DNA of 64,000 bases from the IMG/VR virus record IMGVR_UViG_3300025732_000017. One strand, written 5' to 3'. This stretch comes from a virus. Shown piece by piece: positions 1 through 64,000 of the stretch (positions within the stretch are counted from its first letter, which is position 1; the number at the start of each line of letters is the position of its first letter). The notes beneath the pieces were generated by a model. The model searched no databases. It was not told the DNA's origin and saw only the letters and a program-made list of their open reading frames with translations. A program made the translations under genes and the position numbers.

Positions 1-1
1 T

Positions 2-115
2 TCATTGGAGATTGAGTCTGTGACAAATCTCATCAATCAATCGCTCAAGGCCAAGATTGCATATGATGCATCACAGCTCAATCTTCTTCCAAAGAGTAAT
101 ACGCTTCCCGTATGA
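2..115 (+). CDS. gp33: Late-transcription coactivator gp33, C-terminal fragment (runs off window start)
   Basis: Manual translation SLEIESVTNLINQSLKAKIAYDASQLNLLPKSNTLPV* resembles the gp33 C-terminus. Stop overlaps the gp59 start (ATGA); T4 order 33-59-32. Confidence 0.7.
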   Translation, partial: SLEIESVTNLINQSLKAKIAYDASQLNLLPKSNTLPV

Positions 116-768
116 AAATTGTTGCTATAGAAGCATACAAGTTATTTCAGGCGATCAGACTTCACTTTGTTCGCAAGAGTTTCAACTACTTCAAGAGTGG
201 TGGAAGCGTGAAAATAACCGAGAAAGCGTTTCTTGCCCGAAGGGACAAGTTTGCTTTCTATAGATTGGCCAAGATGTATGATCGTGATACATTCATTGAT
301 TTGTCATTGTCAAATGTATTGTATAGTGTATCATATTCAAAGAACAATCAACTTGTTTTGAGAACGAACAGTTCATTGTATTCGCTGGCTCTTCTTGAGC
401 CAGAAGCAGAAGATATTTTGATTGAGTATCAAAAAAGATTTCAAGCATTGACATACAATTTCAAGCAGGACTTGAAAAAGATTTTAGATTGGGCGCATGA
501 TAATGAATGTACTGTGGATAGGATTCTTGATCCTGGTGATTCTTATCCTCCGCTCTTGACTATGGTGATGCAAGAGAATATTTCTTTGGAAACTCTTGTG
601 ATCATTAATGGTGTGATAAACTTTTTACCCATGTGGAATCGTCGCATCAAGGACGAAATCATATGGCCCGATTTTGCATTCAAATGCGAGAAGTATACTC
701 CATTTGTTTTGCAGAGAATTGATTTGGAGAGCATGAAAAAGATCATCAAAAATGAACTTTGTTCTTGA
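112..768 (+). CDS. gp59: Helicase loader gp59
   Basis: 218 aa with EAYKLFQAIRLHF, RRDKFAFYRL and ISLETLVII motifs; T4 gp59 size; lies between gp33 and gp32. Confidence 0.85.
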   Translation: MKIVAIEAYKLFQAIRLHFVRKSFNYFKSGGSVKITEKAFLARRDKFAFYRLAKMYDRDTFIDLSLSNVLYSVSYSKNNQLVLRTNSSLYSLALLEPEAEDILIEYQKRFQALTYNFKQDLKKILDWAHDNECTVDRILDPGDSYPPLLTMVMQENISLETLVIINGVINFLPMWNRRIKDEIIWPDFAFKCEKYTPFVLQRIDLESMKKIIKNELCS

Positions 769-794
769 CTTCAATTCAACGCATGATATATAAT
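765..794 (+). promoter_or_regulatory. Sigma70-type (early) promoter for gp32
   Basis: TTGACT (765-770), 18-nt spacer, TATAAT (789-794). Confidence 0.7.
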
Positions 795-827
795 AGTGAT
801 TATTATGAATCATGTGAACAAGCTGAT

Positions 828-862
828 ATACAAAACATACAACGCATACGAAAGGAAATACA
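828..862 (+). promoter_or_regulatory. gp32 leader: ATAC repeats plus Shine-Dalgarno; candidate autogenous translational operator
   Basis: ATAC at 828, 837, 846 and 858; A/C-rich; AAGGA RBS upstream of ATG 863. Confidence 0.45.
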
Positions 863-1741
863 ATGTCTACATTTGCAGCACTAAAGAAGTCCAGCGGTTC
901 GATTGACAAGCTGGCACGCGAGTTAGAGAAACTCAACGCTCCCGCAACAAATTCTTCTGAAGATACACGTTTTTGGAAGCCAGAACTTGATAAGGCTGGT
1001 AACGGCTTTGCGACCATTCGCTTTCTTCCTGCGCCAGCAGTTGATGGTGATGATGCGCTTCCTTGGGTTCGTATCTTTGATCATGGCTTCCAGGGTCCTG
1101 GCGGCTGGTACATTGAGAATTCGTTGACGACTCTGGGTCAGAAAGATCCTGTGTCTGAGCATAACTCGGTTCTTTGGAATTCTGGTATTGAGGCTAACAA
1201 GGAGATTGCTCGCAAGCAGAAGCGTCGCTTGAAGTATATCGCCAACATTCTTGTCATTAGCGATACGAAGAATCCAGACAACGAGGGCAAGGTATTCTTG
1301 TTCAAGTTTGGCAAGAAGATCTTTGACAAGATCACCGAAGCAATGAATCCTCAGTTTGATGACGAGAAGGCAACCAATCCTTTTGATTTCTGGGCTGGTG
1401 CAAACTTCAAGTTGAAGGTTCGTAAGTTTGAAGGTTATCCAAATTACGATAAGTCCGAGTTTGAGAAGTCTTCAGCACTTTATGATGGTGATGATGCGAA
1501 ACTTGAGAAACTTTGGAAGATGGAATATTCACTCAAGGAATTCCTTGATCCGAAGAACTTCAAGAGTTATGACGAACTCAAGACCAAGTTGAATCGTGTT
1601 CTTGGTCTTGATGGTGCAGCGCCTGCACCAAAGACAAAGGCTTCAGATGAAAAGTCATCTTCAAAGGAGACTCCGCCTTGGAGTGGAGATGATGACGACG
1701 ATGATATGAAGTTGTTTGAGAAGTTGGCTCGGGAAGACTGA
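863..1741 (+). CDS. gp32: Single-stranded DNA-binding protein gp32
   Basis: DTRFWKP..DKAGNG.A.IRFLP, HGFQGPGGWYIENSLTT, FKFGKKIFDKI, NYDKSEF motifs and an acidic C-terminal tail. Confidence 0.97.
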   Translation: MSTFAALKKSSGSIDKLARELEKLNAPATNSSEDTRFWKPELDKAGNGFATIRFLPAPAVDGDDALPWVRIFDHGFQGPGGWYIENSLTTLGQKDPVSEHNSVLWNSGIEANKEIARKQKRRLKYIANILVISDTKNPDNEGKVFLFKFGKKIFDKITEAMNPQFDDEKATNPFDFWAGANFKLKVRKFEGYPNYDKSEFEKSSALYDGDDAKLEKLWKMEYSLKEFLDPKNFKSYDELKTKLNRVLGLDGAAPAPKTKASDEKSSSKETPPWSGDDDDDDMKLFEKLARED

Positions 1742-1751
1742 GTCAATATGG

Positions 1752-1781
1752 AAGAGGGGAGCAAAAACTCCCCTCTTTTTT
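1752..1781 (+). terminator. Rho-independent terminator after gp32
   Basis: Stem AAGAGGGGAG / CTCCCCTCTT, loop CAAAAA, then a T run; lies between convergent genes. Confidence 0.9.
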
Positions 1782-3735
1782 ATGACAGCGCACCAGCTGC
1801 TATCATGTTTTGCATTCTAACAAGAGAACTTTCTTCATTTCTAATACTTGCAACGGGTCCTTGTTGAGCACCAGCACCAATCGAAGGTGCATTATTTGTT
1901 GTGTTGTTTATTATTGTTGGTGCACCGCCGGCTTGAGTTTCGTCTCTTGCGCCCGCTAATTGTGCTTCCATCGCACCAAGAACTGGACCTGTCTGACGAG
2001 ATTGCGGTACTGGTAGACCACTAGGTGGCATTTTATTAAGATCAAAATCCGGTGGTAAGTTCTGCATGTGTTGTGGTCTATATGGACCAGATCCTGTTGA
2101 AGGTTGAATCGATCCATCAGAAGATGTGTTTGGTTGTATTGGAACCATTTTTCCTGTATTCGGATCCATGACCGGAGAAACGGGTAATTGTGGTTGTGAT
2201 GGTAAAGTTATTTTTCCAAAATTATTTGCAGGACCAACAAACGGTTGTGATTGTGCCTGTGCTTGTTGTAAGTTATTTGTTCTTTTATTTTTAGGAACTA
2301 ATGGATCATATAATTCCGTTTCAAGACCTTCAAACTTTTTTGTATCGAGTTTTTTATTTGGATCTAATATTGCATCTGCCCTATCATTTGCTCTTTTTAC
2401 TAATCCACCTAATACTTTTCCATCGGCTGTGTGCATCGAACCTCTAACAGTTTCAGCAAGATCGCCGTAGTCGCCTGTTGTTTGACCTTTTTTTAATCCT
2501 TCAACTATCTTTGGATTTTTATTGAATATTGCAGGTCCATTAAACCCTAGGTCTTTCATCACATCTTGTACATGTGGTGGTAGTTTGTCTAGATCAATTC
2601 CTTTATTTTTCAGAGTTTTTCTTGTCAAGTCATCGAGTTTTGATCTATCACTTTGATATAATTTTTCGGCATCTTCTTTCGTTATTCCCTTGTTTACATC
2701 CAACTCTGTTCCATCAGGTAATTTTATTTTACCTGTTCTTAGTTCTTCATCTGTTAATCTGTGTCCATATCCTATATGATCACTGCCTCTTCTTCCACCA
2801 ACTCTATCTGCTCTATTTGTTGGTTCAACTGGTGGTGTGGGTTGAGATGGCTGTATTGGCTGAACGGGCTGTGGTGGAATTACTGCACTTCCGCCAGGCA
2901 CGGCTGGTTGTATAGGAATTGTGGGTTGAGCGGATTTTGGCATTTCACGAACACCTAGTCCGCCAGATAGTTCTATTGGAACTTTTGTAAAGTTAGACTT
3001 ATCAAGATAAGTTGCTCCAGTACTAGGATCGTGTTTCCAGCCCGGAGGTAGTTTTGATGGATCAATTTTTGATGTTTGATTTTCAATTATTCCAATATTC
3101 TTAGCAATTTCGGCTAGATCTTTTGCCGAATCTGATGACTTTGAGAACTTTACTGCTATTGTATTTTGAGATTCTAATTTTTCTCTTATTGCTTCTAGTT
3201 CTTGAACGGCAGGATTCATAAAATCATTTAAGCCTTCTACAAGATTCATTGCTGATGAATTTTGTGCCCCAGGAATCATTGCTGAAGTTGGTCTACCACC
3301 AGGAATAGCTGCACTCGCACCACCACCATGGCCTCCAGGAAGAAGTCTTCTCATTCCGCCAAAGAGTGTTTCTAATATTCCACCCCCGCCACCTTCTTCA
3401 ACCGCTGTTTTTATTTCCTTTAGTGTCTTTGACATTTCTGTCAAGATACCTTTTATTTCACCCAATTGTCTATCTACATTTTTAACATGTGCATTTGTTG
3501 CATTTTGTCTAAATGCTTCAACTTCTCTAGAGGTTCCTGTTGGACTTGAACTTGATGTTTTTGTCTGTCTATCTGGATATAACGGCTCAAATTCAGAGCC
3601 AAAAAGTTTTGTGTATGCACTTCTAACTTTTCTTGTTATTGCATAGTCAATTTTAGCAGCGGTACTTCCTTCTGCGAAGGGGCTTTTACCCTGAAATGAT
3701 ACTCTGCGCGTGTTTGTATTGCGTCTTCTTGCCAT
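1780..3735 (-). CDS. Baseplate hub / tape-measure-like virion protein with an internal GH24 lysozyme-fold domain
   Basis: 651 aa. IGYGH..IT.EDAE.L..DLGFNG..GKVLGGLVKR matches the phage lysozyme pattern; Pro/Gln-rich linkers; directly downstream of gp26/gp51-like genes. Confidence 0.6.
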   Translation of the reverse strand: MARRRNTNTRRVSFQGKSPFAEGSTAAKIDYAITRKVRSAYTKLFGSEFEPLYPDRQTKTSSSSPTGTSREVEAFRQNATNAHVKNVDRQLGEIKGILTEMSKTLKEIKTAVEEGGGGGILETLFGGMRRLLPGGHGGGASAAIPGGRPTSAMIPGAQNSSAMNLVEGLNDFMNPAVQELEAIREKLESQNTIAVKFSKSSDSAKDLAEIAKNIGIIENQTSKIDPSKLPPGWKHDPSTGATYLDKSNFTKVPIELSGGLGVREMPKSAQPTIPIQPAVPGGSAVIPPQPVQPIQPSQPTPPVEPTNRADRVGGRRGSDHIGYGHRLTDEELRTGKIKLPDGTELDVNKGITKEDAEKLYQSDRSKLDDLTRKTLKNKGIDLDKLPPHVQDVMKDLGFNGPAIFNKNPKIVEGLKKGQTTGDYGDLAETVRGSMHTADGKVLGGLVKRANDRADAILDPNKKLDTKKFEGLETELYDPLVPKNKRTNNLQQAQAQSQPFVGPANNFGKITLPSQPQLPVSPVMDPNTGKMVPIQPNTSSDGSIQPSTGSGPYRPQHMQNLPPDFDLNKMPPSGLPVPQSRQTGPVLGAMEAQLAGARDETQAGGAPTIINNTTNNAPSIGAGAQQGPVASIRNEESSLVRMQNMIAAGALS

Positions 3736-3767
3736 CTATTTTTCCTGCTTTATTTGTCCTTGATCAT

Positions 3768-3911
3768 TTACTTTTTTCTTGCTGCGTTTAAGTCTTTCAA
3801 TCTTTGATTTTCATTTTCAATATACTGTATCAATAATACTGTGTATATGTCTCTTTCCCAAGGTATCATATTTTCAAGTTCTGTTAAACTATACTTATGA
3901 TGCTGCATCAT
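3768..3911 (-). CDS. gp51: gp51-like baseplate hub assembly protein (47 aa from ATG; possibly expressed as a frameshift extension of gp26)
   Basis: Not in the ORF track. Manual translation MMQHHKYSLTELENMIPWERDIYTVLLIQYIENENQRLKDLNAARKK* is the typical gp51-like signature of T4-like phages. Confidence 0.8.
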   Translation of the reverse strand: MMQHHKYSLTELENMIPWERDIYTVLLIQYIENENQRLKDLNAARKK

Positions 3912-3958
3912 TGAAAAATTTGTTTGAAAATAGTTCGCTAGCGTTTCATGACCAAGGC

Positions 3959-4690
3959 TTATTCGAAAAAACTTGTTAGGCCCTCCAATGGTATCTTGTG
4001 ATCAAAACCACATTTTTCACACTTATGTTCTATGATAGACTTTACATATGGAATTGTATTAAAAAAGTTTTGAATCTTATCAAAACTTGCTTTAGGAATA
4101 CTTTCAACGTATTCTAGAATTTCTTCTTTTTTCATTTCTTTTAAGTAGTATATGTTATCTTTGTCAAAAATATAGTCAATGCTATTAATAATTGATTCCA
4201 AAGCATCTTCAACATTTCTTTTCTTATTACTTTTTAATCCTATTTCACCAAAACTTAATGTTGGATATTTCATTACAACACCTATATCCTTTGTAAAGAA
4301 TATTGTTTTTTCATGATTTGGATTTTTTTCAACTGTAGCAGTTAGAATGTCGTGTTCAAATTCCATCAAATGACCACACTCTTCATCTTCAATCATATTT
4401 TTGCATTTAAAAGATAGTGAAACTTTTTCACTAATTGATCTTGCTCTTAGATGAATGAAAAAATACTCGATGTCAAATGTTGACATTTCATCTACTTTGA
4501 AATCTTTGTCGATAATACAATTAGAAACTATTTGTTTTACCGCATCTACGATATCCTTTTCTTTACCAGACTCTAGTGCTATTAGCAAAATTTTTTGTTC
4601 TTTGACTAAAAATGGTCTAAATTTTACTTTTTTACCAGAAGAAGGTATTTCAAAATCATAAGTTGGCAAATCAATTTTGGGTAATTTCAT
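3959..4690 (-). CDS. gp26: gp26-like baseplate hub assembly protein
   Basis: LPKIDLPTYDFEIPSSGKKVKFRPFLVKEQKILL and FDIEYFFIHLRARSISE motifs, Cys pairs, ends GLTSFFE. Confidence 0.88.
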   Translation of the reverse strand: MKLPKIDLPTYDFEIPSSGKKVKFRPFLVKEQKILLIALESGKEKDIVDAVKQIVSNCIIDKDFKVDEMSTFDIEYFFIHLRARSISEKVSLSFKCKNMIEDEECGHLMEFEHDILTATVEKNPNHEKTIFFTKDIGVVMKYPTLSFGEIGLKSNKKRNVEDALESIINSIDYIFDKDNIYYLKEMKKEEILEYVESIPKASFDKIQNFFNTIPYVKSIIEHKCEKCGFDHKIPLEGLTSFFE

Positions 4691-4724
4691 ATTATAATCC
4701 TTTCATGAAATCAAAATCATGTTT

Positions 4725-5555
4725 TCATTGATTCGGTTGTTGTCCAGGAAGAGACGGATTAACCGGAAATCCTTCCAATTCCAGCAAACCCTGTTCTCTG
4801 GTTTGTGGTGGAAGAGTTTCAGCAGTTTCCGGAGTAATTGGAGGACCTTGTCTTTGTGCTTCAGATTTTCTAGGAACCTCTTGCTGTGTTGTTGCGTATA
4901 GTATGGGTTCTTCGGTTTTGCACTCGCACATGTTCGTGTATCTAAAATACTTATATGTGAACGTTACAGAAACTCTAGCAACTTCCTCACTACCCCAAGT
5001 CATTGAAACTGGACTAACTACAATAGGATATGCTTCTTCAAAATCCATCATATATGATGCTACGTCAGAGGTATCATAACAAATTATATTGATTGGTGCA
5101 ACATAATCATTTCTATATCTAAAGTTATGATACACTTGATTTTGTGGAGTGCTAGATCTTGATGGATAAGAATTTATATAATTCATCCAATTTTCAAAAG
5201 TGACTTTTTCGTCCATTCCCGTAAAAGGCGGACTGGATATACTTCTTCCGCTTATTCCCAGTCCGTCATCTCTAACTTGTAATCTTCCTGATTTATTTGA
5301 TGAACATAAAAAAGTTAAGGTGATTTCACTAAAAAAAGATTGTGTTGGATACTTTATTATTGGACCATATGTTCTATGATCAAACGTGTTAAATGATCTT
5401 CCGGGTAAATCTACAGATTCGCATCTTAGAGTTAGATCTGCTAATGTAGGACAGCACTTAGGTATGCTGGGAAAAAAAACCTTGAACCTACTTTGTCTTT
5501 GTAGACTATGATATTTGTTTATGCTTGAAATGAAAGTTTGTACTGATGAACTCAT
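4725..5555 (-). CDS. gp54: Baseplate tail-tube initiator (gp54-like, tube fold)
   Basis: LRCESVDLPGRSF, TYGP..KYP, FENWM, EAYP..V....W..EEVARVSVTFTY motifs; Pro-rich C-terminal extension. Confidence 0.7.
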   Translation of the reverse strand: MSSSVQTFISSINKYHSLQRQSRFKVFFPSIPKCCPTLADLTLRCESVDLPGRSFNTFDHRTYGPIIKYPTQSFFSEITLTFLCSSNKSGRLQVRDDGLGISGRSISSPPFTGMDEKVTFENWMNYINSYPSRSSTPQNQVYHNFRYRNDYVAPINIICYDTSDVASYMMDFEEAYPIVVSPVSMTWGSEEVARVSVTFTYKYFRYTNMCECKTEEPILYATTQQEVPRKSEAQRQGPPITPETAETLPPQTREQGLLELEGFPVNPSLPGQQPNQ

Positions 5556-6133
5556 TGATATTTCTTTCTAGAATCTGAAAAGACTTTTTGTTTTCTTGCG
5601 CCTATAAAACTTTCAACTGGCAAGAATATTGCAATATCCCATTCATTTGCATTTATACGCAAGAATTGTGATCTTATGTGATGTGAAAGATATCTTTTCA
5701 AGCATGGACGAAATGCTTCTGTGCTAGATAAGCCCTTCAACATTTGATATGACGCGGCTATTCTTGTCTTATCATCATATTTGTCGTTTGTAGAAAATTC
5801 GCTCAAAGCATCAAGTAATTTTGCACGAGGAACTGGGGCCAAATAGTGTAGATTTAATCCCAAAAATCCATCCGAGTACGTTTCAATGGGTATTACAAGA
5901 GGAAATAAATCATAAAATGGTAAATTATCCTTTAGTTTGGGATTATATACAAAAAAGTACATTCCCCCTAAATCAAAGGTTGTTTGTTTGCGTTTCAAAT
6001 CACGCATGAGCGTATTTGGTCTGAGACCGGTAAGATCTCTAACTTTATTTTTGATCCATTGTCTAGCCTTGTTTGAACTTACAGCTAGATTCTGTTTCTG
6101 TAATTCTTTTTGTAGTCTATCTATTAGTGCCAT
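5552..6133 (-). CDS. gp2: DNA end protector protein gp2
   Basis: GGMYFFVYNPK.KDNLPFYDLFPLV, FLGLNLHYL, KRYL..HIRS motifs. Start reassigned to MALIDRL (ATG 6133). Confidence 0.85.
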   Translation of the reverse strand: MALIDRLQKELQKQNLAVSSNKARQWIKNKVRDLTGLRPNTLMRDLKRKQTTFDLGGMYFFVYNPKLKDNLPFYDLFPLVIPIETYSDGFLGLNLHYLAPVPRAKLLDALSEFSTNDKYDDKTRIAASYQMLKGLSSTEAFRPCLKRYLSHHIRSQFLRINANEWDIAIFLPVESFIGARKQKVFSDSRKKYQ

Positions 6134-6141
6134 GAATATAT

Positions 6142-6579
6142 TTATTTGATTCCTAGATCCTCTTCCGTAAGCACTTTGAACTGCCAATTCCGATCAAGAC
6201 AGTATTCTTCAGCCGCTTTCCACTTTGCTTCGTTTACTCCCCATGTGACAACTTCGGATATGTATTTTTGAGTAATACGCGATCTTTTCTTTGGTGGTGC
6301 TGACTCTTTTTTGGGCTTTATTTCCCAAACCATCTCGCGAACTTTACCTTCTTTATCGCGTACTTTGACATAAAAATCTGGAAAATAACGATGTACTTTT
6401 CGATCCACTGGCGAGAAATAAGGTATCACGATTTCTTCAGAAGACCATTGCATCACGGACGGGTTTACGTCAAGAAAGACCATGACACGACGTTCCCAAA
6501 GACTACGATATATTATCCGTGTAGGGTCCCCGCGATATTTACTACTATTTGTTGGAATGAAACGGCCTTTGTACGACAT
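6142..6579 (-). CDS. gp4: Head completion nuclease gp4
   Basis: SYKGRF.P.N..KYRGDPT.IIYRSLWE, WSSEE..IPY, HRYFPDF, EIKP, NEAKW.AA motifs. Start reassigned to ATG 6579. Confidence 0.9.
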   Translation of the reverse strand: MSYKGRFIPTNSSKYRGDPTRIIYRSLWERRVMVFLDVNPSVMQWSSEEIVIPYFSPVDRKVHRYFPDFYVKVRDKEGKVREMVWEIKPKKESAPPKKRSRITQKYISEVVTWGVNEAKWKAAEEYCLDRNWQFKVLTEEDLGIK

Positions 6580-6613
6580 GATAAATATATGGAAAGAGTA
6601 TAGGATATTTAGA
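6580..6613. promoter_or_regulatory. Divergent late-promoter pair
   Basis: GATAAATA on + (6580-6587) and TCTAAATA on - (6606-6613) in the 33-bp gap between gp4 and gp48. Confidence 0.6.
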
Positions 6614-7659
6614 TGGCAGAGCCCAATAGATTTAGTATAAGAGAAGATGATAGAGATATTGCAGGTGGTCATCAATCTCAAGGTGCTGGACCTCTAGCAA
6701 CTCTTCCTGAAAACAAATTTAAGTTTTCGGCGTATAATTATCCGATTGATATGGAAAATCTATCTCATTGCATGTTGTTCAATATCAACGTTCATACAAA
6801 ATCAAAGGATTTAGAAACAGGCCGTGAACAAGAACTCGGTGAAGTAGAGACTGCCGATGGGGCAAAAGGTCCAATAGTTAGAAGACAGGATAGATTAACA
6901 GCTCGTCAATTAGGATTGACAAGAAGATATAAGAGAGTAAAACGAGCAATTTCATTATATGTACCAGATAGTGTTGTATTTGATAATAGACAGCAATATG
7001 AGCAGGCAAGTCTTATTGATAAGTTAGGAATTAGTGGAACTCTTGCGGCTTCTGCAGCCTCAAAGATACAATCACAATCTGGAGATTTGGGACTTGGCGC
7101 TGCTGCTGCTGGAGGAACTGCAGCTGCGGTGTTGGGTTCAATTGCAGCAGGCGGAACAGCAATGACACTACTCGCTGGAGCGGCAATGTTAAATAGAATT
7201 GATAGAACTTTCGTTACGCCTGCGATAAAAACTGGTTTGCAGCTAATGGGTTATGCTATAAATCCTGTAATTGAAGTATTATATACAGCCCCTCAACTAA
7301 GAAAATTTAATTTTGATTTTGTTTTTGCGCCAAGAAGTCGTCAAGAAGCCGATATGGTTTGGCAAATAATTTACGAATTTAGAAGACATTCAGCACCAGA
7401 ACTGCTTTTAAACGGAGTACTATTTCTTCCGCCTTCAGAATTTGAAATTACTTTTTTAAGAAAAACTACTGGTGGATTTGTTGAAAACACAAATATTCCT
7501 CGAATGACAACTTGTGTTTTAGAAGATGTGCAAGTTGATTATGCATCTTCGGGTTCATTTGTAACGTTTGAAGATGGTATGCCTGTGCAAATACGAATGA
7601 GACTAAGTTTTGTAGAACTCAATCTCATAACCAGAGAAGCAATAGACAAGGGTTACTAA
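6613..7659 (+). CDS. gp48: Baseplate tail-tube cap gp48
   Basis: ISLYVP, INP..EVLY..PQLRKFNF.F.FAPRS..EA, TCVLEDVQVDY, DGMPV..RL.F.E motifs. Confidence 0.85.
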   Translation: MAEPNRFSIREDDRDIAGGHQSQGAGPLATLPENKFKFSAYNYPIDMENLSHCMLFNINVHTKSKDLETGREQELGEVETADGAKGPIVRRQDRLTARQLGLTRRYKRVKRAISLYVPDSVVFDNRQQYEQASLIDKLGISGTLAASAASKIQSQSGDLGLGAAAAGGTAAAVLGSIAAGGTAMTLLAGAAMLNRIDRTFVTPAIKTGLQLMGYAINPVIEVLYTAPQLRKFNFDFVFAPRSRQEADMVWQIIYEFRRHSAPELLLNGVLFLPPSEFEITFLRKTTGGFVENTNIPRMTTCVLEDVQVDYASSGSFVTFEDGMPVQIRMRLSFVELNLITREAIDKGY

Positions 7660-8282
7660 TGGCATATTTTGAAAATTTTCCCCTAACAGGATATGATCTT
7701 GTAGATTCAAGTTTTAAAAATGTCAAGATCGTTACGGACATATTTTTAAGAACGAGAATTCTTGAAAGTATTCAAAATCAAACTTTTATATTCTACAAAT
7801 ATACTGTTACAGATAACGATACGCCAGAATCCTTAGCATTCAATTATTATGACAATCCAAACCGTCATTGGATAATATTATTAGCAAACAATATAGTTGA
7901 TCCATTTTACGATTGGCCTTTAAAATATGAAAATTTCGTGGATTATGTTGAGTCAAAATACGGTTCAATTTCAACCGCAAAAACGACAACACATCATTAT
8001 GAAAAGATAATTACAAAAACAGATTCGGTTACAAGCACAGTGACTATAGACAAGTATAAATTAGATTATAATACATATGCTAATTTGGCATCAACAAATA
8101 CTGAAACGGTAAATTTGAAAGATGGAAATGCAGTTACAATAGTAACTACAAAAAATGCTGTTTCATATTATGATTACGAAGAGGAAGCAAACGAGGCTAA
8201 AAGAAATATAAAGATATTAGATAAAATCTATGTTCCTCAATTAGAGGATGAATTGTTGAAGTTGCTTTCAAATAATGTTTGA
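7659..8282 (+). CDS. gp53: Baseplate wedge subunit gp53
   Basis: YFENFP, DTPESLA..YY.NP..HWIILLAN..VDPFYDWP, YDYE...NEAKR.I motifs. Confidence 0.9.
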   Translation: MAYFENFPLTGYDLVDSSFKNVKIVTDIFLRTRILESIQNQTFIFYKYTVTDNDTPESLAFNYYDNPNRHWIILLANNIVDPFYDWPLKYENFVDYVESKYGSISTAKTTTHHYEKIITKTDSVTSTVTIDKYKLDYNTYANLASTNTETVNLKDGNAVTIVTTKNAVSYYDYEEEANEAKRNIKILDKIYVPQLEDELLKLLSNNV

Positions 8283-9648
8283 AAACGATTATAGTTCAGA
8301 AAAAAGTTTTGTCTTAAAAAGTCTAAACATCATTAGTACAAATGGTGAGTTTATAAACATATATCCACAATTAATAGAATTATCTATGTTTGAAGACATA
8401 TACAATTCTACAATTTCTGGACAAATATCATTGTCGGATTCTCAAGACTTTTTTGCAAGAATTCCGTTGTCGGGATTTGAATTTATTGCAATAACAGTAG
8501 GAAAACCGGGCTCTGAAAGAGAAGTTGTTTTTGACAAGATTTTTAGAATTTATAAAATGACTGGCGGTGAAATAAAATCAGCAACAACTTCAAATCAAAT
8601 TTATGTGCTTCATTTCTGTTCCGAAGAAAACATCATATCTGCATCAAGACGCATTTCAAAGTCTTATAGGGGTAAAACAACGTCTGAAATAGTTAAAGAC
8701 ATTTTAATCAAAGAACTGGTCGTATCTCCGCAAAAAATACAAAATCAAAACATAGAGCCGACATTTGGTATTCATGATATCATTATTCCATATATGAATC
8801 CATTTGCTGCAATTGGTTGGCTTGCAGCAAGAACAGTATCAGCAAGTTCAAAAAGTTCTGGTGCAAATTTTATGTTTTATGAAAATACGCAAGGATATAA
8901 TTTCAAATCTCTTGAAACACTATTTCAAAGATCATCAAAGGGAAAATATACATACAAGATCAAAAACGTTGACTATCCTGATGATACCTCAGTAAGTGAA
9001 ATACGAGATGTAATAAAATACGAATTCATGAACAATTTTGACGTTCTATCTGGTATAACGTCTGGTATGTTTTCTAGTGTTCTACGAGGTGTCGATCTTG
9101 TTAAATTAAAAGTAAATGATACAGTAATGAATTATGAAAACTTCTTTAATAATTCTGTACATGTTGAAAATAAAAAGGCATTTTCATTTCAGAATGAGTA
9201 TCAAGACAGATTGAAAAATAAAATATATGAAAACTATTACTCAGTTATGAGAATGTATCCAACAAATAGAGGACATGATACAGATCCAACAATATCTTCT
9301 AAGCAACCATCAATAAAGCAAAATTTGGTAGAGTCTTGGATGCTTCAAAGAATATCTCAAATTAATCAATTGAATTATTTTAAATTGAAAATGGTAGTTC
9401 CTGGAGACACATATCTAACTATTGGTGATATAATTGAGTTTGATCTACCACTTGTCTCTACAAAAGATCCTGGAAGTAAAAACATAAATCCATATTATAG
9501 CGGAAGATATTTGATTACAGCCATAAGACACATAATAGATGTTCATCGTTACGAAATGATAATTGAAGCAACAAGGGACTGTTTATCAGTATCATATCCT
9601 GAAGCACAAAATAGTGATCGAGGAATTGACATGATGAGGAAGCAATGA
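8275..9648 (+). CDS. Putative baseplate hub protein (gp27-like)
   Basis: Between gp53 and gp5; FEDIY..ISGQI, FMFYEN..GYNFKSL, PGD....GD.I, YSGRYLITAIRH hub-like pattern. Confidence 0.6.
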   Translation: MFENDYSSEKSFVLKSLNIISTNGEFINIYPQLIELSMFEDIYNSTISGQISLSDSQDFFARIPLSGFEFIAITVGKPGSEREVVFDKIFRIYKMTGGEIKSATTSNQIYVLHFCSEENIISASRRISKSYRGKTTSEIVKDILIKELVVSPQKIQNQNIEPTFGIHDIIIPYMNPFAAIGWLAARTVSASSKSSGANFMFYENTQGYNFKSLETLFQRSSKGKYTYKIKNVDYPDDTSVSEIRDVIKYEFMNNFDVLSGITSGMFSSVLRGVDLVKLKVNDTVMNYENFFNNSVHVENKKAFSFQNEYQDRLKNKIYENYYSVMRMYPTNRGHDTDPTISSKQPSIKQNLVESWMLQRISQINQLNYFKLKMVVPGDTYLTIGDIIEFDLPLVSTKDPGSKNINPYYSGRYLITAIRHIIDVHRYEMIIEATRDCLSVSYPEAQNSDRGIDMMRKQ

Positions 9649-11348
9649 TAAATCGTAATAATTTTATGGGTCTTGATGGTTTTGTGTGGTGGTTTGGTGT
9701 TGTTGAAAATCGTAAGGATCCTTTATCTTTAGGCAGATGTCAAGTTCGTATATTTGGCTGGCATACTGAAGACAAAAATAGAATACCAACTAGAGATTTA
9801 CCTTGGGCCCATCCAATAGTTCCTTTAGGTTCTAATACGTCAAGTATGGTTGCTCCTAAAGAAGGTGAAATGATATTTGGTTTCTTCATGGATGGCGACG
9901 ACGGACAATTTCCTGTTATGCTTGGCACTGTACCTGGTATTCCTGAAGGAACACCGAGAATAGATAAAGGATTTTCAGATCCAAGAGATTCGTCTGCTCT
10001 AAATCAAGCACCAAGAGTTGTTGCAAAGAGAACTTATAATCAAGATAGTAGCGGAGCCATAATTGAGGATGAATCACAAAAAAGATTTCCCAGTTTTGCA
10101 AATGAACCTAGCGTTAGTCGTCTTGCGAGAAATCAAGGAATAGACGACACGATTGTTGGTGTGAAGAAACAGACAGCTGTACAAAATATACTAACTGCTA
10201 GTGAAGGTTTTTGGTCTGAGCCGCAAACAAAATATGCAGCGCAATATCCATACAATCATGTATACGAGTCTGAATCGGGTCATGTTGTAGAATTGGACGA
10301 TACGCCTGGTGCTGAAAGAGTGCATATTGCACATCGTACAGGAACTTTTGATGAAATGCATCCTGATGGCACTCGTGTGATGAAGGTAGTAAAAGACAAA
10401 TATGAAATAGTATTGTCTGATAATAATGTAATTGTTTATGGCGATTGCAATATTACAATCAATGGTCGAGGATCAATATTTGTAAGAGGTGATGCCGACT
10501 TGAAAGTTGGCGGCAACATGAAAACATCAGTAAAAGGAACATATGAGGTTGTTTCTACTGGCAACATGAAGTTTGTATCACCTAGAATTGATTTCAATCC
10601 ACCAGGAGATACGCCGACATATCAAGAACAGCAATATGATCCCAAGACAGCAGTTTTTGAAAAACGTCAAGTTCCGGGGGGATCCGGCTCTTTCAATTTT
10701 GCGGGCGTTGATCTACAAGTAAGTCCAAATTATTCAGCATCACCCGATTATGTGCCTAATGATGCACCAAAAGATACTTCACCAGAACAAGCAAACACAG
10801 AACCATCGCCTCCAGTAACTTGTGGAGATTTTTCCGATCCATTAACTGAGGCAGATTATGATAAAAATCTTAGTGCAAATTATAAATTAAGAAATCTAAC
10901 TATAGGACCTGGAATTTTATTTCCATATAGAATCAATGCTCAAAGGGGTCGATCAAAAAGAACTGAGTCCTTTAGACTGTTTAGTGAATCTGAAATTGCT
11001 TGCAATCTTCAAGCGTTGGCTGAAAACTGTCTTGAACCACTTCGCAAACAATATCCAGGTATGCGTATCAATAGTGCATTTAGAATTGGTGAAGATCAGG
11101 CTCAGCATGGAATAGGAGAAGCTGCCGATGTCTCTTGGCCAAGTAAATCAAAAGCTGAACTTCTAGAAATTTGCAAATGGGCCTCTACAAATTTAAATTT
11201 CGATCAATTGATTTACGAGGTTCCTTCAAACTCTCCCAATGGATGGATGCATATTAGTTTTAATCGTAGAGGAAATTTGACAGGAACTGGTAGACCCAGA
11301 TTATTGACATGGAGAGGTGGTGGTTATGAAACAGGACTTAACGCATAA
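9645..11348 (+). CDS. gp5: Central spike gp5 with a C-terminal M15-type Zn peptidase domain
   Basis: N-terminal OB fold (WWFGVVENRKDP..LGRCQVRIFG.H), YPYNHV.ESESGH..E.DDTPG.ER, short beta-helix repeats, then SAFR..QHGIGEAAD..WMHIS (H-x6-D..H). Confidence 0.9.
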   Translation: MINRNNFMGLDGFVWWFGVVENRKDPLSLGRCQVRIFGWHTEDKNRIPTRDLPWAHPIVPLGSNTSSMVAPKEGEMIFGFFMDGDDGQFPVMLGTVPGIPEGTPRIDKGFSDPRDSSALNQAPRVVAKRTYNQDSSGAIIEDESQKRFPSFANEPSVSRLARNQGIDDTIVGVKKQTAVQNILTASEGFWSEPQTKYAAQYPYNHVYESESGHVVELDDTPGAERVHIAHRTGTFDEMHPDGTRVMKVVKDKYEIVLSDNNVIVYGDCNITINGRGSIFVRGDADLKVGGNMKTSVKGTYEVVSTGNMKFVSPRIDFNPPGDTPTYQEQQYDPKTAVFEKRQVPGGSGSFNFAGVDLQVSPNYSASPDYVPNDAPKDTSPEQANTEPSPPVTCGDFSDPLTEADYDKNLSANYKLRNLTIGPGILFPYRINAQRGRSKRTESFRLFSESEIACNLQALAENCLEPLRKQYPGMRINSAFRIGEDQAQHGIGEAADVSWPSKSKAELLEICKWASTNLNFDQLIYEVPSNSPNGWMHISFNRRGNLTGTGRPRLLTWRGGGYETGLNA

Positions 11349-11357
11349 GGAAAAAAC

Positions 11358-11693
11358 ATGGCAGAGAATGATTTTGGTTTTAGCGCAGTAGATGAAGAGG
11401 AGTATCTGAAGTCATTGACGATACCACCAACTCCTATTGCACCTGCTGCAACTGAAGATGTAAAGAAACTTGAAGAAAAATTAGATAATCTTTTGTCTAA
11501 AGTAGATGTTGATGAACATAAACGTCTTGTTGAACTTGAGATAAGAGATAGATTAAAAAAGGTAGAAGAAATGATTTTACCTTTGTTAAATAATTTGGCA
11601 AAAAACCCAGAAAAAATATACATCAAATGGCCAAATCGTAAAGAAATTATAGAAAAGCAAATAGAAAAATTCTTACAAATAACCAGAGAATAA
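11358..11693 (+). CDS. Hypothetical coiled-coil protein
   Basis: 111 aa with RBS (AGGA); DFGFSAVDE start and I.WPNR near the end. Confidence 0.7.
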   Translation: MAENDFGFSAVDEEEYLKSLTIPPTPIAPAATEDVKKLEEKLDNLLSKVDVDEHKRLVELEIRDRLKKVEEMILPLLNNLAKNPEKIYIKWPNRKEIIEKQIEKFLQITRE

Positions 11694-11694
11694 T

Positions 11695-11985
11695 ATGCCG
11701 GCAGTAACATTACTATCAGATGTTTGTTCGGGACACGATTGCTATCCCTCAAGACAAAATGACACAGCCAGTCCTGATGTTTTCATAGAAGGTCGTGGCA
11801 TTCATCGTCAAACTGATCATTGGGCCAGTCATTGTTGTCCTAATCAAGGTTGTCACGATAGCATTTTGGCTATAGGTTCGACTTCAGTTTTCATAAACGG
11901 TCTCGGCTGCGGGCGTGTTGGAGATTTGATTGAGTGTGGTTCCATAGTTTCTACAGGAGCCATAACTGTTTTTGCTGGCGGTTAA
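11695..11985 (+). CDS. PAAR-type spike-tip protein (gp5.4-like)
   Basis: MPAV...D.CSGH, VFIEG..IHR, VFING.G.GRVGD.I.CG motifs with Cys/His metal ligands. Confidence 0.88.
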   Translation: MPAVTLLSDVCSGHDCYPSRQNDTASPDVFIEGRGIHRQTDHWASHCCPNQGCHDSILAIGSTSVFINGLGCGRVGDLIECGSIVSTGAITVFAGG

Positions 11986-12006
11986 TAAAATTGAAAGAGG
12001 ATAATA

Positions 12007-12765
12007 ATGACTGTAAATCCATCATCAACTTCACCAATCGCAATACCTGATCCATTTGCATATCCGGGAAATATTCCTGCAGGATCTATTGCGTCACCAA
12101 CTCAAAAAAGTATTTTTGAAACTTTCGTCAATGAAGGTCGCGGTGGTATATTTCAAAACCCTCTTACTGATGCCATAGGTGGATTGGGTGATAATTTAAC
12201 TCAATTATATGATATTGTCAATAGTAGTTCATGCCTATCTTCCGGAGAAAAAACGACAATAACAAATGCATTAGGAACAGGGGGTGTTGGTGGATTGTCT
12301 GAACAATTATCATTGTTTAGCACACATGTGCAAATACTTTCTGGTGTCATACCTCAAGGAACAAGTTCAACTCCCGGACTAGATAGAATTTTATCTGTTG
12401 GACGTTCACTTGGAAATCTATCTAATGCAATAGATGGAGTTTCGGACTGTTTTAGTTTACTTAATAGCATGACAGGACTATTTTCCGAAGAACTACTAAA
12501 TGGATATACGGGTGAAATTGCAAACATGATTGCTCAGGTCAATAATTGCTTGGCCGATGCTATTGCGATTGCAGATAGATTGAATGAAATAACCAATATT
12601 TTACAGTCAATTATAAATTCGGATAGAAACTTCTTTCAAAATTCTTTGGATAGATTAATTCAATCTTCACTATCGTCTCTATTAGAAAGCATGTATGACA
12701 ATCCTTGTGGAAAAGTTCTTCTAGAGAGAATCGGACAAGATAAACTACTTGGATTTCTTAGATAA
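12007..12765 (+). CDS. Hypothetical helical virion-operon protein
   Basis: 252-aa ORF with GAGG RBS, between PAAR and gp25. Confidence 0.6.
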   Translation: MTVNPSSTSPIAIPDPFAYPGNIPAGSIASPTQKSIFETFVNEGRGGIFQNPLTDAIGGLGDNLTQLYDIVNSSSCLSSGEKTTITNALGTGGVGGLSEQLSLFSTHVQILSGVIPQGTSSTPGLDRILSVGRSLGNLSNAIDGVSDCFSLLNSMTGLFSEELLNGYTGEIANMIAQVNNCLADAIAIADRLNEITNILQSIINSDRNFFQNSLDRLIQSSLSSLLESMYDNPCGKVLLERIGQDKLLGFLR

Positions 12766-12773
12766 ATAAAATC

Positions 12774-13169
12774 ATGGCAATAAATTCAGTTAGAACGTTT
12801 AGAGATCTTGACTTAAATTTCACAAAACATCCGGCAACAAAGGATGTGGCTACTCGCGTGGGCGATCAATCCGTCATCAGATCAATTAGAAACTTGTTAT
12901 ATCTGGGAAATTATGAAAAACCATTTCATCCAGAAATAGGAAGTTCTCTTCGCCAAATGTTGTTTGAAAATTTATCATCTTTGACCGCACAGCACATAAA
13001 GCAGGCAGTCAAAGATGTTATAAACAATTTTGAACCAAGAGCAAGATTGAGAGACGTTGTCGTTCAAGTTAAAGAAGATACGAATGCATATGAAGTTTCC
13101 ATATCTTTTTATGTGATAAATCAAGCAACACCAATAGATATAACTGTATTTTTAGAAAGAGTAAGATAA
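12774..13169 (+). CDS. gp25: Baseplate wedge subunit gp25
   Basis: FRDLDLNF..HP, SIRNL....YEKPFHPEIGS.L..MLFE, FEPRA motifs. Confidence 0.93.
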   Translation: MAINSVRTFRDLDLNFTKHPATKDVATRVGDQSVIRSIRNLLYLGNYEKPFHPEIGSSLRQMLFENLSSLTAQHIKQAVKDVINNFEPRARLRDVVVQVKEDTNAYEVSISFYVINQATPIDITVFLERVR

Positions 13170-13170
13170 T

Positions 13171-15249
13171 ATGGCTGGATCTAACACAGTTTTTAGAATT
13201 GCTGAACTTGATTTTGATACCATCAAGTTAAATCTTAGAAACTATTTGCGTAGTCAAAACCAGTTTACAGATTACGATTTTGAAGGTTCAGGTTTGAACA
13301 TTCTACTAGATGTTCTCGCATATAACACCCATTATATGGCCTACTATCTAAACATGATTGGGAATGAAATGTTTTTAGATAGTGCAATACTAAGAAATTC
13401 TGTTGTTTCACACGCCAAACATTTGAACTACGTTCCTACGTCTCTTCGTGGTTCAGTTGCAAAAGTAGATGTTGTTGTTGAAGATACAAATCCAACCAGC
13501 GGCCTTTCTACAATTACTCTTCCAAAGTATTCACAATTTCAATCACAACAAATTAATGGTATAAATTATACTTTTGTAAACTTAGATGCGTATATAGCAA
13601 GTAAAAATGTAACTTCAAATACATATACATTTAGTAACGTATCAATTGTCCAGGGTGAAAAAATTTCATATAATGTTTCTGTTGATGTATCAAACTCGAA
13701 AAGAAGGTTTTTGATACCCGAGGCAAACATTGATACGTCAACTCTTATTGTTACAGTGCAAAATTCTTCAGCTGATCTAGTAAAGACAACTTATAGTCTG
13801 GCTGATGATGTTACTACTTTAGATTCAAACTCAAAAGTTTATTTTTTGGAAGAATCTAATGGAAATCAATATACGTTATATTTTGGAGATAACTATATTG
13901 GAAAAAACTTAGATGACGGGAATATTGTTCAACTGGTATATCTCTCAACAAGTGGAGAAGCATCAAATAAAGCCAACTCATTTACTTTGACAACACCAAT
14001 CAATAGTTTTTCAAACGTTGTCGTGAATTCTATTTCTGCAGCAGCTGGTGGTGCCGAAAGAGACACGATTGATAGAATCAAGTTTTTAGCACCAAGATTT
14101 TATACTACTCAAAACCGAGCAATTACAAAAGACGATTACGGAACTCTTTTGTTGAAAGATTATCCAAATGTTGAAACAATATCCGTTTGGGGTGGTGAGG
14201 AAAATGATCCCGTTGTTTATGGTAAAATTTTCATATCCATGAAACCAAGAAGTGGATATGTCATCACCGACATTGAAAAAGACAGAATCATAAATCAATT
14301 GGTTTCAAATAGAAATGTAATTACAGTTACACCTGAAATAATAGATCCGGACTATCTGTATCTAAAATTAGAAATTACAGTAAATTATGATACAACAAAG
14401 ACAACTTCAGATGAAACTACTTTGACAAACATTGTCAAAAATATTGTCAATTTGTACAACGATACCGATCTTGAAAAGTTCAATTCAACATATAGAACTT
14501 CAAAATTGCAAGGTCAAATAGCATCAGGCGATGTATCATTTTTGGGAAGCGATTTGAAGACTATTATTCAAAAAAGATTTGAGCCCACTTTAAATGTATC
14601 AAAAAATTATACTATTGATTTCAATGTACCCCTGAGTCGTGGACTTTACACCGAAAAACTATATTCTTATCCAACTTTTGCCATTCTAGATGGTCAGGGC
14701 ATTTCAAGAAATGCACTCATAGAAGAAACACCATTATCATTTACTGGAGTTGAAAGTGTTGATATAACAAACTCTGGTTCTGGTTATACTGATAGTCCTA
14801 TAGTTACTGTAACAGGTGATGGATCTGGTGCAACCGCAAAAGCAGTAGTTGTAAATGGAAAAATAACTTCAATCATGATTGAAAATCGCGGTTCAAATTA
14901 TACAGCTGCTGTTATAACAATCACGGATTCAAGTGGGTCTGGTGCAACTGCAACCGCAGTTCTATCTGTCTCTATAGGAACATTAAGAAGTTATTACATA
15001 GCATCTACAACAGGCGAAAAAGTTATAATAAATGAAAACTTTGGCGACATAAATTATGAGACAGGCAGAATAAACATCTATAATTTTAGACCACTATCTA
15101 TTGCGTCAAATCCAAATTATGCATCTGGTGTACTAACTTTGAACATGTATCCCCTACAATCAACAATACATCCTCTTAGAAATAGATTATTGTCAATAGA
15201 TTCTGAAGATCCTACTGCCATTGAGGTTACAATGGAGATTGATACCTAA
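13171..15249 (+). CDS. gp6: Baseplate wedge subunit gp6
   Basis: ELDFD.IK.NL..YL, FTDYDFEGSGL..LLDVLAYNTHY, QNRAIT.DDY, WGGEENDP motifs. Confidence 0.95.
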   Translation: MAGSNTVFRIAELDFDTIKLNLRNYLRSQNQFTDYDFEGSGLNILLDVLAYNTHYMAYYLNMIGNEMFLDSAILRNSVVSHAKHLNYVPTSLRGSVAKVDVVVEDTNPTSGLSTITLPKYSQFQSQQINGINYTFVNLDAYIASKNVTSNTYTFSNVSIVQGEKISYNVSVDVSNSKRRFLIPEANIDTSTLIVTVQNSSADLVKTTYSLADDVTTLDSNSKVYFLEESNGNQYTLYFGDNYIGKNLDDGNIVQLVYLSTSGEASNKANSFTLTTPINSFSNVVVNSISAAAGGAERDTIDRIKFLAPRFYTTQNRAITKDDYGTLLLKDYPNVETISVWGGEENDPVVYGKIFISMKPRSGYVITDIEKDRIINQLVSNRNVITVTPEIIDPDYLYLKLEITVNYDTTKTTSDETTLTNIVKNIVNLYNDTDLEKFNSTYRTSKLQGQIASGDVSFLGSDLKTIIQKRFEPTLNVSKNYTIDFNVPLSRGLYTEKLYSYPTFAILDGQGISRNALIEETPLSFTGVESVDITNSGSGYTDSPIVTVTGDGSGATAKAVVVNGKITSIMIENRGSNYTAAVITITDSSGSGATATAVLSVSIGTLRSYYIASTTGEKVIINENFGDINYETGRINIYNFRPLSIASNPNYASGVLTLNMYPLQSTIHPLRNRLLSIDSEDPTAIEVTMEIDT

Positions 15250-18200
15250 TGGCAACAAATAACAAGATCTCTACGGTAGTTAGTAATCAATTACCCGATT
15301 TTATAAAATCGGATCATCCTACATTTATTGCATTTGTAAAAGCGTATTATGAGTATTTGGAACAATCAAATACAACTTTAGCATTTGGTAAAACAGTAGA
15401 ACGCGCAAAAAATATTCCAAATTATTTTGATACCGACAAGATAACTGAAACTGGATTGAATGAATTCAATGATCATTTGTACAACGAATTTATATCAGTC
15501 ATACCCAAGGAAGCATTAACAGATAAGTCTAAACTATTAAAGAATATTAAGGACTTCTATCGCGCAAAAGGAACAGAAAAAGCATACGATTTTTTCTTTA
15601 GACTCCTATACAATGAAACGCCTGAAATATATTATCCAAAAAATGATATATTGATTGCATCTTCTGGCAAATGGCTTGTTGAAAGATCAATAAGACTTGC
15701 CAATACCTATGTCAATGGAATTTTAGACGAATCCATCGCTAGTTTAAAAAAGTTTGAAAGCACTCTAATAAGAGGAAATGTTTCTACAGCAACAGCACAA
15801 GTTGAAAGGGTTTCCATATCATACGAAGCGGGAACACGAATAAACGAATTCTTCATTTCAAAAAAGAAGGGCGATTTTTCTGCGGATGAAGAAGTTTTTA
15901 CAACAACAATTGATGGTGAGACATTATCAGCAAAAATAGTTAGCGGATTTATTTCTTCTGTAACATTGAAAAATGGCGGATCAGGTTATACTATCGGAAC
16001 TTCAATACCTGTTGTTGGTGGTGGTGGATCTGATGGAACAGTAGTTGTTTCTGAAGTGTCATCTGGAAATATATCAAACGTTACAGTTGTCGTTGGTGGT
16101 GCTGGTTTTAGAGTTGGTGATTTTGTTTTGTTTTCTGGTGGCGGCGGCGTTGGTGCAAATGCAAATGTCGTTGAAGTCTTTGATGATAATTTCACGCACC
16201 CGAACACATACAATATAAATTCCGACGTTATCAATACATATAACTTGACTGCAATTGGTGCATATAGCAATTCATCTGGCGGAAATGCAAATACGTCAAT
16301 GGCAAATACATTGACATTTTTTGCATATGCAAATACCGGTCCGGCAAGATCAATTGTCTTGATATCTGGAGGAAATAACTATACTTCACTTCCAACTGCG
16401 TCAATACAAGGAAATACACGAATAAAGAATCTAGGTATTATTGGTAAATTGACAATCAATAATGGCGGAACTGGATATTCAAATGGTGCACAGTTAATAT
16501 TTACAAATATTCCTGGTGGATTTGGATATGGCGCTAACGGTAATGTAGTAACGAATGCAACGGGCACGATTGTAAATACAAACTTGACGCTTTTAGGTCC
16601 AGGTCATCTAATAGGTGGTGCTGGTTATGATATAAATTATCTACCGACAGTTTCTGTTTCTGGTTCTGGATCTGGGGCTAACATAGTTGTTTCTTCTCTT
16701 TTGGGATTTGGAGAAACTCTCGTATCTAATACAGGTTCAATTGGAGTTATTGAAGGACTTACAATTACTAATCGAGGTTCAGGATATGCAACTCCACCAA
16801 CTCTTGATTTTACAGGAAGTGGTGATGGTCTTGCAAATGCAAATGCTTCAGTTGTTTCTGGTACATTCACTTACGCGGGTCGATTTAAGGACGATACGGG
16901 ACTACTAAGCAGTTCAAATTATTTGGAAGATAGAGATTATTATCAAAACTTTAGTTATGTGATAAGAATTCGAAAAGCATTACAAGAATACAAGCAGCAC
17001 GTTTTGAATTTCATTCATCCTGCAGGATTGAAGTTCTTTGGTGAATTTTTATACGAATCAGAACCAGTTGTTAATAATGTTGTTGTCATTGAGGATTCAA
17101 ATACAAGAACATATATTCCATATGTTGCAAACTCGATTGATTTCAATGGTTCAAATTCTGTAATCTACAAGACATCATCTTTGGGCAATACAACAAATGG
17201 CTCAACGGGAACAATTAGTTTCTGGTTTAGACCCAATAGTCTTGCCAACGATCAAACGATTCTATCGCTATCAAATACATCAAATTCAATGTATTCGCCA
17301 AGAGTTTCTGTATCTCTTGCAAAGAGAGCAAATTCTCTAGTTGGTAGAATTTCAGGATTGACTGTTGTTTATGGTGGTGCAGGATTCACAGTAGATGACA
17401 ATGTGATCTTTACAGGAACTGGAACAAACGCAAATGCAACGATAGTTACTGTTCTTAGTGACGGGAGTTTTCATCCAAATACATATAATATCAATTCTGA
17501 TGTTATCAATACATACAATGCAACTGTTATTGGTGCATATAGCAATGGTGCAAGCGGAAATGCAAACACAGCACTTCTACCAACATTGACATTTTTTGCA
17601 TTATCTGGTCTAGGTCCAATTTCAGCCGTTTCCCTAAACGCTCAAGGAAATGGTTATAATGTTTTGACAACGACGGTTAATGCTACAGGAAATACTTATC
17701 TAAGAAATCTTGGTATAATTGGTAGATTGAAGATCAATTCTACAGGTACAGGATATTCAAATGGTAATATTATCACATTTACCAATATTATTGGTGGTTA
17801 TGGATTTGGTGCAAATGCAACTGTCACAGTAAATGCAACAGGTGCAATTATAGCAACTACGATGACTCCATACTCAAGTGATTCGGGTCATCTAGTTGGT
17901 GGTTTTGGATATAGTACAGATGCATTACCTATCGTTGCTGTATCTGGTTCTGGTTCAGGTGCAAATCTAACGATTGGTGCATTGATAGGAGATGGTGATA
18001 TCATATCACCAGATACTTTTGCAAATACATCCAATAATGATGGTGATATTATCAAGATTGTTGCTAGAGATTCGACAAATACAAAGTTGCTTGAATTGAC
18101 AACAAACACTTCAACCTTGATATTCAAGAATTCTTGGAATCACATAGTTGCAACTTGGGATCTATCTTCAAATTCAAATTGTCATGTATACTTGAATGAT

Positions 18201-18578
18201 ATCAATTCAACGAGACTCGACACAATCAATTTCGGTGTAATTGACTATACGGGCGGAAGTAACGTTTCAATTGGTGCTGAAGTAGACTTGAGTCGTGCGT
18301 ATGATGGTTGCTTGTCCGAAGTTTGGTTTTCAAATTCACATGTCAATGTTTCAAATGCTACGATAAGAAACTTCTTTATTGGAGCAAATGGTGATCTATT
18401 ACCAAGTAATATGCTGCAGTCAAATGGATACATGGGTAGAGTGAGTGTAGAGGTCACTCCATCAATCTATCTAAGAAGCAATGCACTTTATGCAAATATC
18501 AATAGCGGAATTGCAAATAACTTCACGTTTGCAAATAATATCACGGATTGCTCAAACTCCTCAAGTACTCCAGCATAA
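15249..18578 (+). CDS. gp7: Baseplate wedge initiator gp7-like with internal duplication and LamG domain
   Basis: QLPDFIK.DHP.F..F.KAYYE.LE, LLKNIKDFYRAKGTE, DYYQNFSYVI and HPAG.K.FGE motifs. Confidence 0.75.
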   Translation: MATNNKISTVVSNQLPDFIKSDHPTFIAFVKAYYEYLEQSNTTLAFGKTVERAKNIPNYFDTDKITETGLNEFNDHLYNEFISVIPKEALTDKSKLLKNIKDFYRAKGTEKAYDFFFRLLYNETPEIYYPKNDILIASSGKWLVERSIRLANTYVNGILDESIASLKKFESTLIRGNVSTATAQVERVSISYEAGTRINEFFISKKKGDFSADEEVFTTTIDGETLSAKIVSGFISSVTLKNGGSGYTIGTSIPVVGGGGSDGTVVVSEVSSGNISNVTVVVGGAGFRVGDFVLFSGGGGVGANANVVEVFDDNFTHPNTYNINSDVINTYNLTAIGAYSNSSGGNANTSMANTLTFFAYANTGPARSIVLISGGNNYTSLPTASIQGNTRIKNLGIIGKLTINNGGTGYSNGAQLIFTNIPGGFGYGANGNVVTNATGTIVNTNLTLLGPGHLIGGAGYDINYLPTVSVSGSGSGANIVVSSLLGFGETLVSNTGSIGVIEGLTITNRGSGYATPPTLDFTGSGDGLANANASVVSGTFTYAGRFKDDTGLLSSSNYLEDRDYYQNFSYVIRIRKALQEYKQHVLNFIHPAGLKFFGEFLYESEPVVNNVVVIEDSNTRTYIPYVANSIDFNGSNSVIYKTSSLGNTTNGSTGTISFWFRPNSLANDQTILSLSNTSNSMYSPRVSVSLAKRANSLVGRISGLTVVYGGAGFTVDDNVIFTGTGTNANATIVTVLSDGSFHPNTYNINSDVINTYNATVIGAYSNGASGNANTALLPTLTFFALSGLGPISAVSLNAQGNGYNVLTTTVNATGNTYLRNLGIIGRLKINSTGTGYSNGNIITFTNIIGGYGFGANATVTVNATGAIIATTMTPYSSDSGHLVGGFGYSTDALPIVAVSGSGSGANLTIGALIGDGDIISPDTFANTSNNDGDIIKIVARDSTNTKLLELTTNTSTLIFKNSWNHIVATWDLSSNSNCHVYLNDINSTRLDTINFGVIDYTGGSNVSIGAEVDLSRAYDGCLSEVWFSNSHVNVSNATIRNFFIGANGDLLPSNMLQSNGYMGRVSVEVTPSIYLRSNALYANINSGIANNFTFANNITDCSNSSSTPA
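16065..18000 (+). repeat. Two diverged copies of a ~220-aa module in gp7-like (~16065-16715 and ~17340-18000)
   Basis: Both contain HPNTYNINSDVINTYN, GAYSN..GNANT, LTFFA, NLGIIG.L.IN..GTGYSNG and VSGSGSGAN. Confidence 0.9.
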
Positions 18579-18603
18579 ATATGAGTTACAATAGAGTTTT
18601 TTA

Positions 18604-19926
18604 ATGACAGCCATAACAACAAGAAATTTAAGAATCAATTCAGCCGAGCAACTTCTAGAATCGGTCTCAGAACCTGCCGCAACGTATTTGTACGTTGCTT
18701 ATGGCAAAAATACACCTTGGGCAAATGATTCTCTTCCCAATACAGCCGTAGATACGACAAGCGACAGAGACGATGTCTGGAGAAACATTATTGGCGGAAA
18801 ACGAGTTACAGGTAACGATATTACTCTTGCAATAAAAAGAGTTAATTGGACAACAAATACAGTATATCAAGCGTATGATGACACTTCAAGCACGCTTTAT
18901 GATGCCAACACTCAATTTTATGTAATGACAGATGACTATAACATCTACAAGTGTCTATACAATAATAATTCAGCAAACTCTACAGTAAAACCAACATATG
19001 TTCAAGCAAGTTTCTCAAGCACAGAAGCTGATGGATATATTTGGAAATACATGTACACCCTCAATACCAGAGATAGACAAAAATTTCTGACAAATGATTG
19101 GATGCCGGTTCGTACATTGACAATTGATGATGCATCACAACAGTATGCTGTCGAACAAGCTGCCGTTGATGGTGCAATAGATGTTATTCTTGTCACAAAT
19201 GGCGGATCAAATTATACAAACACATCAAATGTTACGGTAACAATTTCTGGTGACGGTAGTGATGCGACAGCAGTTGCATATGTAAATACGATTAGTAACA
19301 CGATTGCTAATGTCGTTGTAACTACAAGAGGAACAGGATACACAACCGCAAATGTTACTGTGTCTGGTGGCGGTGGATCAAATGCGTCACTTCGTGCTAT
19401 AATTGGACCTCAAGGTGGACACGGAAAAGATCCTGTTTATGAATTGGGTGGCTCAAACATTCTTATGAGCGTTAGAATTGATGGTGATGAAGATGGAGCA
19501 TTGATTGCAAACAACGATTATAGACAAGTTAGTATAATCAAGGATCCATTGATATACAATTCATCAAATGCATTTACAAATACTGTATTTTCACAAACAT
19601 TGACTTTGTCAATTGCCGGTTCTGGTCCTGATTATGTTTCAGACGAATATGTTTATCAGGGTGCGTCTCTCGATTCTGCAACGTTTAGTGCCCGAGTTCT
19701 TTCTTGGAATACTTCAACAAACATAATGAAGGTTACAGAATATACGGGAACACCAACAACAACCACATTGAATGGGCAAGTTTCTGGCGGAAATCGTTTC
19801 ATAACTTCCATTTCAAATCCAAACTTAAAAAATCGTTCTGGACAAGTCATATACATAGACAATATAACACCAGTAACAAGAGTTGATGATCAAGCAGAAA
19901 TAATGAAGATAGTCATAAAATACTAA
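18604..19926 (+). CDS. gp8: Baseplate wedge subunit gp8
   Basis: FYVMTDDYNIYKCLYN, DGYIWKYMYT, GHG.DPVYELG, NDYRQV.IIKDP, GQVIYIDN..P.TR motifs. Confidence 0.9.
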   Translation: MTAITTRNLRINSAEQLLESVSEPAATYLYVAYGKNTPWANDSLPNTAVDTTSDRDDVWRNIIGGKRVTGNDITLAIKRVNWTTNTVYQAYDDTSSTLYDANTQFYVMTDDYNIYKCLYNNNSANSTVKPTYVQASFSSTEADGYIWKYMYTLNTRDRQKFLTNDWMPVRTLTIDDASQQYAVEQAAVDGAIDVILVTNGGSNYTNTSNVTVTISGDGSDATAVAYVNTISNTIANVVVTTRGTGYTTANVTVSGGGGSNASLRAIIGPQGGHGKDPVYELGGSNILMSVRIDGDEDGALIANNDYRQVSIIKDPLIYNSSNAFTNTVFSQTLTLSIAGSGPDYVSDEYVYQGASLDSATFSARVLSWNTSTNIMKVTEYTGTPTTTTLNGQVSGGNRFITSISNPNLKNRSGQVIYIDNITPVTRVDDQAEIMKIVIKY

Positions 19927-19935
19927 GGAAGTCAG

Positions 19936-22900
19936 ATGACAGATAAGATTGTTCCATCAGAAACCGTATCAACACCATACTATAATGATTATGACGAAAC
20001 AAAAGATTTCTATAGTGTTTTATTTCGTCCTGGATTTGCCGTTCAGGCTCGCGAACTAACACAGCTTCAAACAATTCTACAAAAGCAAGTACAGCGCTTT
20101 GGTGATCACGTTTTCAAGAATGGTAGCATTGTAACTGGCGCACAAATTTCAACATCGTTCGCTACTGCTTTAAATCTATCATCTCAATATTCTGGCTCTG
20201 ACATTACTGTCACAAACTTTGATCGCAAATATGTAAACAATACGACAAATACGACTTCAACAATTGCATCCGCATTCGTTCTTAAGACTGAATCTGGCAC
20301 AACTCCAGTTTTGATGGTCAAGTATATTACCGGCGATGAGTTTGCAAATGATACGATCAATGCAGCTAACTCTAGTGATTTTGCTGTAGTTTCTGGTCCC
20401 CAGGGAACAGGTTCAGTTGCAAGTATTTCAGAAGGCGTGATGTTTGTTGATGGTTATTTTGCTAGAGTTGCTGATCAAACAATCATTTTGGAAAAATATT
20501 CAAAAACACCATCTTATAGAGTTGGTCTAGAATTAAACAAGACTATCGTTTCTCCAACTTCAGACACATCTCTTCTTGATCCTGCACTGGAAGCATCGAA
20601 TTATCAAGCGCCGGGTGCGACAAGATACAAGTTGGAACTCGTTCTTGCAAAAAGAACACTAACAAGTACTGACGATAGTCAATTCATTGAACTTCTTCGT
20701 GTTGAAAATGGTGTGATAAAAAACATCATCAAATATCCTATCTATTCAGAATTAGAAAAAACATTGGCAAGAAGAACCAATGACGAGTCAGGTAGTTACA
20801 CTGTACGTCCATTCAATATTCGTCTAAGAGATCATGCGAATACGACACCAAATGCTGAATTGTTCACTGTTAGCCTAAGTCCAGGAAAAGCATATGTTCA
20901 AGGATTTGAGTATGAATTAGTATCTCAACTAGACTTGACAAATGAACGTTCTCGCACGACATCAAACGTAAATAATTATCCACTATCATTGAACTATGGT
21001 AATTATGTAATTTGTACAAATGCAAATTCAACAGGTGGAGCAACAGCAACTGGATTCTTCAAGATTGATGATTCCGGTATTGGTCCACAACTTGTAGACC
21101 TGCATTCAGTAATTCGTAGTTCAATTAACACCAATAATTCTACTGTATATGCTGCAACAAAAATAGGTACGGCAAGAGTTGTGAGCGTTGACTATGATAG
21201 TGCATCAAATACTCAAAATTCACAAACATATAATTACAGAGTTTATTTGAATGATTTTACATTTTCAAATGTAACGGGAACCATATTTGCAAATACATCA
21301 AATGATAGGATTGTTCTTGCAAATATTGCTAATTTAGCAGCTGCACAAACTGTCTCAGCAGTTGCAAATGCATATACTGGTGCAATAATAAGAATTGCAA
21401 ACGGGTCTCTGTCTGGATTAACAAGAACAATCGTGAACTATGACGGTTCAACAAGAACCGCAATCCTAGATTCTAATTTGTCAATGACATCAGTTTCCGC
21501 AAATGTAGATCGTTGGTCGATTGATTTCTCGGCTAAAGATGTTGAAGCATTTGCAAACATCGTCGCCGGAACAACGACAACACCAGTTTCCATTGGTGGT
21601 TCGATGGATGTGTCTGCATCAAGTAGAGTTACAAATCCATTGACCGCAAATACATCGGGTTCGACGCAGATTACTGACCCAAGATTTAGCAAATATTTGT
21701 TTGAACTGCCGCAAAATTATATTGCAACTGGTATAAGCGATCAGACATACGACTATTTCAAAGTACTTCAAACTGCAGTTCCTTTCACTTCAGGCGTAAC
21801 TAGCGCAATTAGTGCTGGCGCAGGAGAGGTCTTCCTTTCAAATGGAACTCAGTCGTCAACCCAAACTCTAGAAAATTTCATTGTCATAATTCGTGACAAT
21901 CAAGGATCCACAATTGGAGCAAATGGTTCAATTCTTCCATTTACGCCAACTGGCGCTTCAATCGTAGTCAACAACGGCGGAACACCAACTGCAACATTTA
22001 CCGCATATCGTGCAAATACGTTTACTGCAGATATTCTTGCAAAGGTTACGATCAATTCTGGCACGAAGATAAACGAAAAGTTAAAAACGTTCATTTCCTC
22101 AAACTCTACTCATATTCTGACACAAGGTGGAACTGCAAATGCTACATTTGCAAACGTGTCTGTTTATTCAGCAGTGGGTCAGGTTCACTTGTCAAATCCT
22201 AATAAGACACCGGGTCTAAAGGATAGTCTATATACTTCAGACGTATATCAAATTGACAAGATTTATGATATTGGAACTGCAGCGTTTACTTCAGGAACCG
22301 CATTATCCGCATACACAGATATCACAGCAAGATATTCTATTGATACCGGTCAGAGAGACGATCATTATGATCACGGCGGTATCACATTCTTACCAGGATA
22401 TTCTCCACCTACAGGTAATGTCGTGGTGTGCTTTAGTTACTTCAAGCACGAATCAGGTAGTAGCGATGGATTGGGCTATTTCTCGGTCGATTCATATCCA
22501 TTCTATGCAAATATACCACAGTATATAAGTGCATCTTCTGGCGAAACACACGATTTAAGAGATTGTATCGACTTTAGACCAAGAAGACAAGACAATTCAA
22601 ATACATCGCCCGGTTATACTCTTCAAAACTTTAGAATTGGATTACCAAATCAGGAATTCTCTGCCGATTATCAGTACTATTTGGCAAGAAGAGATAAAGT
22701 TGTTCTTACAAAAGATAGAGTATTTCAAGTTATAAAGGGTGTTCCATCTCTAAATCCAGTCTCACCACGAGAGCCTGAAGGATCAATGGTTCTTTATAAC
22801 TTGACCGTGCCTCCGTATACAGCAAGTCCTGCAAACGTAATCATAAAGTTTGTAGAAAACAAGCGTTACACCATGCGAGATATTGGCGCGATTGAAAAGC

Positions 22901-24555
22901 GTGTTGAAAATCTAGAGTATTATACAGCATTGAATCTTCTAGAAAAAGATACCGAAGTCATGTCGATCAAAGATGTCAACGGTCTTGATCGCACAAAGAA
23001 TGGTATTCTTGTTGATTCATTCAAGGGACACTCAATAGGTGATGTAAGAAATCTTGATTATAAGTGTTCTATTGACTTTAGAACAGAAGAATTAAGACCA
23101 CAAACAAATACAAACGCACATTTCTTGGATTATGATTTTTCAACAAGCACCGCAGTTGTTTATAACTCGGGTCTTGTCACTCTTCCATTTACGGAAGAGA
23201 TCATGATAACTCAAAATGTAGCATCGCAAACAGTAACTGTTCAGCCATACTTGTTTGCAAGATTTGTCGGATCTGTATACATGATTCCTGAGTCTGATTG
23301 GTACTTTGAAAAGTACGAATTGCCAGATGTCAATATAAATTACTCGGGTGAAAATGATGGATACTCAAGTCTACAATCTGCTCTCACAGGTGCAGTATCT
23401 ACGTTTGATACTGAGTTTGGTCATTGGGAAACAAGATCAACCGGTGCAGAAATTGTTACATCCGAAGTAAACGAGCAAGGCAGAAACGGTCTTCAAATTT
23501 GGGAAAACGGAGTAAATAGAACAACAACAGTTGGTGGATTCCAAAATGGATTCCTTAGACGTTCATCATTTGATCAAATATCTCAAGTTGTCAATGACCG
23601 CGTCGTTAATCTTGGCGTAACACCAATCATGCGTCAAATTGACATTGACTTTGTCGGAATGTCATTGAAGCCTAGAAAAGTCGTTTATTATTACTTTGAC
23701 GATGTCAACGTTACGGGTTATGTGCAAAGGGCAAACGAACTTGTATTTTCTGGTAATAATTTCTTTGATATTGTGAATAGTGAAAAAATTACGTCTGGTG
23801 CAAATGCTGCAAACGTGATTCTATCACGAACATTATCTTCAACAAACGTTGCTTATATCACCGATGTCGTAGGAAATGTTCTTGTAGGTCAAACATGGAC
23901 AGGTGCAAGATCTGCAAATACCGCGACTGTTGTGTCGTATAGACATTATTCAGGAACAGCAAGAAGTGCAAATTCAACTGCAATAAATCTATCGTTTGAT
24001 GCGGCAAATACTGATAGTTTTTATGTCGGAAATACAATGTATTTTGTTGATGGTCTTGGTGTTGGCGAGTCTTATAGAATCGACTCATATGTCGGCTCAA
24101 CAAGAACCGCTTCAAACACAGCAGGATTTACAACTATACCAGGATCAAATACAAGATATTCGATTGGTAACTCAAAGACAAATGAATTTGGTCAAATTGC
24201 AGGTACATTTGTAGTGCCTAAGAATTCAACGATCAAGTTTAGAACTGGCGAAAGAAAGTTCAAGATCATTGACGTTGCAAATGGAGTTTCTGCAAATTCA
24301 ACGACCGTCGGTGAAGGCCGATTCATAGCACAGGGTCTACTCGGCGTTTCAATTGGAGTTACAGCAACCAGAGTACCATCACCAACTTATTATCCAAGCG
24401 GTTCATATTATTACGATTCTGACGCCATGGGAGCATCATCTGGACATGGTGGTTTGGGTGATCCTGGTACTATGGGTGGTGGTGGCGGATCATTTGGTCC
24501 AGATGGAAACGACGGCTCCGGCGACGGCGCCGCCGGAGGTGGAATTGGAAATTAA
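19936..24555 (+). CDS. Large virion structural protein, VrlC/DUF4815-like (N-terminal part)
   Basis: PYYNDYDE.KDFY.VLFRPGFAVQARELTQLQTILQ.Q, YTMRDIG.IEKRVENLEYYT.L.LLE and KNGILVDSF motifs. Confidence 0.8.
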   Translation: MTDKIVPSETVSTPYYNDYDETKDFYSVLFRPGFAVQARELTQLQTILQKQVQRFGDHVFKNGSIVTGAQISTSFATALNLSSQYSGSDITVTNFDRKYVNNTTNTTSTIASAFVLKTESGTTPVLMVKYITGDEFANDTINAANSSDFAVVSGPQGTGSVASISEGVMFVDGYFARVADQTIILEKYSKTPSYRVGLELNKTIVSPTSDTSLLDPALEASNYQAPGATRYKLELVLAKRTLTSTDDSQFIELLRVENGVIKNIIKYPIYSELEKTLARRTNDESGSYTVRPFNIRLRDHANTTPNAELFTVSLSPGKAYVQGFEYELVSQLDLTNERSRTTSNVNNYPLSLNYGNYVICTNANSTGGATATGFFKIDDSGIGPQLVDLHSVIRSSINTNNSTVYAATKIGTARVVSVDYDSASNTQNSQTYNYRVYLNDFTFSNVTGTIFANTSNDRIVLANIANLAAAQTVSAVANAYTGAIIRIANGSLSGLTRTIVNYDGSTRTAILDSNLSMTSVSANVDRWSIDFSAKDVEAFANIVAGTTTTPVSIGGSMDVSASSRVTNPLTANTSGSTQITDPRFSKYLFELPQNYIATGISDQTYDYFKVLQTAVPFTSGVTSAISAGAGEVFLSNGTQSSTQTLENFIVIIRDNQGSTIGANGSILPFTPTGASIVVNNGGTPTATFTAYRANTFTADILAKVTINSGTKINEKLKTFISSNSTHILTQGGTANATFANVSVYSAVGQVHLSNPNKTPGLKDSLYTSDVYQIDKIYDIGTAAFTSGTALSAYTDITARYSIDTGQRDDHYDHGGITFLPGYSPPTGNVVVCFSYFKHESGSSDGLGYFSVDSYPFYANIPQYISASSGETHDLRDCIDFRPRRQDNSNTSPGYTLQNFRIGLPNQEFSADYQYYLARRDKVVLTKDRVFQVIKGVPSLNPVSPREPEGSMVLYNLTVPPYTASPANVIIKFVENKRYTMRDIGAIEKRVENLEYYTALNLLEKDTEVMSIKDVNGLDRTKNGILVDSFKGHSIGDVRNLDYKCSIDFRTEELRPQTNTNAHFLDYDFSTSTAVVYNSGLVTLPFTEEIMITQNVASQTVTVQPYLFARFVGSVYMIPESDWYFEKYELPDVNINYSGENDGYSSLQSALTGAVSTFDTEFGHWETRSTGAEIVTSEVNEQGRNGLQIWENGVNRTTTVGGFQNGFLRRSSFDQISQVVNDRVVNLGVTPIMRQIDIDFVGMSLKPRKVVYYYFDDVNVTGYVQRANELVFSGNNFFDIVNSEKITSGANAANVILSRTLSSTNVAYITDVVGNVLVGQTWTGARSANTATVVSYRHYSGTARSANSTAINLSFDAANTDSFYVGNTMYFVDGLGVGESYRIDSYVGSTRTASNTAGFTTIPGSNTRYSIGNSKTNEFGQIAGTFVVPKNSTIKFRTGERKFKIIDVANGVSANSTTVGEGRFIAQGLLGVSIGVTATRVPSPTYYPSGSYYYDSDAMGASSGHGGLGDPGTMGGGGGSFGPDGNDGSGDGAAGGGIGN

Positions 24556-24596
24556 TAAAGATATTTACAAATTAGATTGAACAGGAAAAATAAAAA

Positions 24597-26108
24597 ATGC
24601 CAGCATTAGTAGCACAAACATTTTCTATAGACGCATTTCTCTATCGTGAAGGCGTGTTTCTATCTAGTGTCGATCTATTTTTTGTCAATAAGGATTCCTC
24701 AGGCATTCTTCCCATCGAAGTTCAATTACGACCAACAAGAAATGGATTTCCTCTTTCTAGTTACGCAATTCCAAATTCGCGTGTTTCGATTGATGCAATT
24801 CGTGTAAATACATCTGATTTGCCTGATACGACAGATCCTGATACAGCAACAACATTTAAATTTCCTGCTCCAGTTTATCTTGAGCCAGGGGGTGAATATG
24901 CACTTGTAGTCTATTCTGATAGTCCTGAGTATGTTCTTCACTCCGCTAAAATTGGCACACCAATTCTTGGAACAGATAGACTTGTCTCTAAACAGCCAGC
25001 ATCAGGTGTGTTATTCAAGCCGCAAAATGCTTCACAATGGGTTCCTTTTGCAGATGAAGACTTGATGTATGTTCTTCGTAAATGCGTATTTACGACAGGT
25101 AGTACTGGAACTGCAATCTTCAATGTTCGTGCACCATCTTCAAATGTTGAAATGGATGCAATGTATGTTAGAACCGATCAAGTAAAATTTGCAACTTCTA
25201 GTGTTGATTACGCATATAAAGCAACATTGAAATCAACAGGAACTCTTGATTCTTCTTACACATCCTTTCTAACAAACAAAGACTATGAGTTCATTGATGG
25301 TTTTGGTCGCAGAAGAATTGATGTAAATAGATCAGATCAGTTTGTTCTCAAGTCTGAAATGTCAACATTAAATGAAGACGTTTCTCCATATGTTGACGTA
25401 CAGAGAGCGGGTTTGTTTACGATTGAAAACATCATCAACAATGCAAATCTATCAAATGCAGTTGTAGTCGTTACCGACGGTGGCGCAGGTCATAATCTAT
25501 CAAATAGCATGACTGTAACAATCTCTGGTGGGAATGGAAGCGGAGCGACAGCAGTTGCAAACGTCACACCTTCCGGAACAATTGATAGGATCTATATTAC
25601 CAGCTTTGGTTCAGGATATACAGAAACACCAACAATCACAATAGAAAATGCATTTGCAACAAGAAATGCATCTGCCATCATCTTGGGTGAGACCAGAAGT
25701 TCTGGTGGTAATTATCTTGCTCGCTATATTAGCCGTCGTGTTACCTTAAATGACGGTTTTGAATCAAGTGATCTTCGAGTATTCTTGACTGCATACAAGC
25801 CTCCAGCTACAGGTATTGAGGTATATTACAAGATACTAAATGCCGATGATTCGGATGATTTTGATACGAAACCATATACAAGAATGTTACAATACACACC
25901 ATCTGGAGTAACATCCACAAACTACAATGATTATATTGAATATGAATATCGTCCATCGTTGAACACGGATTCAATTCTTTATACAAGTGGAACTACAACG
26001 TATGATACCTTCAAATATTTTGCGATAAAAATCGTGCTAAGTAGTTCGGATACAACACTTGTGCCTAAAGTTCGTGACATGAGAGCAATTGCTCTACCAG
26101 CAGGATGA
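24597..26108 (+). CDS. Virion structural protein matching the C-terminal part of VrlC-like proteins
   Basis: LVAQTF, GVFLSSVDLFF..KD, F.FPAPVYL, GVLFKPQNASQW, P.VRDMRAIAL motifs; own AGGA RBS. Confidence 0.75.
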   Translation: MPALVAQTFSIDAFLYREGVFLSSVDLFFVNKDSSGILPIEVQLRPTRNGFPLSSYAIPNSRVSIDAIRVNTSDLPDTTDPDTATTFKFPAPVYLEPGGEYALVVYSDSPEYVLHSAKIGTPILGTDRLVSKQPASGVLFKPQNASQWVPFADEDLMYVLRKCVFTTGSTGTAIFNVRAPSSNVEMDAMYVRTDQVKFATSSVDYAYKATLKSTGTLDSSYTSFLTNKDYEFIDGFGRRRIDVNRSDQFVLKSEMSTLNEDVSPYVDVQRAGLFTIENIINNANLSNAVVVVTDGGAGHNLSNSMTVTISGGNGSGATAVANVTPSGTIDRIYITSFGSGYTETPTITIENAFATRNASAIILGETRSSGGNYLARYISRRVTLNDGFESSDLRVFLTAYKPPATGIEVYYKILNADDSDDFDTKPYTRMLQYTPSGVTSTNYNDYIEYEYRPSLNTDSILYTSGTTTYDTFKYFAIKIVLSSSDTTLVPKVRDMRAIALPAG

Positions 26109-26109
26109 T

Positions 26110-26319
26110 ATGACAAAAGTCAAAATTACAGATACTCAATATGTCCGCGATATTCATTCAAAAGCCATTTTGAATACAAATAAGGCGCAACTTGATGAAT
26201 ACAAGGTAAAGAAGAACATGATGGCCAAAGTCAATGAAATAAATACATTAAAGCAAGAAGTTTCTGAAATCAAGGATACCATGAACAAGATACTAGCATT
26301 GTTGTCGGAGAACAAATAA
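26110..26319 (+). CDS. Small coiled-coil protein
   Basis: VRD.HSKAILNTN..EINTLKQEVSEIK pattern typical of this position. Start reassigned to ATG 26110. Confidence 0.7.
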   Translation: MTKVKITDTQYVRDIHSKAILNTNKAQLDEYKVKKNMMAKVNEINTLKQEVSEIKDTMNKILALLSENK

Positions 26320-27206
26320 TGGCAGTCAGTAATGTTGCATTGACAAATACTTTTGATCAATGGAGATTGGTTACCAATCAACTTGCTGTCATTGCAAATG
26401 ACATCCTCGATGATGGTCGTCAAACATATCGCAACTTGATTGCAAATGTTGCAACGTCAAATACCGTTGTTTCAAACGTCGTTACAATTTCGGCGATGAA
26501 TGTTGAACCAACAATTATCGCAGCCTTTGCAAAGGCTAATGCCGCAAACGTTGCATTTGATGTTGCTAATGCTGGATTTAACAAAGCAAATACTGCTGCA
26601 TCAATAGGTTCTGCGGCTTTTGACAAGGCAAACACTGCTAATGTTGTTGGATCTGGTGCATTTGACAAGGCAAATAGTGCGAATGTTGTAGCAGTCTCCG
26701 CGTTCAATGCAGCAAATACAGGTACACCTGCGGGCGTCATAATGCCTTATGCGGGATCATCTGAACCATCTGGTTGGTTGTTCTGTTCCGGTAATGCTGT
26801 TTCCAGAACAACATATTCTGGACTATTTTCTGCAATTGGAACAACATATGGTCCAGGAGATAATTCAACGACATTCAATCTACCCGATCTTCGTGGTCGT
26901 GTAATTGCTGGTCGAGACGACATGGGCGGCACTGCAGCATTGCGTGTTACTGATTCTGGCTCAAATGCAAATAGTGGCATTGCTGGAACTACGCTTGGTG
27001 CAAATGGCGGTACACAGACACACATACTAACAACAGCTCAGCTGCCTACGTTTAACATGAGAAGCACTACAGCCACAAGTTCTCCTGCACATGGTGATTT
27101 TGCACCATTCCCTGTTGCTGATGATGTAAATGTCACAGTCGGTGAAAATTATCCACACTTGAATATGCAGCCAACAATAATTCTCAATTACATAATTAAA
27201 ACATAA
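26319..27206 (+). CDS. Short tail fibre with tail-collar domain
   Basis: N-terminal TNTFDQWR, AFDKAN repeats, then PAG.IMPYAG...P.GWL.C.G..VSRTTY..LF.AIGTTYG.GD..TTFNLPDLRGR and NMQP..ILNYIIK. Confidence 0.85.
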   Translation: MAVSNVALTNTFDQWRLVTNQLAVIANDILDDGRQTYRNLIANVATSNTVVSNVVTISAMNVEPTIIAAFAKANAANVAFDVANAGFNKANTAASIGSAAFDKANTANVVGSGAFDKANSANVVAVSAFNAANTGTPAGVIMPYAGSSEPSGWLFCSGNAVSRTTYSGLFSAIGTTYGPGDNSTTFNLPDLRGRVIAGRDDMGGTAALRVTDSGSNANSGIAGTTLGANGGTQTHILTTAQLPTFNMRSTTATSSPAHGDFAPFPVADDVNVTVGENYPHLNMQPTIILNYIIKT

Positions 27207-27217
27207 CGGAAATTTAA

Positions 27218-27625
27218 ATGTCAAATAGCACTCAATTTGAAGCCGAAAAACACAAAAAATTTGCTCTTTTAGTTAGTGAATTTACTTTTGGGTTTTCACA
27301 CAAAGATTTTTTGTGTGATGGTGTAACATATTGTTTTAGTCTACACGAATTTGCACATCTACTTATAGGCTATATCGGTGGTGTTCAAACATTTCCTGTT
27401 AGAACACATGACGGAACATTGCTGACATTAAATAGACAGCAGCTTGAAAAACTATTTGGTGCAGCATACATGAACGTACTAAAGCAGAGAGATATTGAAT
27501 TTGCAGCAAATTATAAAAAATGGATTGATTGCGAGACAATTGAAGATCTGAATAATTTGAATCCAAAAGAAGGATGGAGTTATAGATCAGTCGCACTTGA
27601 AGCCTATGAGAATGCTAAAAAATAA
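27218..27625 (+). CDS. Putative tail-fibre assembly chaperone (DUF4376-like)
   Basis: 135 aa immediately after a fibre gene; ends with an I.CETIEDL..L-type motif. Confidence 0.5.
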   Translation: MSNSTQFEAEKHKKFALLVSEFTFGFSHKDFLCDGVTYCFSLHEFAHLLIGYIGGVQTFPVRTHDGTLLTLNRQQLEKLFGAAYMNVLKQRDIEFAANYKKWIDCETIEDLNNLNPKEGWSYRSVALEAYENAKK

Positions 27626-27639
27626 CGGAGTCGATTTAG

Positions 27640-28350
27640 ATGGCCATCAGTAATGTATCACTAACGAATACGTTTGACGAATGGAGAGTGACTACAAATC
27701 AGCTTATCGTTGTAACTAACGATTTGCTTGGTGATGGCTTAACAACATATCGTAGTGTTACTGCAAATGTCGTTACTGCAAATACATTATTTTTTGGTTC
27801 ATTGAATGTAGTTACACTTTTAGCATCAACATTTGATCGTGCAAATGCAGCTAATCTTGTGGCAAATGTTGCATTTGATACAGCAAATGCAGCTTTTGCA
27901 AAAGCAAACATAGCAAATAACAATGCTAGCAATACGGTCTTAAAAACTGGCGACACGATGACAGGAACACTCGTTGTTCCTACAATAAATGTTAGTCAAA
28001 ATTTAAGAGTTACTGGCGGAACAGTAGATATAACAGCTGCAAATATTCTATCACAAACGCTGACTGACGCAAACACAATTTCTTGGGACGCTTCTCTCGG
28101 TCAGATTGCTACAGTAACACTTGGTGGCAATAGAACTCTTGCAAATGCAACTAATCTGAGAGTTGGTACATATGTTCTGCACGTTATTCAAGATGGAACT
28201 GGTGGTAGAACATTGACATTCTCAAATCAATATAGATTTACAGGAAACGTTTCTCCACCATTAACAGCGAATGCAAATTCGAGAGATATGTTTTCATTTG
28301 TATCCGATGGCACTAGATTATATGGCGCTCTAATACCTGATGTCGGATAA
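27640..28350 (+). CDS. Short fibre/adaptor protein
   Basis: N-terminal TNTFDEWR, AFD.AN repeats, C-terminal SQTLTD..WDAS..VTLGGNRTLAN..QDGTG.RTL..YGALIPDV domain. Confidence 0.8.
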   Translation: MAISNVSLTNTFDEWRVTTNQLIVVTNDLLGDGLTTYRSVTANVVTANTLFFGSLNVVTLLASTFDRANAANLVANVAFDTANAAFAKANIANNNASNTVLKTGDTMTGTLVVPTINVSQNLRVTGGTVDITAANILSQTLTDANTISWDASLGQIATVTLGGNRTLANATNLRVGTYVLHVIQDGTGGRTLTFSNQYRFTGNVSPPLTANANSRDMFSFVSDGTRLYGALIPDVG

Positions 28351-28358
28351 TTTCTAGC

Positions 28359-29264
28359 ATGTTTACAACAATAGTCACACGACCAAATCAAGTAATAAGA
28401 ATTTCAAGCATTGCAAATAATGTGAATTTGCGTGCAAGTGCAAACACACCAACATATCCTGTAAATCTATTTTGTTTTGTTGATGCAAATGTATCAAGTA
28501 ATGTTTTTAATGGTCCTGCGCTAAGACTTGGAACAGGATGGGCCAACTCGACATATTTCTTCATAAGAAATACCGCAAACATTGTTGGTAATGTAGGCAA
28601 CACGGGAGTTAGTGGGACAGGTGGTGCTGGTGGAAGAGGTTCCGGTTATAATGGTTCTCCTGTTGATGGACAATCGGGTTCAGCTGGAGGAACAGGATTG
28701 GCTGGTGCAAATGGTTCTCCGGGATTTCAAGCAGAAACAGGCAATCAAGTTCTAAAAATATATTTTAATAATTTAGGAATAGTTAGAGGCGGCACTGGTG
28801 GTCCAGGTGGTTTTGGCGGTGGCGGCGGTGGCGGCGGTGGATCAACTGGTTATCTATTGGTTCCTAGCAAGGGCGTCCCGTACTATAATTATTATGGTGG
28901 TGGTGGCGGTGGCGGCGGTGCAGGTGTTTCTGGAGGAACTGGTGGTGCTGGTGGCGTATCATTGTACGTTCCTTCAGGCTCCGCGGGATCAAACGGAACG
29001 GCATCACTAGGTGGAGCTGGTGGTGCAGCATCACCTGGCGGCAGTCCGCCCGGCGGCGCTGGGGGTCCTGGCGGAAACACGGCACAAGCAGGATTTGGTG
29101 GCGCAAATGGAGGCGGTTATGCATTCAATGCAACTCTTGGAGCAAAACCGGGAGGCACTGCTGGTGCTACAGGAAATATAGGAAACACAGGCTTTGCTAT
29201 TGCAGGAAATAATTTAATTACGTTTATTGCTATTGGAACTCTAAGCGGCAACACAAGCAATTAA
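28359..29264 (+). CDS. Glycine-rich fibre-tip adhesin, gp38-like (copy 1)
   Basis: I.N...I.G..G and N.G.V.GG.GG..GGGGGGG polyglycine blocks like T-even gp38 adhesins; follows an adaptor gene. Confidence 0.7.
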   Translation: MFTTIVTRPNQVIRISSIANNVNLRASANTPTYPVNLFCFVDANVSSNVFNGPALRLGTGWANSTYFFIRNTANIVGNVGNTGVSGTGGAGGRGSGYNGSPVDGQSGSAGGTGLAGANGSPGFQAETGNQVLKIYFNNLGIVRGGTGGPGGFGGGGGGGGGSTGYLLVPSKGVPYYNYYGGGGGGGGAGVSGGTGGAGGVSLYVPSGSAGSNGTASLGGAGGAASPGGSPPGGAGGPGGNTAQAGFGGANGGGYAFNATLGAKPGGTAGATGNIGNTGFAIAGNNLITFIAIGTLSGNTSN

Positions 29265-29882
29265 TTATATAAACTTTGGTCCAACGACCCATATGACAAT
29301 TGATTTTCTAATTCCTCGTGTCACGGGATTTACTCTATGAATGAGATATGAGGGGAAAAATATGATTCTCCCTCTTTTCATGATTACTTTTTCTGGTTCA
29401 TTTTGATTTCCAACATTTATTTCAAATTCACCACCCTCAAAGTCTTTTTCTGGATCTGATAGACACATAACAACTGATAGTTTTCTCGTCGTATTTGGAG
29501 TGCTTTGACCATGCAATATGTCCATATGCCAGTCATATTTTCCATCCTCGGAAGCGTGATATTCGGTATATTGAATATCACGATATCCGTTTAAATTATA
29601 GTTATAGTAGTTTTCATTTATCGTTGTTATGATTGAATTGAATTTATCAAATATCCAACTTGTGTTTTCATCTTTTGTATAAAAGTGAACTTTTGATTTT
29701 CTTATTTTTTCAAGTTCTTGCTCATCTTGGGTTCCAACAACTGTCGCTTTTTGCAATTCGTTCGAAGAACATATTTCTTCGATTTTTTTTAGTTCATCAT
29801 CATTAAATCCATTATCCCAATAAGCCCATGAATATGTTACATTTGATCTTTCTTCAGGATTGTTGGATAATACTTTGTACAT
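29265..29882 (-). CDS. 2OG-Fe(II) oxygenase (prolyl-hydroxylase/PKHD-like)
   Basis: WHMD (H-x-D), RKLSVV, FEGGEF, FPSY..HRVNPVTRG.RKS motifs. Start reassigned to ATG 29882 after GGAG. Confidence 0.9.
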   Translation of the reverse strand: MYKVLSNNPEERSNVTYSWAYWDNGFNDDELKKIEEICSSNELQKATVVGTQDEQELEKIRKSKVHFYTKDENTSWIFDKFNSIITTINENYYNYNLNGYRDIQYTEYHASEDGKYDWHMDILHGQSTPNTTRKLSVVMCLSDPEKDFEGGEFEINVGNQNEPEKVIMKRGRIIFFPSYLIHRVNPVTRGIRKSIVIWVVGPKFI

Positions 29883-29909
29883 GAAGTTCTCCACATGACA
29901 ATTTTTTCA

Positions 29910-29917
29910 TATAAATA
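29910..29917 (+). promoter_or_regulatory. T4-type late promoter
   Basis: Exact TATAAATA upstream of the 29950 ORF. Confidence 0.75.
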
Positions 29918-29949
29918 TATAGTATATGTACTAGAACACGAGGAAAAAG

Positions 29950-30396
29950 ATGGAAGTCAAGTATCGAATAATTGATGTTGATCCCAATCAGCACTCTATC
30001 ATCGTTAGATATTATACAAATGTATTGACAGAAGATAGTTTGGCCATTTCGTTCAATACCGACGGATCAATTGCAAGAAGAGCAGATGGCTCTCCGCAAA
30101 GATGTCAAACAGACTATCACATCAATATATGGAAAACAGAAACACCGCCAACGGAAGAAGAAATACAAAAGATTGCGAATGATTCCGCTCCATATGACTG
30201 GTTCAAGTTGAAACACGACATTTTGGATCCAAACATAGATACATCTCTATCAAATGTTTCGTCTCTTGTTGGTAAAGAATTTGCAGCAATAAAACCTGTT
30301 ATTGCTATCGTTGAAGAAAAAACAACAGAAGAAAACATTGAAAACGAGATTCAAAAAATAATCGATTCACTAACAGCAAATACATCAAATACCTAA
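29950..30396 (+). CDS. Hypothetical protein
   Basis: 148 aa, GAGG RBS, late promoter upstream. Confidence 0.7.
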   Translation: MEVKYRIIDVDPNQHSIIVRYYTNVLTEDSLAISFNTDGSIARRADGSPQRCQTDYHINIWKTETPPTEEEIQKIANDSAPYDWFKLKHDILDPNIDTSLSNVSSLVGKEFAAIKPVIAIVEEKTTEENIENEIQKIIDSLTANTSNT

Positions 30397-30411
30397 TTAG
30401 TTTTTTTCGTC

Positions 30412-31587
30412 ATGAACAAGAAGTTGGGCTTTTATACTATAGGCACAAGTGTGTTTGAATCCAAGATACAAGCATGTGTTTTGGCAAATAAAGTCTTGAA
30501 AGAAATGAATCAAAGTATTCATCCTTTGAGATTGCTACAGTGGAATTTCAATGATGAAGTATTTGAAGCATATGACTGGACAAAAGAGCCAGAAAAAACT
30601 CTTGACGAATTATACAATGCAAGGGCGCGAGACATTCGTGAAAAATATGATCATGTGATTGTTAGTTATAGTGGAGGTGCTGATAGTCATAACATGCTTA
30701 TGGCTTTTCTAAGACAAGATCTATTTGTCGATGAAATCATAGTCACGCACATGAATAAGGCCATGAATGATTATGCTATAATTGATCCATCCGAAAAATC
30801 AGCAAGGTATGCATATTCATCTGAATATGCTCTTCAAACGATTCCAAGATTAAAAGAAATATCAAATCTTTCTCCACAAACAAAGATAAGAATATTTGAT
30901 GTAAGCGATTCTGTGTTCAACGCATTTGCAAGACATAATGATGAAAGTTGGATCTTTCAAGTCAGGGAAGAATTGAATCCTATAGATGCATCGCGATACA
31001 ATTATCTTCAATTTCCAGAATTCAAGAAGCAGCTTGATCACGACAAGAAAACAGCAATAATTCTTGGTGTTGATAAACCAAAGATTCGCATATTTGAAGA
31101 CACAAAAAAAGTTTGTATGTATTTTAGCGATAGAATGGCAAACATAACACCAATAGGTGAATATGCTAAAGATTATACAAACACGACAATTGAATATTTT
31201 TATTGGTCACCTGATGCATGTGACATGATATGCAAACAAGCACATGTCATCATGAATTGGTTGAGAATAAACACGAAGTTTCAACCTTTTTTTTACAAGA
31301 TGCCAAAGCCCCTTGAAATGGGAAGAATACCTTCCGAGAGAATCATAAGACCCTTGTTATACACAACGTGGAATGGTTCATGGTTTCAAGCCAATAAGGC
31401 AATGTTTGATTGGTATTCTGAGTTTGATTACTGGTTCATAGAAAATCATAGAAACACCATTGAATATTCTTTATGGAAAAAAGGTCTTGCTCATGTCATA
31501 AAAAATTGCGACTTGTACATACAAAATAGACATAGACCCGATGCTTTAATGACTATTGAAAAGCAATATTTTGTTGGTTTGATGTAA
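30412..31587 (+). CDS. PP-loop (adenine nucleotide alpha-hydrolase superfamily) enzyme
   Basis: VIVSYSGGADS PP-loop motif near the N-terminus; ILGVDKP motif; 391 aa. Confidence 0.75.
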   Translation: MNKKLGFYTIGTSVFESKIQACVLANKVLKEMNQSIHPLRLLQWNFNDEVFEAYDWTKEPEKTLDELYNARARDIREKYDHVIVSYSGGADSHNMLMAFLRQDLFVDEIIVTHMNKAMNDYAIIDPSEKSARYAYSSEYALQTIPRLKEISNLSPQTKIRIFDVSDSVFNAFARHNDESWIFQVREELNPIDASRYNYLQFPEFKKQLDHDKKTAIILGVDKPKIRIFEDTKKVCMYFSDRMANITPIGEYAKDYTNTTIEYFYWSPDACDMICKQAHVIMNWLRINTKFQPFFYKMPKPLEMGRIPSERIIRPLLYTTWNGSWFQANKAMFDWYSEFDYWFIENHRNTIEYSLWKKGLAHVIKNCDLYIQNRHRPDALMTIEKQYFVGLM

Positions 31588-31616
31588 AATAGCATTTGTC
31601 TTGTTTTTCTTGATAT

Positions 31617-31624
31617 ACTAAATA
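31617..31624 (+). promoter_or_regulatory. Late-promoter variant
   Basis: ACTAAATA, 17 nt upstream of ATG 31642. Confidence 0.55.
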
Positions 31625-31641
31625 GTCAAAAAGGCACGAAG

Positions 31642-31977
31642 ATGGCATCTTACGCGGAACTAATAGTCGATCAGGGCTCTACTTTTAGCACGATTTTGAC
31701 GCTAACTGACGATACAACCAATTTACCGATTAATGTTTCGGGTTATTCAATCAATGCAAATATCAAGAAATCATATTATTCTGCAAACAATACTGCAGTT
31801 TTCACTTCTGTAATAAATGATGCTGCAAATGGAAATGTAAGTATTTCACTTTCGGCAGACACTTCCTTAAATATAAAGGCAGGTAGATATGTTTATGATG
31901 TAAAAACAACAAGCACGGGAAATGTTGTTACTAGAATTATTGAGGGTATTCTAACGGTAACACCAAGAGTATCATGA
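31642..31977 (+). CDS. Small virion structural protein (beta-sandwich, BppU-N-like)
   Basis: VDQGSTF, GNVSISLSA..S.NIKAGRYVYDV, RIIEG.LTV.P.V motifs. Confidence 0.7.
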   Translation: MASYAELIVDQGSTFSTILTLTDDTTNLPINVSGYSINANIKKSYYSANNTAVFTSVINDAANGNVSISLSADTSLNIKAGRYVYDVKTTSTGNVVTRIIEGILTVTPRVS

Positions 31978-31978
31978 T

Positions 31979-32176
31979 ATGGCAATATCCGTAAAAATAA
32001 ATTCGCAGAATCAACAAAAAGTGAGAACTATCGCACCTGTTGCAGCGGCTACTTTAGTAGGGCTTACCGATATTTCAATTGTAGATTCCGTAAATAATGC
32101 CACAGTTGTATACAATACAAATACATCAAAATATGAAATAAAAGCACTTCCTGTAATATTTGGCGGTACGTTCTAA
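31979..32176 (+). CDS. Small fibre-associated protein
   Basis: 65 aa; L..LTDI..V...N.A..VYN....KY motif; ends IFGGTF; stop overlaps next start. Confidence 0.65.
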   Translation: MAISVKINSQNQQKVRTIAPVAAATLVGLTDISIVDSVNNATVVYNTNTSKYEIKALPVIFGGTF

Positions 32177-33198
32177 TGGCAAATACCACCACTATAATTT
32201 TAAAGAATTCAGGAACTATAGGCAATACACCAACTGCAGCTAATTTACAGTTTGGAGAACTTGCGCTAAACTATGCTGATGGTTTGTTATTTTATAAATC
32301 AGCAAATGGAACAGTTCTTAGCATAAGTGGAAGTGGGGGTGGTGGCGGTACAGGTAATGGTCAGGCTGCATTTGATCAGGCCAACTTAGCATATAATCAA
32401 GCAAATACATCCGCGTTAGTAGCAAACTTAGCATTCGACAAAGCAAATACGGCTAACGTTATTGCTTCTGCAGCATTTGATGCTGCCAATGCTGCTGGTT
32501 CGTCTGCTACAGTTACTGCAGCATTTAACAAAGCAAATAGCGCAAACATAATTGCAGATGCTTCTTTTGCTCGCGCTAACGCAGCTAACTTGATTGCCAA
32601 TCTTGCATTCGACAAAGCAAATACGGCTAACGTTATTGCTTCTGCAGCATTTGATGCAGCCAATGCTGCTGGTTCACCTGCTGTAGTTGCTGCAGCATTT
32701 GATAAAGCAAATACAGCAAACATAATTGCAGATGCTTCTTTTGCAAAAGCAAATGCAGTAAACTTGATTGCTAATCTAGCATTTGACAAAGCAAACACAG
32801 CCAACATAATTGCAAATGCTTCCTTTGCTCGCGCTAACGCAGCTAACTTGATCGCAAATCTTGCATTTGACAAAGCAAATACAGCTAACGTATTTGCAGT
32901 TTCGGCATTTGCGGCACAAAACGTCACATCTGGTGTAGCAAATGCAGCATTCAATGCAGCAAACACTATGGTGATGAAGACTGGTAACACCATGACTGGA
33001 CAACTGGTCATGGCTGTTGGAGTACCTTCAACATCACAAAATACAGGTTCAATAATTATAAATGGTGGACTTGGTTTATCTGGAAATGTCTATGTAAGTA
33101 ATTCATCATACTATGGATTTGCAAACACATCAAACGTTTCTGTTGCAAAAATTCAATACAATGCTGCTTGTAATTCTATTGACTTTGTGTTTGGCTAA
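32176..33198 (+). CDS. Tail fibre with a gp37-N-like domain and AFDKAN coiled-coil repeats
   Basis: IILKNS...P....L..GELALNYADG.LFYK resembles the T4 gp37 N-terminus; 14/16-aa Ala-rich repeats; ends IDFVFG. Confidence 0.75.
   Translation: MANTTTIILKNSGTIGNTPTAANLQFGELALNYADGLLFYKSANGTVLSISGSGGGGGTGNGQAAFDQANLAYNQANTSALVANLAFDKANTANVIASAAFDAANAAGSSATVTAAFNKANSANIIADASFARANAANLIANLAFDKANTANVIASAAFDAANAAGSPAVVAAAFDKANTANIIADASFAKANAVNLIANLAFDKANTANIIANASFARANAANLIANLAFDKANTANVFAVSAFAAQNVTSGVANAAFNAANTMVMKTGNTMTGQLVMAVGVPSTSQNTGSIIINGGLGLSGNVYVSNSSYYGFANTSNVSVAKIQYNAACNSIDFVFG
32431..32657 (+). repeat. Exact 53-nt direct repeat, period 174 nt (32431-32483 and 32605-32657)
   Basis: gcattcgacaaagcaaatacggctaacgttattgcttctgcagcatttgatgc occurs twice. 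Confidence 0.9.
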
Positions 33199-34199
33199 TG
33201 TCAGTAAATGCAAGATTATTCAACACGGGTGTTTTTAATTCAAACACATACTTTGATGAGATAACATCTACAGGTAAGTTTCAAGTTACTACAGCTGCAT
33301 CTCTCGCGTCTACATTTGATGAAATCTCTTCTATAGATGTTCCACTAAGAGTTTTGGGGGATGGTATATTGACATCAAATAATTATTTTGATGAGATAAA
33401 TGTCATTACTAACCCTGTTCCTATAGCAATTACTGATTCTCCATATTTGGTTCTTGAAACTGTAGCAACTTATCTTAGAGACTACTTAAGCACAAGTTTA
33501 AGAACTCCAAACTTCAATGCATATAGTCTTGATGGACCATCATCGTTTACAACATATGAAATTAGTCCATATTTTATTCTTGATGGTGGTGGTGACATGT
33601 TTGATAGTGGAAATTATACTGCACCATGGCTATATTCAAACACAAATTATACCTCAAGTTCAGCAATTCCTACCAATTTGTGTATAAACTACGGTAATAC
33701 AAAATCAAACATTACTGATACTAATTTTTACTACACAAGTTTGGGATATTCGAATACCGCCAGACCTCTGACAGTTATTGGTGCTAGAAGCAACACCGGT
33801 TCTCCTGTGGGATTTCAAAAAGCAGGAAATAGTGGTGCGGATGGTGCCGGCCTAAGAGCAAACGGTGAAATTTATGCGGGCAATACAGTAAACGGATTTA
33901 CTGTATATGCAACATATACACAGAGTTATAATACAACTGATCCTATCGTTTGTGATGTTTTTATTCTTTTAGGTCATTCATATTGGAACTCTACATTTGA
34001 TAAAATTAGAAGAATTGAAGTTTCGGGTACTGGTGCTCAAAGTGGAGCACTTGTTGCTTTTGGAGCAAACACAGCAAACGTTATGGCTATCACGACATTG
34101 ATTTCAAAGCCGGCAACTACACAAATACCAGTTGGCGACATACAAAATCTAGTAAATACTTACACTACTCTTGTTGGACAATCGCTAAACTTTTTCTAA
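33198..34199 (+). CDS. Putative fibre-tip / virion protein
   Basis: 333 aa; three N-terminal FDEI motifs, then an Asn/Thr/Tyr-rich beta domain. Confidence 0.6.
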   Translation: MSVNARLFNTGVFNSNTYFDEITSTGKFQVTTAASLASTFDEISSIDVPLRVLGDGILTSNNYFDEINVITNPVPIAITDSPYLVLETVATYLRDYLSTSLRTPNFNAYSLDGPSSFTTYEISPYFILDGGGDMFDSGNYTAPWLYSNTNYTSSSAIPTNLCINYGNTKSNITDTNFYYTSLGYSNTARPLTVIGARSNTGSPVGFQKAGNSGADGAGLRANGEIYAGNTVNGFTVYATYTQSYNTTDPIVCDVFILLGHSYWNSTFDKIRRIEVSGTGAQSGALVAFGANTANVMAITTLISKPATTQIPVGDIQNLVNTYTTLVGQSLNFF

Positions 34200-34230
34200 T
34201 AAATAGTAAAAATATTTTTTGGGCAAATAA

Positions 34231-37200
34231 ATGGCATTACTTAAAGACGGCACGCGAATATTTGGTACGTTGAATGTAAACACCGAAATTGTGGTAAGCA
34301 ATACATCTATTCTTGCTACAGTAAATAGTGTTTTTATTCTTGCGAATAATACAAATACAATCACAATTTCTTCATTTTCAAAAGCAAACTCCGCCTTTGA
34401 TATTGGCAATGCTGCGTTTAATCAAGCAAACACATCTTATAATGTTTCAAATTCAGCTTTTGACAAGGCAAATGTATCGACCAGCATTGCAAGCGCAGCT
34501 TTTAACGCTGCCAATTCGGCATCCGGCGGTAGCATAACTGATGCATATGATCAAGCAAATACGGCAAGAAATCAAGCCAACGCGGCATATGATGCCGCAA
34601 ATAATTTTAGCGCAATAACATCATCATCTTTCGACAAGGCAAATAGCGCAATCACAGTTGCAATATCATCATATGATTATGCAAATACCAGATTATCAGC
34701 CAATGGTGGTACAATATTTGGTAGTTTGATTGTTTCTGGTAATCTTACTATTTCTGGAAATACAGTATTCAATAATGTTCAATCATATAGAATTGATGAC
34801 CCATTAATTTATCTTGCAGCGAACAACTATACAGCAGATCTAGTAGATATAGGATTTATTGCAAATTATGTAAATACGACAGGATCTAATGTTCATACTG
34901 GTTTGATGCGTGATGCCGGATCTAAAGAATACTATCTATTTCAGGGATACGATCAAGAACCCCAAAATAATCATATAGATCCTTCAGGTAATAATTTTAC
35001 GATTGCATTCCTAAATGCAAATGTTCGTTCAACTAATATTATATTAAATGGAATAAATGTTTCTAGTATATTGATATCTTCATATGATCAAGCAAACATA
35101 GCAAGATCACATGCAAATGCTGCTTTTGTAAATTCAAACTCTTCTGGTATAATTGCTTCAGCATCATTTGATCAGGCTAATGTATCAAGAACACACGCCA
35201 ATGGTGCATTTGGTCAAGCCAACGTAACTGCTGCCATAGCAAACGCGGCATTTGATAAGGCCAATTTAGCGTCAACAATTGCATCCGCATCATATGATCA
35301 AGCAAATACAGCTTCGTTAGCATTTAATAAAGCAAATGATTCATCTTTAATTTCTTCTTCCGCATTTAATCAAGCCAATACCGCAAGAGATCAATCAAAC
35401 ACTTTTTCAATTGTTGCTCAAGCAGCATTTAATCAAGCAAATACTGATCTTTTAATTGCTAATCTTGCGTTCGATAAAGCAAATAGTGCAAGTGTTATAA
35501 GTAGTGCTGCATTTGGTCAAGCCAATACGGCAACAGATAACGCCGCAGGTTCATTAATTGTTGCCATAGCTGCTTTTGACAAAGCAAATCTGGCTTCGGC
35601 TAATGCGGGTACCGAATTAGCAACTGCAGCGTACAATCAAGCCAATACTGCAAGATTACACGCCAATGGTGCATTTGCAAATGCAAATAGTGCTGGAATT
35701 ATTGCGTCGGCAGCTTTTGATGCTGCTAATGCTGCTGGTTCATCTGCTACAGTTGCTGCAGCATTTGATAAAGCAAATAGTGCAAATATTATTGCGTCGG
35801 CAGCTTTTGATGCTGCTAATGCTGCTGGTTCATCTGCTACAGTTGCTGCAGCATTTGATAAAGCAAATAGTGCAAATATTATTGCGTCTAATGCATATGA
35901 TAAAGCAAATACGGTCAATACAACTGCAGATTCGGCTTATGCACAATCAAATACTGCAAGATCACACGCCAATGGTGCATTTGCAAATGCAAATAGTGCT
36001 GGAATTATTGCGTCGGCAGCTTTTGATGCAGCCAATACTTCATCAACAATTGCATATGCATCATTTGATCAGGCTAATGTATCAAGATCACACGCGAATG
36101 GTGCATTTGGTCAAGCCAATGTAACTGCTGCCATAGCAAACGCGGCATTTGATAAATCTAACGCAGCATCCACGATAGGATCAGCCGCATTTGATCAAGC
36201 AAATACAGCCAGAAATTTAGCAAATACGTCTACTGTTAATGGCGGTGCGTCATTTGATCAAGCAAATACGGCAAGAGATCAAGCAAATGCTGCATCCACG
36301 ATAGGATCAGCCGCATTTGATCAAGCAAATACAGCAAGAACACACGCCAATGGTGCATTTGGTCAAGCCAACGTAACTGCTGCCATAGCAAATGCTGCAT
36401 TTGACAAGGCTAATTCTGGATCAACAATTGCATCTGCATCATTCGATCAAGCAAATACAGCAAGAGATTTGGCAAATACATCGACAGTAAATGGTGGTGC
36501 ATCATATGATCAGGCTAATACAGCCAGAGATCAAGCCAATACAGCAAGAACACATGCAAACTCAGCATTTGACAAGGCTAATTCTGGGTCAACAATTTCA
36601 TCTGCATCATATGATCAAGCAAATACAGCAAGAACACATGCTAATGGTGCATTTGGTCAAGCCAATGTAACTGCTGCCATAGCAAATGCAGCATTTGATC
36701 AAGCCAACACAGCTAGAACACAAGCCAACACAGCTAGAACACATGCCAATGGTGCATTTGGTCAAGCCAATGTAACTGCTGCTATAGCAAACGCGGCATT
36801 TAACAAAGCCAATACTGCAAATACAATTGCTGTCTTGGCATATGATCATGCTAATATAAAATTAAATATTAGCGGTGGCATAATTACTGGCGATTTAACT
36901 GTTTCTGGTAATCTTACTATTTCTGGAAATACAGTATTCAACAACGTTACGACGTATCGCATTGATGATCCATTAATTTATCTTGCGGCAAACAACTATA
37001 CAGCAGATCTAGTAGATATAGGATTTATTGCAAATTATGTAAATACGACAGGATCTAATGTTCATACTGGTTTGATGCGTGATGCTGGATCCAAGGAATA
37101 TTATCTATTTTTTGGATATGATAAAGAACCAGAAAACAATCATATAGATCCTAATGCAAACAATTTTACCATTGCATTCCTAAATGCAAATGTTCGTTCA

Positions 37201-38031
37201 ACTAATATCATACTTAATAATACACCAGTATCAAGTTGGATAAAATCATCATATGATCAAGCAAATACGGCAAGAGATTTAGGAAATACATCTACTATAA
37301 ACGGTGGTGCATCATACGATCAAGCAAATACAGCAAGAACACACGCCAATGGTGCATTTGGTCAAGCCAATGTAACTGCTGCTATAGCAAATGCAGCATT
37401 TGATAAGGCCAATTTAGCGTCAACAATTGCATCTGCATCATTTGATCAAGCAAATACAGCAAGAACACATGCTAATGGTGCATTTGGTCAAGCCAATGTA
37501 ACTGCTGCTATAGCAAACGCGGCATTTGATAAGGCTAATTCTGGATCAACAATTGCATCTGCATCATACGATCAAGCAAATACAGCAAGAACACACGCCA
37601 ATGGTGCATTTGGTCAAGCCAATCTAGCATTTGATCGTGCAAATACGGCTAATCTACTTCCAGTTCAGAAGTCGGGTACTATAATTGGAACTAGAAATGC
37701 CCTAAACTTTATTGAAGGCGGAAATGTAACGTTAACGATTACTGATGATAGTATCGGCAATAGGATCAATGTTACAGTAGCAGCTGCCGGTGGTGGCGGA
37801 ACTTCTACAAATTCTGTCGTGTTTATTTCGGATACGGCACCAAGTGATGTTGCAAACGGAACACTATGGTGGAATTCAGATGATGGCTCACTATATATTA
37901 AATATCCAGATAGTAATAGCACTCAATGGGTTGTTACGTCTTCTGGTGGTGATGGTGGTGGCGGTAGCAGTGGTGGCGGTGGAGTCACTACAGGTAAAGC
38001 AATAGCAATGGCAATAGTTTTCGGAGGATAA
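34231..38031 (+). CDS. Long tail fibre: Ala-rich AFDKAN/AFGQAN coiled-coil shaft with a duplicated globular domain
   Basis: 1266 aa with dozens of (A/S)(F/Y)(D/G)(K/Q)AN repeats and two copies of RIDDPLIYLAANNY..HTGLMRDAGSKEYYLF; ends GKAIAMAIVFGG. Confidence 0.85.
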   Translation: MALLKDGTRIFGTLNVNTEIVVSNTSILATVNSVFILANNTNTITISSFSKANSAFDIGNAAFNQANTSYNVSNSAFDKANVSTSIASAAFNAANSASGGSITDAYDQANTARNQANAAYDAANNFSAITSSSFDKANSAITVAISSYDYANTRLSANGGTIFGSLIVSGNLTISGNTVFNNVQSYRIDDPLIYLAANNYTADLVDIGFIANYVNTTGSNVHTGLMRDAGSKEYYLFQGYDQEPQNNHIDPSGNNFTIAFLNANVRSTNIILNGINVSSILISSYDQANIARSHANAAFVNSNSSGIIASASFDQANVSRTHANGAFGQANVTAAIANAAFDKANLASTIASASYDQANTASLAFNKANDSSLISSSAFNQANTARDQSNTFSIVAQAAFNQANTDLLIANLAFDKANSASVISSAAFGQANTATDNAAGSLIVAIAAFDKANLASANAGTELATAAYNQANTARLHANGAFANANSAGIIASAAFDAANAAGSSATVAAAFDKANSANIIASAAFDAANAAGSSATVAAAFDKANSANIIASNAYDKANTVNTTADSAYAQSNTARSHANGAFANANSAGIIASAAFDAANTSSTIAYASFDQANVSRSHANGAFGQANVTAAIANAAFDKSNAASTIGSAAFDQANTARNLANTSTVNGGASFDQANTARDQANAASTIGSAAFDQANTARTHANGAFGQANVTAAIANAAFDKANSGSTIASASFDQANTARDLANTSTVNGGASYDQANTARDQANTARTHANSAFDKANSGSTISSASYDQANTARTHANGAFGQANVTAAIANAAFDQANTARTQANTARTHANGAFGQANVTAAIANAAFNKANTANTIAVLAYDHANIKLNISGGIITGDLTVSGNLTISGNTVFNNVTTYRIDDPLIYLAANNYTADLVDIGFIANYVNTTGSNVHTGLMRDAGSKEYYLFFGYDKEPENNHIDPNANNFTIAFLNANVRSTNIILNNTPVSSWIKSSYDQANTARDLGNTSTINGGASYDQANTARTHANGAFGQANVTAAIANAAFDKANLASTIASASFDQANTARTHANGAFGQANVTAAIANAAFDKANSGSTIASASYDQANTARTHANGAFGQANLAFDRANTANLLPVQKSGTIIGTRNALNFIEGGNVTLTITDDSIGNRINVTVAAAGGGGTSTNSVVFISDTAPSDVANGTLWWNSDDGSLYIKYPDSNSTQWVVTSSGGDGGGGSSGGGGVTTGKAIAMAIVFGG
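34732..37208 (+). repeat. Duplicated ~310-nt domain (34732-35039 and 36901-37208) with a 95-nt exact core (34822-34916 = 36991-37085)
   Basis: Direct visual alignment of the two copies. Confidence 0.92.
35698..35888 (+). repeat. Perfect 90-bp tandem repeat (~2.1 copies)
   Basis: 35701-35790 is identical to 35791-35880; encodes IASAAFDAANAAGSSATVAAAFDKANSANI. Confidence 0.95.
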
Positions 38032-38034
38032 TAT

Positions 38035-38394
38035 ATGGCGGCGCCAAATATAGTAAATGTAGCAACAATAAATGGTAAAACTGCGGTGGCTAATGTGTCT
38101 ACTATTGCAGCCGATATTGTAACCAATTCTGCTGCCAGTGGTAAAGTTTTCAAGATAAATTCATTGGTTGTTTCAAACATTGATGGTTCAGCAGCTGCGG
38201 ATATAACTGCAAGTGTATACAGATCTACTGTAGAATATAAACTTGCACACACAATTGCAGTACCAGCTGATGCTGCATTGGTTGTAATATCTAAAGACAC
38301 ATCAATTTATTTGGAAGAAGGTGATTCAATTAGATTAACTGCTAGTGCAAATGGTGATTTGCAAGCTGTATGTTCTTATGAGGAAATTAGCTGA
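38035..38394 (+). CDS. Small fibre adaptor protein
   Basis: MAAPNIVNVATING..KINSLVVSN.DG..IAVPADA.LVV..IYLEEGD..CSYEEI; follows the fibre ending IAMAIVFGG. Confidence 0.7.
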   Translation: MAAPNIVNVATINGKTAVANVSTIAADIVTNSAASGKVFKINSLVVSNIDGSAAADITASVYRSTVEYKLAHTIAVPADAALVVISKDTSIYLEEGDSIRLTASANGDLQAVCSYEEIS

Positions 38395-39182
38395 TGCGTA
38401 ATAACTCAGGAATTATTGGTTCAAGACAAACTCCTTCTACATCTGCTGCTTCTGGTTTTTTTTCTTTAATTGATCAACAGGTAATTCGTGGCGCAGGGCT
38501 TTGGCCGTCAGCGCCGTCACAAGATCCTGCATACAGCATTTTTTTTGATGGTACTGCCGATTGGATAGAATTTCCGGCATCAGGTGATTTTGCTAAAGAT
38601 ACTTTTTTTGGTTCGGGAAAAACATTTACTATTGAAACCTGGATCTACCCTACGTCTTTGGTTACTGCAACAAATTATGCTAGCATAGTACTTGGAGATG
38701 GAGCCCCTACCAGTTTTCAAATGTGTTGGAGTGTAGGCATGAGTGATGCCAGAAAACCACATTTTTTCTGGTATGATGGTAGTTCTAGATCTGCATCTGT
38801 TAGCACAGCACTTACTTTAAACACCTGGACACATTTGGCTTGGGTGGCATCGGCGGGTTCGGTATCTATCTACGTCAATGGAGTTAGCCAGGCTCTTACG
38901 GGAACTACATCATTAACCAATGCCAGTGAAACTATAAAAATGGAGATTGGTGTAGATCGTAGCCAAACTTGGGCCGGGTATCTATCCAATCTGCGAGCTG
39001 TCAGAGGAACTGCAATATATACCAGTAATTTTACACCACCAACTACAACTCTTCAAGCAGTAACAGGTACTTCATTACTATTAGGAACAACTAATTCGTT
39101 AACTGACGCAAGTTCACCACCAAAAACGCTTACGATTCAGGGTCAGGTTGCCATTTCAGCAAATGTTGTTCCATGGGTTTAG
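38394..39182 (+). CDS. LamG/concanavalin-A-like fibre-tip protein
   Basis: FDGTADW, FTIETWIYP, WTHLAWV, IYVNGV, GYLSNLR.V.GTA.YTSNFTPPT motifs. Confidence 0.85.
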   Translation: MRNNSGIIGSRQTPSTSAASGFFSLIDQQVIRGAGLWPSAPSQDPAYSIFFDGTADWIEFPASGDFAKDTFFGSGKTFTIETWIYPTSLVTATNYASIVLGDGAPTSFQMCWSVGMSDARKPHFFWYDGSSRSASVSTALTLNTWTHLAWVASAGSVSIYVNGVSQALTGTTSLTNASETIKMEIGVDRSQTWAGYLSNLRAVRGTAIYTSNFTPPTTTLQAVTGTSLLLGTTNSLTDASSPPKTLTIQGQVAISANVVPWV

Positions 39183-39191
39183 GAGTAAAAA

Positions 39192-39611
39192 ATGTATTAC
39201 ACAAAAAATGGCGAATATCCAAAACTACTACCAAATAGAATAAGATTGTTAAACGGTCAAACTAGAACTTTGCCTTTTACCGAAGAAGACATTAGTTTTG
39301 CTGGTTATAGATTAGTAGATCCACCGCCAAACGTAGATATTTCACAAAAACTAGAATGGACAGGTGTCAATTGGTTAGTATCAAACAAGTCACAGCAAGA
39401 AATTGACTCTCATTGGAATGAAGTAAGAAGACAACGTGATGAAAAAATCAAAGAAGTTGAATGGCGTTACAATAGATTTTATAGACATGAAAGATTAGGT
39501 CTTGCTCAAGTTGATTCTATACAAAATCTAGATGCATATGTACAGGCTTTGGCAGATATTACGAAACAAGAAAATCCTTTTAGCATAGTTTGGCCGAGTT
39601 TACAGGATTGA
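39192..39611 (+). CDS. Putative tail-fibre assembly chaperone
   Basis: W..VR..RD..I..EWR..Y.QALADIT.Q..P..I.WP C-terminal motif. Confidence 0.6.
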   Translation: MYYTKNGEYPKLLPNRIRLLNGQTRTLPFTEEDISFAGYRLVDPPPNVDISQKLEWTGVNWLVSNKSQQEIDSHWNEVRRQRDEKIKEVEWRYNRFYRHERLGLAQVDSIQNLDAYVQALADITKQENPFSIVWPSLQD

Positions 39612-39616
39612 CATAG

Positions 39617-40840
39617 ATGGCAATTAATTTTCCTAATTCACCAATAGCAGGAGAGTATTTTGTAACTGGTAATTTGACATACCAGTATACAGGAACAGTT
39701 TGGGTATCAGTAAATACAAAGACAAACAATGCTTTCAATCAAGCAAATACTGCATTTGATAAAGCAAATACTGCAAATGTAATTGCGTCGGCTGCTTTTA
39801 ATAAAGCGAATGGTGCTGCTCAACTATCATTTACTACTATAGTTGCAAATGGCACATCACTTGTAGCTGATTCTAACGCAGACACATTGACAATTAGAAC
39901 GACAGGAAACGTTGCCATAACTGCCGACGCATCTGGTGACAATCTAACATTTGATTTGACAACTACTGGTGTTACTGCTACCACATATGGTAATGCAACA
40001 ATAATACCTGTTATTACAGTTGATTCACGCGGTCGTTTAACTTCTGTAAGCAATGTTACAGTTGTTAGTTCTACACCAACAAATTCAATAGTATACGTTT
40101 CTGATACAGCACCAAGTGGTGTTTCAAATGGTACTCTGTGGTGGAATTCAAATAGTGCTACCCTATACATAAACTATGGAGATGGAGATACAACGCAATG
40201 GATCTCAACATCTGAAGGTGCTTTTGGTACTATAACAATTAGTTCAAATGCAATTGCTGTTGCCGCATTTGATAAAGCAAATGCCGCGGTATTGAAAACA
40301 GGAAATACCATGACAGGAAATCTTGTCATGTCGAGTGCAAACATTGCTTTTGCTACGTCAGTCAATAATGGTATATACTGGAATGGCACTTCGTTTATTC
40401 ATTCACCAGAGGCAAATGTATTAATATTTGGAACTTCTGCAGTTGAAGATTTTCGTATTGATTCTAACGGAAATTTAAATGTTGCAGTTGGTTTGTATGT
40501 TACAGGTACAGTTAGTGATTCAAAAGCAAATGTTTTATCACAAACATTGTCTGATAGCGCATCAATTTCATGGGATGCATCTTTAGGTAGAATAGCAATA
40601 GTAACATTGGGTGGCGCAAGAACGCTTGCAAACGCAACCAATATTCGTGTGGGCACATACGTTCTTAAAGTACAACAAAATACTACTGGTAATAGCACTT
40701 TGACTTTTGGAACACAATATAAGTTTACTGCAAACGTAACACCAACTTTGACATCGGCTGCAAATAGTGTAGATATATTTTCGTTTGTTTGTGATGGAAC
40801 AAATATGTATGGCGCAATGATACCAGATGTTAGATCATAA
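39617..40840 (+). CDS. Fibre/adaptor protein
   Basis: MAINFP N-terminus, SDTAPS..NGTLWWNS module, KTGNTMTG module, C-terminal adaptor domain ending YGAMIPDVRS. Confidence 0.8.
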   Translation: MAINFPNSPIAGEYFVTGNLTYQYTGTVWVSVNTKTNNAFNQANTAFDKANTANVIASAAFNKANGAAQLSFTTIVANGTSLVADSNADTLTIRTTGNVAITADASGDNLTFDLTTTGVTATTYGNATIIPVITVDSRGRLTSVSNVTVVSSTPTNSIVYVSDTAPSGVSNGTLWWNSNSATLYINYGDGDTTQWISTSEGAFGTITISSNAIAVAAFDKANAAVLKTGNTMTGNLVMSSANIAFATSVNNGIYWNGTSFIHSPEANVLIFGTSAVEDFRIDSNGNLNVAVGLYVTGTVSDSKANVLSQTLSDSASISWDASLGRIAIVTLGGARTLANATNIRVGTYVLKVQQNTTGNSTLTFGTQYKFTANVTPTLTSAANSVDIFSFVCDGTNMYGAMIPDVRS

Positions 40841-40851
40841 TAGGTAAAAAA

Positions 40852-41586
40852 ATGGCAATCAATTTTCCCAATTCACCAAACGTCGGAGATGTTTTTACAG
40901 TCAATGATTTGCAATATGAGTGGAATGGATCCGCATGGATTTCAATCAATTTAGTTCTACAATCCTCATTTGATAAAGCAAACTCAGCTAATATTTCTGC
41001 TGATGCTGCTGTAAAAAAAGTTGGCAATACCATGACAGGAAATCTTGTCATGTCAGGTGCCAATATTGCATTTGTTGATGCAACTAATTCTGGAATATAT
41101 TGGAGTGGAACTGGTTCTTCTTTTATACATTCACCATTAGCAAATACGTTAGTATTTGGTACAGCATTTGCTGAAGATATGAGATTAGATTCTAGTGGTA
41201 GACTTGGTATTGGAGTATCTTCTCCTCGCTCAAAATTTGACATCATAGGCGCTGCTGCTGGCGGCGTAACTACATTGACTGATGGCGCAACGATTACACC
41301 AGACTTTGCATCAAATAACAGCTTTACAGTAACATTGGGCGGTAATAGAACATTGGCAAATGCAACAAATACGACTATAGGTCAATCTGGTGTGATATAT
41401 GTTGCACAAGATGGCACTGGTAGTAGAACATTATCGTTTGGGCTAGCATACAAGTTTGTGGATAATTCAGCACCAACATTGACAACGACTGCAAATGCTG
41501 TTGATGCGATCATATATTCTGTGCGTACAACGAATTCATATGTATGTCAAGTTCTATTGAATGTTGGTAATATAAATGATACTTGA
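40852..41586 (+). CDS. Fibre/adaptor protein
   Basis: MAINFP N-terminus, K.GNTMTG module, adaptor domain TLTDGATI..VTLGGNRTLAN..QDGTGSRTL with a divergent C-terminus. Confidence 0.8.
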   Translation: MAINFPNSPNVGDVFTVNDLQYEWNGSAWISINLVLQSSFDKANSANISADAAVKKVGNTMTGNLVMSGANIAFVDATNSGIYWSGTGSSFIHSPLANTLVFGTAFAEDMRLDSSGRLGIGVSSPRSKFDIIGAAAGGVTTLTDGATITPDFASNNSFTVTLGGNRTLANATNTTIGQSGVIYVAQDGTGSRTLSFGLAYKFVDNSAPTLTTTANAVDAIIYSVRTTNSYVCQVLLNVGNINDT

Positions 41587-41595
41587 GGTTATGAA

Positions 41596-44500
41596 ATGAT
41601 TCCGGGCAGTGTTCATCCTCTTCTTGCAGGTGGAACGAGTTATTCTATAGCATATTCAATGCGTTTTAGACCAGGCAGTAGTGTTTTGTCTAGAAGTTTG
41701 GCTGCAAGTGGAAATCTTGATAAATGGACATGGAGTTGTTGGATCAAGCGAGGTGGTCCTTTTGCAACTTTTTATCCTTTATTAGCTGGAACAATAGGTG
41801 GAAGCACATATTATCAATCTGTTTTTGGTATAAATTCATCAGATCAACTTTGGTATTATCAATTTACAAATGCTGTTGGTTACTATGTAAACGTAACAAG
41901 CACTGGAGTTTTACGGGATCCATCAGCTTGGTATCATATCGTTTTGAAGTATGATCGTCTTGGATCAAATATGGTGGCTTGGGTAAACAATCAAGAATAT
42001 ATAAACACATCTTCATATACCACAACAGTTCAGTATATAAATTCTTCTTCAGCCACTCAATATTATGGTAACTACACATATCAGAGTAATCCTGGCGGTG
42101 TTTATGATGGCTATATGTCTGATTTACATTTCATTGATAATCAAGCATTGACGCCGTCTTCTTTTGCTGAAACAGATCCCGTAACTGGTGTTTGGAGACC
42201 AAAAAAATATCTTGGAACTTATACAGGAACAAGTCATAGACTAGAGTTTGCAAATAGTTCAAACTTTGGCGTAGACACCAGCGGAAATGCAAACAATTGG
42301 ACTCAAAGTGCTGGTGTTGCATCAACTGATCAAATGACTGATACACCCACATTGAATTATGCTATTTTAAACGTTGTAGATAAAGGTACTAGCATAACAA
42401 CAGCGAATGGTAATTTACAAGTAAAAAATTCTAGTGGTGGTTCCTTTGAAAGAATAAGATCGTCTATTGGTATGACCACAGGAAAATGGTATGCTGAGTT
42501 TGTAATTAATTCAGAAGGTAATCCGAGTAGAATTCAGTCAGGTTTAATGTCGGGTTCGGCCAGTATTACTATAAGTTATCTTGGCAACGGCGATGCTCTA
42601 TCCTGGTCAATATTGGAAAGCGTCGGAAGTCTTTATAAAATAACTAATAGTACTACAACATTGTATGTTTCTGGAGGAACTTTAGATCCTGGAGATATAC
42701 ACATGTTAGCCTATGACGCGGATGCTGGAAAATTTTGGTACGGAAAAAATGGCTCTTGGTTTGCTAGTGGAAATCCCGCCGCAGGAACTAATGAAATGTT
42801 TTCTGGTGTTTCTGTTTCAGGTCAAGCCATATTTTTTGCATCAAGTGCTTATAATACATCGGACTCTGGTACTTGGAATTTTGGTCAAAGACCCTTCGTT
42901 TATACCCCACCAACAGGATTTGTGGCACTAAATTCAAATAATCTTTTAGCACCAACAATCAAAAAAGGCAATACATATTTTGATGTAATCACATATACAG
43001 GTAATGGATCAACATCAAATGTTAGTATTACAGGTACAGCTTTTACACCAGATTTTATTTGGTTCAAGAGAAGAAATTCAACAACGAATGGTGATCATGT
43101 AATAATAGACAGTTCACGTTTTAGTGGATTGACTGCAGCAAATACATTTATTTCTAATACAGGATTGAATTGGGCTGGTGATACTGCAAATTGGCAATGG
43201 GGTATTGACACAGCAAATTCTGGTGTGAGAGGTGGCGGATCTCTTGGAACAAATGTAAGAACTGGCATATATTATGATGTTGATATTGATGCAAATACTC
43301 CATTTGAAGTTGAATATCAATTAAGAGGTATTGACGCAGCAAATTCTGCGGGTATAGTTGCAATTTATAGAAAAGAAGATCAGGGAAATATAGGAACTAC
43401 CGGTAATCGCTTTGCATTAGGCATGTTTTCTCAAACATCTACTCATTGGGTCGGTGGTGTAGATCCTGCGCCAACTATTGGACTTTCATTTCAGCATTCA
43501 AGTACACCAGCGGCTGAAGCAGCTGAAGAAAAGTACGCAAATGTTGTCTCGTTGACATCAAATGTCGCAACGACTAACGTGTTTGTACTTACTCGCGAAG
43601 CCGATGGTAACTTGAGAGCGTATAGAACAAACTCATCCGGAAATCGTATTTTGGTCAAGACACATTATGAAAAAACAAATTCAGCAATGAGGGTTGCCAT
43701 AGGATCTGGTTCAGAAGGTAATTTCTTAGGTCTTCAATATCTAAAAATAAATCTAGTTGGTGCAAGTTCTACGGCCACAAGATATTCTTCTCAATACACA
43801 AATCTTACTACATTTGACAAGATTGAAGAAGAGTTTGTTTCATTTAACTCAAATGGATTTACAATTAAAAATAATGGAATTAATGCTGCAGCTGATGGTG
43901 CTAGAATAACTTCACGATTAAATATAAACACAGCAACTATGGTGTCGTGGGCATGGAAAAAAAGTCCTACATCAGGATTTGACATTGTCACATATACGGG
44001 AACTGGGGCAAACACAAATGTAAGTCATTCTCTTGGTGTTGCACCATCAATGATAATTGTCAAACAACGCGCATCAAATACAACAACTAATTGGGCTGTT
44101 TGGCACACCAGCATTGCAAACACAAATTATCTTTTGTTGAATGGCACTGCTGCAGCAGCCGCGGGAGCGACATATTGGAATAATATAACTGCAAATTCTA
44201 CAACGTTTAGTCTAGGTACTCATCTTGATGTAAATTTCAATAATGCCAGATATGTTGCTTATCTTTGGTCTGAGGTTGCAGGATTTAGTAGATTTGGATC
44301 ATATGTTGGAAATAATAGTACAGATGGTCCGTTTGTTTGGTGTGGATTTAGACCAAGATTTTTACTTCTTCGCACAAACGCATTGGCAAATTGGGTTTTA
44401 GTTGATGCTGTAAGAAGTACAACAAATCCTATATCATTGTCTCTACAAGCCGATAACACTACTGTAGAGACAAGTTTCGCATATTTAGATATTTTATCTA

Positions 44501-44610
44501 ATGGATTTAAAATTAAAAGTACATCTGGTGGCGGAATAAATTCAGCATCAACAACAACATTTTTTGCAGCATTTGCTGAGACACCATTCAAATATGCAAG
44601 AGCAAGATAA
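41596..44610 (+). CDS. Large fibre-tip protein (LamG + SPRY-like + C-terminal beta domain)
   Basis: WTWSCWIKR, DPSAWYHIV, DGYMSDLHFID, GKWYAEF, NFGQRPF.YTPPTGF.AL, GFDIVTYTGTG, GPFV.CGFRP.F motifs. Confidence 0.85.
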   Translation: MIPGSVHPLLAGGTSYSIAYSMRFRPGSSVLSRSLAASGNLDKWTWSCWIKRGGPFATFYPLLAGTIGGSTYYQSVFGINSSDQLWYYQFTNAVGYYVNVTSTGVLRDPSAWYHIVLKYDRLGSNMVAWVNNQEYINTSSYTTTVQYINSSSATQYYGNYTYQSNPGGVYDGYMSDLHFIDNQALTPSSFAETDPVTGVWRPKKYLGTYTGTSHRLEFANSSNFGVDTSGNANNWTQSAGVASTDQMTDTPTLNYAILNVVDKGTSITTANGNLQVKNSSGGSFERIRSSIGMTTGKWYAEFVINSEGNPSRIQSGLMSGSASITISYLGNGDALSWSILESVGSLYKITNSTTTLYVSGGTLDPGDIHMLAYDADAGKFWYGKNGSWFASGNPAAGTNEMFSGVSVSGQAIFFASSAYNTSDSGTWNFGQRPFVYTPPTGFVALNSNNLLAPTIKKGNTYFDVITYTGNGSTSNVSITGTAFTPDFIWFKRRNSTTNGDHVIIDSSRFSGLTAANTFISNTGLNWAGDTANWQWGIDTANSGVRGGGSLGTNVRTGIYYDVDIDANTPFEVEYQLRGIDAANSAGIVAIYRKEDQGNIGTTGNRFALGMFSQTSTHWVGGVDPAPTIGLSFQHSSTPAAEAAEEKYANVVSLTSNVATTNVFVLTREADGNLRAYRTNSSGNRILVKTHYEKTNSAMRVAIGSGSEGNFLGLQYLKINLVGASSTATRYSSQYTNLTTFDKIEEEFVSFNSNGFTIKNNGINAAADGARITSRLNINTATMVSWAWKKSPTSGFDIVTYTGTGANTNVSHSLGVAPSMIIVKQRASNTTTNWAVWHTSIANTNYLLLNGTAAAAAGATYWNNITANSTTFSLGTHLDVNFNNARYVAYLWSEVAGFSRFGSYVGNNSTDGPFVWCGFRPRFLLLRTNALANWVLVDAVRSTTNPISLSLQADNTTVETSFAYLDILSNGFKIKSTSGGGINSASTTTFFAAFAETPFKYARAR

Positions 44611-44621
44611 AAACAATTCAT

Positions 44622-44629
44622 TATAAATA
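44622..44629 (+). promoter_or_regulatory. T4-type late promoter
   Basis: Exact TATAAATA upstream of ATG 44654. Confidence 0.75.
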
Positions 44630-44653
44630 TAAAAAGAAATAAAAAGGTAAAAT

Positions 44654-45109
44654 ATGTTTGTATTAGATGGAAAACCGCTACAAGTTGATGTTCCTTTCAT
44701 ACACAATGGTATTCAATATCCAGCAAATTGGCTAAGACTTACCACATGGGAAGAAAAATCAGCAATTGGTATTACTGAAGTTTCAGATCCTGTAAGACCC
44801 GATGATCGCTTTTATTATGTTAGTATGCAAGGTGATCCTGTACCAAAAGACCTAGATTCATTGAAAGAAACTTTTAAAAACCAAGTAAATACTACTACAT
44901 ACGCAATATTACAAACAACTGATTGGTATGTAATTAGAAAGCAAGAAACAGGAGTTGAAATACCAGAAAAGATTGCAACTCATAGAAGTGCTGTTAGAGC
45001 TGCTTCAGAAGCAAACAAAACTGCGCTAAACGCAGCAACGAATCTAGAAGAGTTTATTGCTGCCGTTGAACAGATATATTCATCTTGGCCTGTTTTAGAA
45101 CCAAAGTAA
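44654..45109 (+). CDS. Putative tail-fibre assembly chaperone
   Basis: IQYPANWL and L..TDWYVIRK.ETG..IP..I..HR.AVR motifs; ends WP. Confidence 0.6.
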   Translation: MFVLDGKPLQVDVPFIHNGIQYPANWLRLTTWEEKSAIGITEVSDPVRPDDRFYYVSMQGDPVPKDLDSLKETFKNQVNTTTYAILQTTDWYVIRKQETGVEIPEKIATHRSAVRAASEANKTALNAATNLEEFIAAVEQIYSSWPVLEPK

Positions 45110-45125
45110 AAAAGAAAAATGACAC

Positions 45126-45992
45126 ATGGCAATTAATTTCCCTATTAATCCTGTAGACGGTGATAGATTTACTCAGAGCGGTTTATCTTTCACATATAGT
45201 GCTACAATCGGAGCATGGGAAAAAACCCCTAAGATTTTGATATCCGACGAAGCACCTGCCAATACATCAAACGGCACATTATGGTGGAATTCAAATGATG
45301 GTGCATTATATATTAATTATAACGATAGCAATAGTTCACAATGGGTTGTGACATTTCCGCGAGGTAGCGGATCAACATCAAATAGTCCTAATTCAAATGG
45401 AGTCTATTTGACTGTTTCTAGTGCGGTATTAAAGACAGGCAACACCATGACAGGTGATCTTGTCATGTCTTCTGCAAACATCACATTTTTAACAACATCA
45501 AATAGCGGTGTATACTGGAATAATACTTCATTTATTCATTCACCTTCGGCAAATGTAGTAGTTTTAGGAACATCTTCTACCGAAGACATTAGAATAGATT
45601 CAACAGGTAATGTTGGCATAAAAACATCATCACCTGCCGCAAGTCTTGATGTAGTTGGATCAATATCTGATGCGAAAGCCAATAACATATCTCAAACCTT
45701 GACGGATGGTGTGTCAATAACATGGGATGGTTCCCTAGGCAGAATAGCGACTGTAACATTAGGCGGAAATAGAACACTTGCAAATGCAACAAACCTGAGA
45801 GTTGGTACATACATTCTTCATGTTATACAAGATTCAGTTGGTAGTCGAACATTAACATTTTCAAATCAATACAAGTTTACTGCAAATGTTCAACCAACTT
45901 TGACAACTGCAGCAAATAGTAGAGATCTTTTCTCGTTTGTTTCAGACGGAACAAACATGTATGGCGCAATGATACCAGACGTTAGATCTTGA
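45126..45992 (+). CDS. Fibre/adaptor protein
   Basis: MAINFP, SDEAP..NGTLWWNS and KTGNTMTG modules; adaptor domain ending YGAMIPDVRS. Confidence 0.8.
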   Translation: MAINFPINPVDGDRFTQSGLSFTYSATIGAWEKTPKILISDEAPANTSNGTLWWNSNDGALYINYNDSNSSQWVVTFPRGSGSTSNSPNSNGVYLTVSSAVLKTGNTMTGDLVMSSANITFLTTSNSGVYWNNTSFIHSPSANVVVLGTSSTEDIRIDSTGNVGIKTSSPAASLDVVGSISDAKANNISQTLTDGVSITWDGSLGRIATVTLGGNRTLANATNLRVGTYILHVIQDSVGSRTLTFSNQYKFTANVQPTLTTAANSRDLFSFVSDGTNMYGAMIPDVRS

Positions 45993-46005
45993 GGTTAAAC
46001 CCACA

Positions 46006-46920
46006 ATGTTTGTAACGATAATATCAAGACCTTATGCACTACTGAATATAACATCAACTTCAAATAATTATAATCTTAGGTCGGCAACAGGAACTGCGAT
46101 AGGAGTACCTCATCCTAATTTTCCAATAAATGTAATTTCATTTATTACTGCAAATGTTTCGGGAAATTCAAATACAGTTCCCGCATATAGAACGGCAAAT
46201 GGTTGGCATGGCGGAACTTCAATATTTGTTAGAAATAGAGCAACAATAACTGGAGCAACGGGACCAACTGGAGTTGCTGGCACAGGCGGTGCCGGAGGCG
46301 GTGGATCTGGTTATCCTACTAATCCAGGTTCAGCAGGTTCATCTGGTGGTACTGGTGGAATTGGAAATTTAGGCGGATCTGCTTTTACTGCTGATGCTGC
46401 AAATAATGTTAAAATTATAGTTGATAATTTGGGAACAATTACAGGAGGTGCCGGTGGTCCAGGCGGTCCTGGTGGTGGCGGTGGCGGTGGCGGCGGTGTT
46501 TTGGGATATCTATTGGTTCCTAGTAAAGGCGTGCCATATTATAACTATTATGGCGGTGGCGGTGGTGGTGGCGGTGCTGGTATTCCTGGTGGAACTGGTG
46601 GCGTTGGCGGAGGTTCTTTATTTGTACCAAATGGATCGACAGGATCAAACGGAACGGCATCACTAGGTGGTGCAGGTGGTGCAGCGTCTCCAGGCGGAAG
46701 TCCTGCTGCTGGTGCTGGCGGCCCTGGTGGTAATACAGCACAAGCAGGATTTGGTGGTGCAAATGGCGGTGGTGGTTACGCATTCAATACAACATACGGT
46801 GCAAAACCTGGAGGTGCCGCAGGAGCAACTGGTAACATAGGCGATACAGGATTTGCTGTTACAGGTAACACAAATATCATTTACATTACTTTAGGAACAA
46901 GAAACGGACCAGTTTCTTAA
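46006..46920 (+). CDS. Glycine-rich fibre-tip adhesin, gp38-like (copy 2)
   Basis: Paralogue of 28359-29264, sharing YLLVPSKGVPYYNYYGGGGGG. Confidence 0.7.
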   Translation: MFVTIISRPYALLNITSTSNNYNLRSATGTAIGVPHPNFPINVISFITANVSGNSNTVPAYRTANGWHGGTSIFVRNRATITGATGPTGVAGTGGAGGGGSGYPTNPGSAGSSGGTGGIGNLGGSAFTADAANNVKIIVDNLGTITGGAGGPGGPGGGGGGGGGVLGYLLVPSKGVPYYNYYGGGGGGGGAGIPGGTGGVGGGSLFVPNGSTGSNGTASLGGAGGAASPGGSPAAGAGGPGGNTAQAGFGGANGGGGYAFNTTYGAKPGGAAGATGNIGDTGFAVTGNTNIIYITLGTRNGPVS

Positions 46921-46930
46921 AATAAATATA

Positions 46931-47077
46931 ATGAAAAATAAAATTGTAATTGAACTTTCGATAGAAGAACTAAACCAGATATTGGGTGCTTTGGCTAAAT
47001 TACCATATGAAGTATCCGTAAGTATTATAAACAAATTAGTAAAAATAGCACAAGAGCAACTAAAAAACAATGAATAG
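46931..47077 (+). CDS. Small hypothetical protein (48 aa)
   Basis: Not in the ORF track. MKNKIVIELSIEELNQILGALAKLPYEVSVSIINKLVKIAQEQLKNNE* fills the gap; AATAAATA just upstream. Confidence 0.65.
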   Translation: MKNKIVIELSIEELNQILGALAKLPYEVSVSIINKLVKIAQEQLKNNE

Positions 47078-47085
47078 GTAATAAA

Positions 47086-48045
47086 ATGGCAACACCAAGT
47101 TCTCGTACCGCACTCATAGATTATTGCAAGCGTCGTCTTGGATTTCCCGTCATTGAAATCAATGTTGATGACGATCAAGTTGAAGATCGTATTGATGATG
47201 CACTACAATACTTTCAAGATTATCACTACGATGCAATTCAAAAAGTCTATCTAAAGCATCTTGTAACTCAAACGGATGTTGATCGTCAATATATTGACAT
47301 GACTCAAGCATCTGGTGCTGCTACAGTTGTTTCTGGAAATGCAACAGTTACTGGTTCGGGTACAAATTTTGCCGCAGAATTTACCGCAGGTGTAACACAG
47401 CTTACGATCAACGGTGAAACAAAAACCGTGTCTACAATAAATGACAAGGGTTCAATGGTGATGAACTCCGTGTTCTCATCAAGTGCAAATTCAGTTCCTA
47501 TTACAATTTATGGCGCGTCTGATCTAATTACAGGTGTAACAAGAATATTTCCGTTGTCATCAACAAATGCAACTGTCAATATGTTTGATCTTCGTTATCA
47601 GCTTCGCCTACACGAACTATATGACTTCACATCAACATCATATGTCAATTATGTATTGACGCAGCAACATCTTCGCACGTTGGATATGCTATTTTCTGGC
47701 GAGCAACCAATTCGCTTCAATCGTCATCAGAATAGATTGTATATCGATCTTCAATGGGGAACGGATATACAGACAAATGAATACTTGATCATAGAAGCAT
47801 ATAGAATTGTTGATCCGGATTCATATAATGATGTATATAATGATCGTTGGTTGAAGAGATACTCAACCGCATTGATCAAGCGTCAATGGGGATTGAACTT
47901 GAAGAAGTTTGGTGGTATTCAATTACCCGGTGGTGTTCAGTTGAATGGTCAGCAAATATATGACGAAGCTGAATCTGAAATTGCTACACTAGAACAAGAG
48001 ATGCAAGACAAGTACGAAGTTCCACCAGAGTTTATACTGGGCTAA
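47086..48045 (+). CDS. gp13: Neck protein gp13 with a ~65-aa insertion
   Basis: SR..LIDYCKRRLG.PVIEINVDDDQVEDRID.AL, FNRHQNRLYID, WL..Y.TALIKRQWG.NL.KF motifs. Confidence 0.95.
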   Translation: MATPSSRTALIDYCKRRLGFPVIEINVDDDQVEDRIDDALQYFQDYHYDAIQKVYLKHLVTQTDVDRQYIDMTQASGAATVVSGNATVTGSGTNFAAEFTAGVTQLTINGETKTVSTINDKGSMVMNSVFSSSANSVPITIYGASDLITGVTRIFPLSSTNATVNMFDLRYQLRLHELYDFTSTSYVNYVLTQQHLRTLDMLFSGEQPIRFNRHQNRLYIDLQWGTDIQTNEYLIIEAYRIVDPDSYNDVYNDRWLKRYSTALIKRQWGLNLKKFGGIQLPGGVQLNGQQIYDEAESEIATLEQEMQDKYEVPPEFILG

Positions 48046-48053
48046 GGCACTCG

Positions 48054-48938
48054 ATGGCAACCAATCATTATTTTCATAACTATCCTGGTGTTGTTACACC
48101 CGAACAGCTTCTTGTAGAAGATTTGATAATAGAATCAATCAAGCAGTATGGTTCTGACGTTTATTACATTCCAAGAAAATCTTTAAGTGATGAAGATGGA
48201 ATATACGGTGAAGATCCTGTAAAATTATATGATGCTGCATATCCTATGGAAATGTATTTGCAGTCAGTTGCTGGATTTGAAGGACCTGGTGAATTCTTTA
48301 GTAAGTTTGGTCTTGAAATTCGTGACTCCATGCGTGTTGTTGTTGCAAGACGAGTATATGAAAAGTATGCACCAACTTCTGTTTATCCAAGACCACGTGA
48401 AGGAGATCTTGTTTATATTCCGGCTCTTTCAAACATGTTTGAAATAAAATATGTGGAAGAAGAAAGAAATTTCTACACATTAGGTCGTCGTCCACCTTTA
48501 TTCTATTATTATGAACTATCTCTTGAACTATATAAATTTTCTAATGAAAGATTTAATACTGGTGTGAATGAGATTGATGAAATTGCTCGTAAATATTCTT
48601 ATACACAAAATATGGCAATGACTGCTGGTGGAACAGGTGCATTTACACAAGGTGAAACGGTATATCAAGGTGCAAATCTTTCTTCGTCTTCTGTTACTGC
48701 AATTGTCAAAAATTGGTTTCCTGCCAATAATACACTACAACTAATAAACATGAAAGGCATCTTCTCTACAGCAACAGCTATTCGTGGCGCAACATCAAAT
48801 GCAAACTTTACATTGTCATCGTTTGATAGACAGAACTTTGATGGCATATCTGATGAATTGACAAACAATCTTGAAATACAAACAGATGCAAATGGCATCA
48901 TTGACTTTACGGAAACCAATCCGTTCGGAGAACCTTGA
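48054..48938 (+). CDS. gp14: Neck protein gp14
   Basis: EQLLVEDLIIESIK.YG.DV.YIPR, FFSKFGLEIRD, PREGDLVY motifs; ends NPFGEP. Confidence 0.95.
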   Translation: MATNHYFHNYPGVVTPEQLLVEDLIIESIKQYGSDVYYIPRKSLSDEDGIYGEDPVKLYDAAYPMEMYLQSVAGFEGPGEFFSKFGLEIRDSMRVVVARRVYEKYAPTSVYPRPREGDLVYIPALSNMFEIKYVEEERNFYTLGRRPPLFYYYELSLELYKFSNERFNTGVNEIDEIARKYSYTQNMAMTAGGTGAFTQGETVYQGANLSSSSVTAIVKNWFPANNTLQLINMKGIFSTATAIRGATSNANFTLSSFDRQNFDGISDELTNNLEIQTDANGIIDFTETNPFGEP

Positions 48939-49996
48939 TGTCAGGTGTATTCGGTAATCATTTCTATCATCGCATAACACGCAAGATTGTTGTTGCATTT
49001 GGTTCACTATTCAATGACATTCAGTTGATAAGATATAACAAAGCAGGAACAACTGAACTTGAACGTATGCTTGTTCCAATCGTTTATGCACAAAAGGAAA
49101 AATTTTATAATCGTATCAAAGGTGATCCAAATTTGACTAAGGATATTCAGGTTACTTTACCTAGAATTTCTTTTGAAATCATTGGCGTTGAATATGATCC
49201 GACAAGAAAACAAAATAGTTTGATACGCAATACAAACATAGCCACTGCTACAAGTACAACGCAAAAAACTCAATATATGGGTGTTCCATACAACTATGAG
49301 TTTAGTTTGTCAATTTATGTTAGAAACATTGAAGACGGATGGCAAATAGTTGAACAAATACTTCCTATTTTCAATCCTGATTATACATTGACTTTGGATC
49401 TTGTGAGCACAATGGGAATCAAAAAAGATGTCCCAATCATGTTGAATTCGGTCGCATATACTGTTGATTATGAAAGTTCACACGACGAAGATACTACAAG
49501 AATGGTAATATTTGATCTTACGTTTACTGTAAGAGCAATGCTATTTGGACCAATTTCAGATTCAAAGATCATCACAAAAGCAAATACAAATATCTATGGA
49601 TCATTCAATTCAGGTACTTCTGGTGGACTACCAATATACGTTCTTGATCTTCAATCTGGTGGATTTAGTGTGTTTAAGGAAGGAGAGTTGATATGGCAAG
49701 GTGGCACATATCAGTTTCCTGATGCAAAAGCTGAGGTCATTGAACACGATACGTCAAATAGAAAACTCTATATAAAAGATGTTTATGGTTCAAAAAATGG
49801 TCTTGGTGCATTTAGGTCAAACGTAGAAATAACTGGAGCATCTTCTGGTGCATCATGGAATGTTGCAAGTTCATATGTTTCAAATATCAAACTTGTTATT
49901 GGATCAGTTACACCAGATCCATTGACTGCAAATGTAAATAGTGACTTCGGCTTTACCGAAACAATTATAGAATTTCCAAATACGTTAGGTCAGTAA
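48938..49996 (+). CDS. gp15: Tail sheath stabiliser/terminator gp15
   Basis: HFYH..TRK.VVAFGSLFNDI, LPRISFE, QIVEQILP.FNP motifs. ATG 48938 follows GGAG. Confidence 0.93.
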   Translation: MSGVFGNHFYHRITRKIVVAFGSLFNDIQLIRYNKAGTTELERMLVPIVYAQKEKFYNRIKGDPNLTKDIQVTLPRISFEIIGVEYDPTRKQNSLIRNTNIATATSTTQKTQYMGVPYNYEFSLSIYVRNIEDGWQIVEQILPIFNPDYTLTLDLVSTMGIKKDVPIMLNSVAYTVDYESSHDEDTTRMVIFDLTFTVRAMLFGPISDSKIITKANTNIYGSFNSGTSGGLPIYVLDLQSGGFSVFKEGELIWQGGTYQFPDAKAEVIEHDTSNRKLYIKDVYGSKNGLGAFRSNVEITGASSGASWNVASSYVSNIKLVIGSVTPDPLTANVNSDFGFTETIIEFPNTLGQ

Positions 49997-50406
49997 TGAG
50001 CAAAATTGATGATAATCTAAGTGAAATATTGAATATAGAACCAATAACAAAAACAAGTCAAGAAGTTGTTCCAGTTATTGAGCCAACTAACGACGCACAA
50101 ACCGATTATGATTTGACACGACAAACCATTCGTAGTCTTATGCGTAAAGGTGAAGAAGCACTTGATGAATTACTCTTTGTAGCAAAACAAAGCGAATCAC
50201 CTAGAGCATACGAAGTCGTTGCTGGTATGATCAAGAACATTTCAGAAGTGACAAAAGAACTTATAGATCTACAAAAGAAAATGAAAGATCTAAACGAAGA
50301 AACTTCAAAGTCTTCTTCTGGTGTAAATGTACAAAATGCAGTATTTGTTGGATCAACTGCAGAATTGCAAAAGCTGCTAAGACAAAGCAAAGAACAAGAT
50401 GGCTGA
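49996..50406 (+). CDS. gp16: Terminase small subunit gp16
   Basis: DY..TR..I, ESPRAYEV, NAVFVGSTAELQKLL motifs. Confidence 0.92.
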   Translation: MSKIDDNLSEILNIEPITKTSQEVVPVIEPTNDAQTDYDLTRQTIRSLMRKGEEALDELLFVAKQSESPRAYEVVAGMIKNISEVTKELIDLQKKMKDLNEETSKSSSGVNVQNAVFVGSTAELQKLLRQSKEQDG

Positions 50407-52066
50407 AATTACCTCATACATGTCTAATCCCAATCTAAAACGCGCAGGCGTAAAGATTGAGTGGACACAAGATCAAATCAAGGAATATGTAAAGTGTTCG
50501 GAAGATCCCGTATACTTTGCATTGAACTACATGCGTATCGTCAATGTAGATACTGGTCTTGTTCCATTTAGAATGTGGGACTTTCAAAAACACATGTTGG
50601 AAACATTTCACAAGAATCGTTTCGTCGTGTGTAAGATGCCTCGTCAGGTTGGTAAGTCAACGACAATCATTGCATATCTCCTACATCAAATTCTATTTCG
50701 CGATAATACAAGCGTTGCGATGCTTGCAAACAAAGGATCAACTGCAAGAGAATTATTGAGTCGCCTACAGCTCGCATATGAAAATCTACCTATTTGGTTG
50801 CAACAAGGTATCGTGACTTGGAACAAGGGTAACATTGAACTAGAGAACGGGTCCAAGGTTCTTGCAGCTGCAACATCATCAAGTGCAGTTCGTGGTGGTT
50901 CATATAATATCCTGTTCCTTGACGAATATGCATTCGTGCCAAACAATCAGGCAGACCAGTTCTTCAATTCGGTTTATCCTACAATTTCTTCTGGTAAGAC
51001 ATCACAGGTTCTTGTCGTTTCTACACCAAACGGTTTGAATCATTTCTATCGCATGTGGTCTGATGCAACGAATAAGAGAAGCAATTATGTGCCTATTGAA
51101 GTTCATTGGTCACAAGTTCCCGGTCGTGACGAGAGATGGAAAGAAGAAACGATACGCAATACGTCGCTTGATCAATTCCGAGTTGAGTTTGAAACAGAAT
51201 TTGTTGGTTCGTCTCACACATTGATCTCTGGTGCTAAACTCAAAACACTTGTATTCAATAACCCAATTCGTCAAGACAATAAACTTGACATTCTTGAAGA
51301 GCCACAAAAAGACCACACATATGTCGTGACTGTTGACGTTTCTCGTGGACAGGGTCTTGATTATTCGGCATTTTCAATTATGGATGTGACAAGCATACCC
51401 TATAAACAAGTTGCAAAGTATCGCGATAAAGATATATCACCTCTTCTTTATCCTACACTAATATTCAATGCAGCTACGGCTTATAACAATGCTTACATTT
51501 TGGTTGAAATCAATGACATTGGTCAACAGATAGCTGACATTCTACATCATGAACTTGAATACGAAAATCTAGTCAAGATACAGATAAAACCGCGCCAGGG
51601 TCAGCAGATGTCTTACGGACACACAAAAAAGATTCAGTTTGGTGTCAAGACATCTGTGGCTACAAAACGAATTGGGTGTTCAAACTTGAAAACTCTTGTC
51701 GAGAGCGATAAGTTACTAATAAATGACGCTGATACGATCATGGAATTGATGACTTTTGTTGCTTCCCGTGAATCGTTTGCTGCCGAAGAGGGTAGTCATG
51801 ATGATCTAGCCATGACACTTGTTCTATTTGCATGGTTCATTGCACAGAGAAACTTTAGGGAATCATTGAATGGGGATATACGATCTGTGCTACAAAGAGA
51901 GCAATTGAACATTGCTCAAGAAGATTTGGTGCCCTTTGGGGTCATTGATGATGGTATAAATGATAGAGATATGGAAGTGGTCGATATAGAAAGACAGTGG
52001 CTTGAGGAAAGAAAATTGAAAGCGCCATTGGATAGTTATGATTATGACTGGAGAAGTCGTTTTTGA
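50399..52066 (+). CDS. gp17: Terminase large subunit gp17
   Basis: PRQVGKST (Walker A), FLDEYAF (Walker B), STPNG, DVSRG.G.DYS, HDDLAM motifs. Confidence 0.98.
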   Translation: MAEITSYMSNPNLKRAGVKIEWTQDQIKEYVKCSEDPVYFALNYMRIVNVDTGLVPFRMWDFQKHMLETFHKNRFVVCKMPRQVGKSTTIIAYLLHQILFRDNTSVAMLANKGSTARELLSRLQLAYENLPIWLQQGIVTWNKGNIELENGSKVLAAATSSSAVRGGSYNILFLDEYAFVPNNQADQFFNSVYPTISSGKTSQVLVVSTPNGLNHFYRMWSDATNKRSNYVPIEVHWSQVPGRDERWKEETIRNTSLDQFRVEFETEFVGSSHTLISGAKLKTLVFNNPIRQDNKLDILEEPQKDHTYVVTVDVSRGQGLDYSAFSIMDVTSIPYKQVAKYRDKDISPLLYPTLIFNAATAYNNAYILVEINDIGQQIADILHHELEYENLVKIQIKPRQGQQMSYGHTKKIQFGVKTSVATKRIGCSNLKTLVESDKLLINDADTIMELMTFVASRESFAAEEGSHDDLAMTLVLFAWFIAQRNFRESLNGDIRSVLQREQLNIAQEDLVPFGVIDDGINDRDMEVVDIERQWLEERKLKAPLDSYDYDWRSRF

Positions 52067-52079
52067 AAAACTGCTTTTC

Positions 52080-52087
52080 TATAAATA
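52080..52087 (+). promoter_or_regulatory. T4-type late promoter for gp18
   Basis: Exact TATAAATA. Confidence 0.8.
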
Positions 52088-52133
52088 TTATCATATAAGT
52101 ATCAAAATTCTCTACTTCTGAAAGGAGTAAACA

Positions 52134-53885
52134 ATGCCATTTCAATTGAGTCCGGGCGTAGTTACTACTGAAATTGATCTAACAACCGTCATTCCTGCCG
52201 TTTCTACTACAAACGGTGGCTTCGTAGGCGATTTTCCTTGGGGTCCAGCAAATACGGTAGTTACTGTAGATAGCGAAAACACTCTTGCTGCTATTTTTGG
52301 CAAGCCAGACAATACGACATTTATTCCATTCATGACTGCAGCAAGTTTCTTGGCTTACGGAAACAATTTGAAACTTGTTCGTGCAATCAATACAAGTTCT
52401 AAGAATGCAACTGCAAATGGAACTGGACTATTGATCGAAAATAACGATTCTTGGTTCAACAATTATAGAACTTCCGTAACTGCAAATAGTGGTTGGGCAA
52501 GCACTAATTTCTTGGGTGTTGCAGCTAAACATCCTGGTACGCTAGGAAACTCAATTAAAGTTGCATATGTTTCAGCAGGAAACGCTGCTGTGTTCTCCTC
52601 ATGGGCTTACGCATCATTCTTTGATGATGCTCCAGGAACATCTCTATATGCAAGTTCTCGTGGTGCATCAAATGACGAAATTCATATTGCGGTGATTGAT
52701 GCTACAGGAACGATTGCCCAAGGTGGTACACCAGCGGGAACAAATGCTGCCGGAGCAGTTCTAGAAACATTTCCAAATCTATCAGTAGCATCTGATGCAA
52801 AGAATTCTGATGGTTCACCAAACTTCTACGTTGATGTTCTTGCCACACGTTCAAATTGGATTCGTTGGCTTGCACATCCAGCTAACACATCAAACTGGGG
52901 TGTTGCTACAGCGAACGGTGTAACGTATGTTGGTGTTGGTGGAATGAGTCCAGCTGTTGCAAACGGAACAACGCTTTCTGGCGGTGCATATACAGCAGCG
53001 ACTGATGCAGACAAGCAAACTGCTTGGGGTAAACTAAGAAATGCTGATGAAGTTGATGTTTCCTTACTTGTTACCGGAGATGCAAGCGGAACTCTAGCAC
53101 AATACATTATCGATAATGTTGCTGAATATAGAAAAGATTGCGTTGCTTTCATTTCTCCAGCCTCAGCAAACGTTGTTAATAATCCAGGTAACGAAGTAAC
53201 AGCGATAACAACGCAAAAGAATACAAACATTAATCGCTCAAGTTCTTATGCAGTATTTGATTCTGCATGGAAATATATGTTTGACAAGTATAATAACACG
53301 TATCGTTATGTTCCTCTAAATGGAGATATTGCAGGTCTATGTGTTCGCACAGACAATACAAATGATCCATGGTTCTCTCCTGCAGGATTGAATAGAGGAC
53401 AAATTAAAAATGTTGTCAAGTTGTCTTGGAATCCAAATAAGACAAATAGAGATGATCTCTACAAGGTTGGAGTAAATCCTGTTGTGTCCTTCCCTGGTGA
53501 AGGTACTGTATTGTTTGGCGATAAAACAATGTTGACAAAACCTAGCGCGTTTGACCGCATCAATGTTCGTCGTCTATTCATTGTACTTGAAAAGGCAATT
53601 GCAACTGCAGCAAAGTATTCACTGTTTGAGTTCAATGACGAATTTACACGTTCACAGTTTGTATCTCTAGTAGATCCATATCTTCGTGACGTTCAAGGTC
53701 GTCGCGGAATCTTTGACTATAGAGTTGTCTGTGACGAAACAAACAATACTCCAGAAATAATTGATCGCAACGAGTTTGTAGGTGACATCTATATTAAACC
53801 AGCACGTTCAATCAACTTTATTCAGTTGAACTTTGTTGCTGTAAGAACTGGTGTTTCATTTGACGAAATTGTTGGAAGATTCTAA
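52134..53885 (+). CDS. gp18: Tail sheath protein gp18
   Basis: FQLSPGV..TEIDLT, PWFSPAG.NRG, SAFDRINVRRLF, IKPARSINFIQLNFVA motifs. Confidence 0.98.
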   Translation: MPFQLSPGVVTTEIDLTTVIPAVSTTNGGFVGDFPWGPANTVVTVDSENTLAAIFGKPDNTTFIPFMTAASFLAYGNNLKLVRAINTSSKNATANGTGLLIENNDSWFNNYRTSVTANSGWASTNFLGVAAKHPGTLGNSIKVAYVSAGNAAVFSSWAYASFFDDAPGTSLYASSRGASNDEIHIAVIDATGTIAQGGTPAGTNAAGAVLETFPNLSVASDAKNSDGSPNFYVDVLATRSNWIRWLAHPANTSNWGVATANGVTYVGVGGMSPAVANGTTLSGGAYTAATDADKQTAWGKLRNADEVDVSLLVTGDASGTLAQYIIDNVAEYRKDCVAFISPASANVVNNPGNEVTAITTQKNTNINRSSSYAVFDSAWKYMFDKYNNTYRYVPLNGDIAGLCVRTDNTNDPWFSPAGLNRGQIKNVVKLSWNPNKTNRDDLYKVGVNPVVSFPGEGTVLFGDKTMLTKPSAFDRINVRRLFIVLEKAIATAAKYSLFEFNDEFTRSQFVSLVDPYLRDVQGRRGIFDYRVVCDETNNTPEIIDRNEFVGDIYIKPARSINFIQLNFVAVRTGVSFDEIVGRF

Positions 53886-53893
53886 TCTAAATA
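53886..53893 (+). promoter_or_regulatory. Late-promoter variant for gp19
   Basis: TCTAAATA, then GGAG RBS and ATG 53917. Confidence 0.6.
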
Positions 53894-53916
53894 GATAAAA
53901 GATAGGAGTATCTTAG

Positions 53917-54483
53917 ATGGCTTTTAATATCACGGATTTTCGTTCAACGCTAACTAGAGATGGTGCTAGACCAAATCTATTTGAAGTTACGATGAATTTT
54001 CCTACTAATGTCGTTACAAATGGCGCGATTGCATCAAGAAAATTTACTTTCATGTGTAGATCTGCACAACTACCAGGATCAAGTATTGGATCTGTAGTAG
54101 TTCCATACTTCGGAAGAGAAGTAAAACTTGCAGGTAATCGCGTATTTGCTGACTGGACCGTAACAATCATAAATGATGAAGATTTTGCTATCAAAAATGC
54201 ATTTGAATTGTGGATGAATGGAATCAATAGTCATTTTGGAAATAGAAGAAATGGTTCTTTTGCATCGGCAACTTCTTACACCAGTGATGCTACTGTCAAA
54301 CAGTATGGAAAAACTGGAAGTAGAATAAAAGATTATCAGTTTGTTGGTATGTTTCCGATTGATCTTGCTCCAATTGATCTTGATTGGGGTGCAAATGATG
54401 CGATTGAAGAATACGCAGTAACATTCCAATATCAGTATTGGTTGTCAAATACTACAGATAGAAGATCTTCGGTTTTTGGCTAA
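53917..54483 (+). CDS. gp19: Tail tube protein gp19
   Basis: GARPNLFEV, LPGSS.G...VPYFGR.VK.AG.R.F.DWTVTIINDEDF, IEEY.VTFQY motifs. Confidence 0.97.
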   Translation: MAFNITDFRSTLTRDGARPNLFEVTMNFPTNVVTNGAIASRKFTFMCRSAQLPGSSIGSVVVPYFGREVKLAGNRVFADWTVTIINDEDFAIKNAFELWMNGINSHFGNRRNGSFASATSYTSDATVKQYGKTGSRIKDYQFVGMFPIDLAPIDLDWGANDAIEEYAVTFQYQYWLSNTTDRRSSVFG

Positions 54484-54531
54484 GATATAATAAAAAGTTT
54501 TATATCATGATATTTTTGAAGGGAAAAGTAA

Positions 54532-56301
54532 ATGGCTAATTGGAAGTTATTTGGATTCCAGATAACGAACGAAAAAACCAAGAAGCAGGAAGGGCAACAG
54601 GACGCCAAGAATATAACAGAAAAGTCCTTTGCCCTTCCTCAAAACGACGATGGTGCCGTTACGCTTCAGACCGGAGCGTATTTTGGCACCTACGTTGATT
54701 TGGAAGGTGTTGTTCGTAACGAAATAGAACTCATTACACGTTATCGTGAAATGGCAATGCAGCCTGAACTGGAGACTGCAATTGACGATATTGTCAATGA
54801 AGCCATTGTCATGCAAGGACACACTCAACCACTAACAATCAATCTTGATGATCTCAAGCAACCAGATTCAATCAAGAAAAAGATTCGCGAAGAATTTTCA
54901 AACGTTCTCAAGATGTTGAACTTTGGTAACATGGGTTCAGAACTATTTCGTCGTTGGTACATTGACGGAAGAATGTTCTATCATGTGATCATTGATGAAT
55001 CTAGACCAAGAGATGGTATCAAGGAACTCCGTTATATTGATCCAAGACGCATTCGTAAAGTGCGTGAAATTCAAAAGACAAAAGATGCAGCAACTGCTGC
55101 AGATATTATCAAGACAGTAAGAGAGTATTATCTCTACAATGAACGCGGTATCATTGGCGCACACTCAAACTTGGGCATGAGAATTGCTCCAGACTCTGTC
55201 ATCAATGTGAATTCTGGATTGATGGATTCTCGTCGTGCAATGGTTCTATCATACTTACACAAGGCAATCAAGCCATTGAATCAGCTTCGTATGGTTGAAG
55301 ATGCTACAGTCATCTATCGTCTATCAAGAGCACCAGAACGTCGTGTATTCTACATCGACGTTGGTAATCTACCAAAGGTCAAGGCTGAGCAATATCTTCG
55401 TGACTTGATGGTCAAGTATCGTAACAAACTTGTGTATGATTCAAGCACAGGTGAAATCAGAGATGATCGCAAGCATCTATCAATGCTTGAAGACTTTTGG
55501 CTACCCCGCCGTGAGGGTGGCAAAGGTACCGAGATCCAAACTCTTCCAGGCGGACAGAATCTTGGTGAAATGGAAGATGTCAAGTACTTTGAACGCAAAC
55601 TATACAAGTCATTAAGCATTCCTATTTCTCGTCTTGAGATGCAACAGGGCTTCTCAATTGGCCGCACATCGGAAATTACTAGAGATGAATTGAAATTCTC
55701 AAAGTTTGTGTTTAGGCTTCGTAACAAGTTTTCCACACTATTTGACGAAGCACTCCGTGTTCAATTGTCACTAAAAGGTATTTGCACAGTTGAGGAGTGG
55801 GAAGACTTTAAAGAAAACATCTATTATGATTTCATTACGGATAACAACTTCGATGAGTTGAAGAAGGCAGAACTTATCCAGAATCGTATCACGGTTCTAC
55901 AATTGGCAGATCCATACATTGGCAAATACTTCTCGATTGAATGGGCTCGCAAGAACATTCTCAATCAAACAGATGATGAAATTGCTGAAATCAAGAAGCA
56001 AATTGAAGAAGAACAAGAAGAAATGATGGTAATGGCGCAGAAACAAGCCGAATTAGCACAAGCAGCTACGCCACAAGATCCTCAAGCACAACAGCAACAA
56101 CAAGCTGATCCAAACAATCCTATTGCACCACAACAAGATGGTCAACAACAGCAGCTTGATGTAGACACAGCATTTCAAAACACGACATCTCCAGGAGTCT
56201 CTCCATTGGATGATGCGGCATCTCAGCAATTGAAAGTTGAGAATAAAACCAATCTAAATAATATACTAAGAATAATCAAAGATCGGAGAAATGTTCTATG
56301 A
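54532..56301 (+). CDS. gp20: Portal protein gp20
   Basis: FRRWYIDGR, LRYIDPR, YRLSRAPERRVFYIDVGNLP, EDFWLPRREGGKGTEI motifs. Confidence 0.98.
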   Translation: MANWKLFGFQITNEKTKKQEGQQDAKNITEKSFALPQNDDGAVTLQTGAYFGTYVDLEGVVRNEIELITRYREMAMQPELETAIDDIVNEAIVMQGHTQPLTINLDDLKQPDSIKKKIREEFSNVLKMLNFGNMGSELFRRWYIDGRMFYHVIIDESRPRDGIKELRYIDPRRIRKVREIQKTKDAATAADIIKTVREYYLYNERGIIGAHSNLGMRIAPDSVINVNSGLMDSRRAMVLSYLHKAIKPLNQLRMVEDATVIYRLSRAPERRVFYIDVGNLPKVKAEQYLRDLMVKYRNKLVYDSSTGEIRDDRKHLSMLEDFWLPRREGGKGTEIQTLPGGQNLGEMEDVKYFERKLYKSLSIPISRLEMQQGFSIGRTSEITRDELKFSKFVFRLRNKFSTLFDEALRVQLSLKGICTVEEWEDFKENIYYDFITDNNFDELKKAELIQNRITVLQLADPYIGKYFSIEWARKNILNQTDDEIAEIKKQIEEEQEEMMVMAQKQAELAQAATPQDPQAQQQQQADPNNPIAPQQDGQQQQLDVDTAFQNTTSPGVSPLDDAASQQLKVENKTNLNNILRIIKDRRNVL

Positions 56302-56681
56302 GCAATGCAGTTGTAAGAACAATCGTAGAAAATATTGTCAATGACAAGTTTGAAAGTCTAAAAGAAGATCTTTCCAAAGCAGTTTCTGCCAAAGCAGTAA
56401 ATGTTCTTGAAAGCAAGAAAGCAATGATTGGTAAAACATTCTTTGAAGAAAAAAAAAAGATAAATGAAGGCTTTAAGATAGGTGACAATGTAAAAATTCA
56501 TCAAGATTTGAACGACACTGGTAAAATTGTAGGATCTGATGATCACAATTATCATGTTGATGTTGGTTCAAAATTGAGAAGACATTTTGTTGGAGATCCG
56601 CGTAGCAACGTTATACACATGCCAAAAAATAATATTCATCAATTAAATAAATATCGCGCAGGAATTCCGCATAATAATTAA
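56298..56681 (+). CDS. Prohead core protein (gp67-like N-terminus) fused to a KOW/SH3-like domain
   Basis: Position after portal; helical N-terminal ~50 aa, then FKIGDNVKI..TGKIVG. Confidence 0.55.
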   Translation: MSNAVVRTIVENIVNDKFESLKEDLSKAVSAKAVNVLESKKAMIGKTFFEEKKKINEGFKIGDNVKIHQDLNDTGKIVGSDDHNYHVDVGSKLRRHFVGDPRSNVIHMPKNNIHQLNKYRAGIPHNN

Positions 56682-56699
56682 GATAGAAGACTATAAGAA

Positions 56700-57197
56700 A
56701 TGAAGACACTAAGCAAATTTTTTTCTGAAACCGAGCAATCAAATATTGATGATTCTATAGTCATGGAAGATCTTTCTTTCAAGTCAGATCCCCCAAACAT
56801 CATTATGTTGAAACGCAAGGCTATTCGCGTTTTTCCGGACGGAAGAAAAGTTGCTTTATATTATGCAGATAAGATTCATCAGTATGTAACAATACCTTAT
56901 TCTGACATGATGCACGGAAATAAAGGCATTGTTCAAGTGCATGAAGCAAAACAAGATCGTAGAGGCAACATGCCTGCTCTTCAAGATATAGTTCAAAAAG
57001 GTAATCCTGGAATGTTGACATTTGATAACGGCGGTCAACAAAAAGTTGATGTCATGACTGCACAAGCAATCATCAATGTTTACAACAAAGTAAATTTGAC
57101 CAATCGCTACAAGATTGAAAGAATGATTAATAAAGATCAAAATAACTTTGCCAAAGTTGCAGCATTTGCACATGGCGCACATACGGATGGAATGTAA
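56700..57197 (+). CDS. Hypothetical prohead-region protein
   Basis: 165 aa; VD..TAQAI..VY..VN..N motif; head-gene context. Confidence 0.6.
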   Translation: MKTLSKFFSETEQSNIDDSIVMEDLSFKSDPPNIIMLKRKAIRVFPDGRKVALYYADKIHQYVTIPYSDMMHGNKGIVQVHEAKQDRRGNMPALQDIVQKGNPGMLTFDNGGQQKVDVMTAQAIINVYNKVNLTNRYKIERMINKDQNNFAKVAAFAHGAHTDGM

Positions 57198-57199
57198 AG

Positions 57200-57670
57200 A
57201 TGGCAAATACATCACAGAAACTTGTGGATTCTGAAAGAAGAGTTGTATACAAGTGGACAGGTAATACTGCTGAATCTGCTGTATTAAAAATTGATGCGGG
57301 TGCGTTGAATTTTTCATTGAATGCAAACAATCAACTTCTTGGCAGTGGCACGGATCGTAAAACAGCATATAGATTATCATTGAAAAAAGTTATCTATGAT
57401 GTTGTAGCAGGTCAAGCAGGAAATGGTTACGTTGAACTTTATTGGACCGGTACACCAAATCAAACTTTGGTAACTTTGTCTGGTCAAGGTCAAATGGATT
57501 TTGCTGAAGGTGGTGATGGCATCATAATATTGAACAACGCATCTGGTGCTGGTTCAAATGGAAATGTAGGATTGCAAACTGTAAATTTTGCTGCTACAGG
57601 TTGCTCTTATACAATTGTTGCTGATTTTAGAAAACATTCTGAAGACTATTCAACCTTTGATAGGGACTAA
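57200..57670 (+). CDS. Hypothetical virion protein
   Basis: 156-aa beta-rich ORF in the head operon. Confidence 0.6.
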   Translation: MANTSQKLVDSERRVVYKWTGNTAESAVLKIDAGALNFSLNANNQLLGSGTDRKTAYRLSLKKVIYDVVAGQAGNGYVELYWTGTPNQTLVTLSGQGQMDFAEGGDGIIILNNASGAGSNGNVGLQTVNFAATGCSYTIVADFRKHSEDYSTFDRD

Positions 57671-57674
57671 ATAA

Positions 57675-58139
57675 ATGTCATCAACTAAAAAAATAATAGA
57701 ATCTATCATACTAGATGACTTTAATAGCGCAAATGAAAGTCTTTCAGAATCATTTGTTGAAATTTTGAAAGACAAACTTTCAGAGGCAAAGAAGATTGTT
57801 GCTGCAAAGTATGGTGTAGCTGAACTTGCTGAAGCACTAGAATCAATTGATGAAGAAAATCTTGATGAAGGAACAAGAATTAGAATTGTAAAAGCGCGTT
57901 TGCGTAGAAAAAATGGAAAAATTGTTGTACAACGTCGCAAAAAAGTTCTTGGTTCTGGTTTGAAAGGCAAAGGCTACAAGATGGGGCCAGATGGTAGACC
58001 AGTTCGCATGTCTGCCGGCGAAAGACTTCGTCGTCGTCGCGCAAGACTAAAGGCCGAAAGAAAAAGAAAAAGTATTCTTGCCAGAATACGAAGAAATAGA
58101 AAAATGACTATGAGAAAAAGAACAGGTATGGGACTATGA
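57675..58139 (+). CDS. gp68: Prohead core protein gp68-like
   Basis: Acidic N-terminus and a very basic C-terminus (RMSAGERLRRRR..RKR..MGL), directly before gp21. Confidence 0.7.
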   Translation: MSSTKKIIESIILDDFNSANESLSESFVEILKDKLSEAKKIVAAKYGVAELAEALESIDEENLDEGTRIRIVKARLRRKNGKIVVQRRKKVLGSGLKGKGYKMGPDGRPVRMSAGERLRRRRARLKAERKRKSILARIRRNRKMTMRKRTGMGL

Positions 58140-58783
58140 AACTCATAAAAGAAGTCGTAGAAGAAGTTCGTTATTTGACTGAAGAAGGTCCTGCAGGAAA
58201 TAAAGAACACTTCATTGAAGGTGTTTTCTTGCAAGCCGAGCGTCAAAATCGTAATGGTAGAGTATATCCAATGGATATCCTACAAAGAGAAGTATCTCGT
58301 TATACTACAAACTATATCATGCAAAATCGTGCATTTGGTGAACTGGGTCATCCAGATACACCAACAATCAATCTTGATCGTGTATCACACATGATCAAGG
58401 ATTTGAAACAAGAAGGCACAAATTATGTGGGTAAAGCCAAGATTTTGGATACTCCTTATGGAAAGATTGTGAAGAATCTAATTGATGAGGGCGCCAGATT
58501 GGGCGTATCTTCTAGAGGACTGGGATCGCTAAAGCCTAAGAATGGTGTAAATCTCGTACAGGATGATTTTTATTTGGCTACAGCGGCAGACATAGTTGCA
58601 GATCCTTCTGCACCTGATGCTTTTGTTAGAGGTATCATGGAAGGCAAAGAATGGATTATTGAAAATGGTCAATGGAAAGAAGTTGACTACGATCATGCAA
58701 AAAAGGCTTTGAATGAGGCTAATAGAAGAGACATGGAAGATGTCAAACTTCGCCTATTCAAAAATTTTCTCTCAAAACTCTAA
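58136..58783 (+). CDS. gp21: Prohead protease gp21
   Basis: FIEGVFLQAE..NRNGRVYP, GELGHP, GVSSRGLGSL, ADIVADPSAPDAFV.GIME motifs. Confidence 0.97.
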   Translation: MKLIKEVVEEVRYLTEEGPAGNKEHFIEGVFLQAERQNRNGRVYPMDILQREVSRYTTNYIMQNRAFGELGHPDTPTINLDRVSHMIKDLKQEGTNYVGKAKILDTPYGKIVKNLIDEGARLGVSSRGLGSLKPKNGVNLVQDDFYLATAADIVADPSAPDAFVRGIMEGKEWIIENGQWKEVDYDHAKKALNEANRRDMEDVKLRLFKNFLSKL

Positions 58784-58787
58784 AATA

Positions 58788-58795
58788 TATAAATA
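58788..58795 (+). promoter_or_regulatory. T4-type late promoter for gp22/gp23
   Basis: Exact TATAAATA, then AAGGAG RBS. Confidence 0.8.
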
Positions 58796-58821
58796 GTCTA
58801 ATATAAAGGAGCAAAAACAAA

Positions 58822-60027
58822 ATGGCAAAGAAAAATCTAGCAGAAGCAGCTGCCGCAATTCTTTCAGGCAACATGGCTTCTCTAAAACCAATGTCAAAGG
58901 GTGGCGAGGCTTTCGGTCAAGCCGGTGCTACACCAGCTGTAGCCACACCTGGTCAAGAAGGTTCACCACAAACAATTCAGCCTGCTATTGCATCAGCTGA
59001 CGAAGCCGGCGTATCAAAGGCTACCGCTGCTGCTCCAACAGCAACTCCTCCAGGAGCAAAGCCAGCTCCAGCTGAGCCAATGCAGAAGGCTCCACCTCAA
59101 GTCAATGAAGAAGACGATGAGGAAGAAAAGAAAATGCATAATGAAGAATCTGATGATATGAAAAAAGAAACATATCACATGAAAAATGAAGAGAAAGACG
59201 AAGACGAGGAAGAAGAGAAGTCTGAAAAAGACGAAGACGAGAAAGAAGACGATGAAGACGACAAGAAGGCCATGAAAGAAGATCTTGACGCTCTTTTCCA
59301 CGGCGAAAATCTTTCCGAAGATTTCATGAACAAGGCTGCAACCATTTTTGAAGCTGCTGTAACTGCAAGAGTCAATTCTCTTGAAGAGAAGATCCAGGAA
59401 CAGTATGCTGAAATCCTTGAGCAAGTAACAGAAGAACTCAAGGAAGAACTAACAACAAAGGTTGACGACTATCTAAATTATGTCGTTGAAGAATGGGTTA
59501 AGGAAAACGAATTGGCAGTAGAGTCTGGTCTACGTTCAGAGTTGACCGAAGACTTCATTGCTGGTCTCCGCAACCTATTCGTTGAACACTACATTGACAT
59601 TCCAGAAGAGAAAGTTGATGTAGTTGAGGAAATGACCTCAAAGGTCGTTGAACTTGAAAGCAAATTGAATGAACAGATCTCTTCTGCAGTTGAGATGAGA
59701 AAACTAATCATCGAATACGCAAAGAGAGAAGCATTCCATGATATTTGTGAAGGACTAACATCAACTCAAGTTGAGAAGATGAAGTCATTGTCTGAAGGTG
59801 TTGAATTCTCAACAGTTGAAGACTACACACAAAGTCTCTTGACTCTTCGCGAAAATTATTTCCCAACAAAGTCTCCAGCAAAGTCAAACAACGAAAGACT
59901 TGATGAAGAAACTGATGTTGTGGAAGAGACACAGAGAACGAGTCTTGAAGAAGCAAAGGCTAACAAGATTGCTGACCCAGTAATGGAAGCATATGTTAAG
60001 TCAATCAGTCGCACAATAGTAAAATAA
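58822..60027 (+). CDS. gp22: Prohead scaffold gp22
   Basis: Acidic coiled coil; KAATIFEAAV, KVDDYLNYVVEEW..EN, FVEHYID.PEEK, M.AY motifs. Confidence 0.95.
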   Translation: MAKKNLAEAAAAILSGNMASLKPMSKGGEAFGQAGATPAVATPGQEGSPQTIQPAIASADEAGVSKATAAAPTATPPGAKPAPAEPMQKAPPQVNEEDDEEEKKMHNEESDDMKKETYHMKNEEKDEDEEEEKSEKDEDEKEDDEDDKKAMKEDLDALFHGENLSEDFMNKAATIFEAAVTARVNSLEEKIQEQYAEILEQVTEELKEELTTKVDDYLNYVVEEWVKENELAVESGLRSELTEDFIAGLRNLFVEHYIDIPEEKVDVVEEMTSKVVELESKLNEQISSAVEMRKLIIEYAKREAFHDICEGLTSTQVEKMKSLSEGVEFSTVEDYTQSLLTLRENYFPTKSPAKSNNERLDEETDVVEETQRTSLEEAKANKIADPVMEAYVKSISRTIVK

Positions 60028-60050
60028 ATTTTTTAAAGGAGTTAACTTAA

Positions 60051-61388
60051 ATGCAACTTACTGAACAATTAGTACAAAAGTGGGGTCCAGTTCTGGAACA
60101 TCCAGATCTCCCAAAGATTGCCGATCCGTATAAGAGAGCTGTTACGGCTATGGTACTTGAGAACCAACAGATTGCTTCTGCTCAGCAGGCAGCATTCATG
60201 GGTGGTGATCGTAGTTTCCTAGCAGAATCAGCACCAACAAACGCAACCGGCGCATCAATCAGCAACTACGATCCAATCCTAATCTCATTGGTTCGTCGTG
60301 CGCTTCCAAACTTGATCGCATACGATATCTGCGGCGTTCAGCCAATGACAGGCCCAACAGGCTTGATTTTCGCAATGCGCGCAAAGTACGATTCACAGAC
60401 TGGTACAGAAGCCCTGTTCACAGAAGCAAATACCAAGTTCTCTGCTGCTAACAAACTTGGTGCAAATGGTGCATCTCAGAATCATCAGTCTTCTGGTGGC
60501 GAAGGTTATGTTGACTATACTCTTGCCAACACAGGTAACGGTATGACAACAGCCCAGGGTGAAGCACTAGGTGACTCTGGTACAAATCTATTTGCTGAAA
60601 TGGCATTCTCAATCGAGAAAGTTACAGTAACTGCTCGTGAGCGTGCATTGAAGGCAGAATACACTCTAGAACTTGCACAAGACTTGAAGGCAATTCATGG
60701 TCTTGATGCTGAGACAGAACTTGCAAACATTCTGTCAACAGAAATTCTAGCAGAAATCAACCGTGAAGTTATCCGCACAATCTATGCAACAGCAAAGTTG
60801 GGCTGCTCTTCAGGTACAACAACTGCCGGTACATTTGACTTGGATACCGACTCAAATGGTCGTTGGTCAGTTGAAAAGTTCAAGGGTCTTATCTTCCAGA
60901 TCGAACGCGAAGCAAACGTAATTGCTCGTGCAACTCGTCGTGGCAAGGGTAACATCGTAGTATGCTCATCTGACGTTGCTTCTGCAATGGCAATGGCTGG
61001 CGTTCTACAGTACACCCCAGCACTTCAGGCCGATCTACAGGTAGACGACACAGGTAACACATTTGCTGGTCTTCTACACAACCGTATCAAGGTCTACATT
61101 GATCCTTACTACGGTCAGACATCTGGTGCAACAAATGCAGCAGAACTTGTAACAGTTGGTTATAAGGGAACATCACCTTATGACGCTGGCTTGTTCTACT
61201 GCCCATACGTTCCACTACAGATGGTTCGTGCAATCGGACAAGACACATTCCAGCCACGTATCGGATTCAAGACACGTTACGGAATGGTAGCAAATCCGTT
61301 CGCAGAAGGTGCAACAGCAGGTTTGGGCGTGCTTTCAAATCGCTCAAACAACTACTATCGTATCTTCAGAGTTACAAACTTGATGTAA
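60051..61388 (+). CDS. gp23: Major capsid protein gp23
   Basis: YDPILISLVRR.LP.LIAYDICGVQPMTGPTGLIFAMR, ALKAEYTLELAQDLKAIHGLDAE, FYCPYVPL motifs. Confidence 0.99.
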   Translation: MQLTEQLVQKWGPVLEHPDLPKIADPYKRAVTAMVLENQQIASAQQAAFMGGDRSFLAESAPTNATGASISNYDPILISLVRRALPNLIAYDICGVQPMTGPTGLIFAMRAKYDSQTGTEALFTEANTKFSAANKLGANGASQNHQSSGGEGYVDYTLANTGNGMTTAQGEALGDSGTNLFAEMAFSIEKVTVTARERALKAEYTLELAQDLKAIHGLDAETELANILSTEILAEINREVIRTIYATAKLGCSSGTTTAGTFDLDTDSNGRWSVEKFKGLIFQIEREANVIARATRRGKGNIVVCSSDVASAMAMAGVLQYTPALQADLQVDDTGNTFAGLLHNRIKVYIDPYYGQTSGATNAAELVTVGYKGTSPYDAGLFYCPYVPLQMVRAIGQDTFQPRIGFKTRYGMVANPFAEGATAGLGVLSNRSNNYYRIFRVTNLM

Positions 61389-61422
61389 TTCTAAGAACAA
61401 AAAGAAAGCAAGACTACAACTT

Positions 61423-61451
61423 GAGGGGGAACTTCGGTTCCCCCTCTTTTT
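61423..61451 (+). terminator. Rho-independent terminator after gp23
   Basis: GAGGGGGAAC-TTCG-GTTCCCCCTC followed by TTTTT (C-UUCG-G tetraloop). Confidence 0.95.
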
Positions 61452-61454
61452 GTT

Positions 61455-61462
61455 TATAAATA
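61455..61462 (+). promoter_or_regulatory. T4-type late promoter for gp3
   Basis: Exact TATAAATA. Confidence 0.8.
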
Positions 61463-61477
61463 TCGTAGAGGTAAAAC

Positions 61478-61996
61478 ATGGCAAAACTAAACAAGCAACC
61501 AGAAAATACAAGTTTTCTACAACCAACAAAATTTCAGTTGACATTCACAAGAATGCCACACTTGACTTATTTTTGCCAAACGTTCAATCTACCTGGTTTG
61601 TCAATGTCAGAAATTGTGCAAAACACTCCATTTGTAGATCTATATGTACATGGTGACAAAGTTCAATATGAACCATTGGATTTGACTTTCATGGTAGATG
61701 AAGATCTTCGTTCGTGGTTGGAGATGCACAACTGGATAACTGGACTTACATTTCCTAAAAACTTTGAACAGTATCGTCGTCTATTGAAAGACAATCAAGA
61801 CTATGGTGGCACTGTATCAGATGCAATCATGACGATAATGTCAAATAAGAATACACCGAATATTCGTATAACATTTAGAGACTGTTTTCCTACCATGGTA
61901 TCTTCAGTCTCATTTGATTACACGATGGATGCAAGCATGACACTAACAGCTTCTGCAACATTCCGATATAACTATTTTGATGTTGACATTCTTTGA
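61478..61996 (+). CDS. gp3: Tail completion protein gp3
   Basis: FLQPTKF...R.P..TYFCQ..NLPG, F.VDEDL..W.E...W, F..CFP motifs. Confidence 0.85.
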   Translation: MAKLNKQPENTSFLQPTKFQLTFTRMPHLTYFCQTFNLPGLSMSEIVQNTPFVDLYVHGDKVQYEPLDLTFMVDEDLRSWLEMHNWITGLTFPKNFEQYRRLLKDNQDYGGTVSDAIMTIMSNKNTPNIRITFRDCFPTMVSSVSFDYTMDASMTLTASATFRYNYFDVDIL

Positions 61997-62011
61997 TTTA
62001 TAGTGTATAGT
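61983..62011 (+). promoter_or_regulatory. Sigma70-type promoter for uvsY-uvsW
   Basis: TTGACA (61983-61988), 17-nt spacer, TATAGT (62006-62011). Confidence 0.8.
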
Positions 62012-62037
62012 CACTATATTTCCAAGAATGGTGGATT

Positions 62038-62481
62038 ATGATCAGAAACATTGATGACTTGATGGAAGCATGGAAGAAAGATTCACAGATTGATAGCACC
62101 GAGTTGGGCACAGAGTCCATTCGTCTATCGTCTCTACATGCCAAATACATAGAAGTATATAAGCATCAGAAGATGCGCGAACAGAAACTTCAGTTTGATC
62201 TCAACAAATTGACCAAGTTGAAATGGAGATATTATGATGGCAAACTCAATGGCACAGAAGAACTTGAGCAACTTGGTTGGGAACCCATGCGTGAAAAGTA
62301 TCTTCGCGCCGACATTGGCACCATGATTGATGGTGACGATGACGTTCTTGAGATCAAGAACAAGTTATCATATACGGAACTTTTCGTTGACTGTTGCGAA
62401 AAGATCATCAAGGAAATCCACCAGCGTTCATTCAATTTGAAGAATGCTATAGAATGGCAGAAGTTTACGCAAGGTGTCTGA
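62038..62481 (+). CDS. uvsY: Recombination mediator UvsY
   Basis: W.KDS.ID...L..ES....LH.KY, KWRYY.GK, IH.R.F.LKNAIEW.KF..G motifs. Confidence 0.92.
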   Translation: MIRNIDDLMEAWKKDSQIDSTELGTESIRLSSLHAKYIEVYKHQKMREQKLQFDLNKLTKLKWRYYDGKLNGTEELEQLGWEPMREKYLRADIGTMIDGDDDVLEIKNKLSYTELFVDCCEKIIKEIHQRSFNLKNAIEWQKFTQGV

Positions 62482-63961
62482 GAAAATAATCGTTGCAAAA
62501 AAGAATGAAGCATACATAATGATCTCTTGCGAGCGTAGTGTCGCACGGGAAATTTCTGACTACTTCACATTCTATGTTCCAGGATATCAATTTACTCCAG
62601 CGTTTCGCAATCGTCTCTGGGACGGCAAGATACGCATGTATGACACTAGAGATTCTACTCTCTATTATGGTCTAATACCGCATCTACAATCTTTTGCCGA
62701 AGAACGCAACTACAAGATTATCTTTGATGACAAGGTTCTTCAAACAACTTCTTTCTCTTTGCATGAAGCAAAAGAATATGCTGAGTCTTTGCAAATACAA
62801 AGCCGCAACAAGGATATTGAGGCTAGAGATTATCAAATAGAAGCATTTGCACATTGTATTCGTAATCGTAGACAAATGTTGATATCTCCAACAGCATCAG
62901 GTAAATCACTTATTGCATATCTTATCACGCGACATATGACAGATCAAGATAAAAAAGGATTGATCATTGTTCCTACGACATCTCTAGTTGAGCAGTTATA
63001 TACAGATTTCCAAGATTACTCAACGAAAAATGGTTGGAGTGTTGAAGATAATATTCATAGAATCTATTCTGGTCGTGAAAAGTCTTCCGATAAACTTGTG
63101 ACAATATCTACTTGGCAATCTCTATATACTTTGCCAAAAAACTATTTCAATTATGAATGGGTTATCGGAGACGAAGCACATAACTTCAAGGCCAAGTCGC
63201 TCACAACGATCATGACCAATCTAGACAATGCTTCTCTACGCATTGGCATGACTGGAACACTTGATGGAACAAAGACGCACAAACTTGTTCTTGAAGGTCT
63301 GTTTGGTCCTGTACGCAAGACAGTAACCACAAAAGAACTTATTGACAAGAAACAACTGTCCGACTTTGAGATCAAGTGTCTCGTCCTAAAATATCCAGAA
63401 GAGATCTCTCGTCTTCTCAAGGATGCAAAATATATTGACGAGATGAAATATATCGTGACGAGCGATGCACGAAACAAGTTCATTCGGAATCTTGTTCTAT
63501 CGCTTGAGGGCAATACTCTCATTCTTTTCCAATATGTTGACAATCATGGAAAAGGATTGCATAAATTGATTGAAGAAAAAGCTGAAGGTAGAAAAGTCTT
63601 TTTTGTCCATGGTGGAACAGAAACGGAAACCAGAGAAGAGATTCGTGCAATCGTTGAAAAGGAAAACAATGCAATCATAGTTGCATCATATGGCACATTC
63701 TCCACTGGTATCAATGTTCGCAATCTTCACAACATCATCTTTGCCTCACCATCCAAGAGTCGCATTCGCAATCTGCAGTCCATTGGTCGTGGATTGAGAC
63801 TTGGTGACAACAAGAAAAAGGCTGTACTTTTTGATATAGCTGATGATCTACGATACAAGAAACATGAGAACTTTACCTTGAAACATTTCCGGGATCGTGT
63901 TAGAATATACAATGAAGAGCGTTTTGAATACAAACTATATAACATAGAACTCAAGGTATAA
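62474..63961 (+). CDS. uvsW: SF2 helicase UvsW
   Basis: WDGKIR, RDYQ, SPTASGKS, IGDEAH, GMTGTL, ASYGTFSTGIN, QSIGRGLR motifs. Confidence 0.97.
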   Translation: MSEKIIVAKKNEAYIMISCERSVAREISDYFTFYVPGYQFTPAFRNRLWDGKIRMYDTRDSTLYYGLIPHLQSFAEERNYKIIFDDKVLQTTSFSLHEAKEYAESLQIQSRNKDIEARDYQIEAFAHCIRNRRQMLISPTASGKSLIAYLITRHMTDQDKKGLIIVPTTSLVEQLYTDFQDYSTKNGWSVEDNIHRIYSGREKSSDKLVTISTWQSLYTLPKNYFNYEWVIGDEAHNFKAKSLTTIMTNLDNASLRIGMTGTLDGTKTHKLVLEGLFGPVRKTVTTKELIDKKQLSDFEIKCLVLKYPEEISRLLKDAKYIDEMKYIVTSDARNKFIRNLVLSLEGNTLILFQYVDNHGKGLHKLIEEKAEGRKVFFVHGGTETETREEIRAIVEKENNAIIVASYGTFSTGINVRNLHNIIFASPSKSRIRNLQSIGRGLRLGDNKKKAVLFDIADDLRYKKHENFTLKHFRDRVRIYNEERFEYKLYNIELKV

Positions 63962-63963
63962 CC

Positions 63964-64000
63964 ATGGAAATACTTTATATAAAACTAAAGAATGGTACGG
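63964..64000 (+). CDS. Start of a hypothetical gene (MEILYIKLKNGT..., runs off window end)
   Basis: ATG two nt after the uvsW stop; only 12 codons visible. Confidence 0.45.
   Translation, partial: MEILYIKLKNGT

Follow-up and report, generated by a model that had tools for sequence, protein, structure and literature searches.

Atkins et al. (2016, PMC5009743) describe the G-T frameshift of the tail assembly chaperones as a conserved trait of long-tailed phages, 'except T4'. In lambda the slip occurs near the end of the first ORF and gives a short and an extended product, gpG and gpGT (Xu, Hendrix, Duda 2004; PMC5009743). In T4, gp26 (208 aa) and gp51 (249 aa) are hub assembly chaperones, and gp51 is required for assembly and absent from the virion (Leiman et al. 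2010, PMC3004832). The gp51 of cyanophages and marine vibriophages lacks ~200 N-terminal residues (Sullivan et al. 2010). A word search of the literature for a paper directly on a gp26/gp51 frameshift found none; the closest work surfaced via the references of the PRFect paper. According to PMC10885494 and PMC12846349, T4-like chaperone genes were identified by Vladimirov, Gautam and Davidson (Virology 2022), a study that PMC12846349 cites for poly-T -1 signals in T4-like TAC-N genes, and that the PRFect paper cites for some T4-like phages having a short gene plus a fused long gene that replaces the frameshift. As represented in these citing papers, that system shares with the one described here the PF12322 family, the scheme of one short and one long form, and a poly-T -1 signal at the TAC-N gene's 3' end. 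To the extent that the citing papers convey it, the principle was therefore published in 2022, and our locus is one more example, accompanied by statistics on its signal, and no new idea.

The locus lies in a window of 64,000 nucleotides (the whole stretch of DNA that was analysed), whose source virus record comprises 196,948 bp and is rated 100% complete. A first-pass annotation had proposed that the gp26-like and gp51-like ORFs of this window form one G/GT-like chaperone pair joined by a -1 frameshift. We consider such an arrangement probable, at roughly 85%: as judged by comparative sequence analysis, gp26 and the short 'gp51' ORF appear to be one recoded tail or hub assembly chaperone gene, from which a -1 slip would produce forms of 243 and 307 aa. 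The relevant features, all on the minus strand, are the following.

5552-6187, minus strand: gp2, DNA end protector, a neighbour on the same strand
4725..5555, minus strand: upstream neighbour, a tube-fold protein of 276 aa of the gp54 'baseplate-tail tube initiator' type (PF23849 Phage_TTP_2, 2.9e-6; phrog_45 'tail tube', 3.6e-26)
3959..4690, minus strand: gp26-like ORF of 243 aa, TAA stop at 3961-3959 included, the predicted short chaperone form (TAC-N) (PF12322 T4_baseplate, 8.2e-56, profile positions 2-219 of 219; phrog_150 'baseplate hub', 3.2e-61)
4002..4004, minus strand: TGA closing the -1 frame upstream of the slip site
3982..3986, minus strand: Shine-Dalgarno-like GGAGG, 10 nt upstream of the heptamer, a candidate dnaX-type 5' frameshift stimulator
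3965..3971, minus strand: slippery heptamer T TTT TTC, in X XXY YYZ phase in the gp26 frame
3768..3965, minus strand: -1 frame extension of 65 codons plus a TAA stop at 3770-3768, the 'gp51-like' C-terminal part of the predicted long form (TAC-NC)
3909..3911, minus strand: earliest in-frame ATG in the -1 ORF, which database annotations would take as its start
1780..3735, minus strand: downstream neighbour, a 651-aa protein in the position of the tape-measure gene in relatives

The gp26-like ORF ends with ...ACA AGT TTT TTC GAA TAA, so that the heptamer stands before the stop with the sequence and phase that the first-pass annotation had described. From the slip the -1 frame reads RISLGHETLANYFQTNFSMMQHH..., and, again as claimed, it is closed just upstream by the TGA at 4004-4002 and is open from there through gp51 to the TAA at 3770-3768. 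With C3965 read twice, the conceptual fusion has 242 + 65 = 307 aa and a predicted junction peptide ...LTSFFRISLGHETL...; the earlier forecast had been ~305 aa. The ATG at 3911-3909 lies 18 codons past the slip, and the sequence upstream of it (caaacaaatttttca) contains no purine-rich Shine-Dalgarno, in agreement with the earlier reading. The extension matches phrog_634 'baseplate hub assembly catalyst' (2e-27) over residues 2-63, a match that takes in the 18 residues preceding that ATG, and it also matches the tail of phrog_150. Exactly one PF12322 gene is present in the whole ~197-kb virus record, and since this genome is complete there is no separate full-length gp51.

A caveat attached to the original proposal was that T runs are common in this AT-rich genome. 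The window does have 37.7% G+C and 133 T6/A6 run starts, and it could be argued on these grounds that the T run is nothing more than an FF dipeptide as encoded in an AT-rich genome, and that the open -1 frame is accidental. We screened the 69 window ORFs of at least 100 aa for an in-phase heptamer in the last six codons combined with a -1 extension of at least 50 codons: two ORFs were retrieved, gp26 and an antisense shadow ORF, and the combination seen in gp26 is more than chance. The shadow ORF (40830-41246, minus strand; 138 aa), with its in-phase TTTTTTA and long -1 extension, was considered as a second frameshift and rejected because it is antisense to plus-strand genes. On the plus strand, positions 39617-41586 contain two adjoining genes of 407 and 244 aa with a common N-terminus (MAINFPNSP), which look like fibre-type paralogues.

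Conservation of the slip signal was studied in 83 loci, namely the window itself, P-SSM2, Sf-CH1b and 80 IMG/VR loci that had been retrieved with gp26; gp26 identity across the related loci was 34-69%. By tblastn the extension lies in the +2 (= -1) frame in all 83 loci, with the onset of homology at extension residue 1 or 2 in 82 of them and at residue 6 in one. An in-phase T TTT TTN is likewise found in 83/83 loci (TTTTTTC in 71, TTTTTTT in 6, TTTTTTA in 6): the six T's, two wobble positions included, are invariant, while the flanking codons vary freely, and a 0-frame stop follows 0-2 codons after the heptamer in every locus. Entropy is 0 at the six T's, as compared with 1.3-2.0 at neighbouring wobble positions. 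T TTT TTY with a -1 extension is also present in HTVC008M, Vibrio phage Va3 (KVP40-like), Caulobacter phage Cr30 and Aeromonas phage AS-szw.

The synonymous sites of the heptamer were compared, in the 70 unique loci, with the same codon types elsewhere in gp26. In 70/70 loci the third base of the codon ahead of the heptamer (AAT, AGT or GAT) is T, versus 75% T in those codon families elsewhere in gp26, and the P-site Phe codon is TTT in 70/70, versus 69% elsewhere. NNT TTT thus occurs in 70/70 loci, when ~52% would be expected per locus; FF dipeptides elsewhere in gp26 are mostly TTCTTT, and in five loci the second F is replaced by L (TTA) with the T run still kept. The naive probability of the invariant wobble T's is ~1e-20, a value that is overstated because the loci are related to one another and hence are not independent; the entropy contrast with the adjacent wobble positions is clear nonetheless. 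As far as aligned sequences can tell, the slip signal is real and very well conserved. An accidental T run next to an accidentally open frame is contradicted by the constant offset, by the excess of NNT TTT, by the different coding of FF elsewhere and by the shadow-ORF nature of the only comparable case in the window; we regard it as extremely improbable, and by these comparisons a chance origin of the signal is excluded. 

The extension is conserved as protein from the slip onwards. Its consensus from the first -1 codon is Ri.lghesL.NYykTNF.lMQHHKY, in which conservation covers the 18 codons that precede the first ATG, inclusive of the NY..TNF residues that the first-pass annotation had named as shared upstream of the Met. 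Mean codon-position entropy over the 19 codons after the slip, in the -1 frame, is 0.81/0.50/1.35, to be compared with 1.09/0.53/1.30 in the coding region before the slip: both codon periodicity and protein conservation of the extension begin at the slip site, upstream of the Met. The three properties that had been named in advance for homologues (a constant -1 offset, a conserved slippery heptamer and protein conservation upstream of the gp51 Met) were thus all found, the heptamer being kept even at synonymous positions. Depending on the locus, the first ATG is at codon 2, 3, 9, 18, 19 or 32 after the slip, and therefore no start is conserved.

We combined 62 unique conceptual fusions in a fusion HMM. 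On this model T4-type gp26 covers positions 11-246, ending at the junction, and T4-type gp51 aligns at 162-290 as one domain, across the junction, the extension matching its C-terminus. These results bear on the possibility that there are two independent genes, with the small ORF starting by itself at ATG 3911 or nearby and the fusion never being made. An ATG is indeed present at 3911, and public records list gp26 together with a separate small 'baseplate hub assembly catalyst'; this arrangement, however, leaves the lack of a conserved start and of a Shine-Dalgarno at ATG 3911 to be explained, along with the conserved residues and codon periodicity upstream of the ATG, a phrog_634 match that starts from residue 2, the colinearity of T4 gp51 across the junction and the retention of the heptamer at synonymous sites. 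We consider two independent genes very unlikely.

The preferred reading, a single gene recoded by a -1 slip, can be set against the organization of T4, in which gp26 and gp51 both belong to PF12322, as does gp26 here. Genes 26 and 51 stand apart and run divergently in the T4-type phage Mizar and in the T4-type Acinetobacter phage Meroveus; gp26 FF is encoded as TTC TTT in Mizar and Meroveus has F-V, hence there is no heptamer in either. The T4 type (T4, Meroveus) has two separate divergent genes without a heptamer, whereas here there is one gene with a -1 extension. If the recoding is real, T4-like phages would no longer be a true exception to the tail-chaperone frameshift, and T4 would use two genes to make this same protein pair. 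The slip would also explain why 'gp51' has ~20% of the T4 length in cyanophages, pelagiphages and KVP40-like phages (Sullivan 2010): the ORF would be short because the ~200 residues come from gp26 via the slip.

In the proposed mechanism, most ribosomes would stop at the TAA and release the 243-aa short form, the putative equivalent of T4 gp26 (TAC-N). A minority would move back by one base at T TTT TTC as tRNA-Phe changes its pairing from UUU UUC to UUU UUU; these ribosomes would then read CGA ATA AGC... and add 65 residues, yielding the 307-aa long form, the putative equivalent of T4 gp51 (TAC-NC). The analogy with lambda G/GT suggests that the chaperone body would be common to the two forms and that the extension would link it to another tail part. 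The slipping of the ribosomes, the ratio of the two forms, their partners and a stimulating role of GGAGG are all elements that we infer for this scheme.

Of the 70 unique loci, 36 have GGAGG at the 10-nt spacing and a further 24 have GAGG or GAAGG. The Glu codon at this site is GAG in 47/70 loci (67%), versus 13% GAG elsewhere in these genes. The motif overlaps E-G codons, and because the E-G residues are themselves conserved, this evidence is only suggestive of GGAGG being a 5' frameshift stimulator. As in E. coli dnaX, the heptamer is preceded by an internal Shine-Dalgarno-like sequence; unlike in dnaX, no 3' stem-loop was found at the locus, its heptamer is U-rich and not A AAA AAG, and the frameshift would yield the longer product. 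The spacing between Shine-Dalgarno and heptamer in dnaX is 10 nt, the same as for GGAGG here. A 5' Shine-Dalgarno is a major feature of the dnaX frameshift and of those of many IS elements, and U-rich heptamers are far less shift-prone in E. coli than A AAA AAG (Atkins et al. 2016, PMC5009743). A 3' stimulatory RNA structure was found neither in a single-sequence fold of the window junction (z = 0.23) nor with RNAalifold on 36 diverse junctions (0 pairs). It is conceivable that the conserved internal GGAGG, acting as in dnaX, and a stop 0-2 codons past the heptamer drive the frameshift without any 3' RNA structure; we advance this tentatively, as a possibility with the odds somewhat against it. 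If it were true, and absent from the 2022 paper, it would represent a distinct, minimal type of signal for chaperone frameshifts.

The same 307-aa protein could arise by transcriptional slippage, if RNA polymerase added one U on the T6 run in some transcripts. The slip site is a homopolymer, and the product would be identical (...SFFRIS...), so that conservation and protein mass spectrometry cannot separate a polymerase slip from a ribosome slip. Bacterial cases of this type, on the other hand, are documented on runs of ~9 A or T (Atkins 2016, PMC5009743), versus 6-7 here; position 7 of the heptamer is C in 60/70 loci, while a longer T run would favour the polymerase; and a GGAGG at dnaX-like spacing would be a ribosome-specific stimulator. 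On balance we judge slippage of the polymerase unlikely, and retain slippage of the ribosome as the preferred reading.

Structural modelling is consistent with a chaperone function of gp26. An AF2 model of gp26 was obtained from 45 sequences (pLDDT 83.6, pTM 0.78) and compared with 48,161 chains in a VIA-align wide search. The three best chains for residues 1-94 of the model were 3fgx_B (Z 7.8), 2ob9_B (Z 7.0; HK97 tail assembly chaperone) and 3klu_A (Z 6.8; YqbN), with 85-86 residues aligned in each; because these Z values are below 8, the matches constitute fold-level support and no proof of homology. The next-best chains had Z 4.8 (an uncharacterised Vibrio PICI-like-element ORF) and then 4.0. 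The three best entries, 3fgx, 2ob9 and 3klu, are the three phage tail assembly chaperones of solved structure (PMC9603447), and at the level of fold the model thus supports a tail-assembly-chaperone fold for the gp26 N-domain. No Phage_TAC family of Pfam matched gp26 at E <= 0.1, PF12322 alone passing the cut-off; a PDB sequence search with gp26 gave no meaningful match, and Foldseek of the model against the PDB returned only weak rows, with 2ob9 at E ~1. Taken together, the colinearity of T4-type gp51 with the fusion, the end of T4-type gp26 at the junction and the chaperone fold argue in favour of the G/GT-like pair that the first-pass annotation had envisaged.

The comparison with lambda extends to other characters. 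In chaperones of the lambda type the tape measure is bound by the body and the tube protein by the extension, and both forms are absent from the virion. As with the lambda-type chaperones, the slip would take place near the end of the first ORF and yield one short and one extended product, a tube-fold gene is located upstream, and the N-domain appears to have the TAC fold of HK97 gp13, YqbN and Rbstp2171. Compared with those chaperones, gp26 here is larger and has in addition an alpha/beta domain and a C-terminal part rich in Cys, its heptamer is T-rich, and it has no Pfam TAC family match. The slippery heptamer of phage P2 E/E' is T-rich too.

The gene order on the minus strand is gp2, tube-fold protein, gp26 with its extension, and 651-aa protein. 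The tube-chaperone-tape-measure order that had been put forward holds for its first part: a tube-fold gene is upstream, and HTVC008M, Va3 and AS-szw have in this place a gene annotated as tail tube or tube initiator. It does not extend with the same clarity to the 651-aa gene, whose core has a lysozyme fold and which displays no similarity to annotated tape measures. This protein has a weak Phage_lysozyme match at 320-450, and its Atlas model contains a lysozyme fold at ~305-465, the remainder being of low confidence; the flanks are disordered and rich in P, Q and G, with a Gly run near residue 115. No blastp similarity was found to the annotated tape measures of HTVC008M and Cr30, and the identification of the 651-aa ORF as a tape measure was not borne out by Pfam, PHROGs, NCBIfam, blastp against these tape measures and against neighbouring proteins in relatives, or the protein atlas, which gave a lysozyme fold only. 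In HTVC008M and Cr30 the annotated tape measure comes after one small ORF downstream of the chaperone locus. By position and size the 651-aa protein fits a gp29-like protein; it could be a tape measure or a hub protein with a wall-degrading domain.

The practical value of these results lies in annotation. The extension is carried by 547 phage records; among the matches listed, its match usually begins at residue 1, overlapping the annotated end of gp26, and it is either annotated as a separate small gene or missed. A joined CDS is present in 0/9 relative loci whose annotation was inspected. The extension is unannotated in Sf-CH1b and AS-szw, and also in S-CAM4 and S-CAM1 by the features listed under the match.

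Some variation of the junction was noticed among the loci. In 39/83 loci the T run follows an AAT codon, and a second in-phase heptamer (A AAT TTT) thereby overlaps the first; the window, with AGT at this point, lacks it. In Stenotrophomonas phage IME-SM1 (KR560069.1; locus 3200-3345) the junction is GAT TTT TCG GCT GA, with 5 T's versus 6 in relatives; the annotated gp26 thereby extends to 280 aa, and the gp51-like extension comes to lie in the +1 frame. One extra T would restore a canonical D-F-F-G-stop, and the five-T junction reflects a sequencing error in the homopolymer or else a genuine +1 variant. In Serratia phage phiMAM1 (Ackermannviridae; locus 3225-3415) the extension is in the -1 frame (E 1e-6), and the site, CAG GTT TTC, lacks a canonical X XXY YYZ heptamer and is similar to the GTTTTT motif reported for other myovirus TAC genes (PMC12846349).
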